A stretch of DNA of 64,000 nt from Alphaproteobacteria bacterium. GTDB lineage: Bacteria; Pseudomonadota; Alphaproteobacteria; UBA828. The position numbers and the translations under genes were made by a program. The stretch is from assembly GCA_965237415.1 (NCBI GenBank), contig CBDEFM010000001.1:448001-512000 (forward strand), in the 5' to 3' direction. Under the pieces are notes generated by a model. That model was not told where the DNA came from and did not search any database. It saw only the letters and a program-made list of their open reading frames with translations. Positions 1 through 64,000 of this stretch are shown one piece after another; within the stretch, counting starts at the first letter, position 1; every line of letters starts with the position of its first letter.

Positions 1-599
1 CGGACGATCCCATTGAACGCCGGGTCTCCACCGTGGGCCGCGTCCACCCCCACGTGGAGGTCAAGGTCGTCGATCAGGACGGCAAGGTCGTGCCGCGCGG
101 CGAGACGGGCGAGCTGCTTACCCGCGGCTATTCGGTCATGCGCGGCTACTGGAACGACGAGGAGAAGACCCAGGAGGCGATCGACAAGGCGGGCTGGATG
201 CACACCGGCGACCAGGCCACCATCGATGCGGACGGCTACTGCAATATCGTGGGCCGCATCAAGGACATGGTCATCCGCGGCGGCGAGAACGTCTATCCGC
301 GCGAGATCGAGGAGTTCCTCTACCGCCACCCCAAGGTCCAGGACGTGCAGGTCATCGGCGTGCCGGACGAGAAGTACGGCGAGGAGCTCTGCGCCTGGAT
401 CAAGCTGAGAGACGGCGAAGAGGCGAACGCGGACGAGATCAAGGCCTTCTGCAAGGACCAGATCGCCCACTTCAAGGTGCCCCGCTACGTGCGCTTCGTG
501 GATGAGTTCCCGATGACCGTCACGGGCAAGATTCAGAAGTTCAAGATGCGCGAAACGATGATCGCGGAGCTCGCGCTCGCGGAGCAGAAGACCGCCTGA
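1..599 (+). CDS. AMP-binding acyl-CoA synthetase, C-terminal part (5' end outside window)
   Basis: [28 protein letters not shown] and [10 protein letters not shown] adenylate-forming enzyme motifs. Confidence 0.92.
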
Positions 600-637
600 G
601 GCGAGCGCGCCAACCGCCCCCAACGACGGAGAATCCC

Positions 638-1042
638 ATGGCCAAGCTCACGCACATCAACCCGGACAACGTGCCGGACTATCTCACCTACGGCCTCAGC
701 CACGCGGTCGTCGCCGAGGGCGGCAAGACCATCTATCTCTCGGGCCAGGTGGGCTGGAACGAGAAGAGCGAATCGGTAGGGCCGGACCTCGCCAGCCAGC
801 TCGCCCAGGCGCACGAGAACATCCGCCGCGTGCTCGCCGCTGCCGGCGGGACGGTCGCGGACATCGTTCGCCTCAACACCTACGTCGCCAACTACCGGCC
901 CGAGGAGGGCGAGGTGGTGAACGCCGCCAACAAGAAGCTCTTCGGCGACCATGTGCCGGCCTCGATGACGCTGATGGGCGTCCAGGCCCTCTATTCACCC
1001 GATGTCCGCTGCGAGGTCGAGGTGACCGCCGTCATCGGTTGA
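638..1042 (+). CDS. RidA/YjgF family protein
   Basis: IYLSGQVG, PASMTL..V..L and C-terminal EVEVTAV; GGAGA RBS upstream. Confidence 0.85.
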   Translation: MAKLTHINPDNVPDYLTYGLSHAVVAEGGKTIYLSGQVGWNEKSESVGPDLASQLAQAHENIRRVLAAAGGTVADIVRLNTYVANYRPEEGEVVNAANKKLFGDHVPASMTLMGVQALYSPDVRCEVEVTAVIG

Positions 1043-1053
1043 CGCACAAAAGG

Positions 1054-1091
1054 ACAAGGGGCGCCGCCCGCGCTGGGCGACGCCCCCTTGT
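1054..1091. terminator. GC-rich hairpin between convergent genes, probable bidirectional terminator
   Basis: ACAAGGGGCG-CCGCCC...GGGCGA-CGCCCCCTTGT inverted repeat between the RidA and amidase stop codons. Confidence 0.55.
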
Positions 1092-1113
1092 GCTTGCCGG
1101 CGGGACCGCTCGC

Positions 1114-2640
1114 CTATGTCCGAAAGACGCCGAGGGTCTCGAAGGCGGCGGCGGCCTGGATAACGGTCGCATCGTCGTAGCGCTTGCCGATCAGCATCAT
1201 CCCGATGGGGGAGTCGTCTGCCTTGCCGCAGGGAACCGTCATGGCCGGATGGCCCGAGGCGTCGAACGGGCAGGTGTTGGCCAGCATGTTCAGCGCGACT
1301 TCGACATAGTGCTCGCGCGAGCAATCGGGCGCCGGCAGCTCGGTCGCGAGCATCGGCAGCGTTGGCATCGCGAGCACATCGTACTCAGCCAGCACCGCGT
1401 CATACGTCTCACGCAGCCTGCGGCTCAGGTTCTGCGCCTTGGCGTAGTAGCGGCCGTGGTAGTTCCGGTGCATGTACTCGCCCAGCATCATGACCGTCTT
1501 CACCGTCTCCGAGAGATCGTCCGGCCGCGAGCGCCAGCCCCTGGCATAGGCGTCGATCAGCGAGGTCGCGTAGTAGCCTTCCCAGTTGGTGCCGAAGCCG
1601 TTGCCCTTCAGCATCATCGCGGTCGCGCCCTCCACCGCGATGCCGTTCCAGATATGCTGCCCGTCGAGGTGCATGGGGATCGAGATCTCGTCCACCGTGG
1701 CGCCGAGCTCCGTGAACCGCTGGACAGCGGCCCTGACCGTGCTGTCGACTGCGTCCTCGCTCTCGGGATGGCCGAAGCCCTCCGTGACGACGCCGATCTT
1801 CATACCGTCTGCGCCCTTGTCGAGCGCGTTCACATAGCGCTGGGTCTTGGTGCCGATCTGGCGCGGGTCGTGGCCGTCGGGGCCGGCGATGACCTGGAGC
1901 AGGGTCGCCACGTCGCTCACCGAGCGCGCCATCGGGCCGGTGTGGTCGAGGGTCTGCTCGATGGGGAAGATCCCGGTGTAGGGAACCAGCCCATGCGTGG
2001 GCTTATGCCCGTATATGCCGCACCAGCATGCGGGCATGCGGATCGAGCCGCCCTGGTCGCCGCCGAGCGCCATGTCGGCCTCGCCGATGGCGACCAGCAC
2101 GCCGCTGCCGGCGGACGAGCCGCCGGAGGTGTAGCCCTTCTTGTGCGGGTTCTCGACCATGCCGGTGGCGGTGGTGGCGCTGCCGCCATCGAAGCAGAGG
2201 TAGGTGTTGGCGGCCTTGCCGATGATGGTGCCGCCGGCATCGAGAATCCGGGTCACCACGGTCGCGTCGATATCGGGCACATAGCCCTCGAGCACCGTGG
2301 CACCGTTCATCATCGGCACGCCGGCCAGGCAAATATTGTCCTTGAGAACGACCCGCTTGCCCTTGAGCGGCCCGCCTCCCCTGCCCTTGACCTCGGACTT
2401 CCAGTACCAGGCGTTGTAGGGGTTCTCTTCCGGCGGCGGCCGGTAGCCGGGGCTGCGCGGATACTTCACCGGAAGCTTCGGCTCATCGAGATCGTCGAGC
2501 CGGTGATAGGACGCGATCGTGCCCTCCATGAGGCCGCGATACGATTCCGCGTCCTCAACGGTGATCGTCATGCCGTAGCCTTCGGCGATATCCAGGACCT
2601 CTTCGATCGTCGGTGTGCGCACCGTCGGAAACTTGGCCAT
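1114..2640 (-). CDS. amidase signature family protein
   Basis: LKDN, GGSSAGS, GGDQGGSIRMPA; start taken at MAKFPT after a GGAG RBS. Confidence 0.92.
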   Translation of the reverse strand: MAKFPTVRTPTIEEVLDIAEGYGMTITVEDAESYRGLMEGTIASYHRLDDLDEPKLPVKYPRSPGYRPPPEENPYNAWYWKSEVKGRGGGPLKGKRVVLKDNICLAGVPMMNGATVLEGYVPDIDATVVTRILDAGGTIIGKAANTYLCFDGGSATTATGMVENPHKKGYTSGGSSAGSGVLVAIGEADMALGGDQGGSIRMPACWCGIYGHKPTHGLVPYTGIFPIEQTLDHTGPMARSVSDVATLLQVIAGPDGHDPRQIGTKTQRYVNALDKGADGMKIGVVTEGFGHPESEDAVDSTVRAAVQRFTELGATVDEISIPMHLDGQHIWNGIAVEGATAMMLKGNGFGTNWEGYYATSLIDAYARGWRSRPDDLSETVKTVMMLGEYMHRNYHGRYYAKAQNLSRRLRETYDAVLAEYDVLAMPTLPMLATELPAPDCSREHYVEVALNMLANTCPFDASGHPAMTVPCGKADDSPIGMMLIGKRYDDATVIQAAAAFETLGVFRT

Positions 2641-2849
2641 CCGTTCTCCTCCCGTCTCTTGCCGCGCCGACGGCGAGCGCCGCCGTCCCTGCCGGAGCGA
2701 CACATATACCGAACGCGCGCCCACCCGAACAGGGCAGCCGCGCCCGCGTGTGGCCGGTGGCGGCAATCGGGCAACGGCGCGCGCTTTACAGGCGCCATGC
2801 TGCACTGCACAATCGGCCGCACTGCAGCGCCGAATGAGGGAATTCGATC

Positions 2850-3314
2850 ATGGAGCAGGCGGCCGTCGCGGCCCCGGGCGATGCCCGGCCCGGTTACTAT
2901 TTCGAGGATCTGGCGATCGGCATGAGCGCCGATTTCCGCCGCGTTATCGGCGATGAGGAGATGCGCCTCTTCGCCGATCTCACCGGCGACACCAACCCGC
3001 TCCACTTCGACGACGACTTTGCCGAACGCTCGCGCTTCGGCGGGCGAATCGTGCACGGCATGTGCACCGCAGCATTGATCTCGACGGTCATCGGCACCCG
3101 CCTGCCGGGGCCGGGGTGCATCTACTTGTCCCAGACGCTCCGCTTCACGGCGCCGGTCAGGCCCGGCGACGAGATTGTGGCGCGGGCGGTGGTGGATCGT
3201 CTCATTCCGGAGCGCCGGCGCGTCGAGTTCGAAACCACGTGCTCAGTCGGCGACCAGATCGTGCTCGCCGGCCGCGCGCTCGCCCAGGTCCCCTCCTGCG
3301 CCGGACCGGCTTAG
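2850..3314 (+). CDS. MaoC-family (R)-enoyl-CoA hydratase/dehydratase
   Basis: FADLTGDTNPLH...IVHG hydratase-2 motif. Confidence 0.9.
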   Translation: MEQAAVAAPGDARPGYYFEDLAIGMSADFRRVIGDEEMRLFADLTGDTNPLHFDDDFAERSRFGGRIVHGMCTAALISTVIGTRLPGPGCIYLSQTLRFTAPVRPGDEIVARAVVDRLIPERRRVEFETTCSVGDQIVLAGRALAQVPSCAGPA

Positions 3315-5551
3315 CGGGCGGCTTGAGGGCTGTGATCGCTCGAATCCTTGAGCCCTCGCGCCCCAGGAACCCGGAAACCACCTCGCCGCCGCCGGTTATG
3401 ATTCAGACAGATAGGATCGCGCCCTAGAACCGCGCGATGGCCCGCAGCATGGTCCTGTGGTCGGCCGGCGCTGCGGGGCGCTCGCGGCGTTCGGTCTCGA
3501 GGCTCAGAAGCGCGGACGATCCCAGCGAGAACCGCATGCCCAAGCGGTAAGCGCGCGCATCGGAGTTTTCCAGACTCACCGCGCCGTAGGGCGCCAACGC
3601 GGCGCGGCCGCCGAACGCCGGGAAGCCGTAGCCGACCTCCAAATCCAGACGCCTCTCCGACGAGTCATGCACGGCCAGGCGGTTCGTGCCGTCGCTCCAT
3701 AACCGATGCACGCTGCTTGTCGGCTCGCCCCAGGTTTGTGCCAGGCTCACCCATGGGCCGAAGCCAGGCGCCTCTGGATGGTAACGGAACCGCAGGCCGA
3801 ACCCCTGCTCCTGCGCCAGCGCGTCGTCGCGCGCGGCAAGCCAGCGACCATAGATCTCCGCGTTCCACCCCTGCTCGATGTTCCGGTAGTGCAGGCCGCC
3901 ACCGAGTTCCAGGCTGGAGCCGGTCGCGCCATCGCCACCCTCGTGGCGCAGGCCCAACTCCCCCCAGGGGGCGAGCACGCCGACGTCGGGAATGACGTGC
4001 TCGTATTCAACCTCGGCCGCAAGCCGCAGTCGCTGCAGGTTCGCCGATGCACCCTGGAACAACCCTGTGCCTTTTGAAACGTCCAGCTGCGCCAGTGACC
4101 CCTCGCCCTTGAGCCTGAGCGTCGTCGCGCCATGAGTCAGCAGCCGGCCGTTGATGCCCACTGTGGCCGAGGCCAAGGTTGCCGCACTCGTGGCGGAAGA
4201 ACCCGCGGCGTCGTCAACAACCTGGAGCTCCCCGCCGGCAAGACCGAAAGTTCCCCAGATTTCCAGGTCGGGCGATACCCACCAGCCCAGATAGGGGTGA
4301 ATCCCGGTCAGCCCCAGATCATAGCGGCCGCCGGCGGGACCGCTCCCGCCCGGCCCGTCGAAGTCGAGCGAGCCTCGCGATTGGGTCAGAGACACCCCCG
4401 CAAGCAAGTTGCGGTCGACGATCGCGTCGGCGCCCACCTGCATGCTGAACGCTTCGCCGTCCCAGGCGCCTGCGTCACCCCCACCGTCGCCAGCCAAACT
4501 GCGGTAGTCGCCGCAGCCCCACGTCGAGAATTGGATCGTGCCGCCGTTCCCGCCCATCAGCGGAAGCAGAAACGACGTGTTGGCGAGTATGTCCTCCAAC
4601 GCCAGCGACTCGCCATCCCCATCGGCCAACCCGCTGGGGATCGGTACGACAGACAGTGACGGGCTGACGGCGGGCCTTGCCCAACCGCGGGCCATGTCCG
4701 AGAACGCCTGCTCGATCCGGCAGCGGACGGCGGTGAATGCCAGCGCTCGCCCGATCTCGGGAAGGAGCTCCTGGTTGATCGGCGCGAGGGGCCTTATGTC
4801 ATCGTCGGCGATCGTCCCCGTAGCGGTGCCATCCTGTATCGTCGCGCCGCTCGGGTTGCTCAGCGCCACCAGGAATGTCTCGTCCGGCTCGTCGAGGTCG
4901 TCCTCGCGCGTCGGCACCGCGATGCTCTGACGTGTGTTGCCGGGCGTGAAGGTGAGCGTGCCCGATGCGCCGTCGAAGTCGCGGCCCGCGACTGCCGTTC
5001 CGCTGGCTGTCCGGTACCTGACCGTCACGGTCTGCTCGCTGGCCGGGCTTAGCCTTACCGTGAATTGCGCCGTCCCTCCCTCGACCACCGTCGTATCAAC
5101 AATGGAAAGCTTGGGCTGCGGCACAGACTCGTCGTACTCGATGATCGTGCCCGTCCCACTCCCGTCCTGCAGGGTCGCGCCGGTCGGATTGCTCAGCTCC
5201 GCCGTAAACGTTTCGTTCGGGTCGTCGACGTCGTCCTCGTGCGTCCATACGAGGATGGTTTGCTCTGTGTCGCCGGGCACGAAGGTGAGCGTGCGCGACA
5301 CCCCGCGGTAGTCTGTGCCCTCGTCCGCCGTCCCGTCCTTTGTCCGGTACCGCACCGTCACGGTCTGATCGCTTGCAGGGCTTAGCGTCACCACGAAGCG
5401 CGCGGTATCTCCCTCTTCCACCGTCGTGTCATCGATGGAAATCTTCGGGAGGCCGGGGTCCCCAACATCGCGCAGCTCATCCTCGTCCTCGCCCCCGTTG
5501 TTGAGGTCGGTCCCGTCGTCAATGTTGGTATTGTGGTTGTTGCCGCCGGTA

Positions 5552-5599
<48 letters not shown>

Positions 5600-6512
5600 T
5601 CGTCGGTAATCGTCCCCGTTGCGGAGCCATTCCCCACGGTCGCGCGGATAGGGCTGCTCAAGATTACCAGGAACGTCTCATCGCTCTCTTCGAGCGTGTC
5701 CTGGAGAGTCCGCACCGAGAAAGTTCCATTTGGATTGCCGGCCAGGATCGTGAGAGTGTCGGACGCAAGGGTGTAGTCCGCGCCCACGGTTGCCGTTCCG
5801 TCTGACGTCGCGAAATTCACCATAATGTCTTCGGTGCTGACCATGCTGAGCATCACGGTGAATGCGGCCAGCTCTCCCTCAGCAACCGACACGTCCTGGA
5901 TGGAAAGCGTCGGAAGAACCTCATCGATGATTGTCGCTGTTGCAGTGCGGCGCCGCACCGTGGCGTCGTTCTCGCCACTCAGACTCACCGTGAACATCTC
6001 GCCATCGTCAGCGATAGTGTCCTTGATAGTCGGTACCGTGAAGGTCTTAACTGGCACGCCGGGTGAGAAGGTGAGGCTGTCGGACGTAAAAGTGTAGTCT
6101 GCGGGCTTCTTGGCCGATCCGTCCTCCGTCTCGTAGTCCACGGTGACGGTCTTCCCGCTCGCCGGGGTTAGCCTCACCGTGAATTGCGCCGGATTTCCCT
6201 CCCCCACCGTCGTGTCTTCGATGGAGAGCGTCGGCGGATCGTCGTCGTCGTTAATCGTCCCCGTCGCGGTGTGATCGACCAGCCTCGCATCGCTCGGGTT
6301 GCTCAGACTCACCGTGAACATCTCATCCGGCTCGTCGATAAGGTCCTCGCGGGTCTGCACCTGGAATGTCTGCTGTGTGGTGCCGGGCGTGAAGGTCAGA
6401 GTGTCGGTCTTAGCGGTGTAGTCCGAGCCATCTTTCGCCGTTCCGTCCGCCGTCGCATAGCTCACGGTCACGGGCTTCCCGCTTGCCGGGTTCAGGCTCA
6501 CATTGAACGTTA

Positions 6513-6584
6513 CTAGGCCTAAAGACCTTAGTGTGACGACACTGCCAATTGAAAATGATCTCAACTTCAGTGTCAGGTGACTAG
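6513..6584. mobile_element. truncated MITE (one end of the 63182-63314 element) flanked by CTAG
   Basis: 6527-6584 is the exact 58-bp reverse complement of 63182-63239; CTAG at 6513-6516 and 6581-6584; 9-bp direct repeat ACTAGGCCT at 6512-6520 and 6580-6588. Confidence 0.85.
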
Positions 6585-7878
6585 GCCTCCTTCGGCTGCA
6601 TCCGCATCCATGATGGAGAGTTCGGGCAGCTCATCGTTGTCGGTAATCGTCCCCGTCGCGGTGGCGTCCGCCAGCGTTGCGCGGCTGGGGTTGCTCAGGG
6701 TTACCGCGAACCTCTCCTCGGCCGGCTCATCTGCGTCGTCATCTCGGGTCGTAATTTGGATGGTCTTCGTTCTTTCGCGGGCCAAGAACGTGAGGGTTCC
6801 AGACTTAGCTGTGTAGTCCTTGTCCGTGCCCGCTTCCGCCGTTCCGTCCGACGTCGCGTAACTCACTGTCACGGTCTCGTCGCTCGCCTCGCTCAGCTCC
6901 ACGACGAAATTTGCTTCGTTGCCCTCATTTACTGTCGCGTCTTTGATGGTCAGGCTCGGCAGGTCGCCGTCTTCGATGATTTCGACACCCACCGGGCTCA
7001 CGCCGTGTACTGGACAATAGGTGTCGTTAGACCACACTTCGTGGGAGAACGTCACTGACTCGCCGTCATCCGGGGCCCTTATGCTGACCTCTCGCCACTG
7101 GTCCCAATTGTCCTGATTGAACTCCCAGCCTACCGAGGGCACCCAACTGAAGCCCTTGTACTCGCCATCGTAGCGGACCACGCCGTCGACACGTATCCTG
7201 ACCCACCATCCACTCGCATCACACCGATCGTCTAAGCTTGGATCACAGACGAGGTTCCCGTCACGGTCGAGGTTGACCGGCTGCTTGGTCAATCTCAGAC
7301 GGTACGTCGTGGGTTTGCCCGGCTCGATCGTCAACGTGCTCGGCGACACCTCCACCGTCCCACCCCAATCATAGGGCTCCTGGCTCTGGGCGTGGTGCTG
7401 AGGCCCGACGAGGGTGGAGAGAAGAGCCGACAGCGCGATGACGACGGCGAAGACGACGAGACCCGGCCAGCGGAGGCAGAAACGCCCCAACCAGGGGGCC
7501 GCCCCCAGCACGGGCCGGCGAACGGATTCAGGCACCGAAGGCACCGGGAAAATGCCGGCGTTCGTGGAGAAGAGCGTTCACGAATGCATCCGTTGAGACT
7601 CGAGTCGCATCTATTATATCATCAGCCCTCCTATATATAGTGTATGCGAAGAGTAGTGGTGTATATACCCAGATGCACATACTCTATCGGGGACGGTTAC
7701 TGCGACCTGTACCCCCGACACAGTGGCCACACATTGGCCGGTCGCAGCGGACCACCGCGCGCTGCCCCACTCATGTGCTCACCCTCGCAGACAGCAAACG
7801 ATTGCACTACGCTGAGGCACCATCAGAACCCCGCACAGCCGCCTCCGCTGAAAGGCGCCGGCGAGGACTCGACCATTC

Positions 7879-8625
7879 ATGCCATCCAAAAGACGTCATG
7901 AGGCCCGTCGACCTGCGGGCTCGCCAAATGACAGTAAAGCGGGCACCGCGCAAAACCTGAACGATACCGCCTACGCGAGGATCAAGGACGACATCATCTC
8001 CTGCGCCTTGCAACCTGGAGAGGAAGTCTCGGAGGGCTTGCTCGTCGCGCGCTACGGCATGAGCAAGGCACCGATCCGCAGCGCCATGATGCGGCTGCGC
8101 CAGGAGGGATTAATCGTTTCACGCGGGAGGCAGGGGAACGCGGTCTCCCCGGTCACGCTGCGCGACATCCAGGAGATATTCCAGCTTCGCCTCGTGCTCG
8201 AGGTCACTGCCGTCAGGCTCGCCGCCGGCAAGGTGGATGCGGCGCGGCTGCGCTCGCTGAATGACGCCGCCCACGCGACCTACCCGGCGGGCAACGAGGC
8301 CGGCCAGGCGGCATATCTGCGGGCGAACCGCGCGTTCCACCGCTATGTCGCGGAGTCCACCGGCAACCAGCGCCTGGTCACCCTGGTTGTGGGCCTCATG
8401 GAGCAGCATGAGCGCATCGTGCACCTTGGCCTCGCGATGCAGAGACGGGAGCACGAGTTCCATCACTTTCACGACGATCTGGTTACGGCGCTGATCGAAG
8501 GCGACGGCGAGCGGGCCGCACAACTGACCGAGAGGGCGCTGCGCGGCAGCCAGAGGAAGGTGATGGAAGCGCTGACGGACTCGACGGCGCAGATCCCGCT
8601 CGGGCCTGTGGACCTCAGCTCTTAG
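7879..8625 (+). CDS. GntR family transcriptional regulator (FCD domain)
   Basis: AYARIKDDIISCALQPGE...SKAPIRSAMMRL HTH; ANRAFH..GN FCD; start uncertain. Confidence 0.9.
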   Translation: MPSKRRHEARRPAGSPNDSKAGTAQNLNDTAYARIKDDIISCALQPGEEVSEGLLVARYGMSKAPIRSAMMRLRQEGLIVSRGRQGNAVSPVTLRDIQEIFQLRLVLEVTAVRLAAGKVDAARLRSLNDAAHATYPAGNEAGQAAYLRANRAFHRYVAESTGNQRLVTLVVGLMEQHERIVHLGLAMQRREHEFHHFHDDLVTALIEGDGERAAQLTERALRGSQRKVMEALTDSTAQIPLGPVDLSS

Positions 8626-8785
8626 CGAGCGTCCCTAGTTGCGTCGGCCGGCCCGCCGGCGCGACAACCTTCGCCCTTCCTGAGTAGAGCACACCCGAGA
8701 CGAGGGACGACCCGGCCCGCGCCTGTCCTCTCGCGCCGACATCGGCCGCCGGGCAGCGCAGCAAAAAGTTCGCCAAACAGGCGGG

Positions 8786-8812
8786 TTGACATGTCAGATA
8801 ACATGTTATAAT
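8786..8812 (+). promoter_or_regulatory. sigma70-type promoter with extended -10 and overlapping palindromes (possible metal-regulator operator)
   Basis: TTGACA 8786-8791 and TGtTATAAT 8804-8812 (15-bp spacer); palindromes TGACATGTCA and ATAACATGTTAT; ATG lies 8 nt after the -10. Confidence 0.65.
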
Positions 8813-8820
8813 TATCCTCC

Positions 8821-9411
8821 ATGGCGGCGGTCCTCAGGCTATGGGCGCTGGTTGTCGCCCTGACCGTGTCGCTGGCGCCGGCTGAGGCGCGCGCCAATCC
8901 GGACGTGTGGGCCGAGGCCACGATCACTGTCGCGTTCGACGATCAGCGGGTCAGCGGATTGGAATTTTCGTGGATATTCGACGACTTCTACAGCGCCCGC
9001 AGCGTCCAAACCTACGATCTGGATCGGGACGGGGCGCTCAATCCTCTCGAGGTCAAGAATTTGCGCGCCGAGACGTTCGATCCTCTCTCACCGGCCGACT
9101 ATTTCGTTCACATCTGGTCGGGGGACGAAAAACGCCAAGGTCACGACGTGGATCGCTTTGCGGCGCGAATCGAAGAAACGAAGCTCATCTACGAGTTTTC
9201 CGTGGCGCTTACCCCGCCGCTCGATCCAAAGGAAGCGCCCGTAACCGTCAGCCTGTTCGATCGGGACAACGTTGTGGATTTCAACTTCTCCGATTCGGCC
9301 TTTCTGCTGGTTAGCGGCGAGATGACGGCAGGATGCAAATTTAGCGTCGCGCGCGGCAAGGGGGCGCAATCCGGTCATCCCCAACCCGTTACGCTTGCCT
9401 GTGAGGGATAG
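8821..9411 (+). CDS. DUF1007-like periplasmic protein
   Basis: Signal peptide, (H/N)PDVW, W.FDDFYS, D.DRDG.L; typical partner of the downstream Ni/Co transporter. Confidence 0.75.
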   Translation: MAAVLRLWALVVALTVSLAPAEARANPDVWAEATITVAFDDQRVSGLEFSWIFDDFYSARSVQTYDLDRDGALNPLEVKNLRAETFDPLSPADYFVHIWSGDEKRQGHDVDRFAARIEETKLIYEFSVALTPPLDPKEAPVTVSLFDRDNVVDFNFSDSAFLLVSGEMTAGCKFSVARGKGAQSGHPQPVTLACEG

Positions 9412-9414
9412 GCG

Positions 9415-10431
9415 TTGACGATCCGCCGACCCCGTCGCCCGCGAAGCCGCAGCCCGCTCACGGCGCTGTTCGTCGCGGGAATCGGGGTGCTGGCGAGCCT
9501 CTTGGCGGCGCCGCTCGCGCTCGCGCAGACCGACGGCGCAACGACGGTCCCCGTCGCGGTCGAGATCGTCGAGGAACAGGGCGGCCTCTTCGAGAGGGTG
9601 GCCGACTTCCTCATGGATTTTCAGCGCCGCGCCAACGCCGAGGTCTCCTTCCACATGAACGCCATCGAGCGGGGCGAGAATCTCGGCTCGCTCCTCCTGG
9701 CCCTTGCGGTCGCGTTCGCATACGGCGCCGTCCATGCGCTCGGGCCGGGGCACGGGAAATTCGTGGTCGTGTCCTACTTCCTCGGGCGGGACGCGCGGGT
9801 CATGCGTGGCGTCGTCATGGCGGTTCAGATCGCCATCGTCCACGTCATCGCCGCCATCGTCATCGTCTGGCTGGCCGACCTCGTGCTGCGCGGCGGCTTT
9901 GGGCTGGGGCTATCGGACGTGCCGGGCGTGCGCGCCGCGAGCTTCCTCATCATCGTCGGCATCGGCGCCTACATGCTCTACCAGGCCGTGCGTGCGTCGC
10001 TGAGACGGCGTGCAAACGGCACACACGGCCATGAGCACGGTCATCATCACGGTCATGACCACGGGCACGGCCACGATCACAGCCACAGCCACAGCCATGG
10101 CGGGAGGGCGGAGGGCGGCATCCTGGCGCTCGCGGCCGGGATGGTCCCCTGCCCGGGGGCCGTGCTGATCATGCTGTACGCGGTGGCGAACGACATGATC
10201 TATCCCGGCTCCCTGCTGGTCGCGGCGATGTCGCTCGGCATCGGATCGAGCATTTGCGTGCTGGGGGTCGGTGCGATCCTCGCGAGACAAGCGGCGATGC
10301 GAGTCATGGAACGCTCCGGCGGCGGCAGAGCCAACGCGCTGCGGCACGGCATGAACTACGCAGGTGCCGCCTTGGTCACCCTGGTCGGACTGGTCTCCTT
10401 CATCGCCTTTCTCAACACACCGCTCGGCTGA
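9415..10431 (+). CDS. NiCoT/RcnA-type nickel/cobalt transporter
   Basis: HALGPGHGK motif, His-rich loop, GMVPCPGA. Confidence 0.9.
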   Translation: MTIRRPRRPRSRSPLTALFVAGIGVLASLLAAPLALAQTDGATTVPVAVEIVEEQGGLFERVADFLMDFQRRANAEVSFHMNAIERGENLGSLLLALAVAFAYGAVHALGPGHGKFVVVSYFLGRDARVMRGVVMAVQIAIVHVIAAIVIVWLADLVLRGGFGLGLSDVPGVRAASFLIIVGIGAYMLYQAVRASLRRRANGTHGHEHGHHHGHDHGHGHDHSHSHSHGGRAEGGILALAAGMVPCPGAVLIMLYAVANDMIYPGSLLVAAMSLGIGSSICVLGVGAILARQAAMRVMERSGGGRANALRHGMNYAGAALVTLVGLVSFIAFLNTPLG

Positions 10432-10559
10432 ATTGCCCGTAACGACGGCTGCAGATCGCGGGAAAGCGAGCCGATCACGCCCCCGATGCAATAGACTGTC
10501 CTGGTTCGGATCGGAGGCGAACGCCACGTGTCTTCGCTAAACCATTCAACAGGCGCTCA

Positions 10560-11498
10560 GTGATGGCCGGCACGCGCCACAGTCATGGCCACGAGCACGG
10601 TGGCCACTCACACGCTGCCCACATGCACGGCAGCAATGAGACCCGCATCTTCTGGGCGCTGTTGCTGACCGCAGGCTTCATGTTCGCCGAGGTGGCCGGC
10701 GGGGTGATCTCGGGTTCCCTCGCGCTGCTCGCCGATGCCGCGCATATGCTCATCGACTCGGTATCCCTGTTCTTCGCCTGGCTCGCCTTCAGGCTGAGCC
10801 ACCGCCCTGCCGACAAGGCACGCACCTACGGCTATCACCGCTTCCCCGTTCTTGCCGCCTTCGCCAACGGGATCGGCCTCGTCTTCATCTGCATCTGGAT
10901 CTTCAGCGAGGCGGTCGACCGGCTGCTGAACCCGACGGAGGTGCTGGCCAGCCCCATGCTGGCGGTGGCGGGGCTGGGCCTCGCGATCAACATCGCCGCA
11001 TTCGCGGTGCTTCACGGCGCCGATCGCAACAACCTCAACGTACGGGGCGCCCTGCTCCACGTGTGGAGCGACATGCTGGGCTCGGTGGCGGCGATCGGCG
11101 CGGCGCTGGTCATCATGACGACCGGATGGATGCCGATCGACCCGATCCTCTCCGTGCTGGTCGGGCTGCTGGTGCTGCGCAGCGCCTGGTTCCTGATGAG
11201 GGACGCGGCGCACGTCCTGCTCGAAGGCGTGCCTCAGCAGCTGGACGTTCACGACATCGGCCGCGACCTGGTCTTGCACGTTGCCGTCGTCGAGGACGTG
11301 CATCACGTCCACGCCTGGTCCCTTTCGCAGGAACGCTCGCTGCTCACGCTCCACGCACGCGTGACCGAGGGCACCAATCCGGATTCGGCCGTCGCCGCGA
11401 TTCAGGAGCGCCTCGCGGATCGTTTCGACATCCGCCACGTCACGGTGCAGATCGAGCTGGAAGGCTGCTCCGACGAGGCCGTCACCGCCTCCGGCTGA
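10560..11498 (+). CDS. cation diffusion facilitator (CzcD/ZitB-like)
   Basis: SLALLADAAHMLID, N.RGALLHV.SD, His-rich N-terminus, HVTVQIE. Confidence 0.93.
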   Translation: MMAGTRHSHGHEHGGHSHAAHMHGSNETRIFWALLLTAGFMFAEVAGGVISGSLALLADAAHMLIDSVSLFFAWLAFRLSHRPADKARTYGYHRFPVLAAFANGIGLVFICIWIFSEAVDRLLNPTEVLASPMLAVAGLGLAINIAAFAVLHGADRNNLNVRGALLHVWSDMLGSVAAIGAALVIMTTGWMPIDPILSVLVGLLVLRSAWFLMRDAAHVLLEGVPQQLDVHDIGRDLVLHVAVVEDVHHVHAWSLSQERSLLTLHARVTEGTNPDSAVAAIQERLADRFDIRHVTVQIELEGCSDEAVTASG

Positions 11499-12300
11499 CC
11501 GTCGCTTGCGCCAACTTCCGCAGTCCGTCGTTGCGGGTCACGATGAAGATGGCAAGCGCGGTGACGACGATGGAGGGGCCGGAGGGCGTGTCCCAAGTCG
11601 CGGACGCGTAGAGCCCGCCCACCGTGGCGACGGCGCCGGCCGCCGCCGCGCCTGCGGCCATCCATTCGGGATTGGGCGCGAAGCGACGAACCGTCGCCGC
11701 CGGGATCACCAGCAGCGCCACGATCAGCAGGATGCCGACGATCTTGATGGCGACGGCGATGATCACCGCCACCAGAAGCCCGAATATCAGCCGCGCGCGC
11801 TCCGGCTTCAGTCCCGCCACGGTAGCGAGGTCCGCGTCGACGGTCGCCGCCAGCAGCGGGCGCCAGAGCCACCACAGCACGCCCAGGACGATCGCGCCGC
11901 CGCCCCAGATCACCGCGAGATCCGTGCGCGAGACGGCGAGGATGTCGCCGAAGAGCAGTGCGTGCAGGTCGAGGCGCATGGCCGGGAAGAAGGACAGGAT
12001 GACGAGGCCCAGCGCCAGCCCGCCATGGGCGAGCAGGCCGAGCAACGTATCGGTCGGCAGCGTGCCGCGTCTGTCGAGATAGAACATGATGAGCGCCACC
12101 AGCGCAGCGCAGATCAGAATGCCGATCACCAGGTTGAAGCTGAACACGATGGCGAGGGCGACGCCGAGCAGGGAGGAGTGCGCGATCGTCTCGCCGAAAT
12201 AGGCCAGTCTGCGCCAGACGACAAAACACCCCGCGGGCCCGGTGACGAGGGCGAGGCCGATCCCGGCAAGCAGGGCGCGCACGAAGAAGTCGTCGAGCAT
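11482..12300 (-). CDS. znuB: zinc ABC transporter permease
   Basis: GCFVVWRRLAYFGETIAHSSLLG, LFGDILAV, DTPSGPSIV. Confidence 0.92.
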   Translation of the reverse strand: MLDDFFVRALLAGIGLALVTGPAGCFVVWRRLAYFGETIAHSSLLGVALAIVFSFNLVIGILICAALVALIMFYLDRRGTLPTDTLLGLLAHGGLALGLVILSFFPAMRLDLHALLFGDILAVSRTDLAVIWGGGAIVLGVLWWLWRPLLAATVDADLATVAGLKPERARLIFGLLVAVIIAVAIKIVGILLIVALLVIPAATVRRFAPNPEWMAAGAAAAGAVATVGGLYASATWDTPSGPSIVVTALAIFIVTRNDGLRKLAQATVSRRR

Positions 12301-12303
12301 CGC

Positions 12304-12970
12304 TCAGCCCCCGGCCGTGGAGCCCGCGGCAGGGGGCTTCTCGTCATGCTCGTGGGGCACCAGGACGACGACATCGTCGCCGGTCTTCGCCGCCAGCTCG
12401 ATGTCGTGGGAGATAATCAGGATGCCGCAGCCGATGGTGCGGCGGATCTCCTCGATCAGCTCGTAGAAGACCTCCGTCCCGCTGACGTCGACCCCCTGGG
12501 CCGGCTCGTCAAGGACCAGCAGGTCGGGCCGGTCGATCAACGCCCGTGCCAGCAGCAGGCGCTGGAACTCGCCGCCGGAGAGCGTCGCGATGGGCGGATT
12601 GCCGAGCTTCTCCAGTCCGACGGCGGCGAGCGCCGCGTCGATCTCGCGACGGGAGTAGCGACCGGTCAGGGTCATCAGCCGGCGGAGCGTGAGCGGCAGC
12701 GTCGGGCTTATGGAGAGGCGCTGCGGCACATAGCCCAGCGCCGCCGCCGGCAGCCGCTCCACCTTGCCTTCGTCGATGGCGATCAGGCCGAGCACCGCCT
12801 TGGCGCAGGTCGACTTGCCGGCGCCGTTGGCGCCGATCAGGAAGACCAGCGCGCCGCGCAGCACCTGGAGGTCGACATACCGGAAGATCCAGCGCTCGCC
12901 CAGCCGCACGCCGATGCCGCGGGCGCTGACGAGCGGGTCAGACCTGGCGGCGGGTGCCATTCCTGCCGTC
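12304..12970 (-). CDS. znuC: zinc ABC transporter ATPase
   Basis: GANGAGKS, YVPQ, LSGGEFQR, LDEP.QGVD, SHD; start uncertain. Confidence 0.9.
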
Positions 12971-13109
12971 ATACCCGATTCCGGCAAAGACATATACGTC
13001 AACTAGGTCGACAAAAAACTCTTTTGCATCATATTAGCGGACCGCTCAAACTAGTATACAAGTCGACGACCATTGTGGCTATGGTCGCTCGATCTGCGGA
13101 GGTCTGACA

Positions 13110-14171
13110 GTGATTCGTCTGCCGATGATGCCGGTGCTGCGACGCTTGCCTCTCGCGCTCGCCGCGGCAGCGCTCCTCTCTTGTGCCGCCGCCGGCCCGG
13201 CGTTGGCCGACCACGACTTGCGGGTCGTTGTCACGATCAAGCCGGTGCATTCGCTGGTAAGTGCCGTGATGGCGGGCGTGGGCGAGCCTCACCTCATCAT
13301 CCGGGGCGCCGCGTCGCCGCATACGTTCAACATGCACCCCTCTGACGCGATGGCGATCGCGGACGCCGATGTCATCTTCCTGATCGGCGACACAATGGAG
13401 ACCGCGCTCGCCGGGCCGGTCGAAACGCTCCCCGGACACGCCGACGTGGTCGTGCTCGCCGACGCGCCGGGTCTGATTCTTCAGCCGCTCCGCGAGGGCG
13501 GTGCGTTCGAGCGGGACGACCACCATGGCCACGGCCACCAACGGCAGGATGGGCACGACGACGTTCACGAGGTGCATGTGGGCGAGGCGCGAGCGGATGA
13601 AGTCGCAGTCGAGCACCACGACGACCATGAGGACGGCCCCTTCGACATGCACATCTGGCTCGACCCGATCAACGGCTGGGCGATGGCGCGGACGATCGCC
13701 GACGTCCTGGCCGAGGCCGACCCGGCCAACGAAGCGGTCTACGAGGCCAACACCGACGGGCTCCGCCGCCGCCTCGACCACCTGAACGAGGAGATCGCCG
13801 CGCAAGTGGCGCCGGCCCGCGGCGTGCCGTTCATCGTCTTCCACGACGGCTACCGCTATTTCGAGGACCGCTTCGGGCTCACCGTCGTCGGCTCGGTCGT
13901 GGTCAGCCCGTCGCGCCCGCCCGGCGTCCGGCGCATTTCCGAACTCCGCAACAAGGTTCAAGCGCTCGACGTGACCTGCGTGCTCGCCGAGCCCCAGTTC
14001 GACGAGAGCCTCGTCCGGACCATCGTCGAAGGCAGCGAGGTCGCAACCGGCACGGTCGATCCCTTGGGCGCCGCCATCGAGGACGGGCCGGAGCTCTACT
14101 TCACGCTGCTCAGCAACATGGCCGCGGCCTTCACGGACTGTCTCGCGCCCGGGGAGGGCGGCGCTAGCTAA
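13110..14171 (+). CDS. znuA: zinc ABC transporter substrate-binding protein
   Basis: TIKPVHSLV, ASPH, His-rich loop, HIWLDP, FHDGY.YFE. Confidence 0.92.
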   Translation: MIRLPMMPVLRRLPLALAAAALLSCAAAGPALADHDLRVVVTIKPVHSLVSAVMAGVGEPHLIIRGAASPHTFNMHPSDAMAIADADVIFLIGDTMETALAGPVETLPGHADVVVLADAPGLILQPLREGGAFERDDHHGHGHQRQDGHDDVHEVHVGEARADEVAVEHHDDHEDGPFDMHIWLDPINGWAMARTIADVLAEADPANEAVYEANTDGLRRRLDHLNEEIAAQVAPARGVPFIVFHDGYRYFEDRFGLTVVGSVVVSPSRPPGVRRISELRNKVQALDVTCVLAEPQFDESLVRTIVEGSEVATGTVDPLGAAIEDGPELYFTLLSNMAAAFTDCLAPGEGGAS

Positions 14172-15603
14172 GGGACCAGACGCTCGTCCCCGGATGGCGC
14201 GCCCGCCAGGGCCGCGCCTCCTCGAGCTGGGCCGCGAGGCGGAACAACGTCGCCTCTTCGGCGATGCGGCCGCCGAAATGGACGCCGATGGGGAGCCCGT
14301 CGCCGTTCCAGCTGAGCGGAAGCGCGATCGCCGGATTGCCGGTGCAGTTGAAGATCGGCGTGAACGGGATGAACGCCAGCAGCCGCTCGAAGAAAACCTC
14401 GGCATCGTCGTCGGCGAAGAGGTGGCCGTGCGGCGGCGGCGCGGTGCCGAGCGTCGGCGTCAGCCAGATGTCGTAGTCCTCGTAGAAGCGCGCGAAGTCC
14501 CGCGTCGTCGCATGGACATCGGCGATCCCCTGCACCAGATCGGCGCCGCTCAGCTTGCGCCCCTCTTCGATCAGATGGAGGTTGTTGGCCTCGGTGTTCT
14601 CGCTCGAGGGCGTCTGCCCGGTCGCCGCGGCGTAGCCGTCGAAGGCCCACGCCTCGTTGGCCTGGAAGATCTTGGTCCAGCCGTCGAACATCGTCTCGAC
14701 ATCGAAGGCGGGCGCTGCCGGCTCGACGATGTGACCCAGATCCTCCAAGAGCGCCGCGGCATCCTCCGTGGCGCGGACGCAATCGGCATCGACCGCGCTT
14801 CCCGTCGGCGCCTTCGTGGATATTCCGATGCGGAGCCTGCCCGGATCGGCACCCACTTCGTCGAGGAAGGGCCGCGCGGGCGGCGGTGCGTAATAGGGCT
14901 CGCCGACACCGGGGCCGGCGGTGGCGTCGAGCAGGGCGGCGCAATCCCGCACGCTCCGCGTCACCACATGCTCGATCGCGATACCGTTCCAGAGCTCGCC
15001 GAAGTCGGGGCCGTTGGGCGTGCGCCCGCGGCTCGGCTTGAGCCCGACCAGGCCGCAGGCCGAGGCGGGGATGCGGATCGACCCGCCCCCGTCGTTGGCA
15101 TGGCCCGCCGGCGCGATGCCTGCCGCCACCCCGGCCGCCGAGCCTCCGCTGGAGCCGCCGGGTGAGTAGCCGAGCTTCCACGGGTTATGGGTGGGGCCGT
15201 TGGCCACGGGCTCGGTGGAGCCGCTGGAGCCGCCCTCCGGCGTGTTGGTCTTGGCGAAGATGACCAATCCAGCGCGCTTCCACCGCGCCACCATTTCGCT
15301 GTCGAAGTCGCGGGTCCAACCCTTGAAGAAGCGGCTCCCGCAATCGGTCGGCACGCCGGCGTAGGACTGGGTCAGGTCCTTGAGCAGGAAGGGCACCCCC
15401 TCGAACGACCCGGCAGGGAGGCCGTCTGCGATCGAAGCCCGCGCCTCCGCCTCCATCGAGCGGACGATGGCATTGAGGTCGCCGTTGAGCGCCTCCGCCG
15501 CTTCGAGCGCGCACGCCAGCAACTCCTCCGCCGTCACCTCGCCGTTCTTGACGAGCGCGGCCAATCCCAAGGCATCGTGGGCGGCATAGTCCGTGAGCTT
15601 CAT
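14164..15603 (-). CDS. amidase signature family protein
   Basis: [38 protein letters not shown]. Confidence 0.93.
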
Positions 15604-15753
15604 CCCCTAATCTCCCGATCGCAGCCCCGCTCAGGCTCACGCGTCCTGGCGGCAACTCAGCGCTCGTGTTGCTGAGGGTCCGGACGAGCACGGCATTCCG
15701 GCCCTTTGCGGAACGGTAGTGTCGAACCGGGGCGCGGGCAACAAGCCCGGCCG

Positions 15754-16443
15754 TTACTCTGCGGCGGCCAAACCGGCGGTGGAGTAATCGGGACTGCGCC
15801 GCGGGGTGTGCGGCGCGGGCGCCTCCTGCTGGAGGTGGATGGCCCGCGTCACCGCCTGCCCGATCAAGTCCATCTTGGCGATCTGCGCAATCTTGGGCGC
15901 GAGCCGCACGCATGCGCTCTCATCGAGCAGGCTCGGCCAGAGCGCGCAGGCCTCGGCCAGGCTGACGATCATGATGTCGCGCGGGTCGGGAACCTCGTCG
16001 CTCAGCAGCTCGCCGGCGAGTCGTTGCCGTACGTCCCGCAACGGCCGGCCGTTCTCGTCGCAATAGCGATGGGTGCCCATGACCAGCAGCATGCCGTCGC
16101 GGCCGCGGATCACGATTCCCCGCGCCACCAGCCGGTCGACCAGCATCGACAGTATCGCGTGATAGTTGCCGGCGAACACCTCGACCCAATGGACGATGGG
16201 GCGATGCCTGCCGTCGGCGGCGATCTGCGCGAGCGCACGGTCGAGCGCGGGTTCCTGCAGCGGCGCGGAGTCGACGACGAAGAGCCCGTCGAGGTCCGTG
16301 TCGATGCGGTCCGCAAGGGCGAGGTCCATCAACAGGGCCCCGCCGAGGGCCGAGCGAAGACTACGATCCGGCAGCCGAGTGCTGGGCCTGCCGGTGTCGT
16401 AGTCGAGCATCAGGAGGAACACCTCCTCGCACACCGTGATCAT
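15754..16443 (-). CDS. GPP34/GOLPH3-like protein
   Basis: MITVCEEVFLLMLD..G, L.GALLMDLAL..RID, P.PRDI.IVSLA.AC, DLIGQAV. Confidence 0.8.
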   Translation of the reverse strand: MITVCEEVFLLMLDYDTGRPSTRLPDRSLRSALGGALLMDLALADRIDTDLDGLFVVDSAPLQEPALDRALAQIAADGRHRPIVHWVEVFAGNYHAILSMLVDRLVARGIVIRGRDGMLLVMGTHRYCDENGRPLRDVRQRLAGELLSDEVPDPRDIMIVSLAEACALWPSLLDESACVRLAPKIAQIAKMDLIGQAVTRAIHLQQEAPAPHTPRRSPDYSTAGLAAAE

Positions 16444-16510
16444 GTGGCGCCACCCTGTGGCGATGGCAGAGCGGCAATATCCCACACCGGCGACGAAAAT
16501 GACAGTTTTG

Positions 16511-17473
16511 TTACATTGCCCCCCGCACGAACGCCGCGGCGGCATCCACGTACCAGGGCATCGAGCTCGCTCTTCCGTGAAACCCCACGTGTCCGCCGCA
16601 GCGTGTGACGACGACGCGAAGCGGCGCGCGCTCGACGACGGAAGGCGGCGGAACCCAGGGATCGTCGTCGGCGTGAATGAGGAGCGCGGGAATGCGGAGC
16701 GCGCCCATGCCGCGCAGGGGCGAGCAGGTCGTGTAGTAGTCCGCCGCGCCGCGATATCCGGCCTCTTTCGCGGTGAACGCGTCGTCGAAATCCCGGATAT
16801 GCCGCGCGCCTTGAACCGCAGCGCGCACGGGCGCCGGTGCATCGCGCCAAAGCGGCTCCGTCTCGCACCGCAGCCGCCCGAGCAGCCATCGCTCATAGAA
16901 GCGGTTTCGAGGACGGGCAATCCGCTCTGCCGTCGCCACGAGGTCCAGAGGCGCGGACACCGCAACCACGGCCTTCACGGCCCCGGGAAGGAAAGGCGCC
17001 TGGGCAAGGCGGAGGGCGAGCGCTCCGCCGAGCGAGAATCCCACGATCGCGATGCCACGTTGCGCGATGCCGGGATCGAGATCGCCCACTGCCAGGCAGG
17101 CGTCGGCGAGGTCTCGCACCCGGTCCATGTGGTAGTGGCCCTTGGCAAGCGTACGGCCCGGCGGCGAGCCCCGGAGGTTGAGGCGGACCACCGGCGCGCC
17201 ACCGGCCGCCCACGCGCCTGCGGATTGAAGCACGTGCCGGCTCCCCTCGCAGCCCGTGAGTCCCGGCACCAGGACCACGGCCGGCACCGGCTCGCGTCCC
17301 GGATGGAAGCGTGCGACAAGGCGGTCACCGCTTCCGTCGCTAAGCGGAATCTCGATACGCCGGCCTGAGTCCGGCGGGATGCCCGGAAGCCTTCCGGGAA
17401 GGACGTTCCGTATCGTTTGAAGGTCGGCGGTGATCCACGGCCAGCGGCGGCGAAAGGACGCAAGCGCCGTCAT
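16511..17473 (-). CDS. YheT-like alpha/beta hydrolase
   Basis: LQT, GLTGCEGS, GFSLGG, IHADDDPWV, GGHVGF. Confidence 0.88.
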   Translation of the reverse strand: MTALASFRRRWPWITADLQTIRNVLPGRLPGIPPDSGRRIEIPLSDGSGDRLVARFHPGREPVPAVVLVPGLTGCEGSRHVLQSAGAWAAGGAPVVRLNLRGSPPGRTLAKGHYHMDRVRDLADACLAVGDLDPGIAQRGIAIVGFSLGGALALRLAQAPFLPGAVKAVVAVSAPLDLVATAERIARPRNRFYERWLLGRLRCETEPLWRDAPAPVRAAVQGARHIRDFDDAFTAKEAGYRGAADYYTTCSPLRGMGALRIPALLIHADDDPWVPPPSVVERAPLRVVVTRCGGHVGFHGRASSMPWYVDAAAAFVRGAM

Positions 17474-17503
17474 CAGGCAGGAGACGCCCTCTGAGACGGC
17501 CCG

Positions 17504-18284
17504 TCAGTGCGCCTCGCGGGGCACGGCGGCGCCGCGCTGGCCCACGAGAAAGTCGAGATCGACACCGCGGTCGGCCTGCAGCACATGGTCGAAATAGAGG
17601 CGCTGATAGCCGGAGAGCATCGGCGGTTCCGGCGGCTGCCAGGACTCGCGGCGGCGCGCGAGCTCGTCATCCGGGACCTCGAGGTGGAGCCTGCGCCCGG
17701 CAACGTCGAGCTCGATCGTGTCGCCTTCCTTCACAAGCGCGAGCGGACCGCCGGCCGCGGCCTCGGGCGCCGTGTGCAGGACGACGGTGCCGTAGGCGGT
17801 GCCGCTCATGCGCGCGTCGGAGACCCGCACCATGTCGCGGACGCCCCGCTTGAGAAGTTTTTTGGGCAGGCCCATGTTGCCGACCTCGGCCATGCCGGGG
17901 TAGCCGCGCGGCCCGCTGTTCTTGAGGACGAGGACGCAGTTCTCGTCGACATCGAGATCGTCGCGGTCGATGCGCGCCTTGTAATCCTCGATCGTCTCGA
18001 AGACGACGGCGCGGCCCCGGTGCTGCATCAGTGCCGGCGTCGCAGCCGACGGCTTGAGCACGGCACCGCTCGGGGCGAGATTGCCGCGCAGCACGGCGAT
18101 CCCGCCCTGGGCAGCGAGAGGCCGGTCCAGCGGCAGGATCACGTCCTCGTTGTGGCAGGGCGCATCGGCGCAATTCTCCCCGATCGCCCGGCAGACCCTG
18201 GTTCTTCATCCAGCTTCGGTGCAGGAAGCCGTCCTTGTCGGCCTTCCCGAACCATTCGTGCGATCTGAGCTTGCGCCCCGCCAT
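17504..18284 (-). pseudogene. IlvD/Edd-family sugar-acid dehydratase with large internal deletion and frameshift
   Basis: N-terminus MAGRKLRSHEWFG...HRSWMKNQGLP joined out of frame near 18180-18190 to the C-terminal third (GNLAPSGAVLKPSAA, GYPGMAE, SDARMSGTAYG). Confidence 0.85.
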
Positions 18285-18388
18285 GCCTCTCCCCTCCTCG
18301 TTGCCGGCACCGTTGCCGCCGGGCGCCCGTTGTCCCACCCTAACGCAGAGTCGACATCCAATCGTAGGGGTCGCCCGGAGAGCAGCCG

Positions 18389-19174
18389 ATGCGCGTGGTG
18401 AGCTGGAACGTCAACGGGATCAGGGCTTGCGTGAAGAGGGGCTTCGCGGATTTTTTGAAACGCGCGCGGGCCGACATCGTGGGCGTTCAGGAGGTCCGCG
18501 CGCTCCACGAGGAGATTCCCGACGAGGCCCGCGCGCCGGCCGGCTGGCAGACGGCGTTCGTGGCAGCCGAGCGCCGGGGATACAGCGGCGTCGGAATCTA
18601 CGCGAGGCTTGCGCCGGAGCGGGTGGAGACCGGGCTCGGCGTGCCCCAATTCGATATTGAGGGCCGCTACATCGCCGCGCACTTCCGCAGCGAGCGCGGT
18701 CGCTTCGCCGTCGTCAACGCTTACTTCCCCAAGGGGGACGGAAAGAACCGCGATAACAGCCGCGTCCCCTACAAGCTCGACTTCTACCGGGCGGTCTTCG
18801 AGCGGGTGCAGCAGATGCGCCGCCGCTGCCCGGTGCTCGCGATCGGCGACTTCAACACCGCGCACCGCGAGATCGACCTCGCGCGGCCCAAGGCCAATGT
18901 CAGGAACAGCGGCTTCCTGCCCGAAGAGCGGGCCGAGATCGACCGCTGGCTGGAGGCCGGCTGGGTGGACGCCTTTCGCGCGCTCCATCCAGACGAGCCG
19001 GACCACTATAGCTGGTGGACGCAACGGGGCGGCGCGCGAGAGCGCAACGTCGGCTGGCGGATCGATTACATGCTGGCCTCTCCCGCCGCGATGAAACGGG
19101 TAGAGGGGGCCTTCATCTGGCCCCACCAGCATGGCTCCGACCACTGCCCGGTGGGCGTCGACATCGATTTCTGA
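18389..19174 (+). CDS. xth: exodeoxyribonuclease III / AP endonuclease
   Basis: SWNVNGIRA, QE, GYSGV, EGR, GDFN.AH, GWRIDY, SDHCP. Confidence 0.95.
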   Translation: MRVVSWNVNGIRACVKRGFADFLKRARADIVGVQEVRALHEEIPDEARAPAGWQTAFVAAERRGYSGVGIYARLAPERVETGLGVPQFDIEGRYIAAHFRSERGRFAVVNAYFPKGDGKNRDNSRVPYKLDFYRAVFERVQQMRRRCPVLAIGDFNTAHREIDLARPKANVRNSGFLPEERAEIDRWLEAGWVDAFRALHPDEPDHYSWWTQRGGARERNVGWRIDYMLASPAAMKRVEGAFIWPHQHGSDHCPVGVDIDF

Positions 19175-19197
19175 CCCGCATTTCCGCCCGACGCTCT

Positions 19198-19391
19198 GGA
19201 CCATGGTGCGGTGCAGGCTGCGCGGCGTCTGCGCCAGGATGGCGTTATGCAGCAATCATGCTTTCGCGCGTCGCGGCGCAAGAGCGAGCCGCCCGCAGTC
19301 CACGTCTTTGCCGCCCCTTGTCTCGCGGAATCCCACTTATCCCACTTATCCCACTTAATCCCACTTAATCCCGGCGAATCCCGCCCAAGAA
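19198..19391 (+). repeat. dispersed intergenic element, copy 1, with ATCCCACTT(A) x4 tandem array
   Basis: Shares GGACCATGGTGCG.TGCAGG...CTGCGCCAGGATGGCG.TATGCAGCAATCATGCT and CGCGGAATCCCACTT...ATCCCGGCGAATCCCGCC with the reverse complement of 38067-38229. Confidence 0.85.
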
Positions 19392-19535
19392 ATGTGTTTC
19401 GAGCGCGACGCCGGCCGTCACCGCAGGGAGAAATTCGAGGCCGTGCCCAGCCCCGCAACGGTGCCATGTTGGTCTCGAACCGGGTCGAGCCGGCGCCAAT
19501 TGAAGCGAAGCGCTACGGCACAACGAGGAGAGTTC

Positions 19536-20978
19536 ATGAGGCTTCCACTGGTATGTCTCGGCGCGGCGGCGGCACTCACGCTGGCGGCATGCGACGACCG
19601 AGCGACCGACATGTCGGTTCCGGTTATCCCCGACCTGCCGCTGCAAACGCCGCTTCACGCGCGCCAGGCGCCGATCGTGCCGCTCCAGAGGACCATTCAT
19701 GTCGGCGCCGATGTTGCAGCACGGGCCGACGCGCTGCTGCAGGCCGCCCTTCACGGCGAGATCAGGGTTTCTTACGGCTCGGTGCAGGATGGCATCGGCG
19801 CCGCCGAAGTGATTGCCTACCTGGAAGCGGACGCCGCCTCGTTCCTGGACGTGCAAGACCAGGACGACGACCCTGCGTCCATGGTGGAATTTCCCGGCGG
19901 CCTGTTCCTGCGCTTCGGCGCCGTGCCGCCGACGGTACGCTTGGCGGACGGCACTCCGCCGGCGCTGGTCGACGAAACGATTCGCGCGGTTCAGGCGATC
20001 AACGCGGCCCTGCCCGTAGACTGGCAGCTGGAGGTCAACCGCGACCCTGCGCCTGCCGGCACCGTCACCCCCTCAGACGGCGAAATCCTCGTCGTATTCG
20101 CGCGGGAGGAGGACTGGTCTCAAGAGGCCGCGCCGCCAATCGACGAGAACATCGGGCTGGCGGAACCGCTCTTCGCGGTGGTGCCGACCGGGGACCCGGA
20201 CGCGCCGTTCAGGATCGAGATCGGAGGCGGTCGGGTCTTCGTGGACCATACCCGAACCAAGGGGCTTGAGCGGCTGGGCGTCATCGCGCACGAGCTCATT
20301 CACCTGCTCGGCCGCGGCCATGTGGATGCAGATCGCTTCCCGAGAACGATCATGGTCGGGGGCGGCAGCGAGGAGCTCTCGGCGCACATCCTTCACCCTC
20401 TCGATCGAGAGGCCCTCCTCGCGGTGTATGGCCATCTTGAGCCAGGGACCGCGCCAGGACGTATCGCAGACGAGTTGGGAGACTGGTCCGACACCTCGCT
20501 GCACGCGCGCGGCGCGATCGACATCGAGGACGGCGAAATCTCTTTCGGCGCCGCGCTCAGGAACGGCCTGTCTCAGCCCTGGGCGTCCGGGCCATCGCCG
20601 CACACAAATCTTGAGGACAACACCGCACTCTCGGGCACCGTCTCCTGGGCCGGCCGTCTGCTCGGCCTCACGCCCGACGCCGAGGCGGTCGCCGGTGCCG
20701 CCGATCTCTCCCTCGACCTGACGAAGCTGACAGGTTGGGTCGAGTTTGCGGGGCTCGAACAGTGGGCGGCCAATGCAGCGCCGGGCGCGCTCGGGACCGG
20801 TGCAACCTGGAACGACGGCGACCTGCGTTACGGCATCGAAGTCCGCGGCAACACCTTCGTGCAGACCGGCGGCGATGCCGGCACCGTGACGGGCGCGTTC
20901 TTCGGCCCGGCTCACGAAGGCATGGGCGGTGTCCTCGAACGCGATGATTTGAGCGCCGGGTTCGGCGGCAAACGGTAG
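19536..20978 (+). CDS. surface lipoprotein with metzincin zinc-protease motif and TbpB-like C-terminal barrel
   Basis: Lipobox LAAC; HELIHLLGRGH (HExxHxxGxxH) followed by Met-turn RTIM; C-terminal GTVTGAFFGPAHEGMGG...AGFGGKR. Confidence 0.75.
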   Translation: MRLPLVCLGAAAALTLAACDDRATDMSVPVIPDLPLQTPLHARQAPIVPLQRTIHVGADVAARADALLQAALHGEIRVSYGSVQDGIGAAEVIAYLEADAASFLDVQDQDDDPASMVEFPGGLFLRFGAVPPTVRLADGTPPALVDETIRAVQAINAALPVDWQLEVNRDPAPAGTVTPSDGEILVVFAREEDWSQEAAPPIDENIGLAEPLFAVVPTGDPDAPFRIEIGGGRVFVDHTRTKGLERLGVIAHELIHLLGRGHVDADRFPRTIMVGGGSEELSAHILHPLDREALLAVYGHLEPGTAPGRIADELGDWSDTSLHARGAIDIEDGEISFGAALRNGLSQPWASGPSPHTNLEDNTALSGTVSWAGRLLGLTPDAEAVAGAADLSLDLTKLTGWVEFAGLEQWAANAAPGALGTGATWNDGDLRYGIEVRGNTFVQTGGDAGTVTGAFFGPAHEGMGGVLERDDLSAGFGGKR

Positions 20979-20983
20979 CGTGA

Positions 20984-21457
20984 CTACCCGGTCTGGTCGG
21001 CCCAGCCCTCGCCGTGCGCGGCCAGGAACTTGCCCTCGACCTTGATGTGGGTGAACAGCCACTTGCCGTCGCGCTTCACCAGGTAATCGTCATATTCGGC
21101 GGCGAACCAGCGGGCCTCCTTGCGGCCGTCGACCATCATGGTGCACCACATGATCAGACACCATTTCGCATTCGCCGTGTCGCCGTCGAGCGTGATGATG
21201 GGGTTCATCACCGGGTGGATTGCGAAGACGATCTCGTCCTTGATGCCGACGAAGAATTCCCTGATCGCCGCCTTGCCCTCGTAGCGGCCGAAGTCGCCGC
21301 CATCCCAGATGGCGTCCTCGACGAAGAGGCTCGCCATGCCATCAGGGTCGTAGCCGTGATCGGCGTAGTAGCAGTACTGCGACTTCATCTGCTTGATGTC
21401 TTCGATCGCGGTGAGCCTCGCGACCTGTTGCTCCAGAGTCGGTTCAGCCATCGTCAT
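20984..21457 (-). CDS. SnoaL-like / NTF2 family protein (LinA/BaiE-like)
   Basis: IEDIKQMKSQYC..AD, LF.EDA.WD, H...NP.I..DGD.A, Y.D....RDGKW. Confidence 0.85.
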   Translation of the reverse strand: MTMAEPTLEQQVARLTAIEDIKQMKSQYCYYADHGYDPDGMASLFVEDAIWDGGDFGRYEGKAAIREFFVGIKDEIVFAIHPVMNPIITLDGDTANAKWCLIMWCTMMVDGRKEARWFAAEYDDYLVKRDGKWLFTHIKVEGKFLAAHGEGWADQTG

Positions 21458-21511
21458 CCTCCCTGTGAGGCGCGGCCCGCGCGGCCCGCGCCGTGTTGTG
21501 TCGCGCGCCCG

Positions 21512-21955
21512 TCAGGGCGCCGGGTCCCCGCCGCCGTCGAACGCCTGCAGCTTCGCCACCAGCTCCTTAGGCAGCGGCGCCGGGCGGTGCGTCGTCTGAT
21601 CGGTGTTGACCCACACCACCTCGCCCGAGGCGAGGCGTTCGTCCTGCCCCTTCGGATGGATTTCCAAGCCGAAGGTGAGACTCGAGCGACCGATCCGCTG
21701 TGTGCGCACGCCGACCTCGATCTCATCGTCGAAGCGGATCGGCGCGTAGTACTCAACCAGCGTCTTGACCGTGTGATAGTCCTCGCCTGTGCGCTCCACC
21801 TGCCCCTGGTAGTCGTAGGGCAGCACGCGAAAAAACTCGGTGATCGCCGTATCGAAATAGGTGAGGTAGTGGGCGTTGAAGACGATCATCTGCCCATCGA
21901 CCTCCGCATACCTCACGCGGAACGGGAAGAAGAATGAAAAGTCCGATCTTGCCAT
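21512..21955 (-). CDS. 4HBT-family acyl-CoA thioesterase
   Basis: RVRYAEVD.Q.IVFNAHYLTYFD. Confidence 0.9.
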   Translation of the reverse strand: MARSDFSFFFPFRVRYAEVDGQMIVFNAHYLTYFDTAITEFFRVLPYDYQGQVERTGEDYHTVKTLVEYYAPIRFDDEIEVGVRTQRIGRSSLTFGLEIHPKGQDERLASGEVVWVNTDQTTHRPAPLPKELVAKLQAFDGGGDPAP

Positions 21956-22213
21956 TCGAGATTCTCTGTTCGATCACCGTGCATTCGCGTCGTCGGTCGG
22001 CAGACTGCCGCTCCGCCGCCCGCCGCCGCGCCGCAAGCAGCCGTTGGCCTGGACTGCCTTGTGCGGAGCGGTCATCCTCGCGCCCCCGCAGCGCCGGGAG
22101 ACGCCGAGGCCGGGAGGATATGCCAACACCGCCCCATTCACATAGACCGGAGCCACCGATGGCTGCGGGCCGCCGCATGATCCGGTCTCCGGATTCGCTG
22201 GCCTGAGAGCGCC

Positions 22214-22981
22214 ATGTCCCCCCTCTTCGACCTCACCGGCAAGTGCGCCGTCGTCACCGGCTCGACTAAGGGGATCGGCAAGGCCATCGCGCGCGCGCTC
22301 GCCCAGCATGGCGCGCAGGTCGTCGTTTCCAGCCGGGATGCAGGCCGGGTCGAGGCGACGGAGCGGGAGCTGCGCGACGAGGGACTCGCCGTGCTGGGCC
22401 TCACGTGCAACGTGGGGCGCAAGGAGGAACTCGAGCACCTGATCGAGGAAAGCCGCCGGGCCTTGGGACACATCGACATCGTCGTCGGCAACGCCGCCAT
22501 CAACCCGCACTACGGCTCGTTCGCGGACATCCCGGACCACACCTTCGCCAAGATCATGGCGACCAACGTGCAATCCAACCTCTGGCTCGCGCAGATGGTC
22601 GCGGCCGAGATGCGGGAGCGGAAGGACGGCGCGATCATCTACGTGTCGTCGATCGGGGGCCAGATCGGCTCCGACGTGATCGGCGCCTATTGCATCTCCA
22701 AGGCCGCCGACTTCCAGCTCGTGCGCAATCTTGCCGTGGAGCTCGGGCCGCACAACATCCGGGTCAACGCCATTACGCCCGGCCTCGTGCGAACGGATTT
22801 TGCGCGAGCGCTGTTGGAGGACGAGGAACGCGCGGCGGATCGGATCGCCCGAACGCCGCTCAGGCGGCTCGGCGAGCCCGAGGACATCGCAGGAATCGCG
22901 GTCTACCTGGCCTCGGACGCCGGCCGCTGGACCACCGGCCAAAGCTTCGTCGTGGACGGCGGCGTGTCGATCGCAGGATAG
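22214..22981 (+). CDS. short-chain dehydrogenase/reductase
   Basis: TGSTKGIG, YCISK, IRVNAITPG. Confidence 0.95.
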   Translation: MSPLFDLTGKCAVVTGSTKGIGKAIARALAQHGAQVVVSSRDAGRVEATERELRDEGLAVLGLTCNVGRKEELEHLIEESRRALGHIDIVVGNAAINPHYGSFADIPDHTFAKIMATNVQSNLWLAQMVAAEMRERKDGAIIYVSSIGGQIGSDVIGAYCISKAADFQLVRNLAVELGPHNIRVNAITPGLVRTDFARALLEDEERAADRIARTPLRRLGEPEDIAGIAVYLASDAGRWTTGQSFVVDGGVSIAG

Positions 22982-22995
22982 GCGACGCGCGCGGG

Positions 22996-23928
22996 TTAGT
23001 GACGAAGCGCGGCCACGATCTCGTGGCCATCGGCGACAAGGCGCTGCCCGATCGCGGCGATATGGCCGGGCCCGATCTCGCAGCAGCCGCCGACAATCCG
23101 GGCGCCTGCGGCAACCCAGTCCATGGCGTGGCCCGCATAGGCTGCCGGGCCCAGATCGTCACGCGCCTCCAGCGCCTCCACGGTTCCGCCCGGTTGCATG
23201 GCGCCTATGGAGACGAATCCGTTGGCATAGGCGCCGAACGGGACTCCAACGCCGGCCAACAGCGGCAGGGCGGCAGTCACCGCCTCGGGGCTCGAGCAGT
23301 TGATCAGTACCGCCTCGGCACCCGCGTCCACGGCCGCTTGCGCGCCTGCGGCAACCCCCTCGCCCGAGCGCAGCAGAGTGCCGTCGGCATCGTTTACCGA
23401 GAGGGCCGTCCAGACCGGCTTGCCGCTCTCGCCCGCCGCAACGGTCGCTGCGCGCGCTTCCGCCGCGGACAGCATGGTCTCGCACAGGAACAAGTCGACA
23501 TGATCTGCCTGCACGGAGACAATCCTGCGGTAGTTAGCGAGGCATTCGTCTTCGGGCGGCGTCAGGTCCGCCCGGTAGCTCCCGACCAGCGGCGGCAAAC
23601 AGCCGGCGATCCTGATGGCCTGTCCGCTCTTCTCGCGGGCGGATGTCGCTGCGGTGAGGGCGGCGCAATGCAATGTCTTGAACATGTCGGCCTTGCCGTC
23701 ACGGGTAAGCCTGTGCGGCGTCGCCGTGTAGGTGTTCGCCGTGATGATCCGCGCTCCGGCCTCGATGAAGTCGAGGTGCACGGCCTCAACGAGGTCCGGC
23801 TCGTCCATCATGACTTGAACGGACCAGAGCGGCGCCGCGGGGCGCGTGCTTCGCCTGTAGAGTTCCTGACCCACACCGCCGTCGAGGAGGACGATATCCG
23901 TGCCCGCGGCCGAAGTCGTCTCGGTCAT
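22996..23928 (-). CDS. homocysteine S-methyltransferase family protein
   Basis: LLDGG.G.EL, NC, GAYAN, IVGGCCEIGP.HI. Confidence 0.9.
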   Translation of the reverse strand: MTETTSAAGTDIVLLDGGVGQELYRRSTRPAAPLWSVQVMMDEPDLVEAVHLDFIEAGARIITANTYTATPHRLTRDGKADMFKTLHCAALTAATSAREKSGQAIRIAGCLPPLVGSYRADLTPPEDECLANYRRIVSVQADHVDLFLCETMLSAAEARAATVAAGESGKPVWTALSVNDADGTLLRSGEGVAAGAQAAVDAGAEAVLINCSSPEAVTAALPLLAGVGVPFGAYANGFVSIGAMQPGGTVEALEARDDLGPAAYAGHAMDWVAAGARIVGGCCEIGPGHIAAIGQRLVADGHEIVAALRH

Positions 23929-24122
23929 GCTTGCGCTCCACCTGCGGGCCTGCACGCATTCTCGCGGCGCCCGCACACGGGTTTTCCTCACCGCGCGATG
24001 ATAGCGACGGGCGTCTCGCGGAAACAGACCCGCGCGGCCGATCGGCCGGCCCGAGCGCTGGCAGCCGCCCCTGCCGCGTGCGAGACTCCGCGCATCCACT
24101 CCCCACCCTTCCACATCGGCAG

Positions 24123-25106
24123 ATGACAGCCATGGACTCATTGAACAGTCGCTTCACCGTCCGCAAAGGAGACTTCGACCGACCGGTGCTCGTCACCGGC
24201 TCGAGCGGGTGCATCGGGAGCTGGGCGCTTGCGATCCTCGTGCGCGCAGGCGTGCCCGCCGTCTCTTTCGACCTCGATACGAGCCGCCGACGGCCGGGCC
24301 TGTTGATGTCGGAGGAAGAACTCGCACAGGTAACCTGGATCGAGGGCGACATCGCCGATGCCGAGGCCGTCGACCGGGCCGTGGCGGAGAACGGGGTCGG
24401 TGCGATCCTCCATCTCGCCGCCTTGCAGGTGCCCTTCTGCCGCGCGGACCCCGTCGCGGGTGCTCGCGTCAACGTGGTGGGCACGGTGGCGGTTTTCGAG
24501 GCAGCGCGTCGCCACGGCGTGCGCCGCCTCGTCTACGCAAGCTCCATCGCCGCGCACGGCGCGCCGGCGGAGAGCCCCTACGCCTCCACTCTCTACGGCG
24601 CGTACAAGGCCTGCGACGAAGCGATCGCCCGGACCTATTGGCAGGACTGGGCGGTGCCCAGCATCGGGCTTCGCCCGGGCATCGTCTACGGAGTCGGCCG
24701 CGACCAGGGCATGACCTCGAAGACCACCATCGCGATCCTCGCGGCGGCGGCCGGGCGGGAATACGAGGTGCCCTTCACCGGCGCCGTGTCGTATCTCTAC
24801 GCGGGCGAGGTCGCGTCGGCGTTCCTGCAGGCCGTGTCGCGGGACGGCGACGGCGCGCCTGCCTTCGACTGCAATGGAACGGTCGTGCCGGTCGAGGACG
24901 CACTGGAGGTCCTACGGCGCCTCGCACCGGGCGCGCATGTGTGCGCAGGCGGCGAGCCGCTGCCCTTCCCAATGGAGGACCGGGATGCGCTCCTGCGCGC
25001 GCACATTGGCGAATACGGCGCGATCTCCCTCGAAGAGGGCACGGCCGAGACCTACCGGGCGTTCCAGGTCCTGCTTCAGGACGGGCGGGTGTCGGCCGAC
25101 TTCTGA
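24123..25106 (+). CDS. NAD-dependent epimerase/dehydratase
   Basis: VLVTGSSGCIG, HLAALQ, YGAYK, YGVGRDQG. Confidence 0.9.
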   Translation: MTAMDSLNSRFTVRKGDFDRPVLVTGSSGCIGSWALAILVRAGVPAVSFDLDTSRRRPGLLMSEEELAQVTWIEGDIADAEAVDRAVAENGVGAILHLAALQVPFCRADPVAGARVNVVGTVAVFEAARRHGVRRLVYASSIAAHGAPAESPYASTLYGAYKACDEAIARTYWQDWAVPSIGLRPGIVYGVGRDQGMTSKTTIAILAAAAGREYEVPFTGAVSYLYAGEVASAFLQAVSRDGDGAPAFDCNGTVVPVEDALEVLRRLAPGAHVCAGGEPLPFPMEDRDALLRAHIGEYGAISLEEGTAETYRAFQVLLQDGRVSADF

Positions 25107-25168
25107 CCCCGTGCTTACTCGGCCTCGAATGCGGCGATGATCGCGGAGCCGTCGGCGCCGGCCGCCTG

Positions 25169-27232
25169 TCACAGGTCGAGCGCGCTCACCGTGTCGGCGC
25201 GGGCCTGGATGAAGGCGAGGCGGGATTCGGGGCGTCGGCCCATCAGCTCCTCGACCCGGCGTGCCGTGGCCGCGCCCGCGTCTTCCGCGATTTCGACGCG
25301 CAGCAGCGTGCGCCGCGCCGGGTCCATCGTCGTTTCCTTGAGCTGGGCCGACGGCATTTCGCCCAGCCCCTTGAAGCGGCTGGTCTCGACCTTGCCGGCA
25401 CCGGCGAAGTCGCTGGCAAGCAGCCGCTCCCGGTCGGCATCGTCGCGCGCATAGCGCGTGGTGCCGCCACGCGCGAGCCGATAGAGCGGCGGCTGCGCCA
25501 GGAAGAGGTGTCCGCCGTCGATGAGGCCCGGCATCTGCCGGTAGAAGAACGTCATCAAGAGCGCAGCGATATGGGCGCCGTCCACATCCGCATCGGTCAT
25601 GATGACGACGCGCTCGTAGCGGAGCGCGCTTGCATCGAAGCGGGCACCGGTCCCGCAGCCGAGCGCCTGGACCAGATCGTCGAGCTCCTTGTTGCCGCGC
25701 AGCTTATCGGCGCTGGCACTGGCGACGTTGAGGATCTTGCCGCGCAGCGGCAGCACCGCTTGGGTCTCGCGGTTGCGCGCCTGCTTGGCGGAGCCGCCCG
25801 CGGAATCGCCCTCGACGAGGAAGATCTCGGTGCCATTCGCCGCCCCGCGCGCGCAATCGGCGAGCTTGCCCGGCAGTCGGGTCTTACGGGCCGCGCGCTT
25901 GCGGGCGACTTCGCGGTCCTTCCGGCGCCTCAGACGCTCCTCGGCGCGCTCGACGACGCGGTCTAGCAGCAGGTTGGCGGCAGCCGGATCGGCCGACAAC
26001 CAATGGTCGAAATGATCGCCCAGCGCGCTCTCGACCATGCGTCCGGCTTCGGGCGAGGTCAGACGCTCCTTGGTCTGCCCCTGGAACTGCGGCTCGCGCA
26101 GAAAGACGGAGAGGAGCGCGCAGGCGCCGCCGACGACATCCTCGGCGTTGAGCTGGGCGGCGCGCTTGTTTCCCACGAGCGCGCCGTAGGCCCTGAGACC
26201 GCGCACCAGCGCGGTGCGCATGCCTGCCTCGTGGCTACCGCCCAAGCTGGTGGGGACCGTGTTGCAGTGGGAGGCGACAAAGCCCTCCTCGTCCTCCGGC
26301 CAGGCGAACGCCCACTCGACCCGGCCGGAGTCGCCGTTGAGCGTGCCCTGGCCGGCGAAGGGAGCCGGTGTCAGCGTGTGGCACTTACCGAGGACGGCGG
26401 ACAGATAGTCGACCAGGCCGCCCGGATAGTGCAGGACCGCTTTCTCCGGCGCCGCGCCGGCGCCTGCGAGCAGCGCTGCATCGCAGGACCAGCGGATCTC
26501 GACGCCACGGTGGAGGTAGGCCCTCGTCCGCGCCATCTCGTAGAGCGGCTCCGGCTGAAAGCGTAGCGCTTCGCCAAAGATCTTGGAATCGGGGCGGAAA
26601 CGCACGAGCGTGCCGCGCCGGTTGGTCACGGGGCCGGCGTCCTCGAGCGGGCCTTTCGGGCGACCACGCGCGTAAGCCTGCCGCCACAGCCGCTTGTCGC
26701 GCGCCACCTCGACCGTCAGCGCCTCGGAGAGCGCGTTGACCACCGAGAGGCCGACGCCGTGCACCCCTCCCGATGTCGCATACACCTTGTCGCCGAACTT
26801 CCCGCCGGAGTGCAGCGTGGTCAGGATCACTTCCAGCGCCGAGACATTCTTGTATTTCGGATGCGGATCGACCGGGATGCCCCGGCCGTTGTCCCTGACC
26901 GACGCCGAGCCGTCGTCGTGGAGCATGATCTCGATCCGGCTCGCGTGGCCGGCGATCGCCTCGTCCATCGCATTGTCGAGCAGTTCGGCGACGAGGTGAT
27001 GCAGCGCCCGCTGATCGGTGCCGCCGATGAACATGCCGGGCCGGCGGCGCACCGGCTCCAACCCCTCCAGTATCTCGATGTCGTGCGCCGTGTAGTCGCC
27101 ATTACCGGGCGGCGCAGGCTGGGGCGCCTGCCGTCGCCGGCGACCCACGCGCGGTGTCTTGCGCGCCGCTTTGGCTTTCTTGGCAGGGGCGCTCTCGTCG
27201 AGCCCTTCGAAGAGATCGAGGGTATCGGCCAT
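25169..27232 (-). CDS. parE: DNA topoisomerase IV subunit B
   Basis: LEGLEPVRRRPGM, E.LDNAMDE, LHSGGKF, EGDSAGG, PLRGKILNV, MTDADVDG, RFKGLGEM; short, lacking the GyrB insertion. Confidence 0.9.
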   Translation of the reverse strand: MADTLDLFEGLDESAPAKKAKAARKTPRVGRRRRQAPQPAPPGNGDYTAHDIEILEGLEPVRRRPGMFIGGTDQRALHHLVAELLDNAMDEAIAGHASRIEIMLHDDGSASVRDNGRGIPVDPHPKYKNVSALEVILTTLHSGGKFGDKVYATSGGVHGVGLSVVNALSEALTVEVARDKRLWRQAYARGRPKGPLEDAGPVTNRRGTLVRFRPDSKIFGEALRFQPEPLYEMARTRAYLHRGVEIRWSCDAALLAGAGAAPEKAVLHYPGGLVDYLSAVLGKCHTLTPAPFAGQGTLNGDSGRVEWAFAWPEDEEGFVASHCNTVPTSLGGSHEAGMRTALVRGLRAYGALVGNKRAAQLNAEDVVGGACALLSVFLREPQFQGQTKERLTSPEAGRMVESALGDHFDHWLSADPAAANLLLDRVVERAEERLRRRKDREVARKRAARKTRLPGKLADCARGAANGTEIFLVEGDSAGGSAKQARNRETQAVLPLRGKILNVASASADKLRGNKELDDLVQALGCGTGARFDASALRYERVVIMTDADVDGAHIAALLMTFFYRQMPGLIDGGHLFLAQPPLYRLARGGTTRYARDDADRERLLASDFAGAGKVETSRFKGLGEMPSAQLKETTMDPARRTLLRVEIAEDAGAATARRVEELMGRRPESRLAFIQARADTVSALDL

Positions 27233-27392
27233 GAGGTTCAGTTGGTCCGGCAATCGCGTGGACACACCGACGCCCAATATAGGGAGGCGTAGGGTGCCTG
27301 CCAACGATCCTTCGACATGTTGTGGGTAGGCGGTACTCCTCTACCACAAGTCGTTGCTTGCGGCCCCATCCGGCAATCCCAATGTTGGCTGC

Positions 27393-27880
27393 GTGCGCCT
27401 CTGGAGCCTCCATCCACAGTATCTCGATGCCAAGGGGCTGGTCGCGCTGTGGCGGGAAGCCCTGCTCGCCCAAGCTGTGCTGAGCGGCAAGACCGCGGGA
27501 TACCGGCACCATCCCCAACTGCACCGCTTCCGGGCGCAGCCATCGCCTCTCTGCGCCATCGCCGCCTATCTCGCGCGGTGCACGCCGAGGCTGTGGTGCG
27601 CGGCTACCGCTTCGATGCCGGCCAGATCAGTGCCGACCGCACCGCTCCCCGGATCGCTGTGACGCGCGGTCAGCTCGACTTCGAGTGGCGCCACCTGATG
27701 GCGAAGCTGGAGGCGCGGGCGCCTGAACGGTGGCGGACGATGAGGGCATCCGACGCCGTGGAGCCGCACCCGCTGTTCCGAATGGTCCCCGGCGAGGTCG
27801 CAGGCTGGGAGCGACAATGGCGCCGCTCCCCTCACCCGGATGGCTCGTCGAGGCCCTCCTTCGTCTCCGCGAGTACCTGA
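27393..27880 (+). pseudogene. pyrimidine-dimer DNA glycosylase/endonuclease V family protein, frameshifted
   Basis: MRLWSLHPQYLDAKGLVALWREALLAQAVL.G.T.GYRHHPQL.RF continues in another frame as AVHAEA..RGYRFD...GQL.FEW.HL..KL...HPLF; shift at about 27572-27578. Confidence 0.8.
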
Positions 27881-29001
27881 TCCACCACCTGGTGCAACGC
27901 CTCCTCCCGCGAGTCTCCCTCCAGAAGGCGCAAGCGGTAGAGATCGACCTGGCGGTCTGCGCTGGTCCCCTCCCTGATGATGGCGAGCGCGTGGCCGATC
28001 TCGGCCTCGCAGCCGAGCGCGCGCGCATCGTCCGCGAGCTCCTCCACCAGCTCCGCCGCGTAGTCGTCGATATCCACCCGCCCGTCGCCCGCGCTCCTGT
28101 CGCCGAAGAAGGCGAGCACCCCGTAGCGCTGGGCGATCCAGCGATCCTGGGCGATGAGCTCGGTGAGCGGCTCTGGCGGCAGCGCGCCGTCGCGGTCGAG
28201 GCGCGAAAGCCAGCGGATGAGGGCGGCGTAGAGCGCCGCGATGCTCACCGCGTCCTCCAGGCGCGTACAGACGTCGCAGATTCGCAGCTCGATGGTTGGG
28301 AATGCGCTGGCCGGGCGAATGTCCCACCAAAGCTCTCTGGCATCTCCGATGTATTCCATGCGCCGATATTCGGCGACGAGCCGCTCGTACTCGGCCCGGG
28401 AGTGCAGCGGGCCGGGCAGGCCGGTGCGCGGCAAGGCGCCCATCACGGTGAGACGAAATGACTTGAACCCGGTCTCATGCCCGCCGTTGAGCGGCGAGGA
28501 AGTGGAGAGCGCATGCAGCAGCGGCAGGTAGCGCCTGAGCGCAGTCATGACCCGAATGCGCGAGTCTTCATCGCCGAAGCCCGCGTGAATGTGCATGCCG
28601 CTAACGAGGGTGCGACGCACGGTCTCCTGGTACGTGGAGGCGAACCGCCTGTAGCGCTCCCCGGGCGTGAGCGCCTGCTCCCGCCACGAGGCGAAAGGAT
28701 GGGTGGAGGCGGCCATCACCTGGGCGCCGTGCCATTCAGCCGCCTCGATGACGAGCCGCCGGGTCTCGCGCAGCGCCTGGCGCACCTCCGCCACCCCGCT
28801 GCACACCCGCGTGTTGGTCTCGATCTGGGAGCGGAGGAACTCGTGCACCACCTTGTGGGGGCCACTATTCGCCTCGCACGTCTCGAAGATTCTTTCGTCG
28901 GGATCGGCGAGGAGATCGCGGGTATCGGCGTCGACGAGAAAGAATTCCTCCTCGACCCCGAGTGTGATCCCGAGGCCATCGCCGGTGTCGGCGGGATTCA
29001 T
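27832..29001 (-). CDS. carboxylate-amine ligase (YbdK/GCS2 family)
   Basis: TLGVEEEFFLVD, QIE, THPF, GMHIH, LWWDIRP...PTIELRICD. Confidence 0.92.
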   Translation of the reverse strand: MNPADTGDGLGITLGVEEEFFLVDADTRDLLADPDERIFETCEANSGPHKVVHEFLRSQIETNTRVCSGVAEVRQALRETRRLVIEAAEWHGAQVMAASTHPFASWREQALTPGERYRRFASTYQETVRRTLVSGMHIHAGFGDEDSRIRVMTALRRYLPLLHALSTSSPLNGGHETGFKSFRLTVMGALPRTGLPGPLHSRAEYERLVAEYRRMEYIGDARELWWDIRPASAFPTIELRICDVCTRLEDAVSIAALYAALIRWLSRLDRDGALPPEPLTELIAQDRWIAQRYGVLAFFGDRSAGDGRVDIDDYAAELVEELADDARALGCEAEIGHALAIIREGTSADRQVDLYRLRLLEGDSREEALHQVVDQVLAETKEGLDEPSG

Positions 29002-29236
29002 GGCCCGCCCGCGGCATCTGGCCGCGCCGTCCTGTGACTCGTCATCGCCAAGACCTCGTCATCGCATATCGCGTCATTGCGACCGAGGATCACGCCGGGC
29101 CGTCCGTCGCGTAAGACAGCCTGGGGAAGCCTGCACCGGCGTGGGATGCCCCTCGCTTGCCGGTATACTGTATCTTGCCTTGCGGGGCCGCGCGCGCTCC
29201 GCCTGACGGGAACGACACAACAGCGAAGAGAGACCG

Positions 29237-30373
29237 GTGCAGCCCCAGACCGAACAACGCCTCGCCGCCGAGGCGCTCGACCGCATCGGCCGCCAGACCT
29301 TGCCGGAGGCCGACGCCGCGATGGCGGTGGACGGCACCCGCTATACCTGCAAGACGGCCCTCGCCAACGAGATCGCGGCGCTCTTCCGGCGTCACCCGCT
29401 GCCCCTCGCCTTCGGCTGTGAGATCGCGGAGCCCGGCGACTATCTCACGCTCGATATCGCAGGCGTGCCGGTGCTGCTGATCCGCGCCGACGACGGCACG
29501 GTGCAGGGCCTGCTCAACACCTGCCGGCACCGCGGCGCCCGCCTGCTGGATGGCGCCGGCCACGTCGGCAAGGCGTTTGTCTGCCCCTACCACAATTGGG
29601 CCTATGACCGCTGCGGCGTGCTCCGGGCCCAGCCATCGGCCGAGCACTTCCCCGACATCGCGGTCGGCGAGGCCGGCCTGGTGCGCTTCCCGACCGAGGA
29701 GCGCGACGGTCTCGTCTGGCTGATGCTCGACCCCGCCGGCACGCTCGACCTCGACGAAGCCCTCGGCGGTCTCGGCCCGGAGCTTGCGGCCTTCGGGCTC
29801 GCGGACTACCGCCACCGCGGCAGCCACGTTTGGACCAAGCAGATGAACTGGAAGTTGGGGGTCGATACCTTCCTTGAGTACTACCACGTGCCGATCCTGC
29901 ACCGCGCCTCCATCGGCAAGACGCTGTTCGGCACGGTCTTCCTCTACGAGGCCTGCGGCCGCCATGCCCGGCTGGTCGCGCCCCGCCGCAGCATCGTAGA
30001 CCAGCAGGGCGGCGACCCGGCGACGTGGCGCGTTCTTCCGCACGCGACGATCGTCTACCGGCTCTTCCCCAACGCGGTGTTCATCAGCCAGGGCCCGCAC
30101 GTCGAGCTCGTGCGCTTCTTCCCCGAGCCCGCGCGGCCGGACACAACCGCGTGCCGCTTCAGCTTCGCCTCGCCTTCCGACGATACGAGCGGGCGCGACT
30201 GGGAGGAGATGATGCGGCTCGCGCTCGGCGTGCTGGACAGCGAGGATTTCGCCGTGATGGAGGGCGTGCAGGCCAATCTCGCCGCCGGCGTGCAGCGCGA
30301 GATCGTGTTCGGCCGGAACGAGATCGGCCTCCAGAATTTTCACCAGATGCGCGATGCCGCGCTGAGCAGCTGA
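29237..30373 (+). CDS. Rieske non-heme iron oxygenase alpha subunit
   Basis: CRHRG...CPYHNW Rieske motif; NWK...D.FLEYYHVP.LH. Confidence 0.92.
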   Translation: MQPQTEQRLAAEALDRIGRQTLPEADAAMAVDGTRYTCKTALANEIAALFRRHPLPLAFGCEIAEPGDYLTLDIAGVPVLLIRADDGTVQGLLNTCRHRGARLLDGAGHVGKAFVCPYHNWAYDRCGVLRAQPSAEHFPDIAVGEAGLVRFPTEERDGLVWLMLDPAGTLDLDEALGGLGPELAAFGLADYRHRGSHVWTKQMNWKLGVDTFLEYYHVPILHRASIGKTLFGTVFLYEACGRHARLVAPRRSIVDQQGGDPATWRVLPHATIVYRLFPNAVFISQGPHVELVRFFPEPARPDTTACRFSFASPSDDTSGRDWEEMMRLALGVLDSEDFAVMEGVQANLAAGVQREIVFGRNEIGLQNFHQMRDAALSS

Positions 30374-30395
30374 GCGCGGCGCCGGGAGCACAACC

Positions 30396-31304
30396 ATGTC
30401 CAAGACCTATCTCTTCACCGTCGGCCCTTCGACCCCGCCGGCAATGACCATCGACTCCGGCGCCGAGATCGAGGTCACGGTCGACGGCGCCTTCGACGAT
30501 ATCGAGGACATCGCCCAGGTGCCGACGCCGTTCACGCCGGCGTCGGAAGGACATCCGCTCGCGCCCGTGACCGGGCCGATCGCCGTGCGCGGTGCGCGGC
30601 CGGGCGATTCCGTGGCGATCGACCTGCTCTCCATCGAGCCCTTCGGCGAGGGTGCCAACGCGATCTTGCGTGATTTCGGTGTGCTCAAGGAGGAGTTCAC
30701 GGAGCCCGCGATCGTCTCCTGCCCGATCCGCGAGGGGCAGGCCTGGTTCGGCGACCGGGTGGCGATCCCGCTCGCGCCCAATCTCGGCACGCTGTCGACG
30801 ATGCCGCCGGAAGGCTACCGCCCTTCCCATGCCGGACCCTACGGCGGCGACTTCGACCAGCGCGACGTGGGCGTCGGCGCGCGTGTCCACCTTCCGGTGA
30901 TGGTGGACGACGCGCTGATCTTCTTGGCCGACCCCCATGCCGCGATCAGCGACGGCATCATCAGCGGCACCGGCGTCGAGTGCTCGGCGCGGGTGCGGGC
31001 GCGGATCGCGCTGAACAAGGAAAGCCCGGTCGAGCGCCCGATCTTCGAGCACAATGGCACGGTGCAGATCGTGGGCTATGGCCCTTCGGTGGAGGCGGCG
31101 ACGGAAGACGCGTCTGCCGCCGCCGTCGGCCTTGTCTCGCGCTGGACCGGGCTCACGCGGCGCGAGGCCTACATGCTGCTCGGCATCGTGGGCGAGTTGC
31201 GCATCGGCACCTCGCCCCGGCCCACCATGGCTGCCCGGCTGATCGTGGACAAGACGGTGCTCGTCTCGGCGGGCTGGGACGGCGCCGTGGTGCCTGAGGT
31301 CTGA
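30396..31304 (+). CDS. acetamidase/formamidase family protein
   Basis: TGPI.V.GARPGD, GG.FD, D.HA...DG..SGTG.E. Confidence 0.85.
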   Translation: MSKTYLFTVGPSTPPAMTIDSGAEIEVTVDGAFDDIEDIAQVPTPFTPASEGHPLAPVTGPIAVRGARPGDSVAIDLLSIEPFGEGANAILRDFGVLKEEFTEPAIVSCPIREGQAWFGDRVAIPLAPNLGTLSTMPPEGYRPSHAGPYGGDFDQRDVGVGARVHLPVMVDDALIFLADPHAAISDGIISGTGVECSARVRARIALNKESPVERPIFEHNGTVQIVGYGPSVEAATEDASAAAVGLVSRWTGLTRREAYMLLGIVGELRIGTSPRPTMAARLIVDKTVLVSAGWDGAVVPEV

Positions 31305-31341
31305 CGGCCGCCAACGCCGTATCCCCGGTTATCCCGAGCTC

Positions 31342-31458
31342 CTAGGAGCCTGCGCCGCAGAACGCTTTTGGGCACCTTCAGACACCATAGGTAGTGGTAA
31401 AGAATGATCTGATACCACTACATATAGTAGTCAATTTTCCTACGGCGCAGGCTCCTAG
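31342..31458. mobile_element. MITE (109 bp plus CTAG duplication), IS5-like ends
   Basis: CTAG-GAGCCTGCGCCG(C)AG ... CT(A)CGGCGCAGGCTC-CTAG terminal inverted repeats; AT-rich core; no ORF. Confidence 0.8.
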
Positions 31459-32891
31459 GCAAAGAAGTAGGGCGTCAGTCCTTGCTGGTTCTCGTCCACG
31501 ATCAGGCGGCGGCCCGACGGCGGGAAGGCGCGCGCGCTGCAATCGGTGCGGTCGCACAGGCGGCAGTTGATACCGCTGGGGGATACGCCCGCGGGCCGCT
31601 CCGGGTCGAGCCCGGATCCGTAGACGAGACGGTTCGCGTGGGAGAGCGGGCAGCCGATGGCAACCACGAGCTGTTGGCCCGGCAACGCGTGGCCGGCACC
31701 CGGCCGCGCGACCATGCGGGCAATCGTGAAGAAGCGCGCGCCATCGGGCATCTCGACGATGTCCAGGCGAGTCTCGCCGGGCGTCTGGAAGGCGCGGTGC
31801 ACGCCCCATCGCGGGCAGAGCCCGCCGAAGCGCGCGAAGCGGAAGCCGCCGGCGTCGAAACGGTGCAGCACGTTGCCCGCGCAGTCGAGATGGACGAGGA
31901 AGAACGGCACGCCCTTGGCGCCGGGCCGCTGCAGAGCGATGAGCCGCTGGCATACGTGCTCGAACGACGCACCGAAGCGACGGCCGAGGAGATCGATGTC
32001 GTAGTCGAGCGCCTCGGCGGCGGCTTGGAAGCGCTCGTAGGGCATCACGCAGGCGCCGGCGAAATAGTTTGCCAGGTTGATGGCGAGGAGGCGGCGCGCC
32101 TCCCCCTGAAAGCCCGACTGGTCTGCGATGTCGTCGAAAAGCTCGTGCCAGCCGAGCAGCGCCAGCTGATGGGCGAGCTGGAAGACGCGCTCCTCAGGCG
32201 CCAACGCGTCGGACAGCAGTACGCGCCGGCCGTGGCGGTCGTAGCGCCGGACCAGGTCGTGCATGACGTGCGCGGGCATGATGCGGACCTTGAGGCCGTG
32301 GGCGTCCGTAAGGACGGCGCGCAGCCCCTCGTAGAGGCCGTCGGCATCGAGGCTCGCGTCGGCCCAGAGCCGTTCGGCTGCCTCCTCAAGCTCGGGGAAA
32401 TAGCCGGACCGGGCCTGGACGACGTCATGCACCTCGTCGCTCGGGACCCCGGCCGCCGCAGCCAGGGGGGCCGGCGGGCTCTTCTCCCCGGCGCCGCCGA
32501 GACCCTCGGCACCGTTCATCGTGTTTTCCAGAAGGTCGCGGTAGGCGCGGAAGAGGAGAATGACGGCATCGCCGAGCGCGGGGCTAGCCTGGGCCGCGTC
32601 GCGAATGTCTTGATCGCCCACTTGGCTTCGGGCAAATAGCGGATCGCCGAACACCTCCCGCAGTTGGGCGGTGACACGCCCCTCATCGTCATCCGCGAAG
32701 CGCTGGAGATCGATGTCGAACGCCTGGCCGAGCTTGAGCAGGAAGGGAACCGTCACGGGCCGCTGGCTGCGCTCGATCAGGTTCAGGTAGCTCGTGGAGA
32801 TTCCGAGTTGAGCCGCCATGCGCGCCTGGGTGAGTCCGCGCTCGCGCCGGAGCCTGCGTACTCTTTGGCCCGCCATCACCTTGCCCTGCAT
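31455..32891 (-). CDS. short-chain fatty acyl-CoA regulator (ScfR/RamB/PrpR family)
   Basis: N-terminal XRE HTH (GLTQA.MA..LGIS.SYLN.IE..QRP), ANYFAGA..MPY, D.AGN, C-terminal CRLCDR.DC..RA.P. Confidence 0.92.
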   Translation of the reverse strand: MQGKVMAGQRVRRLRRERGLTQARMAAQLGISTSYLNLIERSQRPVTVPFLLKLGQAFDIDLQRFADDDEGRVTAQLREVFGDPLFARSQVGDQDIRDAAQASPALGDAVILLFRAYRDLLENTMNGAEGLGGAGEKSPPAPLAAAAGVPSDEVHDVVQARSGYFPELEEAAERLWADASLDADGLYEGLRAVLTDAHGLKVRIMPAHVMHDLVRRYDRHGRRVLLSDALAPEERVFQLAHQLALLGWHELFDDIADQSGFQGEARRLLAINLANYFAGACVMPYERFQAAAEALDYDIDLLGRRFGASFEHVCQRLIALQRPGAKGVPFFLVHLDCAGNVLHRFDAGGFRFARFGGLCPRWGVHRAFQTPGETRLDIVEMPDGARFFTIARMVARPGAGHALPGQQLVVAIGCPLSHANRLVYGSGLDPERPAGVSPSGINCRLCDRTDCSARAFPPSGRRLIVDENQQGLTPYFFA

Positions 32892-33086
32892 GGTCCGCCC
32901 CTCGCACAAATGCCCGATACGCCCCGTGCGCACGCACAATATTTTACAGAATTCACAACATGACAGCAATCTACATACTAAACATGAATGAAATACACGT
33001 TTTTTTCCAACAAGTTATAGACATTTCCCCCCTATCGCGCGACATTGATGTCGTATTGCGATGCAACACGAAAGGAGTAGCACGCG

Positions 33087-34733
<1,647 letters not shown>

Positions 34734-34743
34734 GGAGGATGAG

Positions 34744-36045
<1,302 letters not shown>

Positions 36046-36067
36046 ACGCCCCAGATTTCGCGGCGGC

Positions 36068-37789
36068 CTACGAGCGCGGGCCGGCCTGCGGGCCCCGAAG
36101 CAGGCGGCCGGGGAGCGCGCCGGTCGCCTCGCCGTCCCGATACACAGGGACGCCGGAGACCACCGTCGCGGCGTACCCCTCGGCCCGCTGGATGAGGCGC
36201 CGCCCACCGCCGGGGAGATCGTAGACCGGCTCCGGGCAATGCAGCGTCAGCCCATCGAGGTCGATCACGTTGAGGTCGGCCTTGTAGCCGGGCTGGAGCA
36301 GCCCGCGGTCTTCGAGGCCGAGGGCAAGCGCGTTGTCGCGCGTCATGCGTTTCACCGCCCAGGGGAGAGACATCCGCTCGCCTTTCGTCCGGTCGCGAAC
36401 CCAGTGGCTCAACATGTAGGTGAAGGCGCTCGCATCGCACAGCATGCCCACATGAGCGCCGCCGTCGCCGAGGCTGACGAGCGTGTTCGGGTGCCGCAGC
36501 ATCTCCCCCACGGCATCCAGGGAGCCCTCGCTGTAGTTGCTGACCGGCCGGTAGAGCAGCGCCTTCCCGTCGCGCTCCAACAGGTAGTCGTAGGCGACGT
36601 CCTCGGGCGTGCGCCCCTCGCGGGCGGCGATGGCGGCGATGCTCCGCTCGGCGGGCGGCTCGTAGTCAGGCGGCGTGCCGAGCGGGTAGAGCCGGTCCCA
36701 GCGGCAGACGCGCTTGGCGACGAACGCGTCCGAGCACTCTTCCTCGAAGAGGCGGGCGCGGAACGCGGGCTGCCGCAAGGTCTCCAGCTTCTTCTCGAGC
36801 GGCAGGTGGGCGATCGCCTCCCAGCTCGACCGGCCGGAGAAGGGGTTCACCGAAATCTCGAAGCCAAGCAGGACCCCGGTGGCGCGGGTCAGCGTCTGGC
36901 CGATCATCGGGAGGCCCGCACGGTTCGCCTCGGCGATAAGATCGAGAAGACGGCGCCAGCCATCCGGCCTGCGGTCGTTCTGGAGGATGGTGATGGCTAT
37001 CGGCCGCCGGCTGCGCTCGACCACGCGGCGCAACATGGCGAACTCCTCGTCGAGATCGTGAAAGTCGGAGATCACCTGCAGCCAACCGGTTCCGACCGTG
37101 CCCATCGCAACGCAGATGGCACTCAGCTCGTCCTCCGCCGCCGTCAAAGTCGGGATCGGGCGGCCGTCCAGCGTCTTGTGGTTGAGCGTGCGCGAGGTCG
37201 AGAAGCCGAGCGCGCCGGCCCGCACACCCGCCGCCGCGATCTCTGCCATTGCCGCGTTGTCCTCAGGGCTGGCGGGCTCCCGCTCCACGCCCCGCTGGCC
37301 CATGACGAAGACACGCACCGGCGAATGCGGCACCTGCGCCGCGATGTCGAGGTCGTAGGGCCTGGCGTCGAGCGCGTCCATGTATTGCTCGAAGCTCTGC
37401 CAGGTCCACGGCAGCCCTTCGTCCAGCACCGCGCCGGGGATGTCCTCGACGCCCTCCATGAACTCCACCAGCGTCTCCCGCTGGTCGGGCCGACAGGGCG
37501 CGAAGCCGACGCCGCAATTGCCGATCATCGCGGTGGTGACGCCGTTCCAGGACGAGGGCGTGAGCCGGCTGCTCCAGGTGGCCTGCGCATCGTAATGGGT
37601 GTGGGGATCGATGAAGCCCGGCGTCACGATCATGCCGCGCGCATCGATCTCCTCATCGCCGGGACCGAGATTGGGCCCGACCGCCGCAACCAGACCGCAT
37701 GAGATCGCGACATCCGCCTCGCGGGGCTCGCTGCCTGAGCCGTCCACGACGGTGCCGCCGCGGATTACCAGCGCATATGGCCGAGTCAT
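36068..37789 (-). CDS. N-acyl-D-amino-acid deacylase family amidohydrolase
   Basis: PGFIDPHTHYDAQ, GNCGVGFAP, GDGGAH, RGLL..G..AD. Confidence 0.9.
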   Translation of the reverse strand: MTRPYALVIRGGTVVDGSGSEPREADVAISCGLVAAVGPNLGPGDEEIDARGMIVTPGFIDPHTHYDAQATWSSRLTPSSWNGVTTAMIGNCGVGFAPCRPDQRETLVEFMEGVEDIPGAVLDEGLPWTWQSFEQYMDALDARPYDLDIAAQVPHSPVRVFVMGQRGVEREPASPEDNAAMAEIAAAGVRAGALGFSTSRTLNHKTLDGRPIPTLTAAEDELSAICVAMGTVGTGWLQVISDFHDLDEEFAMLRRVVERSRRPIAITILQNDRRPDGWRRLLDLIAEANRAGLPMIGQTLTRATGVLLGFEISVNPFSGRSSWEAIAHLPLEKKLETLRQPAFRARLFEEECSDAFVAKRVCRWDRLYPLGTPPDYEPPAERSIAAIAAREGRTPEDVAYDYLLERDGKALLYRPVSNYSEGSLDAVGEMLRHPNTLVSLGDGGAHVGMLCDASAFTYMLSHWVRDRTKGERMSLPWAVKRMTRDNALALGLEDRGLLQPGYKADLNVIDLDGLTLHCPEPVYDLPGGGRRLIQRAEGYAATVVSGVPVYRDGEATGALPGRLLRGPQAGPRS

Positions 37790-37873
37790 CCTCGCCCCCT
37801 TCTCACACCCGGAGAGCAGCCCATTAGAAAGAAATCGCGCGTGGCCGCAAGGGTGGAGTGCACCAAAGTGCGG

Positions 37874-38008
37874 CGCGTGATCGCCGGCACCGACTGCGGC
37901 TTCAGCACCTTCGCGAGCTACCAGTTCGTGGCAGATGACGTGGTATGGGCGAAGCTTCGCATGGTCGCCGACGGCGCCGCGCTCGCCACCGAACGGCTCT
38001 GGGGATAG
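37874..38008 (+). pseudogene. C-terminal remnant of a cobalamin-independent methionine synthase II-like gene
   Basis: Translates RVIAGTDCGFSTFASYQFVADDVVWAKLRMVADGAALATERLWG*; the rest of the gene is absent. Confidence 0.75.
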
Positions 38009-38066
38009 CCCGGAATATTGGCCACGGTCGCGGTCGGGTCCCGCCGCCCACCTCGGGCAAACTATA

Positions 38067-38229
38067 TTCTTGGCGGGATTCGCCGGGATAAAGTGGGATT
38101 AAGTGGGATAAGTGGGATTCCGCGGGACAGGGTCGCGGGCGCATCCCACAAATTCGGACGCGGGAGCATGATTGCTGCATAGCGCCATCCTGGCGCAGAA
38201 GCCCGGCACCCTGCATCGCACCATGGTCC
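38067..38229 (-). repeat. dispersed intergenic element, copy 2, with ATCCCACTT x3 tandem array
   Basis: Reverse-complement homolog of 19198-19391 with a divergent middle. Confidence 0.85.
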
Positions 38230-38360
38230 GTGGTCGCGCGGGCCTGAAAGGTCCCGCGCGCGGAGAAGAGTCGCGCACGCCTGAAAGGTCGTGGGCGCGG
38301 TACAAAATCGCGCGGACGATGACCGTAGCGAAAAATTCGAGCCAGCCGGGCCGGCCGGCC

Positions 38361-39956
38361 CTAACGATTGAGGATCAGGTCCGACCCCTTCTCGCCGATC
38401 ATGATAGTGGGCGCGTTGGTGTTGGAGCTGGTCACGATCGGCATGATCGAGGCGTCGATCACGCGGAGCCCGTCGATGCCACGGACCCAGAGCTCCGGGT
38501 CGACGACCGCCATGTCGTCGATCCCCATCGTGCAGGTGCTGGTGGGATGATAGGCCGGCAGCGTGTATTGCCGGATATAGGCTTCGAGCGCCTCGTCGCT
38601 CCGGTCCCCGGGCGCAGGCAGGTAAAGCTCCTTGAAGTGCGGCTTGAAGGCCTTGCTCTCGAAGATCGCACGCGAAATCTTGCAGCCGTCGATCATCCGC
38701 CGCATGTCGTCCTCGTCGCCCAAGAGGTTCGAGAAGATGCGCGGCGGCTCGTTGGGATCGGCTGAGCGGAGCGTGAGCCTGCTGCGGCTCTTCGGGCGGC
38801 AGACATTGACCGGCAGAGTGACGCCGGGGCGCTCAAGCAGCTTGATTCCGTCCGGGCCGAACTCGTAGCCAGTCGGCACGAAGTGGATCTGGATGTCGGG
38901 GCGGTCCTCCTCCTCCGGCCGGGTGCGGACGAAGGCCACCTGCTGGGCGATGGGGCTCGCCGCCGGCCCCTTGCCGCGCAGCAACCAGTCGAGGCCGTGC
39001 CGCACGTAGCCCGACGGCGTGACCTCGGTGTTATAGGTGCTGATGTCGACATAGCCGGCCACCCAGGCGGCCGGATGCTCCTGCAAGTTGTTGCCGACAC
39101 CCGGCGAGTCCGCGACCACGGGGATGCCGAGCTGGGAGAGATCGTCCGCCGGCCCTATCCCTGAGCGCAGCAGGATCGCCGGCGATGCGATGGCGCCGGC
39201 GGAGAGGACGATCTCGCCGTCCGCCCTTGCCTCGTGTTTCACGCCGGCCCGGCTGTAGACGACGGCGCGCGCGCGCCCCTCCTCGAACAGCACCTTGTCC
39301 ACCCGCGCCTCGGTCTCGACATCGAGGTTTCTCCGCCCCATCACCGGCCTGAGGTAGGCGCGGGCCGTGCTGTTGCGGCGGCCGAAGCGAACCGTCCCCT
39401 GGTTGGGGCCGGCGCCCTCCTGGCGCTCGCCGTTCACGTCCGGATTGAAGGGGATGCCGAGCTCCTTTGCCGCTTCGACGAAGACGCGGCCCAGCGGATG
39501 CGGCGTCGGCACGTCGGAGACGCGGAGCGGCCCGTCGGCACCGTGATACTCGCTCGGGCCCAGGGGATTGCTCTCCATGCGCTTGAAGTAGGGCAGCACG
39601 TCGCGATAGCTCCACGCGCCGGTGTTGCCGATGAGGCGGGCCCAGCCGTCATAGTCCTCATGCTGACCGCGCAAATAGATCATGCCGTTGATGGAGCTCG
39701 ACCCGCCGAGCACCTTGCCGCCCGGCCACATGGCGTCGCGCCCGTTGAGCGAGGGGTCGGGCTCGCTCATGTACATCCAGTTGAAGCGGGGGTTCAGGAT
39801 CGCTTTGATCTCGCCGGCGGGGACCCGCAGCACCGGCGAGGTGTCGAAGCCGCCGCCTTCGAGCAGCAGGACCTTGTTCGTGCGCTCGGCGGAAAGCCGA
39901 TGCGCGAGCACGCACCCGGCCGACCCTGCGCCCACGATGATGTAGTCCCACGCCAT
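38361..39956 (-). CDS. GMC oxidoreductase (choline dehydrogenase-like)
   Basis: [49 protein letters not shown]. Confidence 0.93.
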
Positions 39957-40179
39957 CCTTCCCTCCGCGCGCCGGGCATGATTCGCGCGGCTAGTGTCGC
40001 AAGCCAAGGGTGGATGGGCAAAGTCATTGAATTGCGGCGAGGCGCCTTTCGCGGTTGCCATCCGCGTAGTCGACATGGCCGGACATAGTCTGCGGAAATG
40101 AGTAACGAAAGCATGGCGAATCAGCCTAGCCCCACACCTCCTCTTCGCCGTAGCCCCTGAAGTCTTCCAATTCAAAACA

Positions 40180-41493
40180 TTAGATCGGAACCTCAGGCAG
40201 GGGTTCAAGTTGAGTCTCCGACAACAGATGAAGGCCTATTACACGACGCTTGGTCTGTTCATTGCCCGCGGAACTTAGTTTGCGAGCCTCAGTTTGAAGA
40301 GCATTTATGCGACGGTCTATTTCTACATCCAACTGCTCGAACACGTGCATTGCTGTGGTGTGACGAAACGACTGAGACCAACTCCATACGATACTATGCA
40401 ACTCAACCATAGACTGATGGTATCGCCGTCGGTGCGACGATGACATGCCTTCGGCAGCCGCCTTCATCTCCCGCTTGGCGTCTTTCACCACCATGTCGAG
40501 TTTCGTCAAGAATTTTTTTCTGGCGGCCCTAGATGGCTCTAAGGAACGGCCAGAAATGCGATATCCCAAGAAATCCGTTCCGTTATGGATATTTCCATCG
40601 TCGACCTTGCCATCATTGCGAGCTTTGACGTCACGCAAGTCGTACACTTCCATATCCATGGCTTTGAGAATCGCACGAGCCGATCGGTAGGCGGACATGA
40701 CTTTGGCTTTGGACGGTCCCAAGAGAATAAAGTCGTCGATATACCGAATACAACTTATTCCTCGTTCATTCATTCTTGCATCAAAGCTGTGCAAGGCAAT
40801 GTTGCCAGCTAGTGCGGACAACGCTGAACCTTGTGCCACTCCGATATCAGGGTCAGGGAACAATTTGAATAGGTTGCGCTCCTCCAACTCCTCTCGGTTT
40901 TCGAGGTTAGTAGTCAGTGCCTCTTCAAAAAAATCGGAAAACTCCGGATCATTTACCGCAGTACCAACAAACGCGTTGACATCAGCTCTTGCAATTCTTG
41001 TGAAGAAATCCCTGATGTCTGACCGAATGAACCAATACTTGCCCGACTGTACCGCTTGATCCACCAAGGCTATGCCCTCTGGTACGCCACGACCGGCAAT
41101 CCCGCCAACGCTAGTCGGCGTCTCCATGATGCTTCGAATAGCTGGTATACCCCGCCACTGACGGTGCCTTTCAGTCGCCGGTCCTCCACAGCCTTGAAGG
41201 ACATCGAGAATAGCGCGCCGAACTATACGGTTCTCAATGGGCGCCAAGACCAACGGACGGACCCCTTTCTTGCCTTTCCCCTTAGGTGGAGCGATGCCGG
41301 TCTCGCCGGAAAACGTGAATCTATGATTCTTCAGCCGACGTTGCAGCCGCTCGAGATTATTCAGAAAGTTGTCGTCGAATTGAATGATGAGGCGTTTAGT
41401 TTTCTCGCTATCGGACTTAAGGCCACTAGTCTTGACCTTACCCCAAGCTGGATACAGCACGCCTCGGTATCGAATTTGGGCGTAGAGACCCAC
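40180..41493 (-). CDS. stand-alone reverse transcriptase, UG2/DRT2-like
   Basis: RPL...P.ENRIVRRAI, SDIRDFF, GVAQGSALS, CIRYIDDF, FLGY; 437 aa with no endonuclease/RNase H domain; GTG start with GAGG RBS; visibly lower GC than flanks. The RT call is firm; the subfamily is from recalled similarity. Confidence 0.9.
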   Translation of the reverse strand: MGLYAQIRYRGVLYPAWGKVKTSGLKSDSEKTKRLIIQFDDNFLNNLERLQRRLKNHRFTFSGETGIAPPKGKGKKGVRPLVLAPIENRIVRRAILDVLQGCGGPATERHRQWRGIPAIRSIMETPTSVGGIAGRGVPEGIALVDQAVQSGKYWFIRSDIRDFFTRIARADVNAFVGTAVNDPEFSDFFEEALTTNLENREELEERNLFKLFPDPDIGVAQGSALSALAGNIALHSFDARMNERGISCIRYIDDFILLGPSKAKVMSAYRSARAILKAMDMEVYDLRDVKARNDGKVDDGNIHNGTDFLGYRISGRSLEPSRAARKKFLTKLDMVVKDAKREMKAAAEGMSSSHRRRYHQSMVELHSIVWSWSQSFRHTTAMHVFEQLDVEIDRRINALQTEARKLSSAGNEQTKRRVIGLHLLSETQLEPLPEVPI

Positions 41494-41555
41494 GGCAACC
41501 TCGTACTACTTTGGGGGCCCTATCGGCAAACCCGCCCCCGACAGAATCGCGAGGT

Positions 41556-41692
41556 TCGATCCCCAGGGCTCCGAAGGCGCTCAAGGCAGCCTGCGGGTGC
41601 GACCTGCTCCGCAGAAGCATCCGCCCTGCGGTCCCCGCTCCCAGCATAGCCGACGCTCAAGACAAGCCCGACCGCGAGAAGCGGGAGGATCA
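41556..41692 (-). repeat. 137-bp direct repeat, copy proximal to the RT
   Basis: Base-for-base identical to 41923-42059. Confidence 0.98.
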
Positions 41693-41922
41693 GGCCCGAG
41701 ACGGAAAATCCGCCGGACCTGCGCGCCGGCAACTTGGCGCGTTTTTGAGAGCGCGGGTCATCTGGCAATCCTCCTGCTGGGCGACCGTATCGTTTTTGGG
41801 TCGTTCATCAAGTGGCGCCAGCGCGCCTCCGCGCCCACGGAAATATAGAAGTTGTCGACCGTCCGATAGGCCCCCATCACGGTTAGGGCTCCGGTGACGT
41901 AGACTTCCGCCGGGCGCGAAGG

Positions 41923-42059
41923 TCGATCCCCAGGGCTCCGAAGGCGCTCAAGGCAGCCTGCGGGTGCGACCTGCTCCGCAGAAGCATCCGCCCTGCGGTC
42001 CCCGCTCCCAGCATAGCCGACGCTCAAGACAAGCCCGACCGCGAGAAGCGGGAGGATCA
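41923..42059 (-). repeat. 137-bp direct repeat, copy at the predicted transcription start
   Basis: Base-for-base identical to 41556-41692; starts 367 bp apart. Confidence 0.98.
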
Positions 42060-42067
42060 ACGCAATG

Positions 42068-42096
42068 ACTATACATCATGTCGCCCTCAACCGCAA
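42068..42096 (-). promoter_or_regulatory. sigma70-like promoter for the ncRNA-RT unit
   Basis: Minus strand TTGCGG (42096-42091), 17 bp, TATAGT (42073-42068); predicted +1 at about 42061-42060, adjoining the repeat start. Confidence 0.7.
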
Positions 42097-42214
42097 GATA
42101 GGGTAAGGTACGGTATATATTGGGACCGAATTTGGGCGATAATTTGCTGTGCGACCGGACTATGGCGCGCGTCTACAGCCGCCACCCCCGGCCGTTACCT
42201 TTTCGGGATAGTGC

Positions 42215-44662
42215 TCAGCCCCTGACGCGCTCGGATCGGGGGTCGTAGAGGGGGCGGAGGCTGGCCTTCGTGGGGTAGCGGATGCCTGCGACCTCGATCT
42301 CGTAGCGGCCGGCGGCCACGTAGTCGTCGTCCACACCCGCCGCGTTCTCCACATAGCCGAGGCCGACCGCGCCGCCGAGGGTGTGGCCGTACATGCCTGA
42401 GCGCACATAGCCCGCGATCGCATCGTCCCGCCAGATCGGCTCGTTGTGGTAGAGCAGCGGCTCGGGGTCTTCGAGGAGGAACTGCACGAGCCGCTGGCGC
42501 ACGCCTTCCTCCCGCTGGCGCAGCAGCGCATGGCGTCCGATGAAGGGCTCGGGCTTGTCGAGCTTGACGGCGAAGCCGAGGCCGGCCTCCAGAGGCGTGT
42601 CCGCATCGGTGATGTCGTGGCCGTAGTGGCGGTAGGCCCTCTCGATCCTGAGCGAGTTCATGGCGTGCATGCCGACATGGCGGAGCCCCACGTCCTCCCC
42701 GGCGTCGACCAGCGCGTCGTAGATGCCCGCCGCGAACTCGGTCGGGATGTAGAGCTCCCATCCAAGCTCGCCCACGTAGGTGATGCGCGACGCGCGGGCG
42801 CAGGCGTAGCCAAGCTCGATCTCCCGGCTGCTGCCGAAGGGAAAGGCCTCGTTACCGAGATCGTCCGGGCTCAGAGATTGCAACAGGTCGCGCGCAAGGG
42901 GGCCCATGACGCCGAGCACGGCGAGGCCCGAGGTCACATCGGTGAGTACCGCGTGCGCGCCTTCCGGGATGTGGCGCTTGAGCCAGAGGGAATCCCGCAC
43001 CTGGAACTCGCCGGAGGTCACGATCAGATAATCGTCGTCTGCGAGCCTGGTGACGGTGAGATCGGCCTCGATGCCGCCCGCATCGTTGAGCCACTGGGTG
43101 TAGACGATGCGGCCGGGCGGCACGTCCACCTCGTTGGCGGAGACCCGGCCCAGCACCCGCGCGGCGTCGCGGCCCTGGAGGCGGAACTTGGCGAAGGAGG
43201 TCTGGTCGAGAAGGCCCACCCCGTCACGCACCGCCCGGTGCTCCTCCGCCGAACAGGCAAACCAGTTCTGGCGGCCGAAGCTGTACTCGTAGCAGGGCTC
43301 CATGCCTTGCGCCGCGTACCAGTTCGGCCGCTCCCAGCCGAAGGCCTCGCCGTGGCACGCGCCGCGCGCCGCAAGGCGATCGTGAAACGGCGAGCGGCGC
43401 ACCCCCCGCGCGGTCGCGTATTGGCGGAAGGGCCAATGGTTGTCGTAGAGCAGGCCGAGGGTCTCGCTCACCCGCTCGCGCAGATACCGCCGGTTGGTCT
43501 GGAAGGGCAGGTTGCGGCGTATATCCACGTCCCACATGTCGACGAGCGGCCGTCCGGTCTTGATGCATTCGGCCAGCACCCGGCCTGCGCCGCCGGCCGA
43601 CTGGATGCCGATGGAGTTGAACCCGGCGGCGACGTAGCAGCCGGCGAGCCCGGGCGCCTCGCCGAGATGATAGCGGTCGTCGGGCGTGAAGCTCTCGGGC
43701 CCGCAGAAGAAGGTCTGGATGCCGGCGTCGGCCAGCGCCGGCATGCGCTTCAGCGCGTGCATCAGCACCGGCTCGAAGTGCTCGTAGTCGTTGGGCAGCT
43801 GGTCGAAGCAGAAATCCTCGGGGATTCCGTCCATGCCCCAGGGCTTGGCCTCCGGCTCGAAGGCGCCGAGCAGGATCTTGCCCGCGTCCTCCTTGTAATA
43901 GGCGCAGCCGTCGTAGTCGCGCAGCACGGGCAGGTCCGGCGTCACGCCCTCGAAGGGGTCCGTCATCACGTAAAAGTGCTCGCAGGCGTGGAGCGGCACG
44001 TGGACGCCGATCGTGGCCGCAAGCTCGCGCGTCCACATGCCGGCTGACAGCACCACAGTCTCCGCCGCGATGGTGCCCTCCGAAGTCTCGACGCCGGTGA
44101 CCCGCTCGCCGTCATGGGCAATGGCGGTGACGGGGACCCCCTCGCGGATCAGTGCGCCGCCGGCCCGCGCGCCCATGGCGAGCGCCCGGGTCACGTCGAT
44201 GGGGTTGGCCTGGCCGTCGGAGGGGATGAAGATCCCGCCCACCACGTCGTCGACGGCGACCAGCGGGTAGCGATCCTTGATCTCGTCCGGGCCGAGCACG
44301 TCGACACGGAGATCGAATACCTTGGCCATGGAGGCGCTGCGCTTCAGCTCCTCGAAGCGGCCCGGCGTGGTGGCGAGGGATATCGAGCCGTTCTGCTTGA
44401 ATCCGGTCGCCTGGCCCGTCTCCGCTTCGAGGCCCGTGTAGAGCTCGGCCGTGTACTTGGCGAGCTCAGTCATCCGCTTCGAGGGGCGGAGCTGGCCGAT
44501 AAGGCCCGCGGCGTGCCAGGTGGTGCCGCAGGTGAGCTCGCGGCGCTCCAGCAGCACCACGTCGGAAACACGCGCGCGAGCTAGGTGGTAGGCAACGGAA
44601 CAACCCACCACCCCGCCGCCGACGATGACGACCCGTGCCGAGCGCGGCAGGTCCTGAGCCAT
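42215..44662 (-). CDS. GcvT-family FAD-dependent oxidoreductase (sarcosine/dimethylglycine dehydrogenase-like)
   Basis: GGGVVGCS, LTCGTTWHAAG, GPESFTPD, GWERPNW, SLRIE. Confidence 0.93.
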   Translation of the reverse strand: MAQDLPRSARVVIVGGGVVGCSVAYHLARARVSDVVLLERRELTCGTTWHAAGLIGQLRPSKRMTELAKYTAELYTGLEAETGQATGFKQNGSISLATTPGRFEELKRSASMAKVFDLRVDVLGPDEIKDRYPLVAVDDVVGGIFIPSDGQANPIDVTRALAMGARAGGALIREGVPVTAIAHDGERVTGVETSEGTIAAETVVLSAGMWTRELAATIGVHVPLHACEHFYVMTDPFEGVTPDLPVLRDYDGCAYYKEDAGKILLGAFEPEAKPWGMDGIPEDFCFDQLPNDYEHFEPVLMHALKRMPALADAGIQTFFCGPESFTPDDRYHLGEAPGLAGCYVAAGFNSIGIQSAGGAGRVLAECIKTGRPLVDMWDVDIRRNLPFQTNRRYLRERVSETLGLLYDNHWPFRQYATARGVRRSPFHDRLAARGACHGEAFGWERPNWYAAQGMEPCYEYSFGRQNWFACSAEEHRAVRDGVGLLDQTSFAKFRLQGRDAARVLGRVSANEVDVPPGRIVYTQWLNDAGGIEADLTVTRLADDDYLIVTSGEFQVRDSLWLKRHIPEGAHAVLTDVTSGLAVLGVMGPLARDLLQSLSPDDLGNEAFPFGSSREIELGYACARASRITYVGELGWELYIPTEFAAGIYDALVDAGEDVGLRHVGMHAMNSLRIERAYRHYGHDITDADTPLEAGLGFAVKLDKPEPFIGRHALLRQREEGVRQRLVQFLLEDPEPLLYHNEPIWRDDAIAGYVRSGMYGHTLGGAVGLGYVENAAGVDDDYVAAGRYEIEVAGIRYPTKASLRPLYDPRSERVRG

Positions 44663-45333
44663 CAGGAGCTCCCCGCCGCGTGTGCCGGCGCGAGTTGCCT
44701 GATCTCGCTGAGCGCCGATTCGAGGTCGCGCACCTCGGCCCAGCCGACCCGCATCATCTCGATCGCGGGCTCGTGCAGGTGCGGCAGCGTCGTCCCCGTG
44801 CACTCCTCGATCACGATGGGCTTGAAGTCGCGGAACATCGCGTCCTTCGAGGTCGCCGCGACGCATTGATTGGTGAGCACGCCTGTCATCAGCACCGTCT
44901 CCGCGCGCAAGCCCCGGAGGACCACCTCAAGATCGGTGCCGTAGAAGGCGCTGAGCCGCGTCTTCGCGACATACCAGTCGTCCGGTTGGGGGCTGAGGTC
45001 CGCCAGCACCTCCCAGCCCCAGGTCTCGCGCCTGAGGCCGCCCTCTGCAAGAAAGGGCCGGAGCTGCATGAACGGCCCGCCGTCCTCGACACCCCTGATG
45101 CCGTGGCGGGTCCAGACGATGGGGATTCCCTTCGTTCGCGCAGCCGCAAGCAGAGCCTTCAGCGGCTCGATGCAGCGCTGCATGTGGCCGATGTCGATGC
45201 CCTGCGCCGCATACCAGCCGTCTGGATGGAGAAAGTCGTTCTGCGCGTCGATTACGACGAGCGCCGTGCCCCCCGGCACCAGGTCCCAGTGCGCCGCCTC
45301 GAAGGGGGCGGCCTGCCTCTCTTCTCCCGTCAT
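44662..45333 (-). CDS. isochorismatase-family cysteine hydrolase
   Basis: VIDAQNDF, K.R.SAF.GT.L, G..TN.CV. Confidence 0.9.
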   Translation of the reverse strand: MTGEERQAAPFEAAHWDLVPGGTALVVIDAQNDFLHPDGWYAAQGIDIGHMQRCIEPLKALLAAARTKGIPIVWTRHGIRGVEDGGPFMQLRPFLAEGGLRRETWGWEVLADLSPQPDDWYVAKTRLSAFYGTDLEVVLRGLRAETVLMTGVLTNQCVAATSKDAMFRDFKPIVIEECTGTTLPHLHEPAIEMMRVGWAEVRDLESALSEIRQLAPAHAAGSS

Positions 45334-45470
45334 CGCGTGCCTTTCCGCCGCCTCTGCGCCGTCCGCTGCTGGGAGCGTATCACCCGGCTACGCAAAGTTT
45401 GAGAGCGCCCCCGACTCGTGACAGCGGCTTCACGTGTCAGTGCCCGCGAAATGGCGTATTCCCGGTCTCC

Positions 45471-46703
45471 ATGAGCGGAGGCAGAAGCGGCACAGGCGCA
45501 GGCAGCGGCGCGGGGCGGGAACCCGCGGCGCGCGTCTTCATGGCCTTTCTCCTGCTGGGGCTCACCTCGTTCGGCGGGCCGGTGGCGCACATCGGCTATT
45601 TTCGCGAGGCCTTCGTCACGCGCCGGCGCTGGATCGAGGACCGCGCCTATGCGGACCTCGTCGCGCTTTGCCAGATGCTGCCGGGGCCGACCTCCAGCCA
45701 GGTGGGCATCGGCATCGGGCTCGCGAAGGCGGGGCTTCCCGGCGCCGCAGCAGCGTGGGTGGGCTTCACGCTGCCTTCGGCGGCGCTCATGGTGGCCTTC
45801 GGTTACGGCGTCGTGGCCTATGAGGAGGCGATCCCCGCAGGCGCCCTGCAGGGGTTGAAGGTCGTCGCCGCGGCGGTGGTGGCGCAGGCGGTGTGGGGCA
45901 TGGCGCGGACGCTCTGCCCCGACGCACCGCGCGCGACGGTGGCCGTGCTCGCCGCCATCGCCGCCGTGCTGGCGCCCTCCGTCGTGACCCATGTCGCGAT
46001 CATCGCCGCAGGCGCGCTGGCCGGCCTGCTCTTCCTGCGCCCGGCCGAGAGCGCCCATGACGCCTCCCTCGGGATCGCGGTGGACAGGCGGCTCGCCGTG
46101 CTGCTGCTCGCTCTCTTCCTCGCGCTGCTCGTCGCGCTCCCGATCTTGGCCGCCGCCTGGCCGGCGGAGGCGCTGAGCCTGGTGGACGGCTTCTATCGCT
46201 CCGCGTCCCTGGTCTTCGGCGGCGGTCACGTCGTGCTACCGCTGTTGCAGGCGGAGGTGGTGCCGCCCGGTTGGGTCGCGAACGAGACCTTCATCGCAGG
46301 CTACGGTGCCGCGCAGGCGGTGCCGGGGCCGCTCTTCACCTTCGCCGCCTACCTCGGTGCAGTGGCGGGCATCGGGCCGGGCGGCGTGCTGGGCGGCCTG
46401 CTCTGCCTGGCCGCAGTCTTCGCGCCCTCGTTCCTCCTGGTGGTGGGCGCGCTTCCCTTCTGGGAGCGGCTGCGGCGCATTGCGCTGGCCGACCGTGCGA
46501 TGCTGGGCGTTAACGCGGCGGTCGTGGGTCTGCTCGGCGCCGCCTTCTACGACCCGATCTGGATTAGCGGCATCCGCACGCCACCAGACCTCGCGCTCGG
46601 GCTCGCGGCATTCGTGCTGCTCGCCTTCTGGAAGGTGCCGCCCTGGGCCGTGGTGATTCTGGGCGCGCTCGCGGGCTGGGGGATCGGTGCGCTCCAAGGC
46701 TGA
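45471..46703 (+). CDS. chrA: chromate efflux transporter
   Basis: SFGGPVAHIGYF, CQMLPGPTSSQ, FGGGHVVLP, QAVPGPLF. Confidence 0.93.
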   Translation: MSGGRSGTGAGSGAGREPAARVFMAFLLLGLTSFGGPVAHIGYFREAFVTRRRWIEDRAYADLVALCQMLPGPTSSQVGIGIGLAKAGLPGAAAAWVGFTLPSAALMVAFGYGVVAYEEAIPAGALQGLKVVAAAVVAQAVWGMARTLCPDAPRATVAVLAAIAAVLAPSVVTHVAIIAAGALAGLLFLRPAESAHDASLGIAVDRRLAVLLLALFLALLVALPILAAAWPAEALSLVDGFYRSASLVFGGGHVVLPLLQAEVVPPGWVANETFIAGYGAAQAVPGPLFTFAAYLGAVAGIGPGGVLGGLLCLAAVFAPSFLLVVGALPFWERLRRIALADRAMLGVNAAVVGLLGAAFYDPIWISGIRTPPDLALGLAAFVLLAFWKVPPWAVVILGALAGWGIGALQG

Positions 46704-48018
46704 ACCGCCGACCGCGGCAAGCGGTCCGCCGCGCGGGCTCGATCCGCTCATCGCGGTCATCGTCTGCTTCGGCGCGGTGTTCGTCCTGAGCCAGTTCTTC
46801 CGTGCGTCCAATGCCGTGATCGCCAAGACGCTGAGCGCGGAATTCGGCCTCTCGCCCGAGGCCCTCGGGCTGCTCACCGGCATGTTCTTCTTCGCCTTCG
46901 GCGCGGCGCAGATTCCATTGGGCATACTCTTCGACCGCTTCGGCGCACGACGAACGGTGCCCGTCGTGCTCACCGCCGCAATCGCGGGCTCGATCCTTTA
47001 CGGCCTCGCGGACGGAGAGGCGATGCTGATCGCGGGCCGCGTGCTGCTCGGCGTCGGCTGTTCGGGCGTGCTCATGGGCTCGCTCTTCCTCTTCGGCCAG
47101 TGGGCGCCCGCGGCCTCCTTCAGCACCTGGATGGGGCGGATGATCGCCATCGGCGGCGCCGGGGGGCTCCTCTCCACCACACCGCTCGCCGCAATCGCGG
47201 AAACGCTCGGCTGGCGCGTGGCCTTTTGGGGCGCGGCGGGGCTGACGGCGGCGGGCGCCATCGCCATCTACGCGCTGGCGCGGGACCGCCCCTCATCGGA
47301 GAGGGGCGGCGCGATCCCTGCCGAAGGGCTGCGCCAGAGCCTGAGCGGGGTCCGCGCCGCTCTCGCGACACCGGGGTTCCCGACGCTCACCCTGATGGGG
47401 TTTGCGTCCTATCCGGTGGTCATCACCGTGCTGGGCCTCTGGGGCGGACCCTTTCTCGCGGACCGTCACGGCCTTGGTCCGATCGATGCCGGCAACGCCC
47501 TGCTGGTCATGGCGGTCGCGCTGATCGTCACCAATCTCCTGCTCGGGCCGATCGAACGCCGGCTCGATACGCGCAAGGGGATCATTCTTGGTTGCGCTGC
47601 CCCCGTCGCCGGAGCGCTCGCGATGCTCGCCGCGCTGCCGGACCTCGCGACCTGGGCGGTGGTCCTTCTCTTCGCCGTGATCGGCGCCTGCGGCTCCTAC
47701 AACATTCTGCTGGCGGGCCACGCGCGCTCGCTGCTGCCCGACCGGCTCGCCGGGCGCGGCATGGCGCTCATGGCGATCGCCTTCATGGGCGGGCCGGCGG
47801 TGCTGCAGGCGCTGGGCGGAGTCATCGTCGGCGCCTTTCCCGCGACGGACGGCGTGGCGCCGGCCATCGCCTACCAGGCGCTCTTCGCCTTCCTCGCGGC
47901 CCTGGTTGCGCTGGCGTGCCTCGCCTACCTGCGAATTCCGGACGCGAAGCCGAGCGCGGGCTTCGCCGCAGATGTCAGGCACCCCTCTGACGAGCGGCCA
48001 ACGCCAGGCCCATCGTGA
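46687..48018 (+). CDS. MFS transporter
   Basis: About 12 hydrophobic segments; G.LFDRFGARR motif A. Confidence 0.88.
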   Translation: MRSKAEPPTAASGPPRGLDPLIAVIVCFGAVFVLSQFFRASNAVIAKTLSAEFGLSPEALGLLTGMFFFAFGAAQIPLGILFDRFGARRTVPVVLTAAIAGSILYGLADGEAMLIAGRVLLGVGCSGVLMGSLFLFGQWAPAASFSTWMGRMIAIGGAGGLLSTTPLAAIAETLGWRVAFWGAAGLTAAGAIAIYALARDRPSSERGGAIPAEGLRQSLSGVRAALATPGFPTLTLMGFASYPVVITVLGLWGGPFLADRHGLGPIDAGNALLVMAVALIVTNLLLGPIERRLDTRKGIILGCAAPVAGALAMLAALPDLATWAVVLLFAVIGACGSYNILLAGHARSLLPDRLAGRGMALMAIAFMGGPAVLQALGGVIVGAFPATDGVAPAIAYQALFAFLAALVALACLAYLRIPDAKPSAGFAADVRHPSDERPTPGPS

Positions 48019-48028
48019 ACCAGCCGGC

Positions 48029-49171
48029 TCAGCGCACCTCGTCGATGACGGCGGCGAGTGCCTCCAAGGAGCTCCGCCCGAGGCGGTGGCAGCGCGCTGG
48101 CGACCAGCCGTCGCGGGGATCGGGCGCGTTGGCCGCGTCCTTGAAGGGCATTTCCAGGGTCATGGCGAGGCAGCCGTAGGTCTCCGCCACATGATTGGCG
48201 CAGATGCGGAGGTTGGCTTTGCCGGGCGGCGTTGGCGAATAGCCGTACTTGGTCTGGAAATCCGGGTTCGCCGCCACGAGCGCGGCCTGAAAGCGCGCTA
48301 GCTTCTGCGCCAGCGCGTCGGTGTAGGACGGGATTCCCTCGGGCCCGGCGATGAAGTTGTAGGGCAAGGCCTCGTCGCCGTGGACATCGAGACAGAAATC
48401 GACACCGGTCCGCGCCATCTCCGCGCTGACCAGGAACACCTCCGGGCTCTGCTCCATGCTGGGCGCGGCCCAGGCGCGATTGAGGTTGACGCCCGCCGCG
48501 TTGGTCCTGAGATGCCCGCGGCGGCTGCCGTCGGGGTTCATGTTGGGCACCACGTAGAACCGCGCCTTCTCGAGCAGCGCGCGGGCGAGCGGATCGGCGG
48601 GGTCCAGCACCCGTTCGAGAAAACCCTCCATCCACCATTCGGCCATGGTCTCGCCGGGATGCTGGCGCCCGATGATCCAGCAGGTCCGCGCCCGTGCCCC
48701 GCCGATCTCCAGCAGGTCGAGCGGCGCGCCGTCGAGGGTTTGGCCTAGCCGCCGCGCGGTGACGAGAGACGAGCGGCCTGCGCGCGCGATAAGCTCGGCA
48801 TGGCGCGCCATCGGGTAGGGGGCGAAGTAGGCGAAGCGCACCTCGTCGCCGACGGGCCTGTGGCGGATCGTCAGCACCTTGCCGTCGTAGTCGGTCGCGA
48901 CGCGGGGCCAGTCCTCGCCGTCCTCCGAGGCGCAGGCGCGGTAATCCCGCCAGCCGTCCGGGTAGGTGGCGCCGCCGGCGTTCTCGATCCTGAGCACGCA
49001 GTCCTTGCCCGCGGCGCCGCGCACGCTGAAGTAGAACCACTGGAAGAACTCGCCGCCAGCGTCGGGCACGATCTCCAGCCTGATCCTGTCGGGCGCCCGA
49101 GCCGCGAGGCAGCGGATGTTGCCGTCGTCGAAATCGCTGTCGATGGTGAGGCTCAAGGCCGACCCCACCAT
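48029..49171 (-). CDS. M14 family zinc carboxypeptidase (cytosolic carboxypeptidase-like)
   Basis: FD.GNI, QWFYF, RQHPGE, PNMNPDG, NLNR, DVHGDE, TLEMPF. Confidence 0.9.
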   Translation of the reverse strand: MVGSALSLTIDSDFDDGNIRCLAARAPDRIRLEIVPDAGGEFFQWFYFSVRGAAGKDCVLRIENAGGATYPDGWRDYRACASEDGEDWPRVATDYDGKVLTIRHRPVGDEVRFAYFAPYPMARHAELIARAGRSSLVTARRLGQTLDGAPLDLLEIGGARARTCWIIGRQHPGETMAEWWMEGFLERVLDPADPLARALLEKARFYVVPNMNPDGSRRGHLRTNAAGVNLNRAWAAPSMEQSPEVFLVSAEMARTGVDFCLDVHGDEALPYNFIAGPEGIPSYTDALAQKLARFQAALVAANPDFQTKYGYSPTPPGKANLRICANHVAETYGCLAMTLEMPFKDAANAPDPRDGWSPARCHRLGRSSLEALAAVIDEVR

Positions 49172-49180
49172 CCGCTCGCG

Positions 49181-50464
49181 TCAGGTCGCATAGTTGGACG
49201 CACCGGGCTTGGCCGCCGTGAGGCCGCCGCGCCGCACGTCCGCCGCGACCTCGGCGAGGTCGACGAGGTAGGCGTCGATGCTCTCGGCGTGCTTCATGTT
49301 GATCCAGAGCAGGATCGAATCCGGCTCGCGCATGCGGATCGAGCGCCAGCCGCGCGCCGCCATCCCCTCCTCCACCGCGAAGATGTCGAAGCCCTCTGCA
49401 TAGAAGGTGACGTGGAGCGCGTGCGGGCGGCCGAGCACCGCAAGGCCCTCGATGGCGCCGATGCCCTCGATCAGGCGCTCACGGATGCGCCGCTGGGCCT
49501 CATGGATGCGGAGGTAGCCCTCCTCCCCCAGATGGGTCATCACAGCCCAGGCGCTTGCAACCCCGCCGCCCGAGCGGGTGCCGGTGATGGTGGGCGTCGA
49601 ATAGGTGCCGGCGGGCCAGCCGTCGAAAGTCGTGCGGTGGTAGCGCTCCAGCGCCCTATCGCGCAGCAGGCAGAGGGAGATGCCCTTATGAGCATAGCCG
49701 AACTTGTGCATGTCCACCGACATCGAGGTGACGCCGGGGACGGCGAAGTCGAACGGCGGGATCGCATCGCCCAGCGCCTTCATGAAGGGCAGGATCATGC
49801 CCCCGATGCAGCCGTCGGAATGCATCCAGAGGTCGTGCTCTCGAGCGAGCTGCGCGATCTCCTCGATGGGGTCGGTCTCGCCGTAGGGATAGGGCGGCGC
49901 GGAGCCCGCGATCATGACCGTGTTCTCGCCGATGGCATCGGCCATGCCGGCCACGTCTGCGCGCCAACCCTCGCTCCGGCCCATGCGCACGACCTTCATG
50001 CCGAGCCATTCCGCGCCCTTGTCGAAGGCGGCATGGGCGGTCTTCGGCACCACGACCTCGGGTGCGCCTGAAACCGGGCGATGCTCCCGCGCCCAGTCGC
50101 GCGCGGCCTTCATCGCCATGAGGATGCTCTCGGTGCCGCCGGCGGTGGTGGACCCGCCGGCGCCGTCGGGCGCGTGCAGGAGGTCGAGCACGCCCTCGAT
50201 CAGTTCGCGCTCGCGTGCGGCCAGGCTCGGATAGGCGCTCGCGGCGAAGAGGCCGTTCTCGTCCCGGTAAGCGTCGTAGGCCTCGTGCGCACAGCGCAGC
50301 ACATCCTCGCCGGCGAAGTAGGCGGCGGTGAAGCTCCGTTCGTGGCACCAGGGGTTGTCGCTCTCGCGGGCCGCCAGAATCTCGGCCTTGAGATCGTCCC
50401 AGGTCCGGCCCGTGGTGGGGAAGCCCCGGTTGCGGCGTTGCCCCGTCTCCGCTTTGAGTGCCAT
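49181..50464 (-). CDS. PLP-dependent group II decarboxylase / sphingosine-1-phosphate lyase-like
   Basis: T.GGTESI, AH.AFDK, GSAP.YPYG..DPI, H.D.CIGG, S.D.HKFGYA.KG. Confidence 0.85.
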   Translation of the reverse strand: MALKAETGQRRNRGFPTTGRTWDDLKAEILAARESDNPWCHERSFTAAYFAGEDVLRCAHEAYDAYRDENGLFAASAYPSLAARERELIEGVLDLLHAPDGAGGSTTAGGTESILMAMKAARDWAREHRPVSGAPEVVVPKTAHAAFDKGAEWLGMKVVRMGRSEGWRADVAGMADAIGENTVMIAGSAPPYPYGETDPIEEIAQLAREHDLWMHSDGCIGGMILPFMKALGDAIPPFDFAVPGVTSMSVDMHKFGYAHKGISLCLLRDRALERYHRTTFDGWPAGTYSTPTITGTRSGGGVASAWAVMTHLGEEGYLRIHEAQRRIRERLIEGIGAIEGLAVLGRPHALHVTFYAEGFDIFAVEEGMAARGWRSIRMREPDSILLWINMKHAESIDAYLVDLAEVAADVRRGGLTAAKPGASNYAT

Positions 50465-50703
50465 CGCCTCCTCCCGCCGCGCGGCGTGACGCCGGACGCC
50501 GCAGCCACGCCGCGTTCCGCCCCGGAGACATAGCAGATCGGAGGCCGGATGGAACGGTGGAGACACGCCGCCGCTGCGGTCTCGCCCCGTCGATGGGTTA
50601 CCGACCTCAACGCGCTGCCGGTCTTGCCGTAGCAGGCGATACGCTCTCAAACTCATCGCATCCCACGCGTTGGCGACCTTGAGGTTAGAAGGACCCTGGT
50701 TCG

Positions 50704-51333
50704 GTGCACAGCAATCCTGCCTTCCGGCGAGTCTCCCGGGACCGCAACTTGAGGTTCGCAGCGCAACGAGGGTTCGGCGTCCTGGCCATCGACGGCGCCG
50801 GCCTTCTTGTCAGCCACATTCCATTCGTTCTGGCCGAAGACGGCGCGGCGGTTCATGCCCATCTCGTTCGTTCGAATCCGATCGCGCGCCACTTGCGTGC
50901 GGAGGAACGGGCAGCCGTGCTCGCGGTCAGTGGACCGGACAGCTACATCTCACCGGACTGGTACGGGACCGGTACGGCGGATCAGGTTCCGACATGGAAC
51001 TATGTGGCCGTGCATATCCGGGGCACGCTCCAACGCCGCGCGGATGAGACGCTCCGCGCCCACCTGGACTCGCTGTCGGCGCGCTTCGAGAACGAGCTTC
51101 GGCCCAAGCCTCCGTGGATGCCATCGAAGGTGTCGCCAGACCAGCTTGGCAAGCTGATGCGCTCGATCATGCCGGTCGAGCTCTCCGTGGAGAGCGTGGA
51201 CGGCACCTGGAAGCTCAATCAGAACAAGGAAGAGAGCGTTCGTCTGCGGGCCGCACGGCATGTCGAGAGCGAAGGCTACGGGCAAGAAGCCGCTTCACTC
51301 GCCCTCCTGATGCGGAGCCCGCCAGACAGTTGA
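50704..51333 (+). CDS. FMN-binding PaiB-like protein
   Basis: SHIPF, HL.R.NP, GPD.YISPDWY, VPTWNYVAVH, KLNQNK. Confidence 0.88.
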   Translation: MHSNPAFRRVSRDRNLRFAAQRGFGVLAIDGAGLLVSHIPFVLAEDGAAVHAHLVRSNPIARHLRAEERAAVLAVSGPDSYISPDWYGTGTADQVPTWNYVAVHIRGTLQRRADETLRAHLDSLSARFENELRPKPPWMPSKVSPDQLGKLMRSIMPVELSVESVDGTWKLNQNKEESVRLRAARHVESEGYGQEAASLALLMRSPPDS

Positions 51334-51346
51334 CCTACCGCTTTCT

Positions 51347-51841
51347 CTACTGAGTATTAGCGATGTCCGCACTGACCGTACCGCCGGTGAGGCGTTCCAG
51401 CTCACCCAGGGTGGTAGCGAAAACGCAGTGCGGGTGGCCGGCGGCGGCGTAGACGGTCTCGAAGCGCCCAAGACTCGCGTCGATCGCGACAGGCAGCTTC
51501 GTCTCGTGCGCCACTGGGGCCACGCCGCCAATGGCGAAGCCCGTGGCGTCGCGCACGGCATCGGCATCGGCGCGGCGGACGCGGCCTTCGCGCCCCAGCG
51601 CACCGGCCAGCGCGGCCGTGTCGCAGCGGCGGTCGCCCGCGACCAGCGCCATCACCGGCGCCCCGCCTATGGTGAAGACCAGCGACTTCACGATGCTGCC
51701 CAAGGGCGTGCCGATACTCTGCGCCGCGTCCTCGGCACTCCGCGCGGTGCTGCTGAGGGCGATCACCTGCGCGTCCGACCCGGCGGCGGCGAGCGCCGCC
51801 TGCACCCGGCGCACCGCCGGATGGGCGAGCGGGTCCGCCAT
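51347..51841 (-). CDS. YbaK/EbsC aminoacyl-tRNA editing family protein
   Basis: IVKSLVF, TGFAIGGV.P, AAAG.P. Confidence 0.9.
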   Translation of the reverse strand: MADPLAHPAVRRVQAALAAAGSDAQVIALSSTARSAEDAAQSIGTPLGSIVKSLVFTIGGAPVMALVAGDRRCDTAALAGALGREGRVRRADADAVRDATGFAIGGVAPVAHETKLPVAIDASLGRFETVYAAAGHPHCVFATTLGELERLTGGTVSADIANTQ

Positions 51842-51851
51842 GTTCAGCCCC

Positions 51852-52469
51852 CTATTGCGGGACCTTGACGCCCCGCTGCACAGCCGGCCGCGCGCCGATG
51901 GTCTCGAACCAACGCTGCAGGTTCGGGTAGTCGGCCCAGTCGATGCCGTGCCACTCCCACCGCCCGACCCAGCCGAAGCAGGCGATGTCGGCGATGGAAT
52001 AGTCGCCGGCGAGGAAGTCGCGCTCCGCCAGCCGGCGATCCATCACGCCGTAGAGCCTGTGCGCCTCGGCGGTGTAGCGCTCGATGGCGTAAGGCACCTC
52101 CACCTTGGCGAAGCGGCGAAAATGGTTGGCCTGGCCGAACATCGGGCCGACGCCCCCCATCTGGAACATGAGCCACTCCATCACCCGCCAGCGGCCGCGC
52201 TCGTCAGCGGGGATCAGCTGGCCGGTCTTGTCGGCGAGATAGAGCAGGATCGCGCCCGATTCGAAGAGCGAGATCGGCTCGCCGTCCGGCCCGTCGGAAT
52301 CGACGATCGCCGGGATCTTGTTGTTCGGGCTGATCTTGAGGAATGCGGGCTCGAACTGCTCGTCTGCCCCGATGTTGACGGGATGGGTCCGGTAGGGGAG
52401 CCCGACCTCCTCCAGCATGATCGAGGCCTTGACCCCGTTCGGCGTGCCCCAGGTATAGAGGTCGATCAT
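51852..52469 (-). CDS. glutathione S-transferase (YfcG-like)
   Basis: TPNG.K, ISPNNKIPA, LFESGAIL, QMGGVGPM.GQ. Confidence 0.93.
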   Translation of the reverse strand: MIDLYTWGTPNGVKASIMLEEVGLPYRTHPVNIGADEQFEPAFLKISPNNKIPAIVDSDGPDGEPISLFESGAILLYLADKTGQLIPADERGRWRVMEWLMFQMGGVGPMFGQANHFRRFAKVEVPYAIERYTAEAHRLYGVMDRRLAERDFLAGDYSIADIACFGWVGRWEWHGIDWADYPNLQRWFETIGARPAVQRGVKVPQ

Positions 52470-52479
52470 TGCCTCTCTC

Positions 52480-53175
52480 CTACCGCGCCGCGAACTGCTT
52501 GGCGCCGAACATGATCGAGCGCTCTTCCTCGGTGAACTCGGGCTTCTTGCGGATGCGGTCAGACATCACGTCGAGGCCGCGCTGCACTGCCGGGCGCGCG
52601 TTGTTGCGCTCCAGCCACTTGGCGAGGTCGGGATAGTCGGCGATATCCTGCCCCTGGTTCTCCCAGAGCCGCATCCACGGGAAGATCGCCATGTCGGCAA
52701 TCGAATAGTCTCCGGCGACCCAATCGCGATCCGCGAGGCGCTTGTTTACCACCCGATAGAGCCGACTCGTCTCGTTGACGTAGCGCTCGATCGCGTAGGG
52801 AAGCTTCTCCGGCGCGTAGTTGCGGAAGTGATGGCACTGGCCGAGCATCGGCCCGACATTGCCCATCTGGAAGAAGAGCCACTGCAGCACCTCGGCCCGG
52901 CCCCGCTCGTCGTCGGGGATGAAGCGGCCGTGCTTGTCGGCGTAGTGCAGCATGATGGCGCCCGATTCGAAGAGGCTGAGCGGCGCACCGTCCGCACCCT
53001 CGGAATCGACCACCGCCGGCATCCGGTTGTTGGGTGCAATCGTCAGGAAATCCTGCTCGAACTGCTCGCCCTTGTTGATATCCACCGGAATCACGTTGTA
53101 CGGGATGCCGAGCTCCTCGAAGAGGATGGTGATCTTCCATCCGTTCGGCGTCGGCCAGTAATAGAGATCGATCAT
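52480..53175 (-). CDS. glutathione S-transferase (YfcG/YghU-like)
   Basis: PTPNGWK, PNNRMPA, LFESGAI, YSIADMA. Confidence 0.93.
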   Translation of the reverse strand: MIDLYYWPTPNGWKITILFEELGIPYNVIPVDINKGEQFEQDFLTIAPNNRMPAVVDSEGADGAPLSLFESGAIMLHYADKHGRFIPDDERGRAEVLQWLFFQMGNVGPMLGQCHHFRNYAPEKLPYAIERYVNETSRLYRVVNKRLADRDWVAGDYSIADMAIFPWMRLWENQGQDIADYPDLAKWLERNNARPAVQRGLDVMSDRIRKKPEFTEEERSIMFGAKQFAAR

Positions 53176-53270
53176 GGCGCGCTTCTCCCTCGCCGCATCG
53201 GGCCGGAGAGCGGCCCGGCCCCGTTATGACCAGCCGGCAGCGGCCGGTCAACGACAGTAGCCCGGGGTCC

Positions 53271-54260
53271 CTAGAAATGCTGGTAGCCGGCGCGCCCAAG
53301 CGCGAGCGGCCGGCCGTCGGCGTCCACGACCGTGACGCCCTGCCCGTGCTCGATGGTCCCGATGCGGCTCACGGCGAGCTCGAGGCGCCGACCGAGGGCC
53401 TCTATGGCACCGCGTTCGGCAGGGGGCGCGCAGAAGAGCAGCTCGTAGTCGTCGCCGCCGGTCACGAGGTCGGCGATCGCCGCCTCACCCCTGTCGATCG
53501 CGCGCTTGGCCGCTGCCGAGAGCGGTACGGCGTCTGCCGCAAATCGGGCTGCGACCCCGGACTCCGCGCAAACGTGGCCGAGATCGGCAACGAGACCGTC
53601 TGAGACGTCGATCGCGCACGTGGCGACCCCGACGAGCGCCGCGCCGAGCGCGAGCCGGGGCTCGGGCAGGCGGAAGCGCGCGGCAAGCGCGGCGAGGTCC
53701 TCCGGCGTGAGGTCCGCGAGGCCGCCGCGCACGGCTCGCAAGCCCAGTGTCGCGTCGCCGACGGTTCCGGAGACAAAGATGTCGTCGCCTTCGCCCGCGC
53801 CCGAGCGGGTGAGGCAGGCATCGCCTGCGACCGTGCCGAAGGCGGTCAGCGAGAGCACCGCCGGCCCTTTCGTCGCCACCGTGTCGCCGCCGATCAGCGC
53901 GACACCGAACGCCTCCTGATCGCGGGCGAGGCCGGCGGCGAACGCCTCCACCCAGGCATCGCCGATATCCTCAGGCAGCGCGAGGCCGAGCGCGTAAGAC
54001 CTGGCGATGGCGCCCATGGCCGCGAGGTCCGAGAGGTTCACACGGAGCAGCCGGCGGGCGACGGTGGCGGGTTCCTCGCCTTCGGGGTAGTGCACGCCCG
54101 CCACCATCAGGTCCTTGGTGACGACGAGGCTCGCGCCCGCGGGCGGTGTCAGCAGCGCACCGTCGTTCCCGAGCGCGAAGGCGCCGGGGGCGGCGCGGCT
54201 CAGCGGCCTGAAGAAGCGCTCGATTAGGTCGAATTCACCGGTCCTGCGCCGGCCGGCCAT
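53271..54260 (-). CDS. thiL: thiamine-monophosphate kinase
   Basis: EFDLI, VNLSDLAAMGA, GGDT, DVSDGL, GGDDYEL, GYQHF. Confidence 0.95.
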   Translation of the reverse strand: MAGRRRTGEFDLIERFFRPLSRAAPGAFALGNDGALLTPPAGASLVVTKDLMVAGVHYPEGEEPATVARRLLRVNLSDLAAMGAIARSYALGLALPEDIGDAWVEAFAAGLARDQEAFGVALIGGDTVATKGPAVLSLTAFGTVAGDACLTRSGAGEGDDIFVSGTVGDATLGLRAVRGGLADLTPEDLAALAARFRLPEPRLALGAALVGVATCAIDVSDGLVADLGHVCAESGVAARFAADAVPLSAAAKRAIDRGEAAIADLVTGGDDYELLFCAPPAERGAIEALGRRLELAVSRIGTIEHGQGVTVVDADGRPLALGRAGYQHF

Positions 54261-54759
54261 GGTCCGCTCCGTCCGCCATCTCCGCCGCACGAAGCCGCCG
54301 CGCCAGGCTGTCCAGCGCGCCGTTGACGAACGCCGGCTCCCGGTCGGAGAAGAAGGCGCGCGCGAGCTCCACGTACTCGTTGATCACCACGCGCGCCGGC
54401 ACGTCGGGGCAGGCCGCAAGCTCGCACGTGGCAGCCCGCATGAGGGCGCGCACGACGGCACCGAGACGCTCCATGCTCCAACGCTCCGCGAGCGTCGCCG
54501 CCACCAGGGCATCGAACTCATCCGCCCGCGCCGAAGCCGCCCGCACGATGCGCTCGAAATGGCGGCGGTGGGGCGCCGCGTAGCGCTCGCCGTCGATCTC
54601 GTGGCCGGCGCGGTGACTCAGGAACTCCTCGATCACCTCGTCCGCCGACTGGCCTGACATCTCGATCTGATAGAGGGCCTGGACGCAGGCGAGGCGCGCG
54701 CTGCTCCGCCCCTGGCCGCGTGGCGCCTGCGCCCGAGCGGTGCCCGGCGCGGCGGTCAT
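54235..54759 (-). CDS. nusB: transcription antitermination factor NusB
   Basis: ARL..VQALYQ, VP.RVVINEYV, FVNG.LD. Confidence 0.95.
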   Translation of the reverse strand: MTAAPGTARAQAPRGQGRSSARLACVQALYQIEMSGQSADEVIEEFLSHRAGHEIDGERYAAPHRRHFERIVRAASARADEFDALVAATLAERWSMERLGAVVRALMRAATCELAACPDVPARVVINEYVELARAFFSDREPAFVNGALDSLARRLRAAEMADGADHGRPAQDR

Positions 54760-54764
54760 CCTGC

Positions 54765-55211
54765 CTAACCCCGCGCCTGTGCGCCGAGGGAGGCGAGGAT
54801 CGCCATCATCGCGAGGCACGCCCGGGCGGCGTCGGCGCCCTTGTTGCGCCGGTCGAGAGCCGCCCGTTCCCACGCTTGCTCGCGGTTCTCGGCGGTCACC
54901 ACGCCGAAGCCAAGCGCAATGCGGTGGCGCTTGGCGAGCATGGCGAGCCCGCGCGCGCTCTCGCCGCAGACATGCTCGTAGTGACTGGTCTCGCCCCGGA
55001 TCACGCAGCCGAGCGCGACGAAGCCGTCGTAGCGTCCGCTGTCGATCGCCATGGCGAGCGCCGCCGGCAGCTCGAATGCGCCGGGCACGCTGATCCGCTC
55101 ATGGCCGACGCCGCCCTCGTCGAGGGCGGCCACCGCGCCCGCCACGAGCTGATCGGCGATATCCTCGTAGAAGCGCGCCTCGAGGATGAGGACTCGGCGC
55201 TCCTCAGCCAT
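54765..55211 (-). CDS. ribH: 6,7-dimethyl-8-ribityllumazine synthase
   Basis: VPGAFELP, LGCVIRGETSH, NKG. Confidence 0.95.
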   Translation of the reverse strand: MAEERRVLILEARFYEDIADQLVAGAVAALDEGGVGHERISVPGAFELPAALAMAIDSGRYDGFVALGCVIRGETSHYEHVCGESARGLAMLAKRHRIALGFGVVTAENREQAWERAALDRRNKGADAARACLAMMAILASLGAQARG

Positions 55212-56352
55212 CGCTGCGGGCCATCCATGCGCACCGCGCCTGATCCGAGATCGGGCGCTGATCGACCACCCGGAGCCCATAGCCGTCGAGCCCGACGATG
55301 GTCCAGTGCGTGTTGTGAAGCAGGATCATGTCGCGGACACCGAGGTCGAGCAGGATCTGGGCAGCCACGCCATAGTCTCTGAGGCCCTCGGCATCCTCGT
55401 GCTCCGCGTCGGGGGCCGGCGGCTCGGAGAGCCGGACGGGGTAGGGCTCGCGGATCACCACCACGACGCCGCGGCCGAGCTCGCCGATCATCCTGAGCGC
55501 GGCCTGGAGCTTGCCGGTGTTCTCGCTCGTGGTATCGGCAAGCCCGTCTTCGAGGATGTTGAAGGCGTGGGCGCGCACGGGCACCGGCTCGTTGTCCCAC
55601 ACGTCGCCTTTCACGAGCGCGATGTGCTCGGCCTTTTGGACCGTATCGGCGTAGACGTACATGCGGAAGGTGCCGCCGTGATGCGAGGTGAGCGTGGTCT
55701 CCCGCACCCGCCGGATGATGCTGTCGTGACGCAGCCGATAGGCAATCAGGTCCGCGATGGTCGCGATCTGGACGTTGTGGCGCTGGGAGAAGGCCTCGAG
55801 GTCGGACATTCGCGCCATGGTCCCGTCGTCGTTCATGATCTCGCAGATCACTGCCGCCGGGTTGAGGCCGGCGAGGCGGGCGAGGTCCACGCTCGCCTCG
55901 GTGTGTCCGGTCCGCACCAGCACGCCGCCGTCGCGGGCGACGAGAGGGAAGACGTGGCCCGGCGAGGTCAGGTCGTCCGGGCCGCAGCGCGGGTCGATGG
56001 CGACGGCGATCGTGCGGGCGCGATCGGAGGCCGAGATGCCGGTCGTGATCCCTTCGCGCGCCTCGATGGAGACCGTGAACGCCGTGTCGTGCCTCGATTC
56101 GTTGCGCTTGGGCATCAGCTCGAGACCGAGGTCCCGCACCCGCTCGTCGCTGAGGGCGAGACAGATCAGCCCACGGCCATAGCGCGCCATGAAGTTGATG
56201 GCCTCGGGCGTGGCCATCTGGGCCGGGATGACCAGATCGCCCTCGTTCTCCCGTTCCTCGTCGTCGGCGAGGATGACCATTCGCCCGTTGCGAAACTCCT
56301 CGACCGTCTCTTCGACGGACATGAGCTTGCAGGACGACGCGGTGCGCGACAT
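55204..56352 (-). CDS. ribB: DHBP synthase fused to a degenerate GTP cyclohydrolase II-like domain
   Basis: [30 protein letters not shown]; the C-domain lacks the Zn-binding cysteines. Confidence 0.92.
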
Positions 56353-56358
56353 CTCGAC

Positions 56359-56955
56359 CTATCGGCTCTCGGAGTGAAGGCGCGCAAGGTAACGCGCGAT
56401 CAGGTCCACCTCAAGGTTGAGCCGACGGCCCGCGGCGCAGCCGCGGAAGGTGGTTTGGGCCAGCGTGTGGGGAATCAGATTGATTCCGAACACATCGCCG
56501 TCGGCCTCGTTCACCGTCAGCGAGGCGCCGTCGAGCGTGACCGAGCCCTTGGACGCCACGAAGCGCGAGAACTCCGCCGGGCAGCGGACCGTGAGCCGGA
56601 GCGATTCGCCCTCCGGCTCCGCGCTCTCGACCGCCGCGACGCCGTCGATATGGCCGGTCACCAGGTGGCCGCCGAGCTCGTCGCCGAGTGCGAGCGCGCG
56701 TTCCAGATTGACCCCTGTGCCCTCGCGCCAGTCTCCGAGAGTGGTTCGATCCGCCGTCTCGCGGGACACATCGACCGCGAACCAGCCCGACCCCTTGTCC
56801 ACCACCGTCAGGCAGGGTCCCGAGCAGGCGATGGAGGCGCCGAGCGCGATTGTGGCGGTATCGTAGGCGGTGCCGATCTCCAGCCTGAGCCCGCCGCCGG
56901 GGGCTTCGGCGACGGCCCGGACTCGGCCAAAGTCGGTGACGATCCCTGAGAACAT
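56359..56955 (-). CDS. ribE: riboflavin synthase alpha chain
   Basis: [29 protein letters not shown]. Confidence 0.95.
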
Positions 56956-56965
56956 GGCGTGTCTC

Positions 56966-58084
56966 TCAGCCTGCCGGCACCAGGGTGTCCAGCACGTCCT
57001 CGCCCAGAGAGGTCGAGGAGACGCGGGCGAAGCGTGCCATGTCCGTGGCGCGCCCCACGCCGAGCGCGGCCAGCGCCGGGACGCCATCAGCGCCGATCGC
57101 GCCGGGTGCCCGGAACCACTCGATCCGATCCACCAGGCGGGCGCCGAGCAGGGAGGCCGCGAGCCGGCCGCCGCCCTCCACCAGGATGCGGGTGAGGCCG
57201 CGGGCGGCCAGCGCCTCCAGCGCCGCTGCGAGCGCCGGGCGCCCGTTCGCCTCAGCCGCGACCTCGATGACCTCCACCCCAGTCTCGCGCCAGTCCGCGT
57301 GCCGCCCGTCGCGGCCGAGTGTGGCAGTCGAGACGATCCACGTCGCCTGCTCGCCGGCGCTTGCGATGAGGGCATGCCCCGCAGGCAGCCGGGCGCTGCC
57401 GTCGATGACGACGCGGATCGGGCTCGCGTGCCCCATGCCCGGCAGCCGGCAGGTGAGCGCCGGATCGTCGGCGAGCGCGCTTGCGGCCCCCACCATCACG
57501 GCGTCGTGGTGCGCCCTGAGCAGATGGCCGCGCGCGCGGGCGTCGGCGCCGGTGATCCAGCGGCTGTCGCCGGTGCGTGTCGCGATGCGGCCGTCGAGAC
57601 TGCTCGCGAGCTTGAGCGTCACCAGGGGTCGGCCTTGCCCAATGCGCGTGAGGAAGCCCGCGTTGAGCGCCCGCGCGTCGTCTTCCATGCAGCCAACAGT
57701 CACCTCGATACCCGCCTCTTTGAGCAGGGCGTTGCCGCGACCCGCCACGCGCGTGTCCGGGTCCTCGAAGGCGACGACGGCGCGCGCGATGCCGGCCTGC
57801 ACCAGCGCCTCGGCGCAAGGGCCGGTCTCGCCATGGTGGGCGCAGGGCTCCAGGGTGACGTAACAAGTGGCGCCTTGCGCGCCATCGCCGGCGCGGGCGA
57901 GCGCCTCGGTCTCGGCATGGGGCCTGCCGCCGGGCTGAGTCCAGCCACGGCCGACGATCCGCCCGTCCTTTACGAGCACGCAGCCGACCGCCGGGTTGGG
58001 CCACACGGTGCCGAGGCCGCGCTTGGCGAGCGCCAGCGCCAGCGCCATGAAGCGGCGGTCGAGGCCCGAGTCCGACGCCGCCAC
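56966..58084 (-). CDS. ribD: riboflavin biosynthesis deaminase/reductase
   Basis: PNP.VGC, HAE, TLEPC.H.G.T.PC, SLDG, EGG. Confidence 0.96.
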   Translation of the reverse strand: MAASDSGLDRRFMALALALAKRGLGTVWPNPAVGCVLVKDGRIVGRGWTQPGGRPHAETEALARAGDGAQGATCYVTLEPCAHHGETGPCAEALVQAGIARAVVAFEDPDTRVAGRGNALLKEAGIEVTVGCMEDDARALNAGFLTRIGQGRPLVTLKLASSLDGRIATRTGDSRWITGADARARGHLLRAHHDAVMVGAASALADDPALTCRLPGMGHASPIRVVIDGSARLPAGHALIASAGEQATWIVSTATLGRDGRHADWRETGVEVIEVAAEANGRPALAAALEALAARGLTRILVEGGGRLAASLLGARLVDRIEWFRAPGAIGADGVPALAALGVGRATDMARFARVSSTSLGEDVLDTLVPAG

Positions 58085-58088
58085 GCGC

Positions 58089-58547
58089 TCAGTCCTGCGC
58101 GTCGGCGAGCCTGCCGATGAACTCCTCGAAGTCCTTCTTCTCGCCGAAGTTCCTGTAGACCGAGGCGAAGCGGACGTAGCCGACCTGATCGAGACCCGAG
58201 AGCGTCTCCATCACCATCTCCCCGATGACGCTGCTCGGGATTTCGGTCTCGCCCAGGCTCTCCAGGCGGCGCACGATAGCGGTCACGATCTGATCGATCC
58301 GCTCGGGCGCGACGGGCCGCTTGCGCAGCGCGATCTGCATCGAGCGCAACATCTTGTCGCGCTCGAAGGGCACCCGTTGGCCGTCGCTCTTGATCACCGA
58401 GAGCTCGCGGAGCTGGATTCGCTCGAAGGTGGTGAAGCGTCCTTTGCACGTCGGGCACTGCCGACGGCGGCGGGTCGCGGTGTTGTCCTCCGTCGGCCGC
58501 GAATCCTTCACCTGCGTGTCGTCATTGCCGCAGAAGGGGCAGCGCAC
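58089..58547 (-). CDS. nrdR: transcriptional repressor NrdR
   Basis: [29 protein letters not shown]. Confidence 0.96.
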
Positions 58548-58560
58548 GGCGAGCCTCCTT

Positions 58561-59871
58561 TCAGTCGTGGCCGGGATAAACCGGGAAGGCGGCGCAGAGC
58601 GTGCGGACCTCCTCGCGAATCTCCGCCGCGAGAGCTTCTCCGCTGCCCGGTGCGCCGGCCTCGTGATCGAGCAGATCGGCGATCCAGCCTGCGATCCGCC
58701 GGAACTCGGCCGTGCCGAAGCCGCGGCTCGTCGCCGCCGGCGAGCCGAGCCTGATGCCGGATGTGATCCACGGCTTCTGGGGATCGAAGGGGACGCCGTT
58801 CTTGTTGCAAGTGATCCCGGCACGCTCCAGAACCGCCTCCGCCAGCTTGCCGGTGAGCTCCTTGGCGCGAAGGTCGACGAGCAGGAGGTGGGTATCGGTC
58901 CCGCCGGAGACGATGTCGTAGCCACGCTCGACGAGCGCGCCGGCCAGCGCCTTGGCGTTGGCCACGACCTGCCGGGCATAGTCCTTGAACGCCGGCGTCA
59001 TCGCCTCGCCGAACGCCACCGCCTTCGCCGCGATGACATGCTCCAGCGGCCCGCCCTGGAGGCCGGGGAAGACCGCCGAATTGATGCGTTTCGCCAGTGC
59101 CTCGTCGTCGGTCAGGATCATCCCGCCGCGCGGGCCGCGCAGAGTCTTGTGGGTGGTGGTTGTGACGATATGGGCGTGCGGGAAGGGATTTGGATGAATC
59201 CCGGCCGCGACCAGTCCCGCAAAATGGGCCATGTCGACCATGAAGACCGCGCCGACCGCATCGGCGATCGCCCGAAAGCGTGCGAAGTCGATGATACGCG
59301 GATAGGCGGACCCGCCGGCGAGGATCAGCTTGGGTTTCTCCGCCTTTGCAAGCGCCGCCACCTCGTCGAAATCGATCAGCCCGTCCTCGCGGCGGACCCC
59401 GTATTGGATCGCCTTGAACCACTTGCCGGAGAGGTTGGGCGGCGCGCCATGGGTGAGGTGCCCGCCGGCCGCGAGCGAGAGCCCGAGAAAGGCGTCGCCC
59501 GGCTCCAGAGTGGCTAGAAACGCCGCCTGATTGGCCTGCGCGCCCGAATGGGGCTGCACGTTGGCGAAACCGCAGCCGAACAGCGCAATCGCGCGCTCGA
59601 TGGCGAGCCCTTCGGCGATATCGACATTCTCGCAGCCGCCGTAGTAGCGCCTGCCGGGGTAGCCTTCGGCGTACTTGTTGGTGAGCACCGAGCCCTGGGC
59701 CTCCAGCACCGCGCGGCTCACGATGTTCTCGGACGCGATCAGCTCGATGGTCGTCTGCAGGCGTTCGACCTCGCCGCTCACCGCCGCGTGCACCGCCGCA
59801 TCGGTATCCCGCAGCGAGCTGGTGAAGAACGAAGTCCCGGCCCCGCCCTCGGGGCGCGTGGAGACGGCCAT
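58561..59871 (-). CDS. glyA: serine hydroxymethyltransferase
   Basis: [40 protein letters not shown]. Confidence 0.98.
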
Positions 59872-59900
59872 GAACGAGTCCCTTCCTCTACCGGCCCGGG

Positions 59901-60335
59901 TCAGGAGAGCTTGGCCACACGCGCGCTGTGGCGGCCGCCCTCGAAGTCGGTGTCCAGAAACGCCCGCAGGCAGCGACGCGCGGTGTCCTCCGACACGCGG
60001 CGAGCGCCGAGGGCGAGCACATTGGCATCGTTGTGAGCGCGCGCGAGCCGCGCTTCCTCCTCGTCGCGGCAGAGCGCGCCGCGGACTGCGCGGCTGCGAT
60101 TGACTGCGATGCTCATGCCAATGCCGCTCCCGCAAATGAGGACGCCCCGATCGGCGCGCCCGCTCTCGATCTCCCGCGCCAAAGCCTGCGCAAAGTCCGG
60201 GTAGTCGACCGGGCCGTCGCCTCTCGGGCCCAGATCGATCACCTCGCGTCCCGCCTCCTCGAGTGCGGCGCGCAAGACCGCCTTGAGGCCCACGCCCGCA
60301 TGGTCGGAGGCGATGGCGAATCGGTCGTCTGGCAT
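59901..60335 (-). CDS. rpiB: ribose-5-phosphate isomerase B
   Basis: SDHAG, VDYPD, CGSGIG, HNDANVL, FEGGRH. Confidence 0.95.
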
Positions 60336-60447
60336 GGCCACTCCTCGCGCGCGGCTCGTGGCCGCCCCTATATACGCCGAGCGCCAAGACCCGGGCAACA
60401 CCTTGTGCGAGTACCTACCCTTAGGGGCTCGTGGAAGAACCGGCCCG

Positions 60448-61299
60448 TCAGGATGCGTCGGTAGTCGAGAGCGCCGCCTGATCGTCCGGGTGATCCTCGG
60501 GGCGCATGAAGCGCCGGTCGGCTCCGGCATGGATTCCGCCGCGTTCCTTGACCGCGCTGTCCGGCAGCTTCTGCAGAGGCGTGTAGCGCGGCATGTGATG
60601 GTCCTTGTAGGGGTCGTTGCGGGCGGCGTTGTAGCAGCAGAGCAGCACGTTGCGGCTCTGCTTGGAAATGTTCTTGGAGGAGCCGTGCAGCGTGTTGCAG
60701 TGCAGGAAGAGCGCGTCGCCGGCCACCATCTCGCAGGAGACCGCCTCCAGCCGCTCTAAGGCATGGGCGACCCGCTCCGGCTCGGCGGTGAGCTGGCCCC
60801 CCACCAACTCGTGGTCGAGTCGGCCCATGCGGGCCGAGCCGCGGATGACCTGGAGGCACCCGTTCTCCTCCGTCGCCGGGTCGATGGCGATTAAGACGCT
60901 GAGCATGTCGGGGAAGAGATTGCCGTTGAAGTACCAGTAGCCGTAATCCTGATGCCAATTCCAGGCGCCGCCGGTCTCGGGCGCCTTCAGCGTCAGCTTG
61001 GAGTGGTAGTGATAGACCTCGCCGCCCAGCAGTCGCTCGGCGGCGCCCACCACCCGCTCGCAGCGGGCGACCGCGCCGAACAGGTCGTCGCCGGGGTCGG
61101 TCCACAGCACCGTCGTGGTGAAACTGCCGTCGGCATCCCGCATCGCCATGGTGTTGCGCCGGTCGCCGATGCCCTCGTCGCTCGCGAGCGCTTGGCGCAT
61201 CAGCGCGACTTCTTCGGCATCGAACAGCGCCGGCATGAGCAGATAGCCGTCGCTCTGAAACCGGGCCACCTCGTCGGCGTTCAGGCGGCGGTCGTTCAT
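60448..61299 (-). CDS. phytanoyl-CoA dioxygenase family Fe(II)/2OG enzyme
   Basis: YHYHSK, WHQDYGYW, ENGCL, LHGS. Confidence 0.9.
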   Translation of the reverse strand: MNDRRLNADEVARFQSDGYLLMPALFDAEEVALMRQALASDEGIGDRRNTMAMRDADGSFTTTVLWTDPGDDLFGAVARCERVVGAAERLLGGEVYHYHSKLTLKAPETGGAWNWHQDYGYWYFNGNLFPDMLSVLIAIDPATEENGCLQVIRGSARMGRLDHELVGGQLTAEPERVAHALERLEAVSCEMVAGDALFLHCNTLHGSSKNISKQSRNVLLCCYNAARNDPYKDHHMPRYTPLQKLPDSAVKERGGIHAGADRRFMRPEDHPDDQAALSTTDAS

Positions 61300-61472
61300 C
61301 GTCTCCCCCGGCAGCGATGACGAAATCTTGGCCCAGCATGCCCCGTGGGTGACGGCGATGTATAGGCCGCGCACCTTTCGGTGCGACTCGGTGCGACTCC
61401 CGTCCTTGGGCGCCGCCGCTGCCGCCCGCTACAATGGGCGGGCCCAACCCCGGGCAAGCCGCGGAGGAAATC

Positions 61473-63176
61473 ATGGACGTCGTCACGATGAACATCGTCG
61501 AATCGACGATGCTCTCCATCTGCCGGGAGATGGGGATCACCATGATGAAGACGTCCTATTCGACGATCTTCAACGAATCGCTCGACTTCAGCTGCGCCGT
61601 CGCCGACGCCAACGGCGACATGATCGCGGTCGCCGACTACTGCCCGGCACAGATCGGCGGCATGACGCTCCTCATCAAGTCCTGCATCCGCGAGATGGCG
61701 GACGAGCCCGTGCACGAGGGCGATGTCATCGTGCACAACGACCCCTACCGGGGCGGCCTGCACACGCCGGAGCACACCTTCTTCACGCCCTTCTTCGTGG
61801 ACGGCAGGTTCATGGGCTATGCCGTGGCGATCGGCCATGTGGCCGAGGTCGGCGGCATGGTGCCGGGCGGCTTCGCCAGCGAGGCCACGGAGATCTTCCA
61901 CGAGGGCCTGCGCGTCCCCCCGGTCAAGATCAAGAAGCGGGGCAAGGATGTGGACGAGGTGTGGAAGCTGCTGCTCGCGAACGTCCGCACCCCGCGTTAC
62001 AACTACGGCGACTACCGCTCCATGATCAGCGCCTGCGAGCTCGGCGCCGAGCGCATGGTCGGGGTCATCGAGAAGTACGGCGTGCCGCTCTTCCGCGAGA
62101 CGATCGCGGACCTCATGGACTATTCCGAGGCCCGGATGCGGGCCGAGATCGCGGCGATCCCCGACGGCACGTACTCGTTCGAGGACTATATGGAGGACGA
62201 CGGGATCGACGCGCGCCCATACCGCATCGCCGTCGACATGGTGGTGCAGGGCGACGAGATCATCGCCGATTTCGGCCGCTCCGACGCCCAGGCGAAGGGC
62301 GCGATCAACGCGACCCTCGGCGTCACCTGCTCCGCCACCTACAACGCCATGCTGCACCTGACCGACCCGTCAATTCCGCGCAACGCCGGCTGCTACCGGC
62401 CGATCCGCGTGCTGGCGCGACCGACGACTGTGGTCAACGTCGATTTCCCGGCGCCGGAGGTGGGCGGCAACACGGAGACGCACGTCCGCATCTGCTACAC
62501 GGTGATCGCGGCGATGTCCCGCTGCCTGCCGGAGCGCGCGTTCGCGACCGACGCCGGCACCCACGGCAACTTCCTCTTCGGCGGCCACGACCCCGAGAAC
62601 GAAGAGTTCTACGTCTGCTACGACTTCATGGTCGCCGGCTGGGGCGGGCGCCCCTTCGCCGACGGCAACAACACCTGCAACTGCATCAACGGCAACTGCC
62701 GCACGGTCCCGGTGGAGGTCTACGAGAGCCGCTACCCCTGGCTCGTCGAGAACCTCTCGCTCACCGAGGATTCGGGCGGCGCCGGCAAGTACCGAGGCGG
62801 GCTCGGCTCGACCAAGACGCTGGAATGCACGGCCGACGAGATCACCATCAGCTACATGGCCGACCGTCACAAGAAGGCCCCGTGGGGCCTGCTCGGCGGC
62901 GGCTTCGGAGGGTCGGCCGCGCTGCTCATCAAGAAGGCGAACGAGACCCAGTGGATGGACGTGTGCGAGGGCTACGGCAAGGTCTCGCCCAGCAAGTTCG
63001 GCAACGTCTCCATCCGCCGGGGCGATAGGGTCCGCCTCTTGTCTGGCGGTGGCGGCGGCTTCGGTCCCGTGGCGGAGCGGGCGCAGGAGCTAGTGGACGA
63101 GGACGTGCGCGAGGGCTTCATCTCGACGGAGGCTGCCGCTCAGCACTACGGCCACGCCACCCCGGCCGCAGAGTAG
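61473..63176 (+). CDS. hydantoinase B/oxoprolinase family protein
   Basis: S.IF.E..DFSC, NDPY.GG.H, H..EVGG..PG, EG, DSGGAG..RGG, GGGG.G. Confidence 0.93.
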   Translation: MDVVTMNIVESTMLSICREMGITMMKTSYSTIFNESLDFSCAVADANGDMIAVADYCPAQIGGMTLLIKSCIREMADEPVHEGDVIVHNDPYRGGLHTPEHTFFTPFFVDGRFMGYAVAIGHVAEVGGMVPGGFASEATEIFHEGLRVPPVKIKKRGKDVDEVWKLLLANVRTPRYNYGDYRSMISACELGAERMVGVIEKYGVPLFRETIADLMDYSEARMRAEIAAIPDGTYSFEDYMEDDGIDARPYRIAVDMVVQGDEIIADFGRSDAQAKGAINATLGVTCSATYNAMLHLTDPSIPRNAGCYRPIRVLARPTTVVNVDFPAPEVGGNTETHVRICYTVIAAMSRCLPERAFATDAGTHGNFLFGGHDPENEEFYVCYDFMVAGWGGRPFADGNNTCNCINGNCRTVPVEVYESRYPWLVENLSLTEDSGGAGKYRGGLGSTKTLECTADEITISYMADRHKKAPWGLLGGGFGGSAALLIKKANETQWMDVCEGYGKVSPSKFGNVSIRRGDRVRLLSGGGGGFGPVAERAQELVDEDVREGFISTEAAAQHYGHATPAAE

Positions 63177-63181
63177 TTGAG

Positions 63182-63314
63182 CTAGTCACCTGACACTGAA
63201 GTTGAGATCATTTTCAATTGGCAGTGTCGTCACACTAAGTCGCTCTATTGTCGAAGAATGTGGTCGTGCAATATAGTTGTCTTTATGTGGCGAACTTCAG
63301 ATTCAGGTGACTAG
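63182..63314. mobile_element. MITE (125 bp plus CTAG duplication)
   Basis: CTAGTCACCTGACACTGAAGTT ... AACTTCAGATTCAGGTGACTAG (20/22 inverted match); AT-rich; internal hairpin GACACTG...CAGTGTC at 63192-63228. Confidence 0.85.
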
Positions 63315-63517
63315 GGATCCGGCTTCGTCTTGGGCAGCCGGCGGGTCGCGGCCTCGACATCCGCCGCGGTCCAGCGCCGCCCGTCGCGGGTGAGGAAGCC
63401 GCGGGCGTTGAGGTGTTGCGCGAGCGCTTCGGGCTCGCGTGCGCCGCGTGAGCGCGCGAACGCGAGCTCCGCCCGGATGCGGTCGGCGAAGTAGTCGCTC
63501 TTCCGATCGGTGCCGAT
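63311..63517 (-). CDS. small recombinase-like HTH protein with non-canonical ATC start (or start-codon pseudogene)
   Basis: IGTDRKSDYFADRIRAELAFARSRGAREPEALAQHLNARGFLTRDGRRWTAADVEA...; LA..LN.RG..T..G..WT motif; GGAGG upstream of ATC. Confidence 0.5.
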   Translation of the reverse strand: MGTDRKSDYFADRIRAELAFARSRGAREPEALAQHLNARGFLTRDGRRWTAADVEAATRRLPKTKPDP

Positions 63518-63520
63518 GGT

Positions 63521-64000
63521 TTAGTCCCTCCGCGACCAGGGCCGCCGGGGCCGCCGCCCCCAGGGGCCGGATGCGCCGCTCTGGTCCTCCGGCGCGCTGC
63601 CGTTGGGTCGACCGGGGGGCGGCTCCTGCCACGGGGCATCGCCGTCGGCTTCCGGATCGGCGGCCGCATCGGGAGGCGGCTCTTCCCATGGCCCCATTCC
63701 GGGGCTCTCGGCCTCAGGCGGCGGACGGTAGGGCGTCCGCCTCCGTGAGCGTCGGAGACCACGGTCGAAGAGGGGCACGCCGCGCTTCCGCATCGGCAGC
63801 ACCAGCAACGCACCGGCTGCGAAGCCGCCGATGTGGGCGTACCACGCGACCCCGCCGCCGGCCGGGCCGGCGATCAGCGCGTTGAAGACCTGGTAGCCGA
63901 TCCAGAGCCCGAGCACGGCCCAGGCGGGGAAGCGCATCGGCATGAAGAAGACGAGAATCCAGACGCCCCGTTTGGGGTGAAGCAAGAAGTAGGCGCCGAG
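63521..64000 (-). CDS. rhomboid family intramembrane serine protease, C-terminal part
   Basis: GAY.LL.P, GGVAWYAHIGGF.AG. Confidence 0.88.
   Translation of the reverse strand, partial: LGAYFLLHPKRGVWILVFFMPMRFPAWAVLGLWIGYQVFNALIAGPAGGGVAWYAHIGGFAAGALLVLPMRKRGVPLFDRGLRRSRRRTPYRPPPEAESPGMGPWEEPPPDAAADPEADGDAPWQEPPPGRPNGSAPEDQSGASGPWGRRPRRPWSRRD

Follow-up and report, generated by a model that had tools for sequence, protein, structure and literature searches.

Long direct repeats upstream of a G2L4-type reverse transcriptase gene form a conserved RNA domain and appear to carry a circularly permuted reading frame

Background

Group II intron-like 4 (G2L4) reverse transcriptases (RTs) are recognised by an active site with YIDD in place of YADD (bioRxiv 10.1101/2022.03.14.484287). 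In the parts of that preprint drawn on here, Park et al. described, in front of ~70% of G2L4 open reading frames (ORFs), among them that of Pseudomonas aeruginosa AZPAE12409, a pair of long direct repeats (LDRs) of ~140 bp that enclose a spacer of ~240 bp, and reported RNA depth on the RT strand to be 20-fold higher over the LDRs. The Pseudomonas enzyme has a reported role in double-strand-break repair by microhomology-mediated end joining, and sources that include the same preprint report this DNA-repair role without need for a template RNA. The account of the LDRs given in those parts of the preprint contains no covariation, concerted evolution, solo-LDR loci or permuted frame, and its supplement may hold more; the terms "LDR" and "direct repeat" occur zero times in the later G2L4 papers PMC11761039 and PMC13728195. 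The LDRs have been in print since 2022 without an assigned function. By comparing about 75 loci, we turn these unexplained repeats into defined, testable hypotheses. New here are the four-way-junction fold of the LDR with its covariation, the homogenisation of the copies within each locus, the solo-LDR loci, the greater contig depth of the leader than of the RT gene, and the permuted ORF.

Results

The locus and its reverse transcriptase

The window (the whole 64,000-nt stretch of DNA analysed) comes from an alphaproteobacterium-like genome of 4.75 Mb and holds a strain-specific islet on the minus strand. The closest relative (G004) aligns to window positions 38347-40000 and 42240-46000, with a different 1,029-bp sequence between them. 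The islet is horizontally acquired; G+C content is ~50% in the RT part versus 65-70% in the genome, and the leader had no match in the 60 relatives searched. Next to it lie a GMC oxidoreductase gene and one resembling dimethylglycine dehydrogenase, and no recombinase gene adjoins the islet. The features of the locus are:

40001..42239, minus strand: strain-specific islet with promoter, leader and RT gene, the whole system (from comparison with the closest relative)
40180..41493, minus strand: G2L4-type RT gene, 437 aa, GTG start, RYIDDF active site; RVT_1 in Pfam
41513..41539, minus strand: hairpin GGGGGC-N15-GCCCCC between LDR2 and the RT start, helix 6 of the clade alignment
41556..41692, minus strand: LDR2, the inner long direct repeat, on the 3' side and with the same sequence as LDR1; covariance model 133.1 bits
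41693..41922, minus strand: spacer, 230 nt, predicted to be weakly structured, with conserved sequence in related loci; putative C-terminal codons in its 5' part, in the LDR1 frame, and putative basic and hydrophobic N-terminal codons in its 3' part, in the LDR2 frame
41923..42059, minus strand: LDR1, the outer long direct repeat, on the 5' side; a folded RNA domain placed at the 5' end of the RNA or close to it; covariance model 131.8 bits
42068..42096, minus strand: promoter-like element, TTGCGG and TATAGT with 17 nt between them, its end 8 nt upstream of LDR1; 8/12 consensus positions

In a phmmer search against the PDB, the RT matched two solved G2L4 RT chains over its full length, 9d5x_A (E 1.9e-65, with residues 3-428 of the query aligned to residues 4-410 of the chain) and 9d4s_A (E about 2e-65), and after the G2L4 chains its next-best match was Cas6-RT-Cas1 (4e-12). 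The enzyme has YIDD and not YADD, and residues Y251, I252, D253 and D254 are invariant among 32 homologues. The group II RT/maturase model scored 109.6 bits against a cut-off of 300, the gene is free-standing, and an Rfam scan of positions 39800-42400, group II intron RNA domains included, gave no match at E up to 1. Upstream lie repeats of 137-145 nt with a 230-nt spacer, LDR2 ending 62 nt before the RT start. We conclude that the locus is almost certainly a G2L4 RT islet and that the two 137-nt copies are its LDRs, a feature already published as such in the parts of the preprint used here (bioRxiv 10.1101/2022.03.14.484287).

Shared with Pseudomonas are the position of the repeat pair within 1 kb upstream of a free-standing YIDD RT, an islet of low GC content acquired horizontally, seemingly more RT-strand RNA over the repeats than over the RT gene, and the presence of the pair in ~70% of loci. 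The host differs, being alphaproteobacterium-like, and the RT is ~35-40% identical to the solved Pseudomonas protein, as estimated from the printed alignment. The preliminary description of this DNA, made from its letters alone, had overlooked the earlier publication of the LDRs. A host gene interrupted or duplicated by RT insertion was also considered and rejected, the leader being absent from the 60 relatives and conserved with the RT in other genera.

Two copies kept alike within each locus

Positions 41548-41692 and 41915-42059 align over 145 nt at 99% identity, start to start 367 nt apart, and the 137-nt core is 100% identical (0 differences). Repeat alignment and genome search thus bore out the two identical 137-nt copies, at 41556-41692 and 41923-42059, that the preliminary description had reported, and neither of the two objections it had foreseen applies. 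The repeat is not dispersed through the genome but tied to the RT locus, with only these two matches in 4.75 Mb and none in the 60 relatives. Nor is it an assembly artefact, as the layout recurs in independent genomes and the 137-nt unitig has a depth of 68.6 in the DNA-like run X1, where the flank has 35.8 and the spacer 34.4, exactly as for two LDRs and one spacer.

When RT homologue loci were searched for copy number, two copies were found in 15/15 close loci with enough upstream sequence, in 38/55 more distant genome loci and in 27/48 metagenome loci. In 53 genome loci and 27 metagenome loci the pair keeps a constant distance to the RT. The idea, also raised beforehand, that the outer copy begins a repeat-spacer array fell away, with more than two clean copies in 0/38 distant genome pairs and 0/27 metagenome pairs; arrays of three or more LDRs were found in none of the assemblies, where L045 has a third partial copy abutting a run of N and L082 is masked. 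Searching genome contigs with one sequence had returned no relative, and an alignment-based scan succeeded. The 52-locus ORF tests described below exclude, from the 80 genome loci, nine with less than 620 nt upstream as well as L045, L046, L055, L082 and L090. The 80 metagenome loci include six partial RT matches, which are untabulated, and 26 loci with less than 620 nt upstream; merging four duplicates among the 27 metagenome pairs left 23 hold-out loci.

Within a locus, 30/68 ungapped pairs are perfect and the median identity is 99.3%, compared with 66-82% for LDRs of different loci. This shows that the two copies are held near-identical inside each locus while the loci diverge, that is, concerted evolution with ongoing homogenisation. 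The mismatches that do occur fall on all bases (29 A, 37 C, 33 G and 21 T, counted by the LDR2 base). Solo-LDR loci without any spacer exist in several clades: of the 16 loci that lack a pair, at least 11 (10 by blastn, L063 by model) have an RT of intact length together with a single LDR and no spacer. Recombination between LDRs has repeatedly yielded such loci and, since these keep an intact-length RT, the enzyme is maintained there without the split gene proposed below.

A conserved RNA domain

On the RT strand each LDR forms a conserved RNA domain built around a four-way junction. The fold is essentially the one sketched in the preliminary description, in which a closing stem encloses one long hairpin and two more hairpins, and both the clade alignment and the model alignment show covariation across homologous loci for a domain that folds by itself on this strand. 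In the close clade, 95.7% of cells are paired versus 39-51% with partners slid, and 13 pairs have changed on both sides, with 0/500 shuffles as high. Among 72 model-aligned LDRs, 45/50 pairs have changed on both sides and 90.8% are paired versus 42-49%. The strand is indicated by invariant G-U pairs and by covariance-model hits, 72/72 of which lie on the RT strand. A single LDR sequence folds no better than its shuffles (z -0.49), whichever the strand, and RNAalifold recovered only 8 pairs from a plain MAFFT alignment of 52 divergent LDRs, so that the clade alignment and the covariance model were needed. The hairpin between LDR2 and the RT start (helix 6) has two pairs changed from G-C to A-U on both sides, in 6/15 and 3/15 sequences. 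No self-cleaving ribozyme (hammerhead, hairpin, twister) or other Rfam family was found at E up to 1 in 39800-42400, and ARAGORN made no tRNA-like call.

Promoter and leader RNA

The promoter-like element consists of TTGCGG (42096-42091) and TATAGT (42073-42068) on the minus strand. The earlier placement of the outer repeat at the predicted transcription start stands in part: 14 related leaders share the TTG...TA element at the same position and the RNA contigs lack the flank, but the match to consensus is 8/12 and a promoter and terminator scan with a threshold of 9/12 returned no site.

Three metatranscriptome runs (X3, X16 and X17) from two studies cover the leader. Leader contig depth was 16-39 in X3, against 3-7 for the RT, and 30.4 in X16, against 3.3 for the RT; in X17 the leader contig had a depth of 7.7 and nothing else was covered, the uncovered parts carrying no meaning. 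The leader contigs close into 397-nt cycles (367 + 30) from which flank sequence is absent. These data fit a discrete RNA made of LDR1, spacer and LDR2 that is more abundant than RT RNA, as far as contigs, which show neither levels nor strand nor ends, can indicate. The joint at which contigs go back by 367 nt and the 397-nt cycles prove nothing about RNA shape, since a linear LDR1-spacer-LDR2 RNA gives them equally.

A circularly permuted reading frame

Comparison of reading frames across the loci shows that the leader carries what is probably one small gene in circularly permuted order. In the window its two predicted pieces are:

41758..42060, minus strand: ORF A, 100 codons, LDR1 plus 55 spacer codons, with no conserved start codon (from the ORF list and locus comparison)
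41520..41768, minus strand: ORF B, 82 codons, TTG start in this copy; basic SQKRAKLPARR, hydrophobic helix, LDR2, and a stop soon after

The putative gene would begin with a basic N-terminus and a hydrophobic helix in the 3' part of the spacer and pass through LDR2 as its middle, and its C-terminal ~50 codons would lie in the 5' part of the spacer, after LDR1. This frame relation is kept in 70/75 loci; the Pseudomonas locus L076, whose copies have diverged (88%), is a poor match to the ORF pattern. In 46/52 loci one frame is open, compared with 23/52 on the other strand and 183/1040 shuffles. A hydrophobic 17-aa window of at least 1.6 occurs in that frame in 38/46 loci and in each of the five other frames in 0-1/46, and T makes up 0.37 of second codon positions in the frame of the permuted ORF. 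With the frame fixed by the helix, at least 45 codons after LDR1 are open in 47/52 loci, against 11/52 and 7/52 for the other two frames; in the hold-out metagenome loci the same test gave 23/23 versus 6 and 1. ORF B stops at most 9 nt from the LDR2 end in 30/46 loci and has an MQKRA-type start in 24/46, the ORF B of the window being without ATG at the MQKRA position. Ten loci have a frame that runs without stop through the entire LDR1-spacer-LDR2. The conserved frame across repeat and spacer had escaped the preliminary description.

The predicted ORF is whole only where the 367-nt unit is copied head to tail. Two database proteins (P0122 and P0123, 125 aa) have exactly this intact order of N-terminus, LDR and C-terminus. 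Their source is one or more contigs of 1,172 nt, whose two units differ, with 83% and 96% identity to the window, and they could be the product of an assembler walking round a cycle in a mixed population. For a second clade, no intact form was present among 10 hits.

The protein-level signal of the permuted ORF is weak. Column entropies at the three codon positions are 0.50/0.62/0.67 in the LDR and 0.76/0.61/0.81 in the C-terminal part, with 0.76/0.61/1.53 in the RT, and the synonymous share is 0.38-0.41 versus 0.76 in the RT. AlphaFold, run on the LDR plus C-terminal peptide with 43 sequences, predicted no secondary structure and no fold (pLDDT 53.7, pTM 0.22). ORF A matched nothing in Pfam or NCBIfam, where ORF B had only a sub-threshold TadE-like match (E 0.002, 18.7 bits versus a cut-off of 22.3).

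Discussion

We tentatively suggest that the RT switches template between the LDRs on its own leader RNA and that the resulting multimers assemble an intact gene for a membrane-anchored protein. The leader RNA would be the template of its own RT, and a cDNA reaching the 5' end of this RNA would anneal to the downstream LDR and be extended further. Such re-annealing would be possible because the RNA begins with an LDR and repeats the same LDR 367 nt downstream. The product would be head-to-tail copies of the 367-nt unit, and only these would encode, in one piece, a protein of ~125 aa composed of N-terminus, LDR and C-terminus. Occasional recombination of the copies, or of the repeats themselves, with the chromosome may keep LDR1 equal to LDR2. 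The attraction of this proposal is a reading frame that is sensible only when 367-nt units follow one another head to tail. Counting against it, loci without a pair retain the RT with one LDR and no spacer, and no cDNA, concatemer or circle was observed, the spacer depth of 34.4 in X1 not exceeding the flank depth of 35.8. The weak protein-level signal, the window's ORF B without ATG, the lack of an intact form in the second clade and the published repair role, for which no template RNA is required, also speak against it.

It may be, instead, that the leader is regulatory only, a reading that we also regard as possible without being inclined to rely on it. The structured LDR would bind or regulate the RT or its mRNA, no cDNA of the leader would be made, and gene conversion would keep the copies alike. 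The strong covariation of the RNA structure and the nucleotide constraint at all codon positions are what such a leader would lead one to expect, as are the retention of the RT in solo-LDR loci (10/16 loci without a pair by blastn, plus L063 by model) and the lack of any AlphaFold fold for the LDR plus C-terminal part. In the parts of the preprint by Park et al. used here, LDR co-expression "modulated" survival while the RT protein level was unchanged (bioRxiv 10.1101/2022.03.14.484287), which points the same way. ORF B would then perhaps be an ordinary small membrane-protein gene, with LDR1 and the C-terminal codons as a conserved extra copy, such as a second RT-binding site or a decoy; we hold this part of the reading no more firmly. 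The preliminary description had proposed the inner copy as a putative RT-binding scaffold 3' of the template. A purely regulatory leader, however, leaves unexplained why ~50 codons after LDR1 are open in the frame set by the helix in 70/75 loci with no conserved start, and why ORF B stops right at the repeat end. If the RT makes no head-to-tail copies, the permuted frame still wants explanation.

A circular RNA is a less probable source of the intact ORF. A host enzyme or a ribozyme would cut both LDRs at the equivalent position, and the unit would be ligated to a 367-nt circle, which, improbable as we judge it, might be translated or serve the RT for rolling-circle copying. The layout does exceed one unit in length and has a folded domain as its repeat, the contigs close on the 367-nt unit with little RNA continuing into the RT gene, and the ten loci with a frame open through LDR1-spacer-LDR2 would suit a circle; but a linear RNA also yields cycle contigs, the Rfam scan (E up to 1) gave neither a ribozyme nor any other family, and ARAGORN made no tRNA-like call. 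Circularisation would moreover explain neither the near-identity of the two DNA copies nor the start of the outer repeat beside a promoter.

We consider it quite improbable that the unit is switched at the DNA level, with LDR1-LDR2 recombination excising or amplifying 367 bp, arrays or circles carrying the intact gene, and the RT acting as a bystander or annealing helper. Spacer-less solo-LDR loci in several clades and the within-locus identity are as expected from frequent recombination, and a real array could be the source of P0122 and P0123. G2L4 RT was also reported, in the parts of the preprint at hand, to promote annealing of short homologies (Park et al., bioRxiv 10.1101/2022.03.14.484287). 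Yet three clean copies occur in no assembled locus (the third copy in L045 abuts a run of N), the X1 depth matches two LDRs and one spacer, and no recombinase gene lies beside the system here. It is extremely improbable that the pair arose by chance or as a by-product of structure, be it an assembly artefact, the target-site duplication or att sites of a mobile element, or the repeat pair of a diversity-generating retroelement (DGR): although the islet is horizontally acquired and the series repeat, ~230 nt, repeat, RT has a superficial likeness to the VR, TR, RT order of a DGR, the two-copy layout recurs at a fixed RT distance in 53 genome and 27 metagenome loci, the repeats flank the spacer only and not the element, X1 depth supports two copies, the copy differences are not adenine-specific, and no target gene lies upstream of the outer copy.

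Comparison with known systems

A DGR shares with this locus two direct repeats of ~130 nt beside an RT related to group II intron RTs. The DGR RT motif is IGxxxSQ, whereas the RT here has QGSALSAL, and we reject a DGR given 0 differences in 137 nt, mismatches at all four bases across loci, no upstream target or accessory gene, and a promoter-like element preceding the outer copy. A retron, in which inverted repeats flank the msr-msd, is likewise rejected, the retron St85 model scoring 35 bits against a cut-off of 235 and the repeats being direct, not inverted.

Viroid-like RNAs and retrozymes use templates of more than unit length for small circular RNAs. The unit plus partial second unit found here, with a folded repeat at both ends, would similarly permit excision and circularisation; the differences are that no Rfam ribozyme was found and that the circle signal consists of assembly cycles only. 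In retroviral RNA, terminal R repeats allow strand transfer, and a repeat that starts at the RNA 5' end and recurs downstream would in the same way let a finished cDNA re-anneal. The analogy is one of mechanism only, both LDRs being upstream of the RT gene rather than flanking it, and LTRs, integrase and mobility were not seen.

[quoted passage not shown] The present locus is not of this type, as the UG17 model matches part of the RT with E 6e-29 versus 2e-65 for the full-length G2L4 match, and the neighbouring genes are oxidoreductase- and dehydrogenase-like.

DRT2 (UG2), the subject of work by Tang et al. in 2024, reportedly pairs an RT with an ncRNA from which the neo gene is assembled in head-to-tail copies. 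There, as here, a single RT gene is preceded by a structured RNA and the frame would be complete only in head-to-tail copies, and ten of our loci resemble it further in having a stop-free frame through the unit. The RT family differs: the NF041746 Drt2 model scores 49.3 bits on our RT versus a cut-off of 390, and the PADLOC Drt2 model (E 6e-12) is far weaker than the generic RT model. The unit here is ~350-370 nt, of which the genome holds 1.37 with the 137-nt repeat, and most of our loci have a stop and their own start in each unit. Should the proposed template switching be true, a gene absent from the genome would be written by an RT family now seen as a domesticated DNA-repair polymerase, and the reported G2L4 repair phenotype would need re-reading. 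G2L4 would then be a second case of RT-driven gene assembly besides DRT2 and Neo, and an evolutionarily separate one.

The repeat pair and its reverse transcriptase

Two identical copies of a 137-nt sequence, as claimed in the preliminary description, are indeed present in the window at 41556-41692 and 41923-42059 (100% identity), with no match beyond these two across the whole 4.75-Mb assembly. They form the core of a 145-nt direct repeat (41548-41692 and 41915-42059 in plus-strand coordinates, 99% identity) with a start-to-start distance of 367 nt. In X1, a DNA-like run that is probably the sample from which the assembly came, the assembly graph breaks precisely at the repeat borders. The 137-nt repeat unitig has a depth of 68.6, the flank 35.8 and the spacer 34.4, as fits two repeat copies and one spacer. 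The repeat pair is thus genuine rather than a product of assembly. The locus is composed as follows:

40001-42239: strain-specific islet with a promoter-like element, the leader and the reverse transcriptase (RT) gene
41923-42059, minus strand: LDR1, the outer (5') long direct repeat
41693-41922: spacer
41556-41692, minus strand: LDR2, the inner (3') copy
41758-42060, minus strand: ORF A, LDR1 plus 55 spacer codons
41520-41768, minus strand: ORF B, 3' part of the spacer plus LDR2
40180-41493, minus strand: RT ORF, 437 codons, reverse-transcriptase domain
Neighbouring genes of the system: GMC oxidoreductase and a dimethylglycine-dehydrogenase-like gene

Against solved structures, the RT gives a full-length match to the 'group II intron-like 4 reverse transcriptase' (G2L4) 9d5x_A (E 1.9e-65; runner-up 4e-12). 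Its active site is YIDD, it stays below threshold for the group II intron maturase, Drt2, Drt3a and retron models, and its PADLOC matches are generic. The feature in the window is the already known LDR pair of G2L4 RTs.

Conservation, homogenisation and collapse of the LDRs

Using an alignment of 32 RT homologues, we collected 80 genome and 80 metagenome loci. All 15 close loci with sufficient upstream sequence carry an LDR pair, as do, where at least 620 nt upstream were available, 38 of 55 more distant genome loci and 27 of 48 metagenome loci. The repeat period is 334-376 nt across loci (exceptions being L076 with 425 nt and L090 with 772 nt), and ~55-100 nt separate the end of LDR2 from the RT start. 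Copies from the same locus are nearly alike, with 30 of 68 ungapped pairs perfect and a median identity of 99.3%. Between loci they diverge: the leader of the window is only 66-77% identical to the other close-clade leaders over their full length (67-82% for the repeat alone), and mean column identity among 52 LDRs is 42%.

Ten of the 16 genome loci lacking a pair have a single LDR-like match by blastn at the LDR2 position, none has a blastn match to the spacer, and a further single LDR was found by a covariance model in L063. These are collapsed solo-LDR loci, in which RT matches are still full length. Three clean copies were seen in none of the genome and metagenome loci examined; a third partial copy in L045 adjoins a run of N.

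Several loci deviate from this pattern. In a Vicinamibacterales MAG (L090:1998-2897) the 772-nt separation of the LDRs, usually ~350 nt, suggests a ~420-nt insertion in the spacer. In eight soil-metagenome loci (L123-L130) the RT match starts only at query residue 98, and the six with enough upstream sequence have no repeat pair upstream of the RT; they may form a subgroup that is truncated at the 5' end or starts differently. In Pseudomonas fluorescens HK44 (L076:2373-2923), the sole Pseudomonas locus of the set, the copies are 88% identical and no clear hydrophobic N-terminal frame is seen, a poor fit to the ORF pattern; both the homogenisation and the split frame may be in decay at this locus.

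The LDR as a structured RNA

The self-contained fold proposed in the preliminary description proved essentially right. RNAalifold, applied to 15 close sequences, gave a closing stem, a long bipartite hairpin and two more hairpins in the LDR, as well as an independent hairpin in the stretch from LDR2 to the RT start. Over this structure, 95.7% of cells are paired vs 39-51% with slid partners, 13 pairs are altered on both sides vs 3-7 in slid controls, and none of 500 shuffles matched this covariation. Several G-U pairs are invariant, at which the other strand would have A-C mismatches. In 572 kb, a covariance model built from this fold gave 72 matches at E <=1, every one of them on the RT strand and distant and solo copies among them; the acidobacterial and Nitrospira-type clades were not reached. 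In the alignment of these matches, which was itself fitted to the LDR structure, 45 of 50 pairs are altered on both sides and 90.8% of cells are paired vs 42-49% in slid controls. Predicted structure in the spacer is weak, and no Rfam family, tRNA-like gene or intrinsic terminator was detected at the locus.

A permuted reading frame

One frame of the LDR on the RT strand is open from LDR1 for ~46-63 codons into the spacer (unbroken all the way to LDR2 in 10 loci), and the same frame is open into LDR2 from at least 20 codons upstream, and in 30 of 46 loci its stop lies no more than 9 nt from the end of LDR2. All frame criteria together hold in 46 of 52 loci; the corresponding counts are 23 of 52 for the opposite strand and 183 of 1040 for composition-preserving shuffles. 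Upstream of LDR2 the codons specify a basic stretch followed by a hydrophobic helix; a 17-residue hydropathy window of at least 1.6 occurs in 38 of 46 loci in this frame vs 0-1 of 46 in each of the five others. Second codon positions there are rich in T (0.37) and poor in A (0.07), and all three segments show an excess of G at first positions. Of 46 loci, 33 have an in-frame ATG and 24 an M[QK]K[RHDG]A start; the window copy has TCT at the position of the relatives' ATG, so that an upstream TTG at 41768 would be needed.

In the key test, the frame was picked solely by the helix upstream of LDR2 and then examined downstream of LDR1. It remained open over 45 codons or more in 47 of 52 loci vs 11 and 7 for the other two frames, and in 23 of 23 distinct, previously unused metagenome loci vs 6 and 1. 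Since the frame is shared and no conserved start precedes LDR1, the N-terminus, LDR and C-terminal part behave as one ~125-codon gene. In the genome these parts are arranged as LDR, C-terminus, N-terminus, LDR, and only a head-to-tail copy of the 367-nt unit, or a circle of it, contains the gene unbroken.

Evolution of the leader is unlike that of an ordinary gene. At the three codon positions, column entropy is 0.50/0.62/0.67 in the LDR and 0.76/0.61/0.81 in the C-terminal part, vs 0.76/0.61/1.53 in the RTs of the same loci, and of the codon differences at a single base a share of 0.38-0.41 is synonymous in the proposed frame, compared with 0.17-0.33 in other frames and 0.76 in the RT. Constraint falls on all codon positions, as expected of an RNA both folded and read. 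The protein-level signal alone is modest, and AlphaFold gave no confident fold for the LDR and C-terminal part (pLDDT 53.7).

The spacer (41693-41922) also carries near-invariant motifs in leader alignments A2 and A8: TTGAC, 9 nt and CAAAAAGGnTA, promoter-like with a poor -10. Further 3', a GGAG box stands 8 nt before ATGACC, followed by ATGCAAAAACGTGCC. A different short frame starts from this well-spaced GGAG-ATG, has 23 codons in the window and ends at the LDR2 border; the MQKRA start is without good Shine-Dalgarno spacing.

The leader in RNA libraries and protein databases

Contigs of the leader were found in three metatranscriptome runs from two studies, at depths above that of the RT; as contigs, they give no ends, strand or levels. 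Depths were 30.4 for the leader, 3.3 for the RT sequence and 4.6 for the upstream gene in X16, 16-39 for the leader and 3-7 for the RT in X3, and 7.7 for the leader in X17, where no other part was covered. The leader contig of both X16 and X17 measures 397 nt (367 + 30, the closed-cycle length at k = 31), and in X17 it is listed with a joint that 'goes back 367'. Because the repeats are identical, a linear LDR1-spacer-LDR2 RNA also yields such a cycle, which is therefore no evidence for a circle or concatemer. In these libraries little or no sequence links the repeats to their outer flanks, a pattern compatible with a discrete RNA whose ends lie near the outer borders of the repeats, and with the published 20-fold excess.

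When ORF A of the window was searched against a database, two 125-aa proteins matched, P0122 at 96% identity and P0123 at 83%; in both, N-terminus, LDR and C-terminus follow one another uninterrupted. Each is recorded on one 1,172-nt contig, which could hold ~3 units; this may be either a real array or concatemer, or an assembler walking round the cycle in a mixed population. As their C-terminal parts differ, a walk or an old array is favoured over fresh cDNA. A search with sphingomonad-type ORF A gave 10 proteins, with the intact order in none of the eight sequences examined; the other two (65 and 68 aa) were too short.

A strain-specific islet

G+C content is ~50% in the RT gene and ~65% in the repeat region, the genome being at 65-70%. 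In the closest relative, G004, the oxidoreductase orthologue is 96% identical, and the alignment of G004 to the window runs up to 40000 and resumes at 42240, with a differing 1,029-bp sequence between. Together with the absence of the 721-nt leader from the 60 relatives searched, this marks 40001-42239 as a strain-specific islet.

The G004 insert at the equivalent site (L029:4235-5263) has two small ORFs on the opposite strand, one of 109 aa (4379-4708) and the next with a helix-turn-helix-like sequence, and looks like a toxin-antitoxin pair. In two other relatives (G009 and G005) the dimethylglycine-dehydrogenase-like gene is also missing here, and this place looks like a hot spot for small islets. 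X1 depth climbs from ~35 to ~210 immediately outside the islet (42239-42300), and contigs with loose ends at 42239/42240 run on into G004-type sequence; islet-free cells seem several-fold commoner in that sample than RT-islet cells. A minus-strand 12-mer, CGCCCAAATTCG, lies ~70 nt upstream of the outer repeat (42127-42138) and recurs at 41473-41484 in RT codons 5-8. The motif ATGTGGGG is found at the matching upstream place in several Bradyrhizobium-type leaders (A2, an alignment of 14 related leaders, columns 1-30).

Possible mechanisms and comparison with known G2L4 systems

We take it as shown that this is the LDR leader of a G2L4 RT, that the LDR RNA folds, that leader contigs are deeper than those of the RT in RNA libraries, that the two copies are homogenised, that pairs have collapsed to a solo LDR and that the reading frame is permuted. 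What we tentatively favour is that the RT copies its own leader RNA: as this RNA would start with an LDR, the end of the completed cDNA could anneal to the downstream LDR and synthesis go on, giving multimers that would encode the small membrane-anchored protein intact. Such copying would explain why the outer repeat adjoins the promoter, why the ORF B stop coincides with the repeat end and how the two copies keep their identity. Evidence of several kinds speaks against it: no cDNA was seen, X1 has the same depth over the spacer as over the flank, the RT is kept in solo-LDR loci, and the published G2L4 repair function requires no such template.

A purely regulatory or RT-binding leader beside an ordinary upstream small gene is about as probable; the covarying fold and the solo-LDR loci speak for it, the frame kept open after LDR1 against it. 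A circular RNA, in which the ~125-codon gene would also be intact and for which the 367-nt cycle is no evidence, is unlikely, and so is a DNA recombination switch, with the collapsed loci in its favour and the X1 depth, which fits two LDRs and one spacer, against it. An artefact, att sites or a diversity-generating (DGR) system is highly improbable, given the X1 depths and LDR1/LDR2 mismatches that hit all four bases rather than adenine as in DGR-type mutagenesis.

Among literature on long direct repeats with group II intron-type RTs, the only relevant work found was a preprint (Park et al. 2022, bioRxiv 10.1101/2022.03.14.484287); nothing was found combining group II intron-like RTs, direct repeats and concatemers, and 'LDR' and 'direct repeat' have no occurrences in the later G2L4 papers PMC11761039 and PMC13728195. 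The preprint describes two ~140-bp LDRs with a ~240-bp spacer ahead of about 70% of G2L4 ORFs; in it, RT-strand RNA depth is 20-fold higher over the LDRs, LDR co-expression 'modulated' survival after DNA damage, the LDR/G2L4 element is suggested to be mobile, and the LDRs are described without a function. The interest of the present locus lies in this unsolved LDR function, together with the new testable regularities described here.
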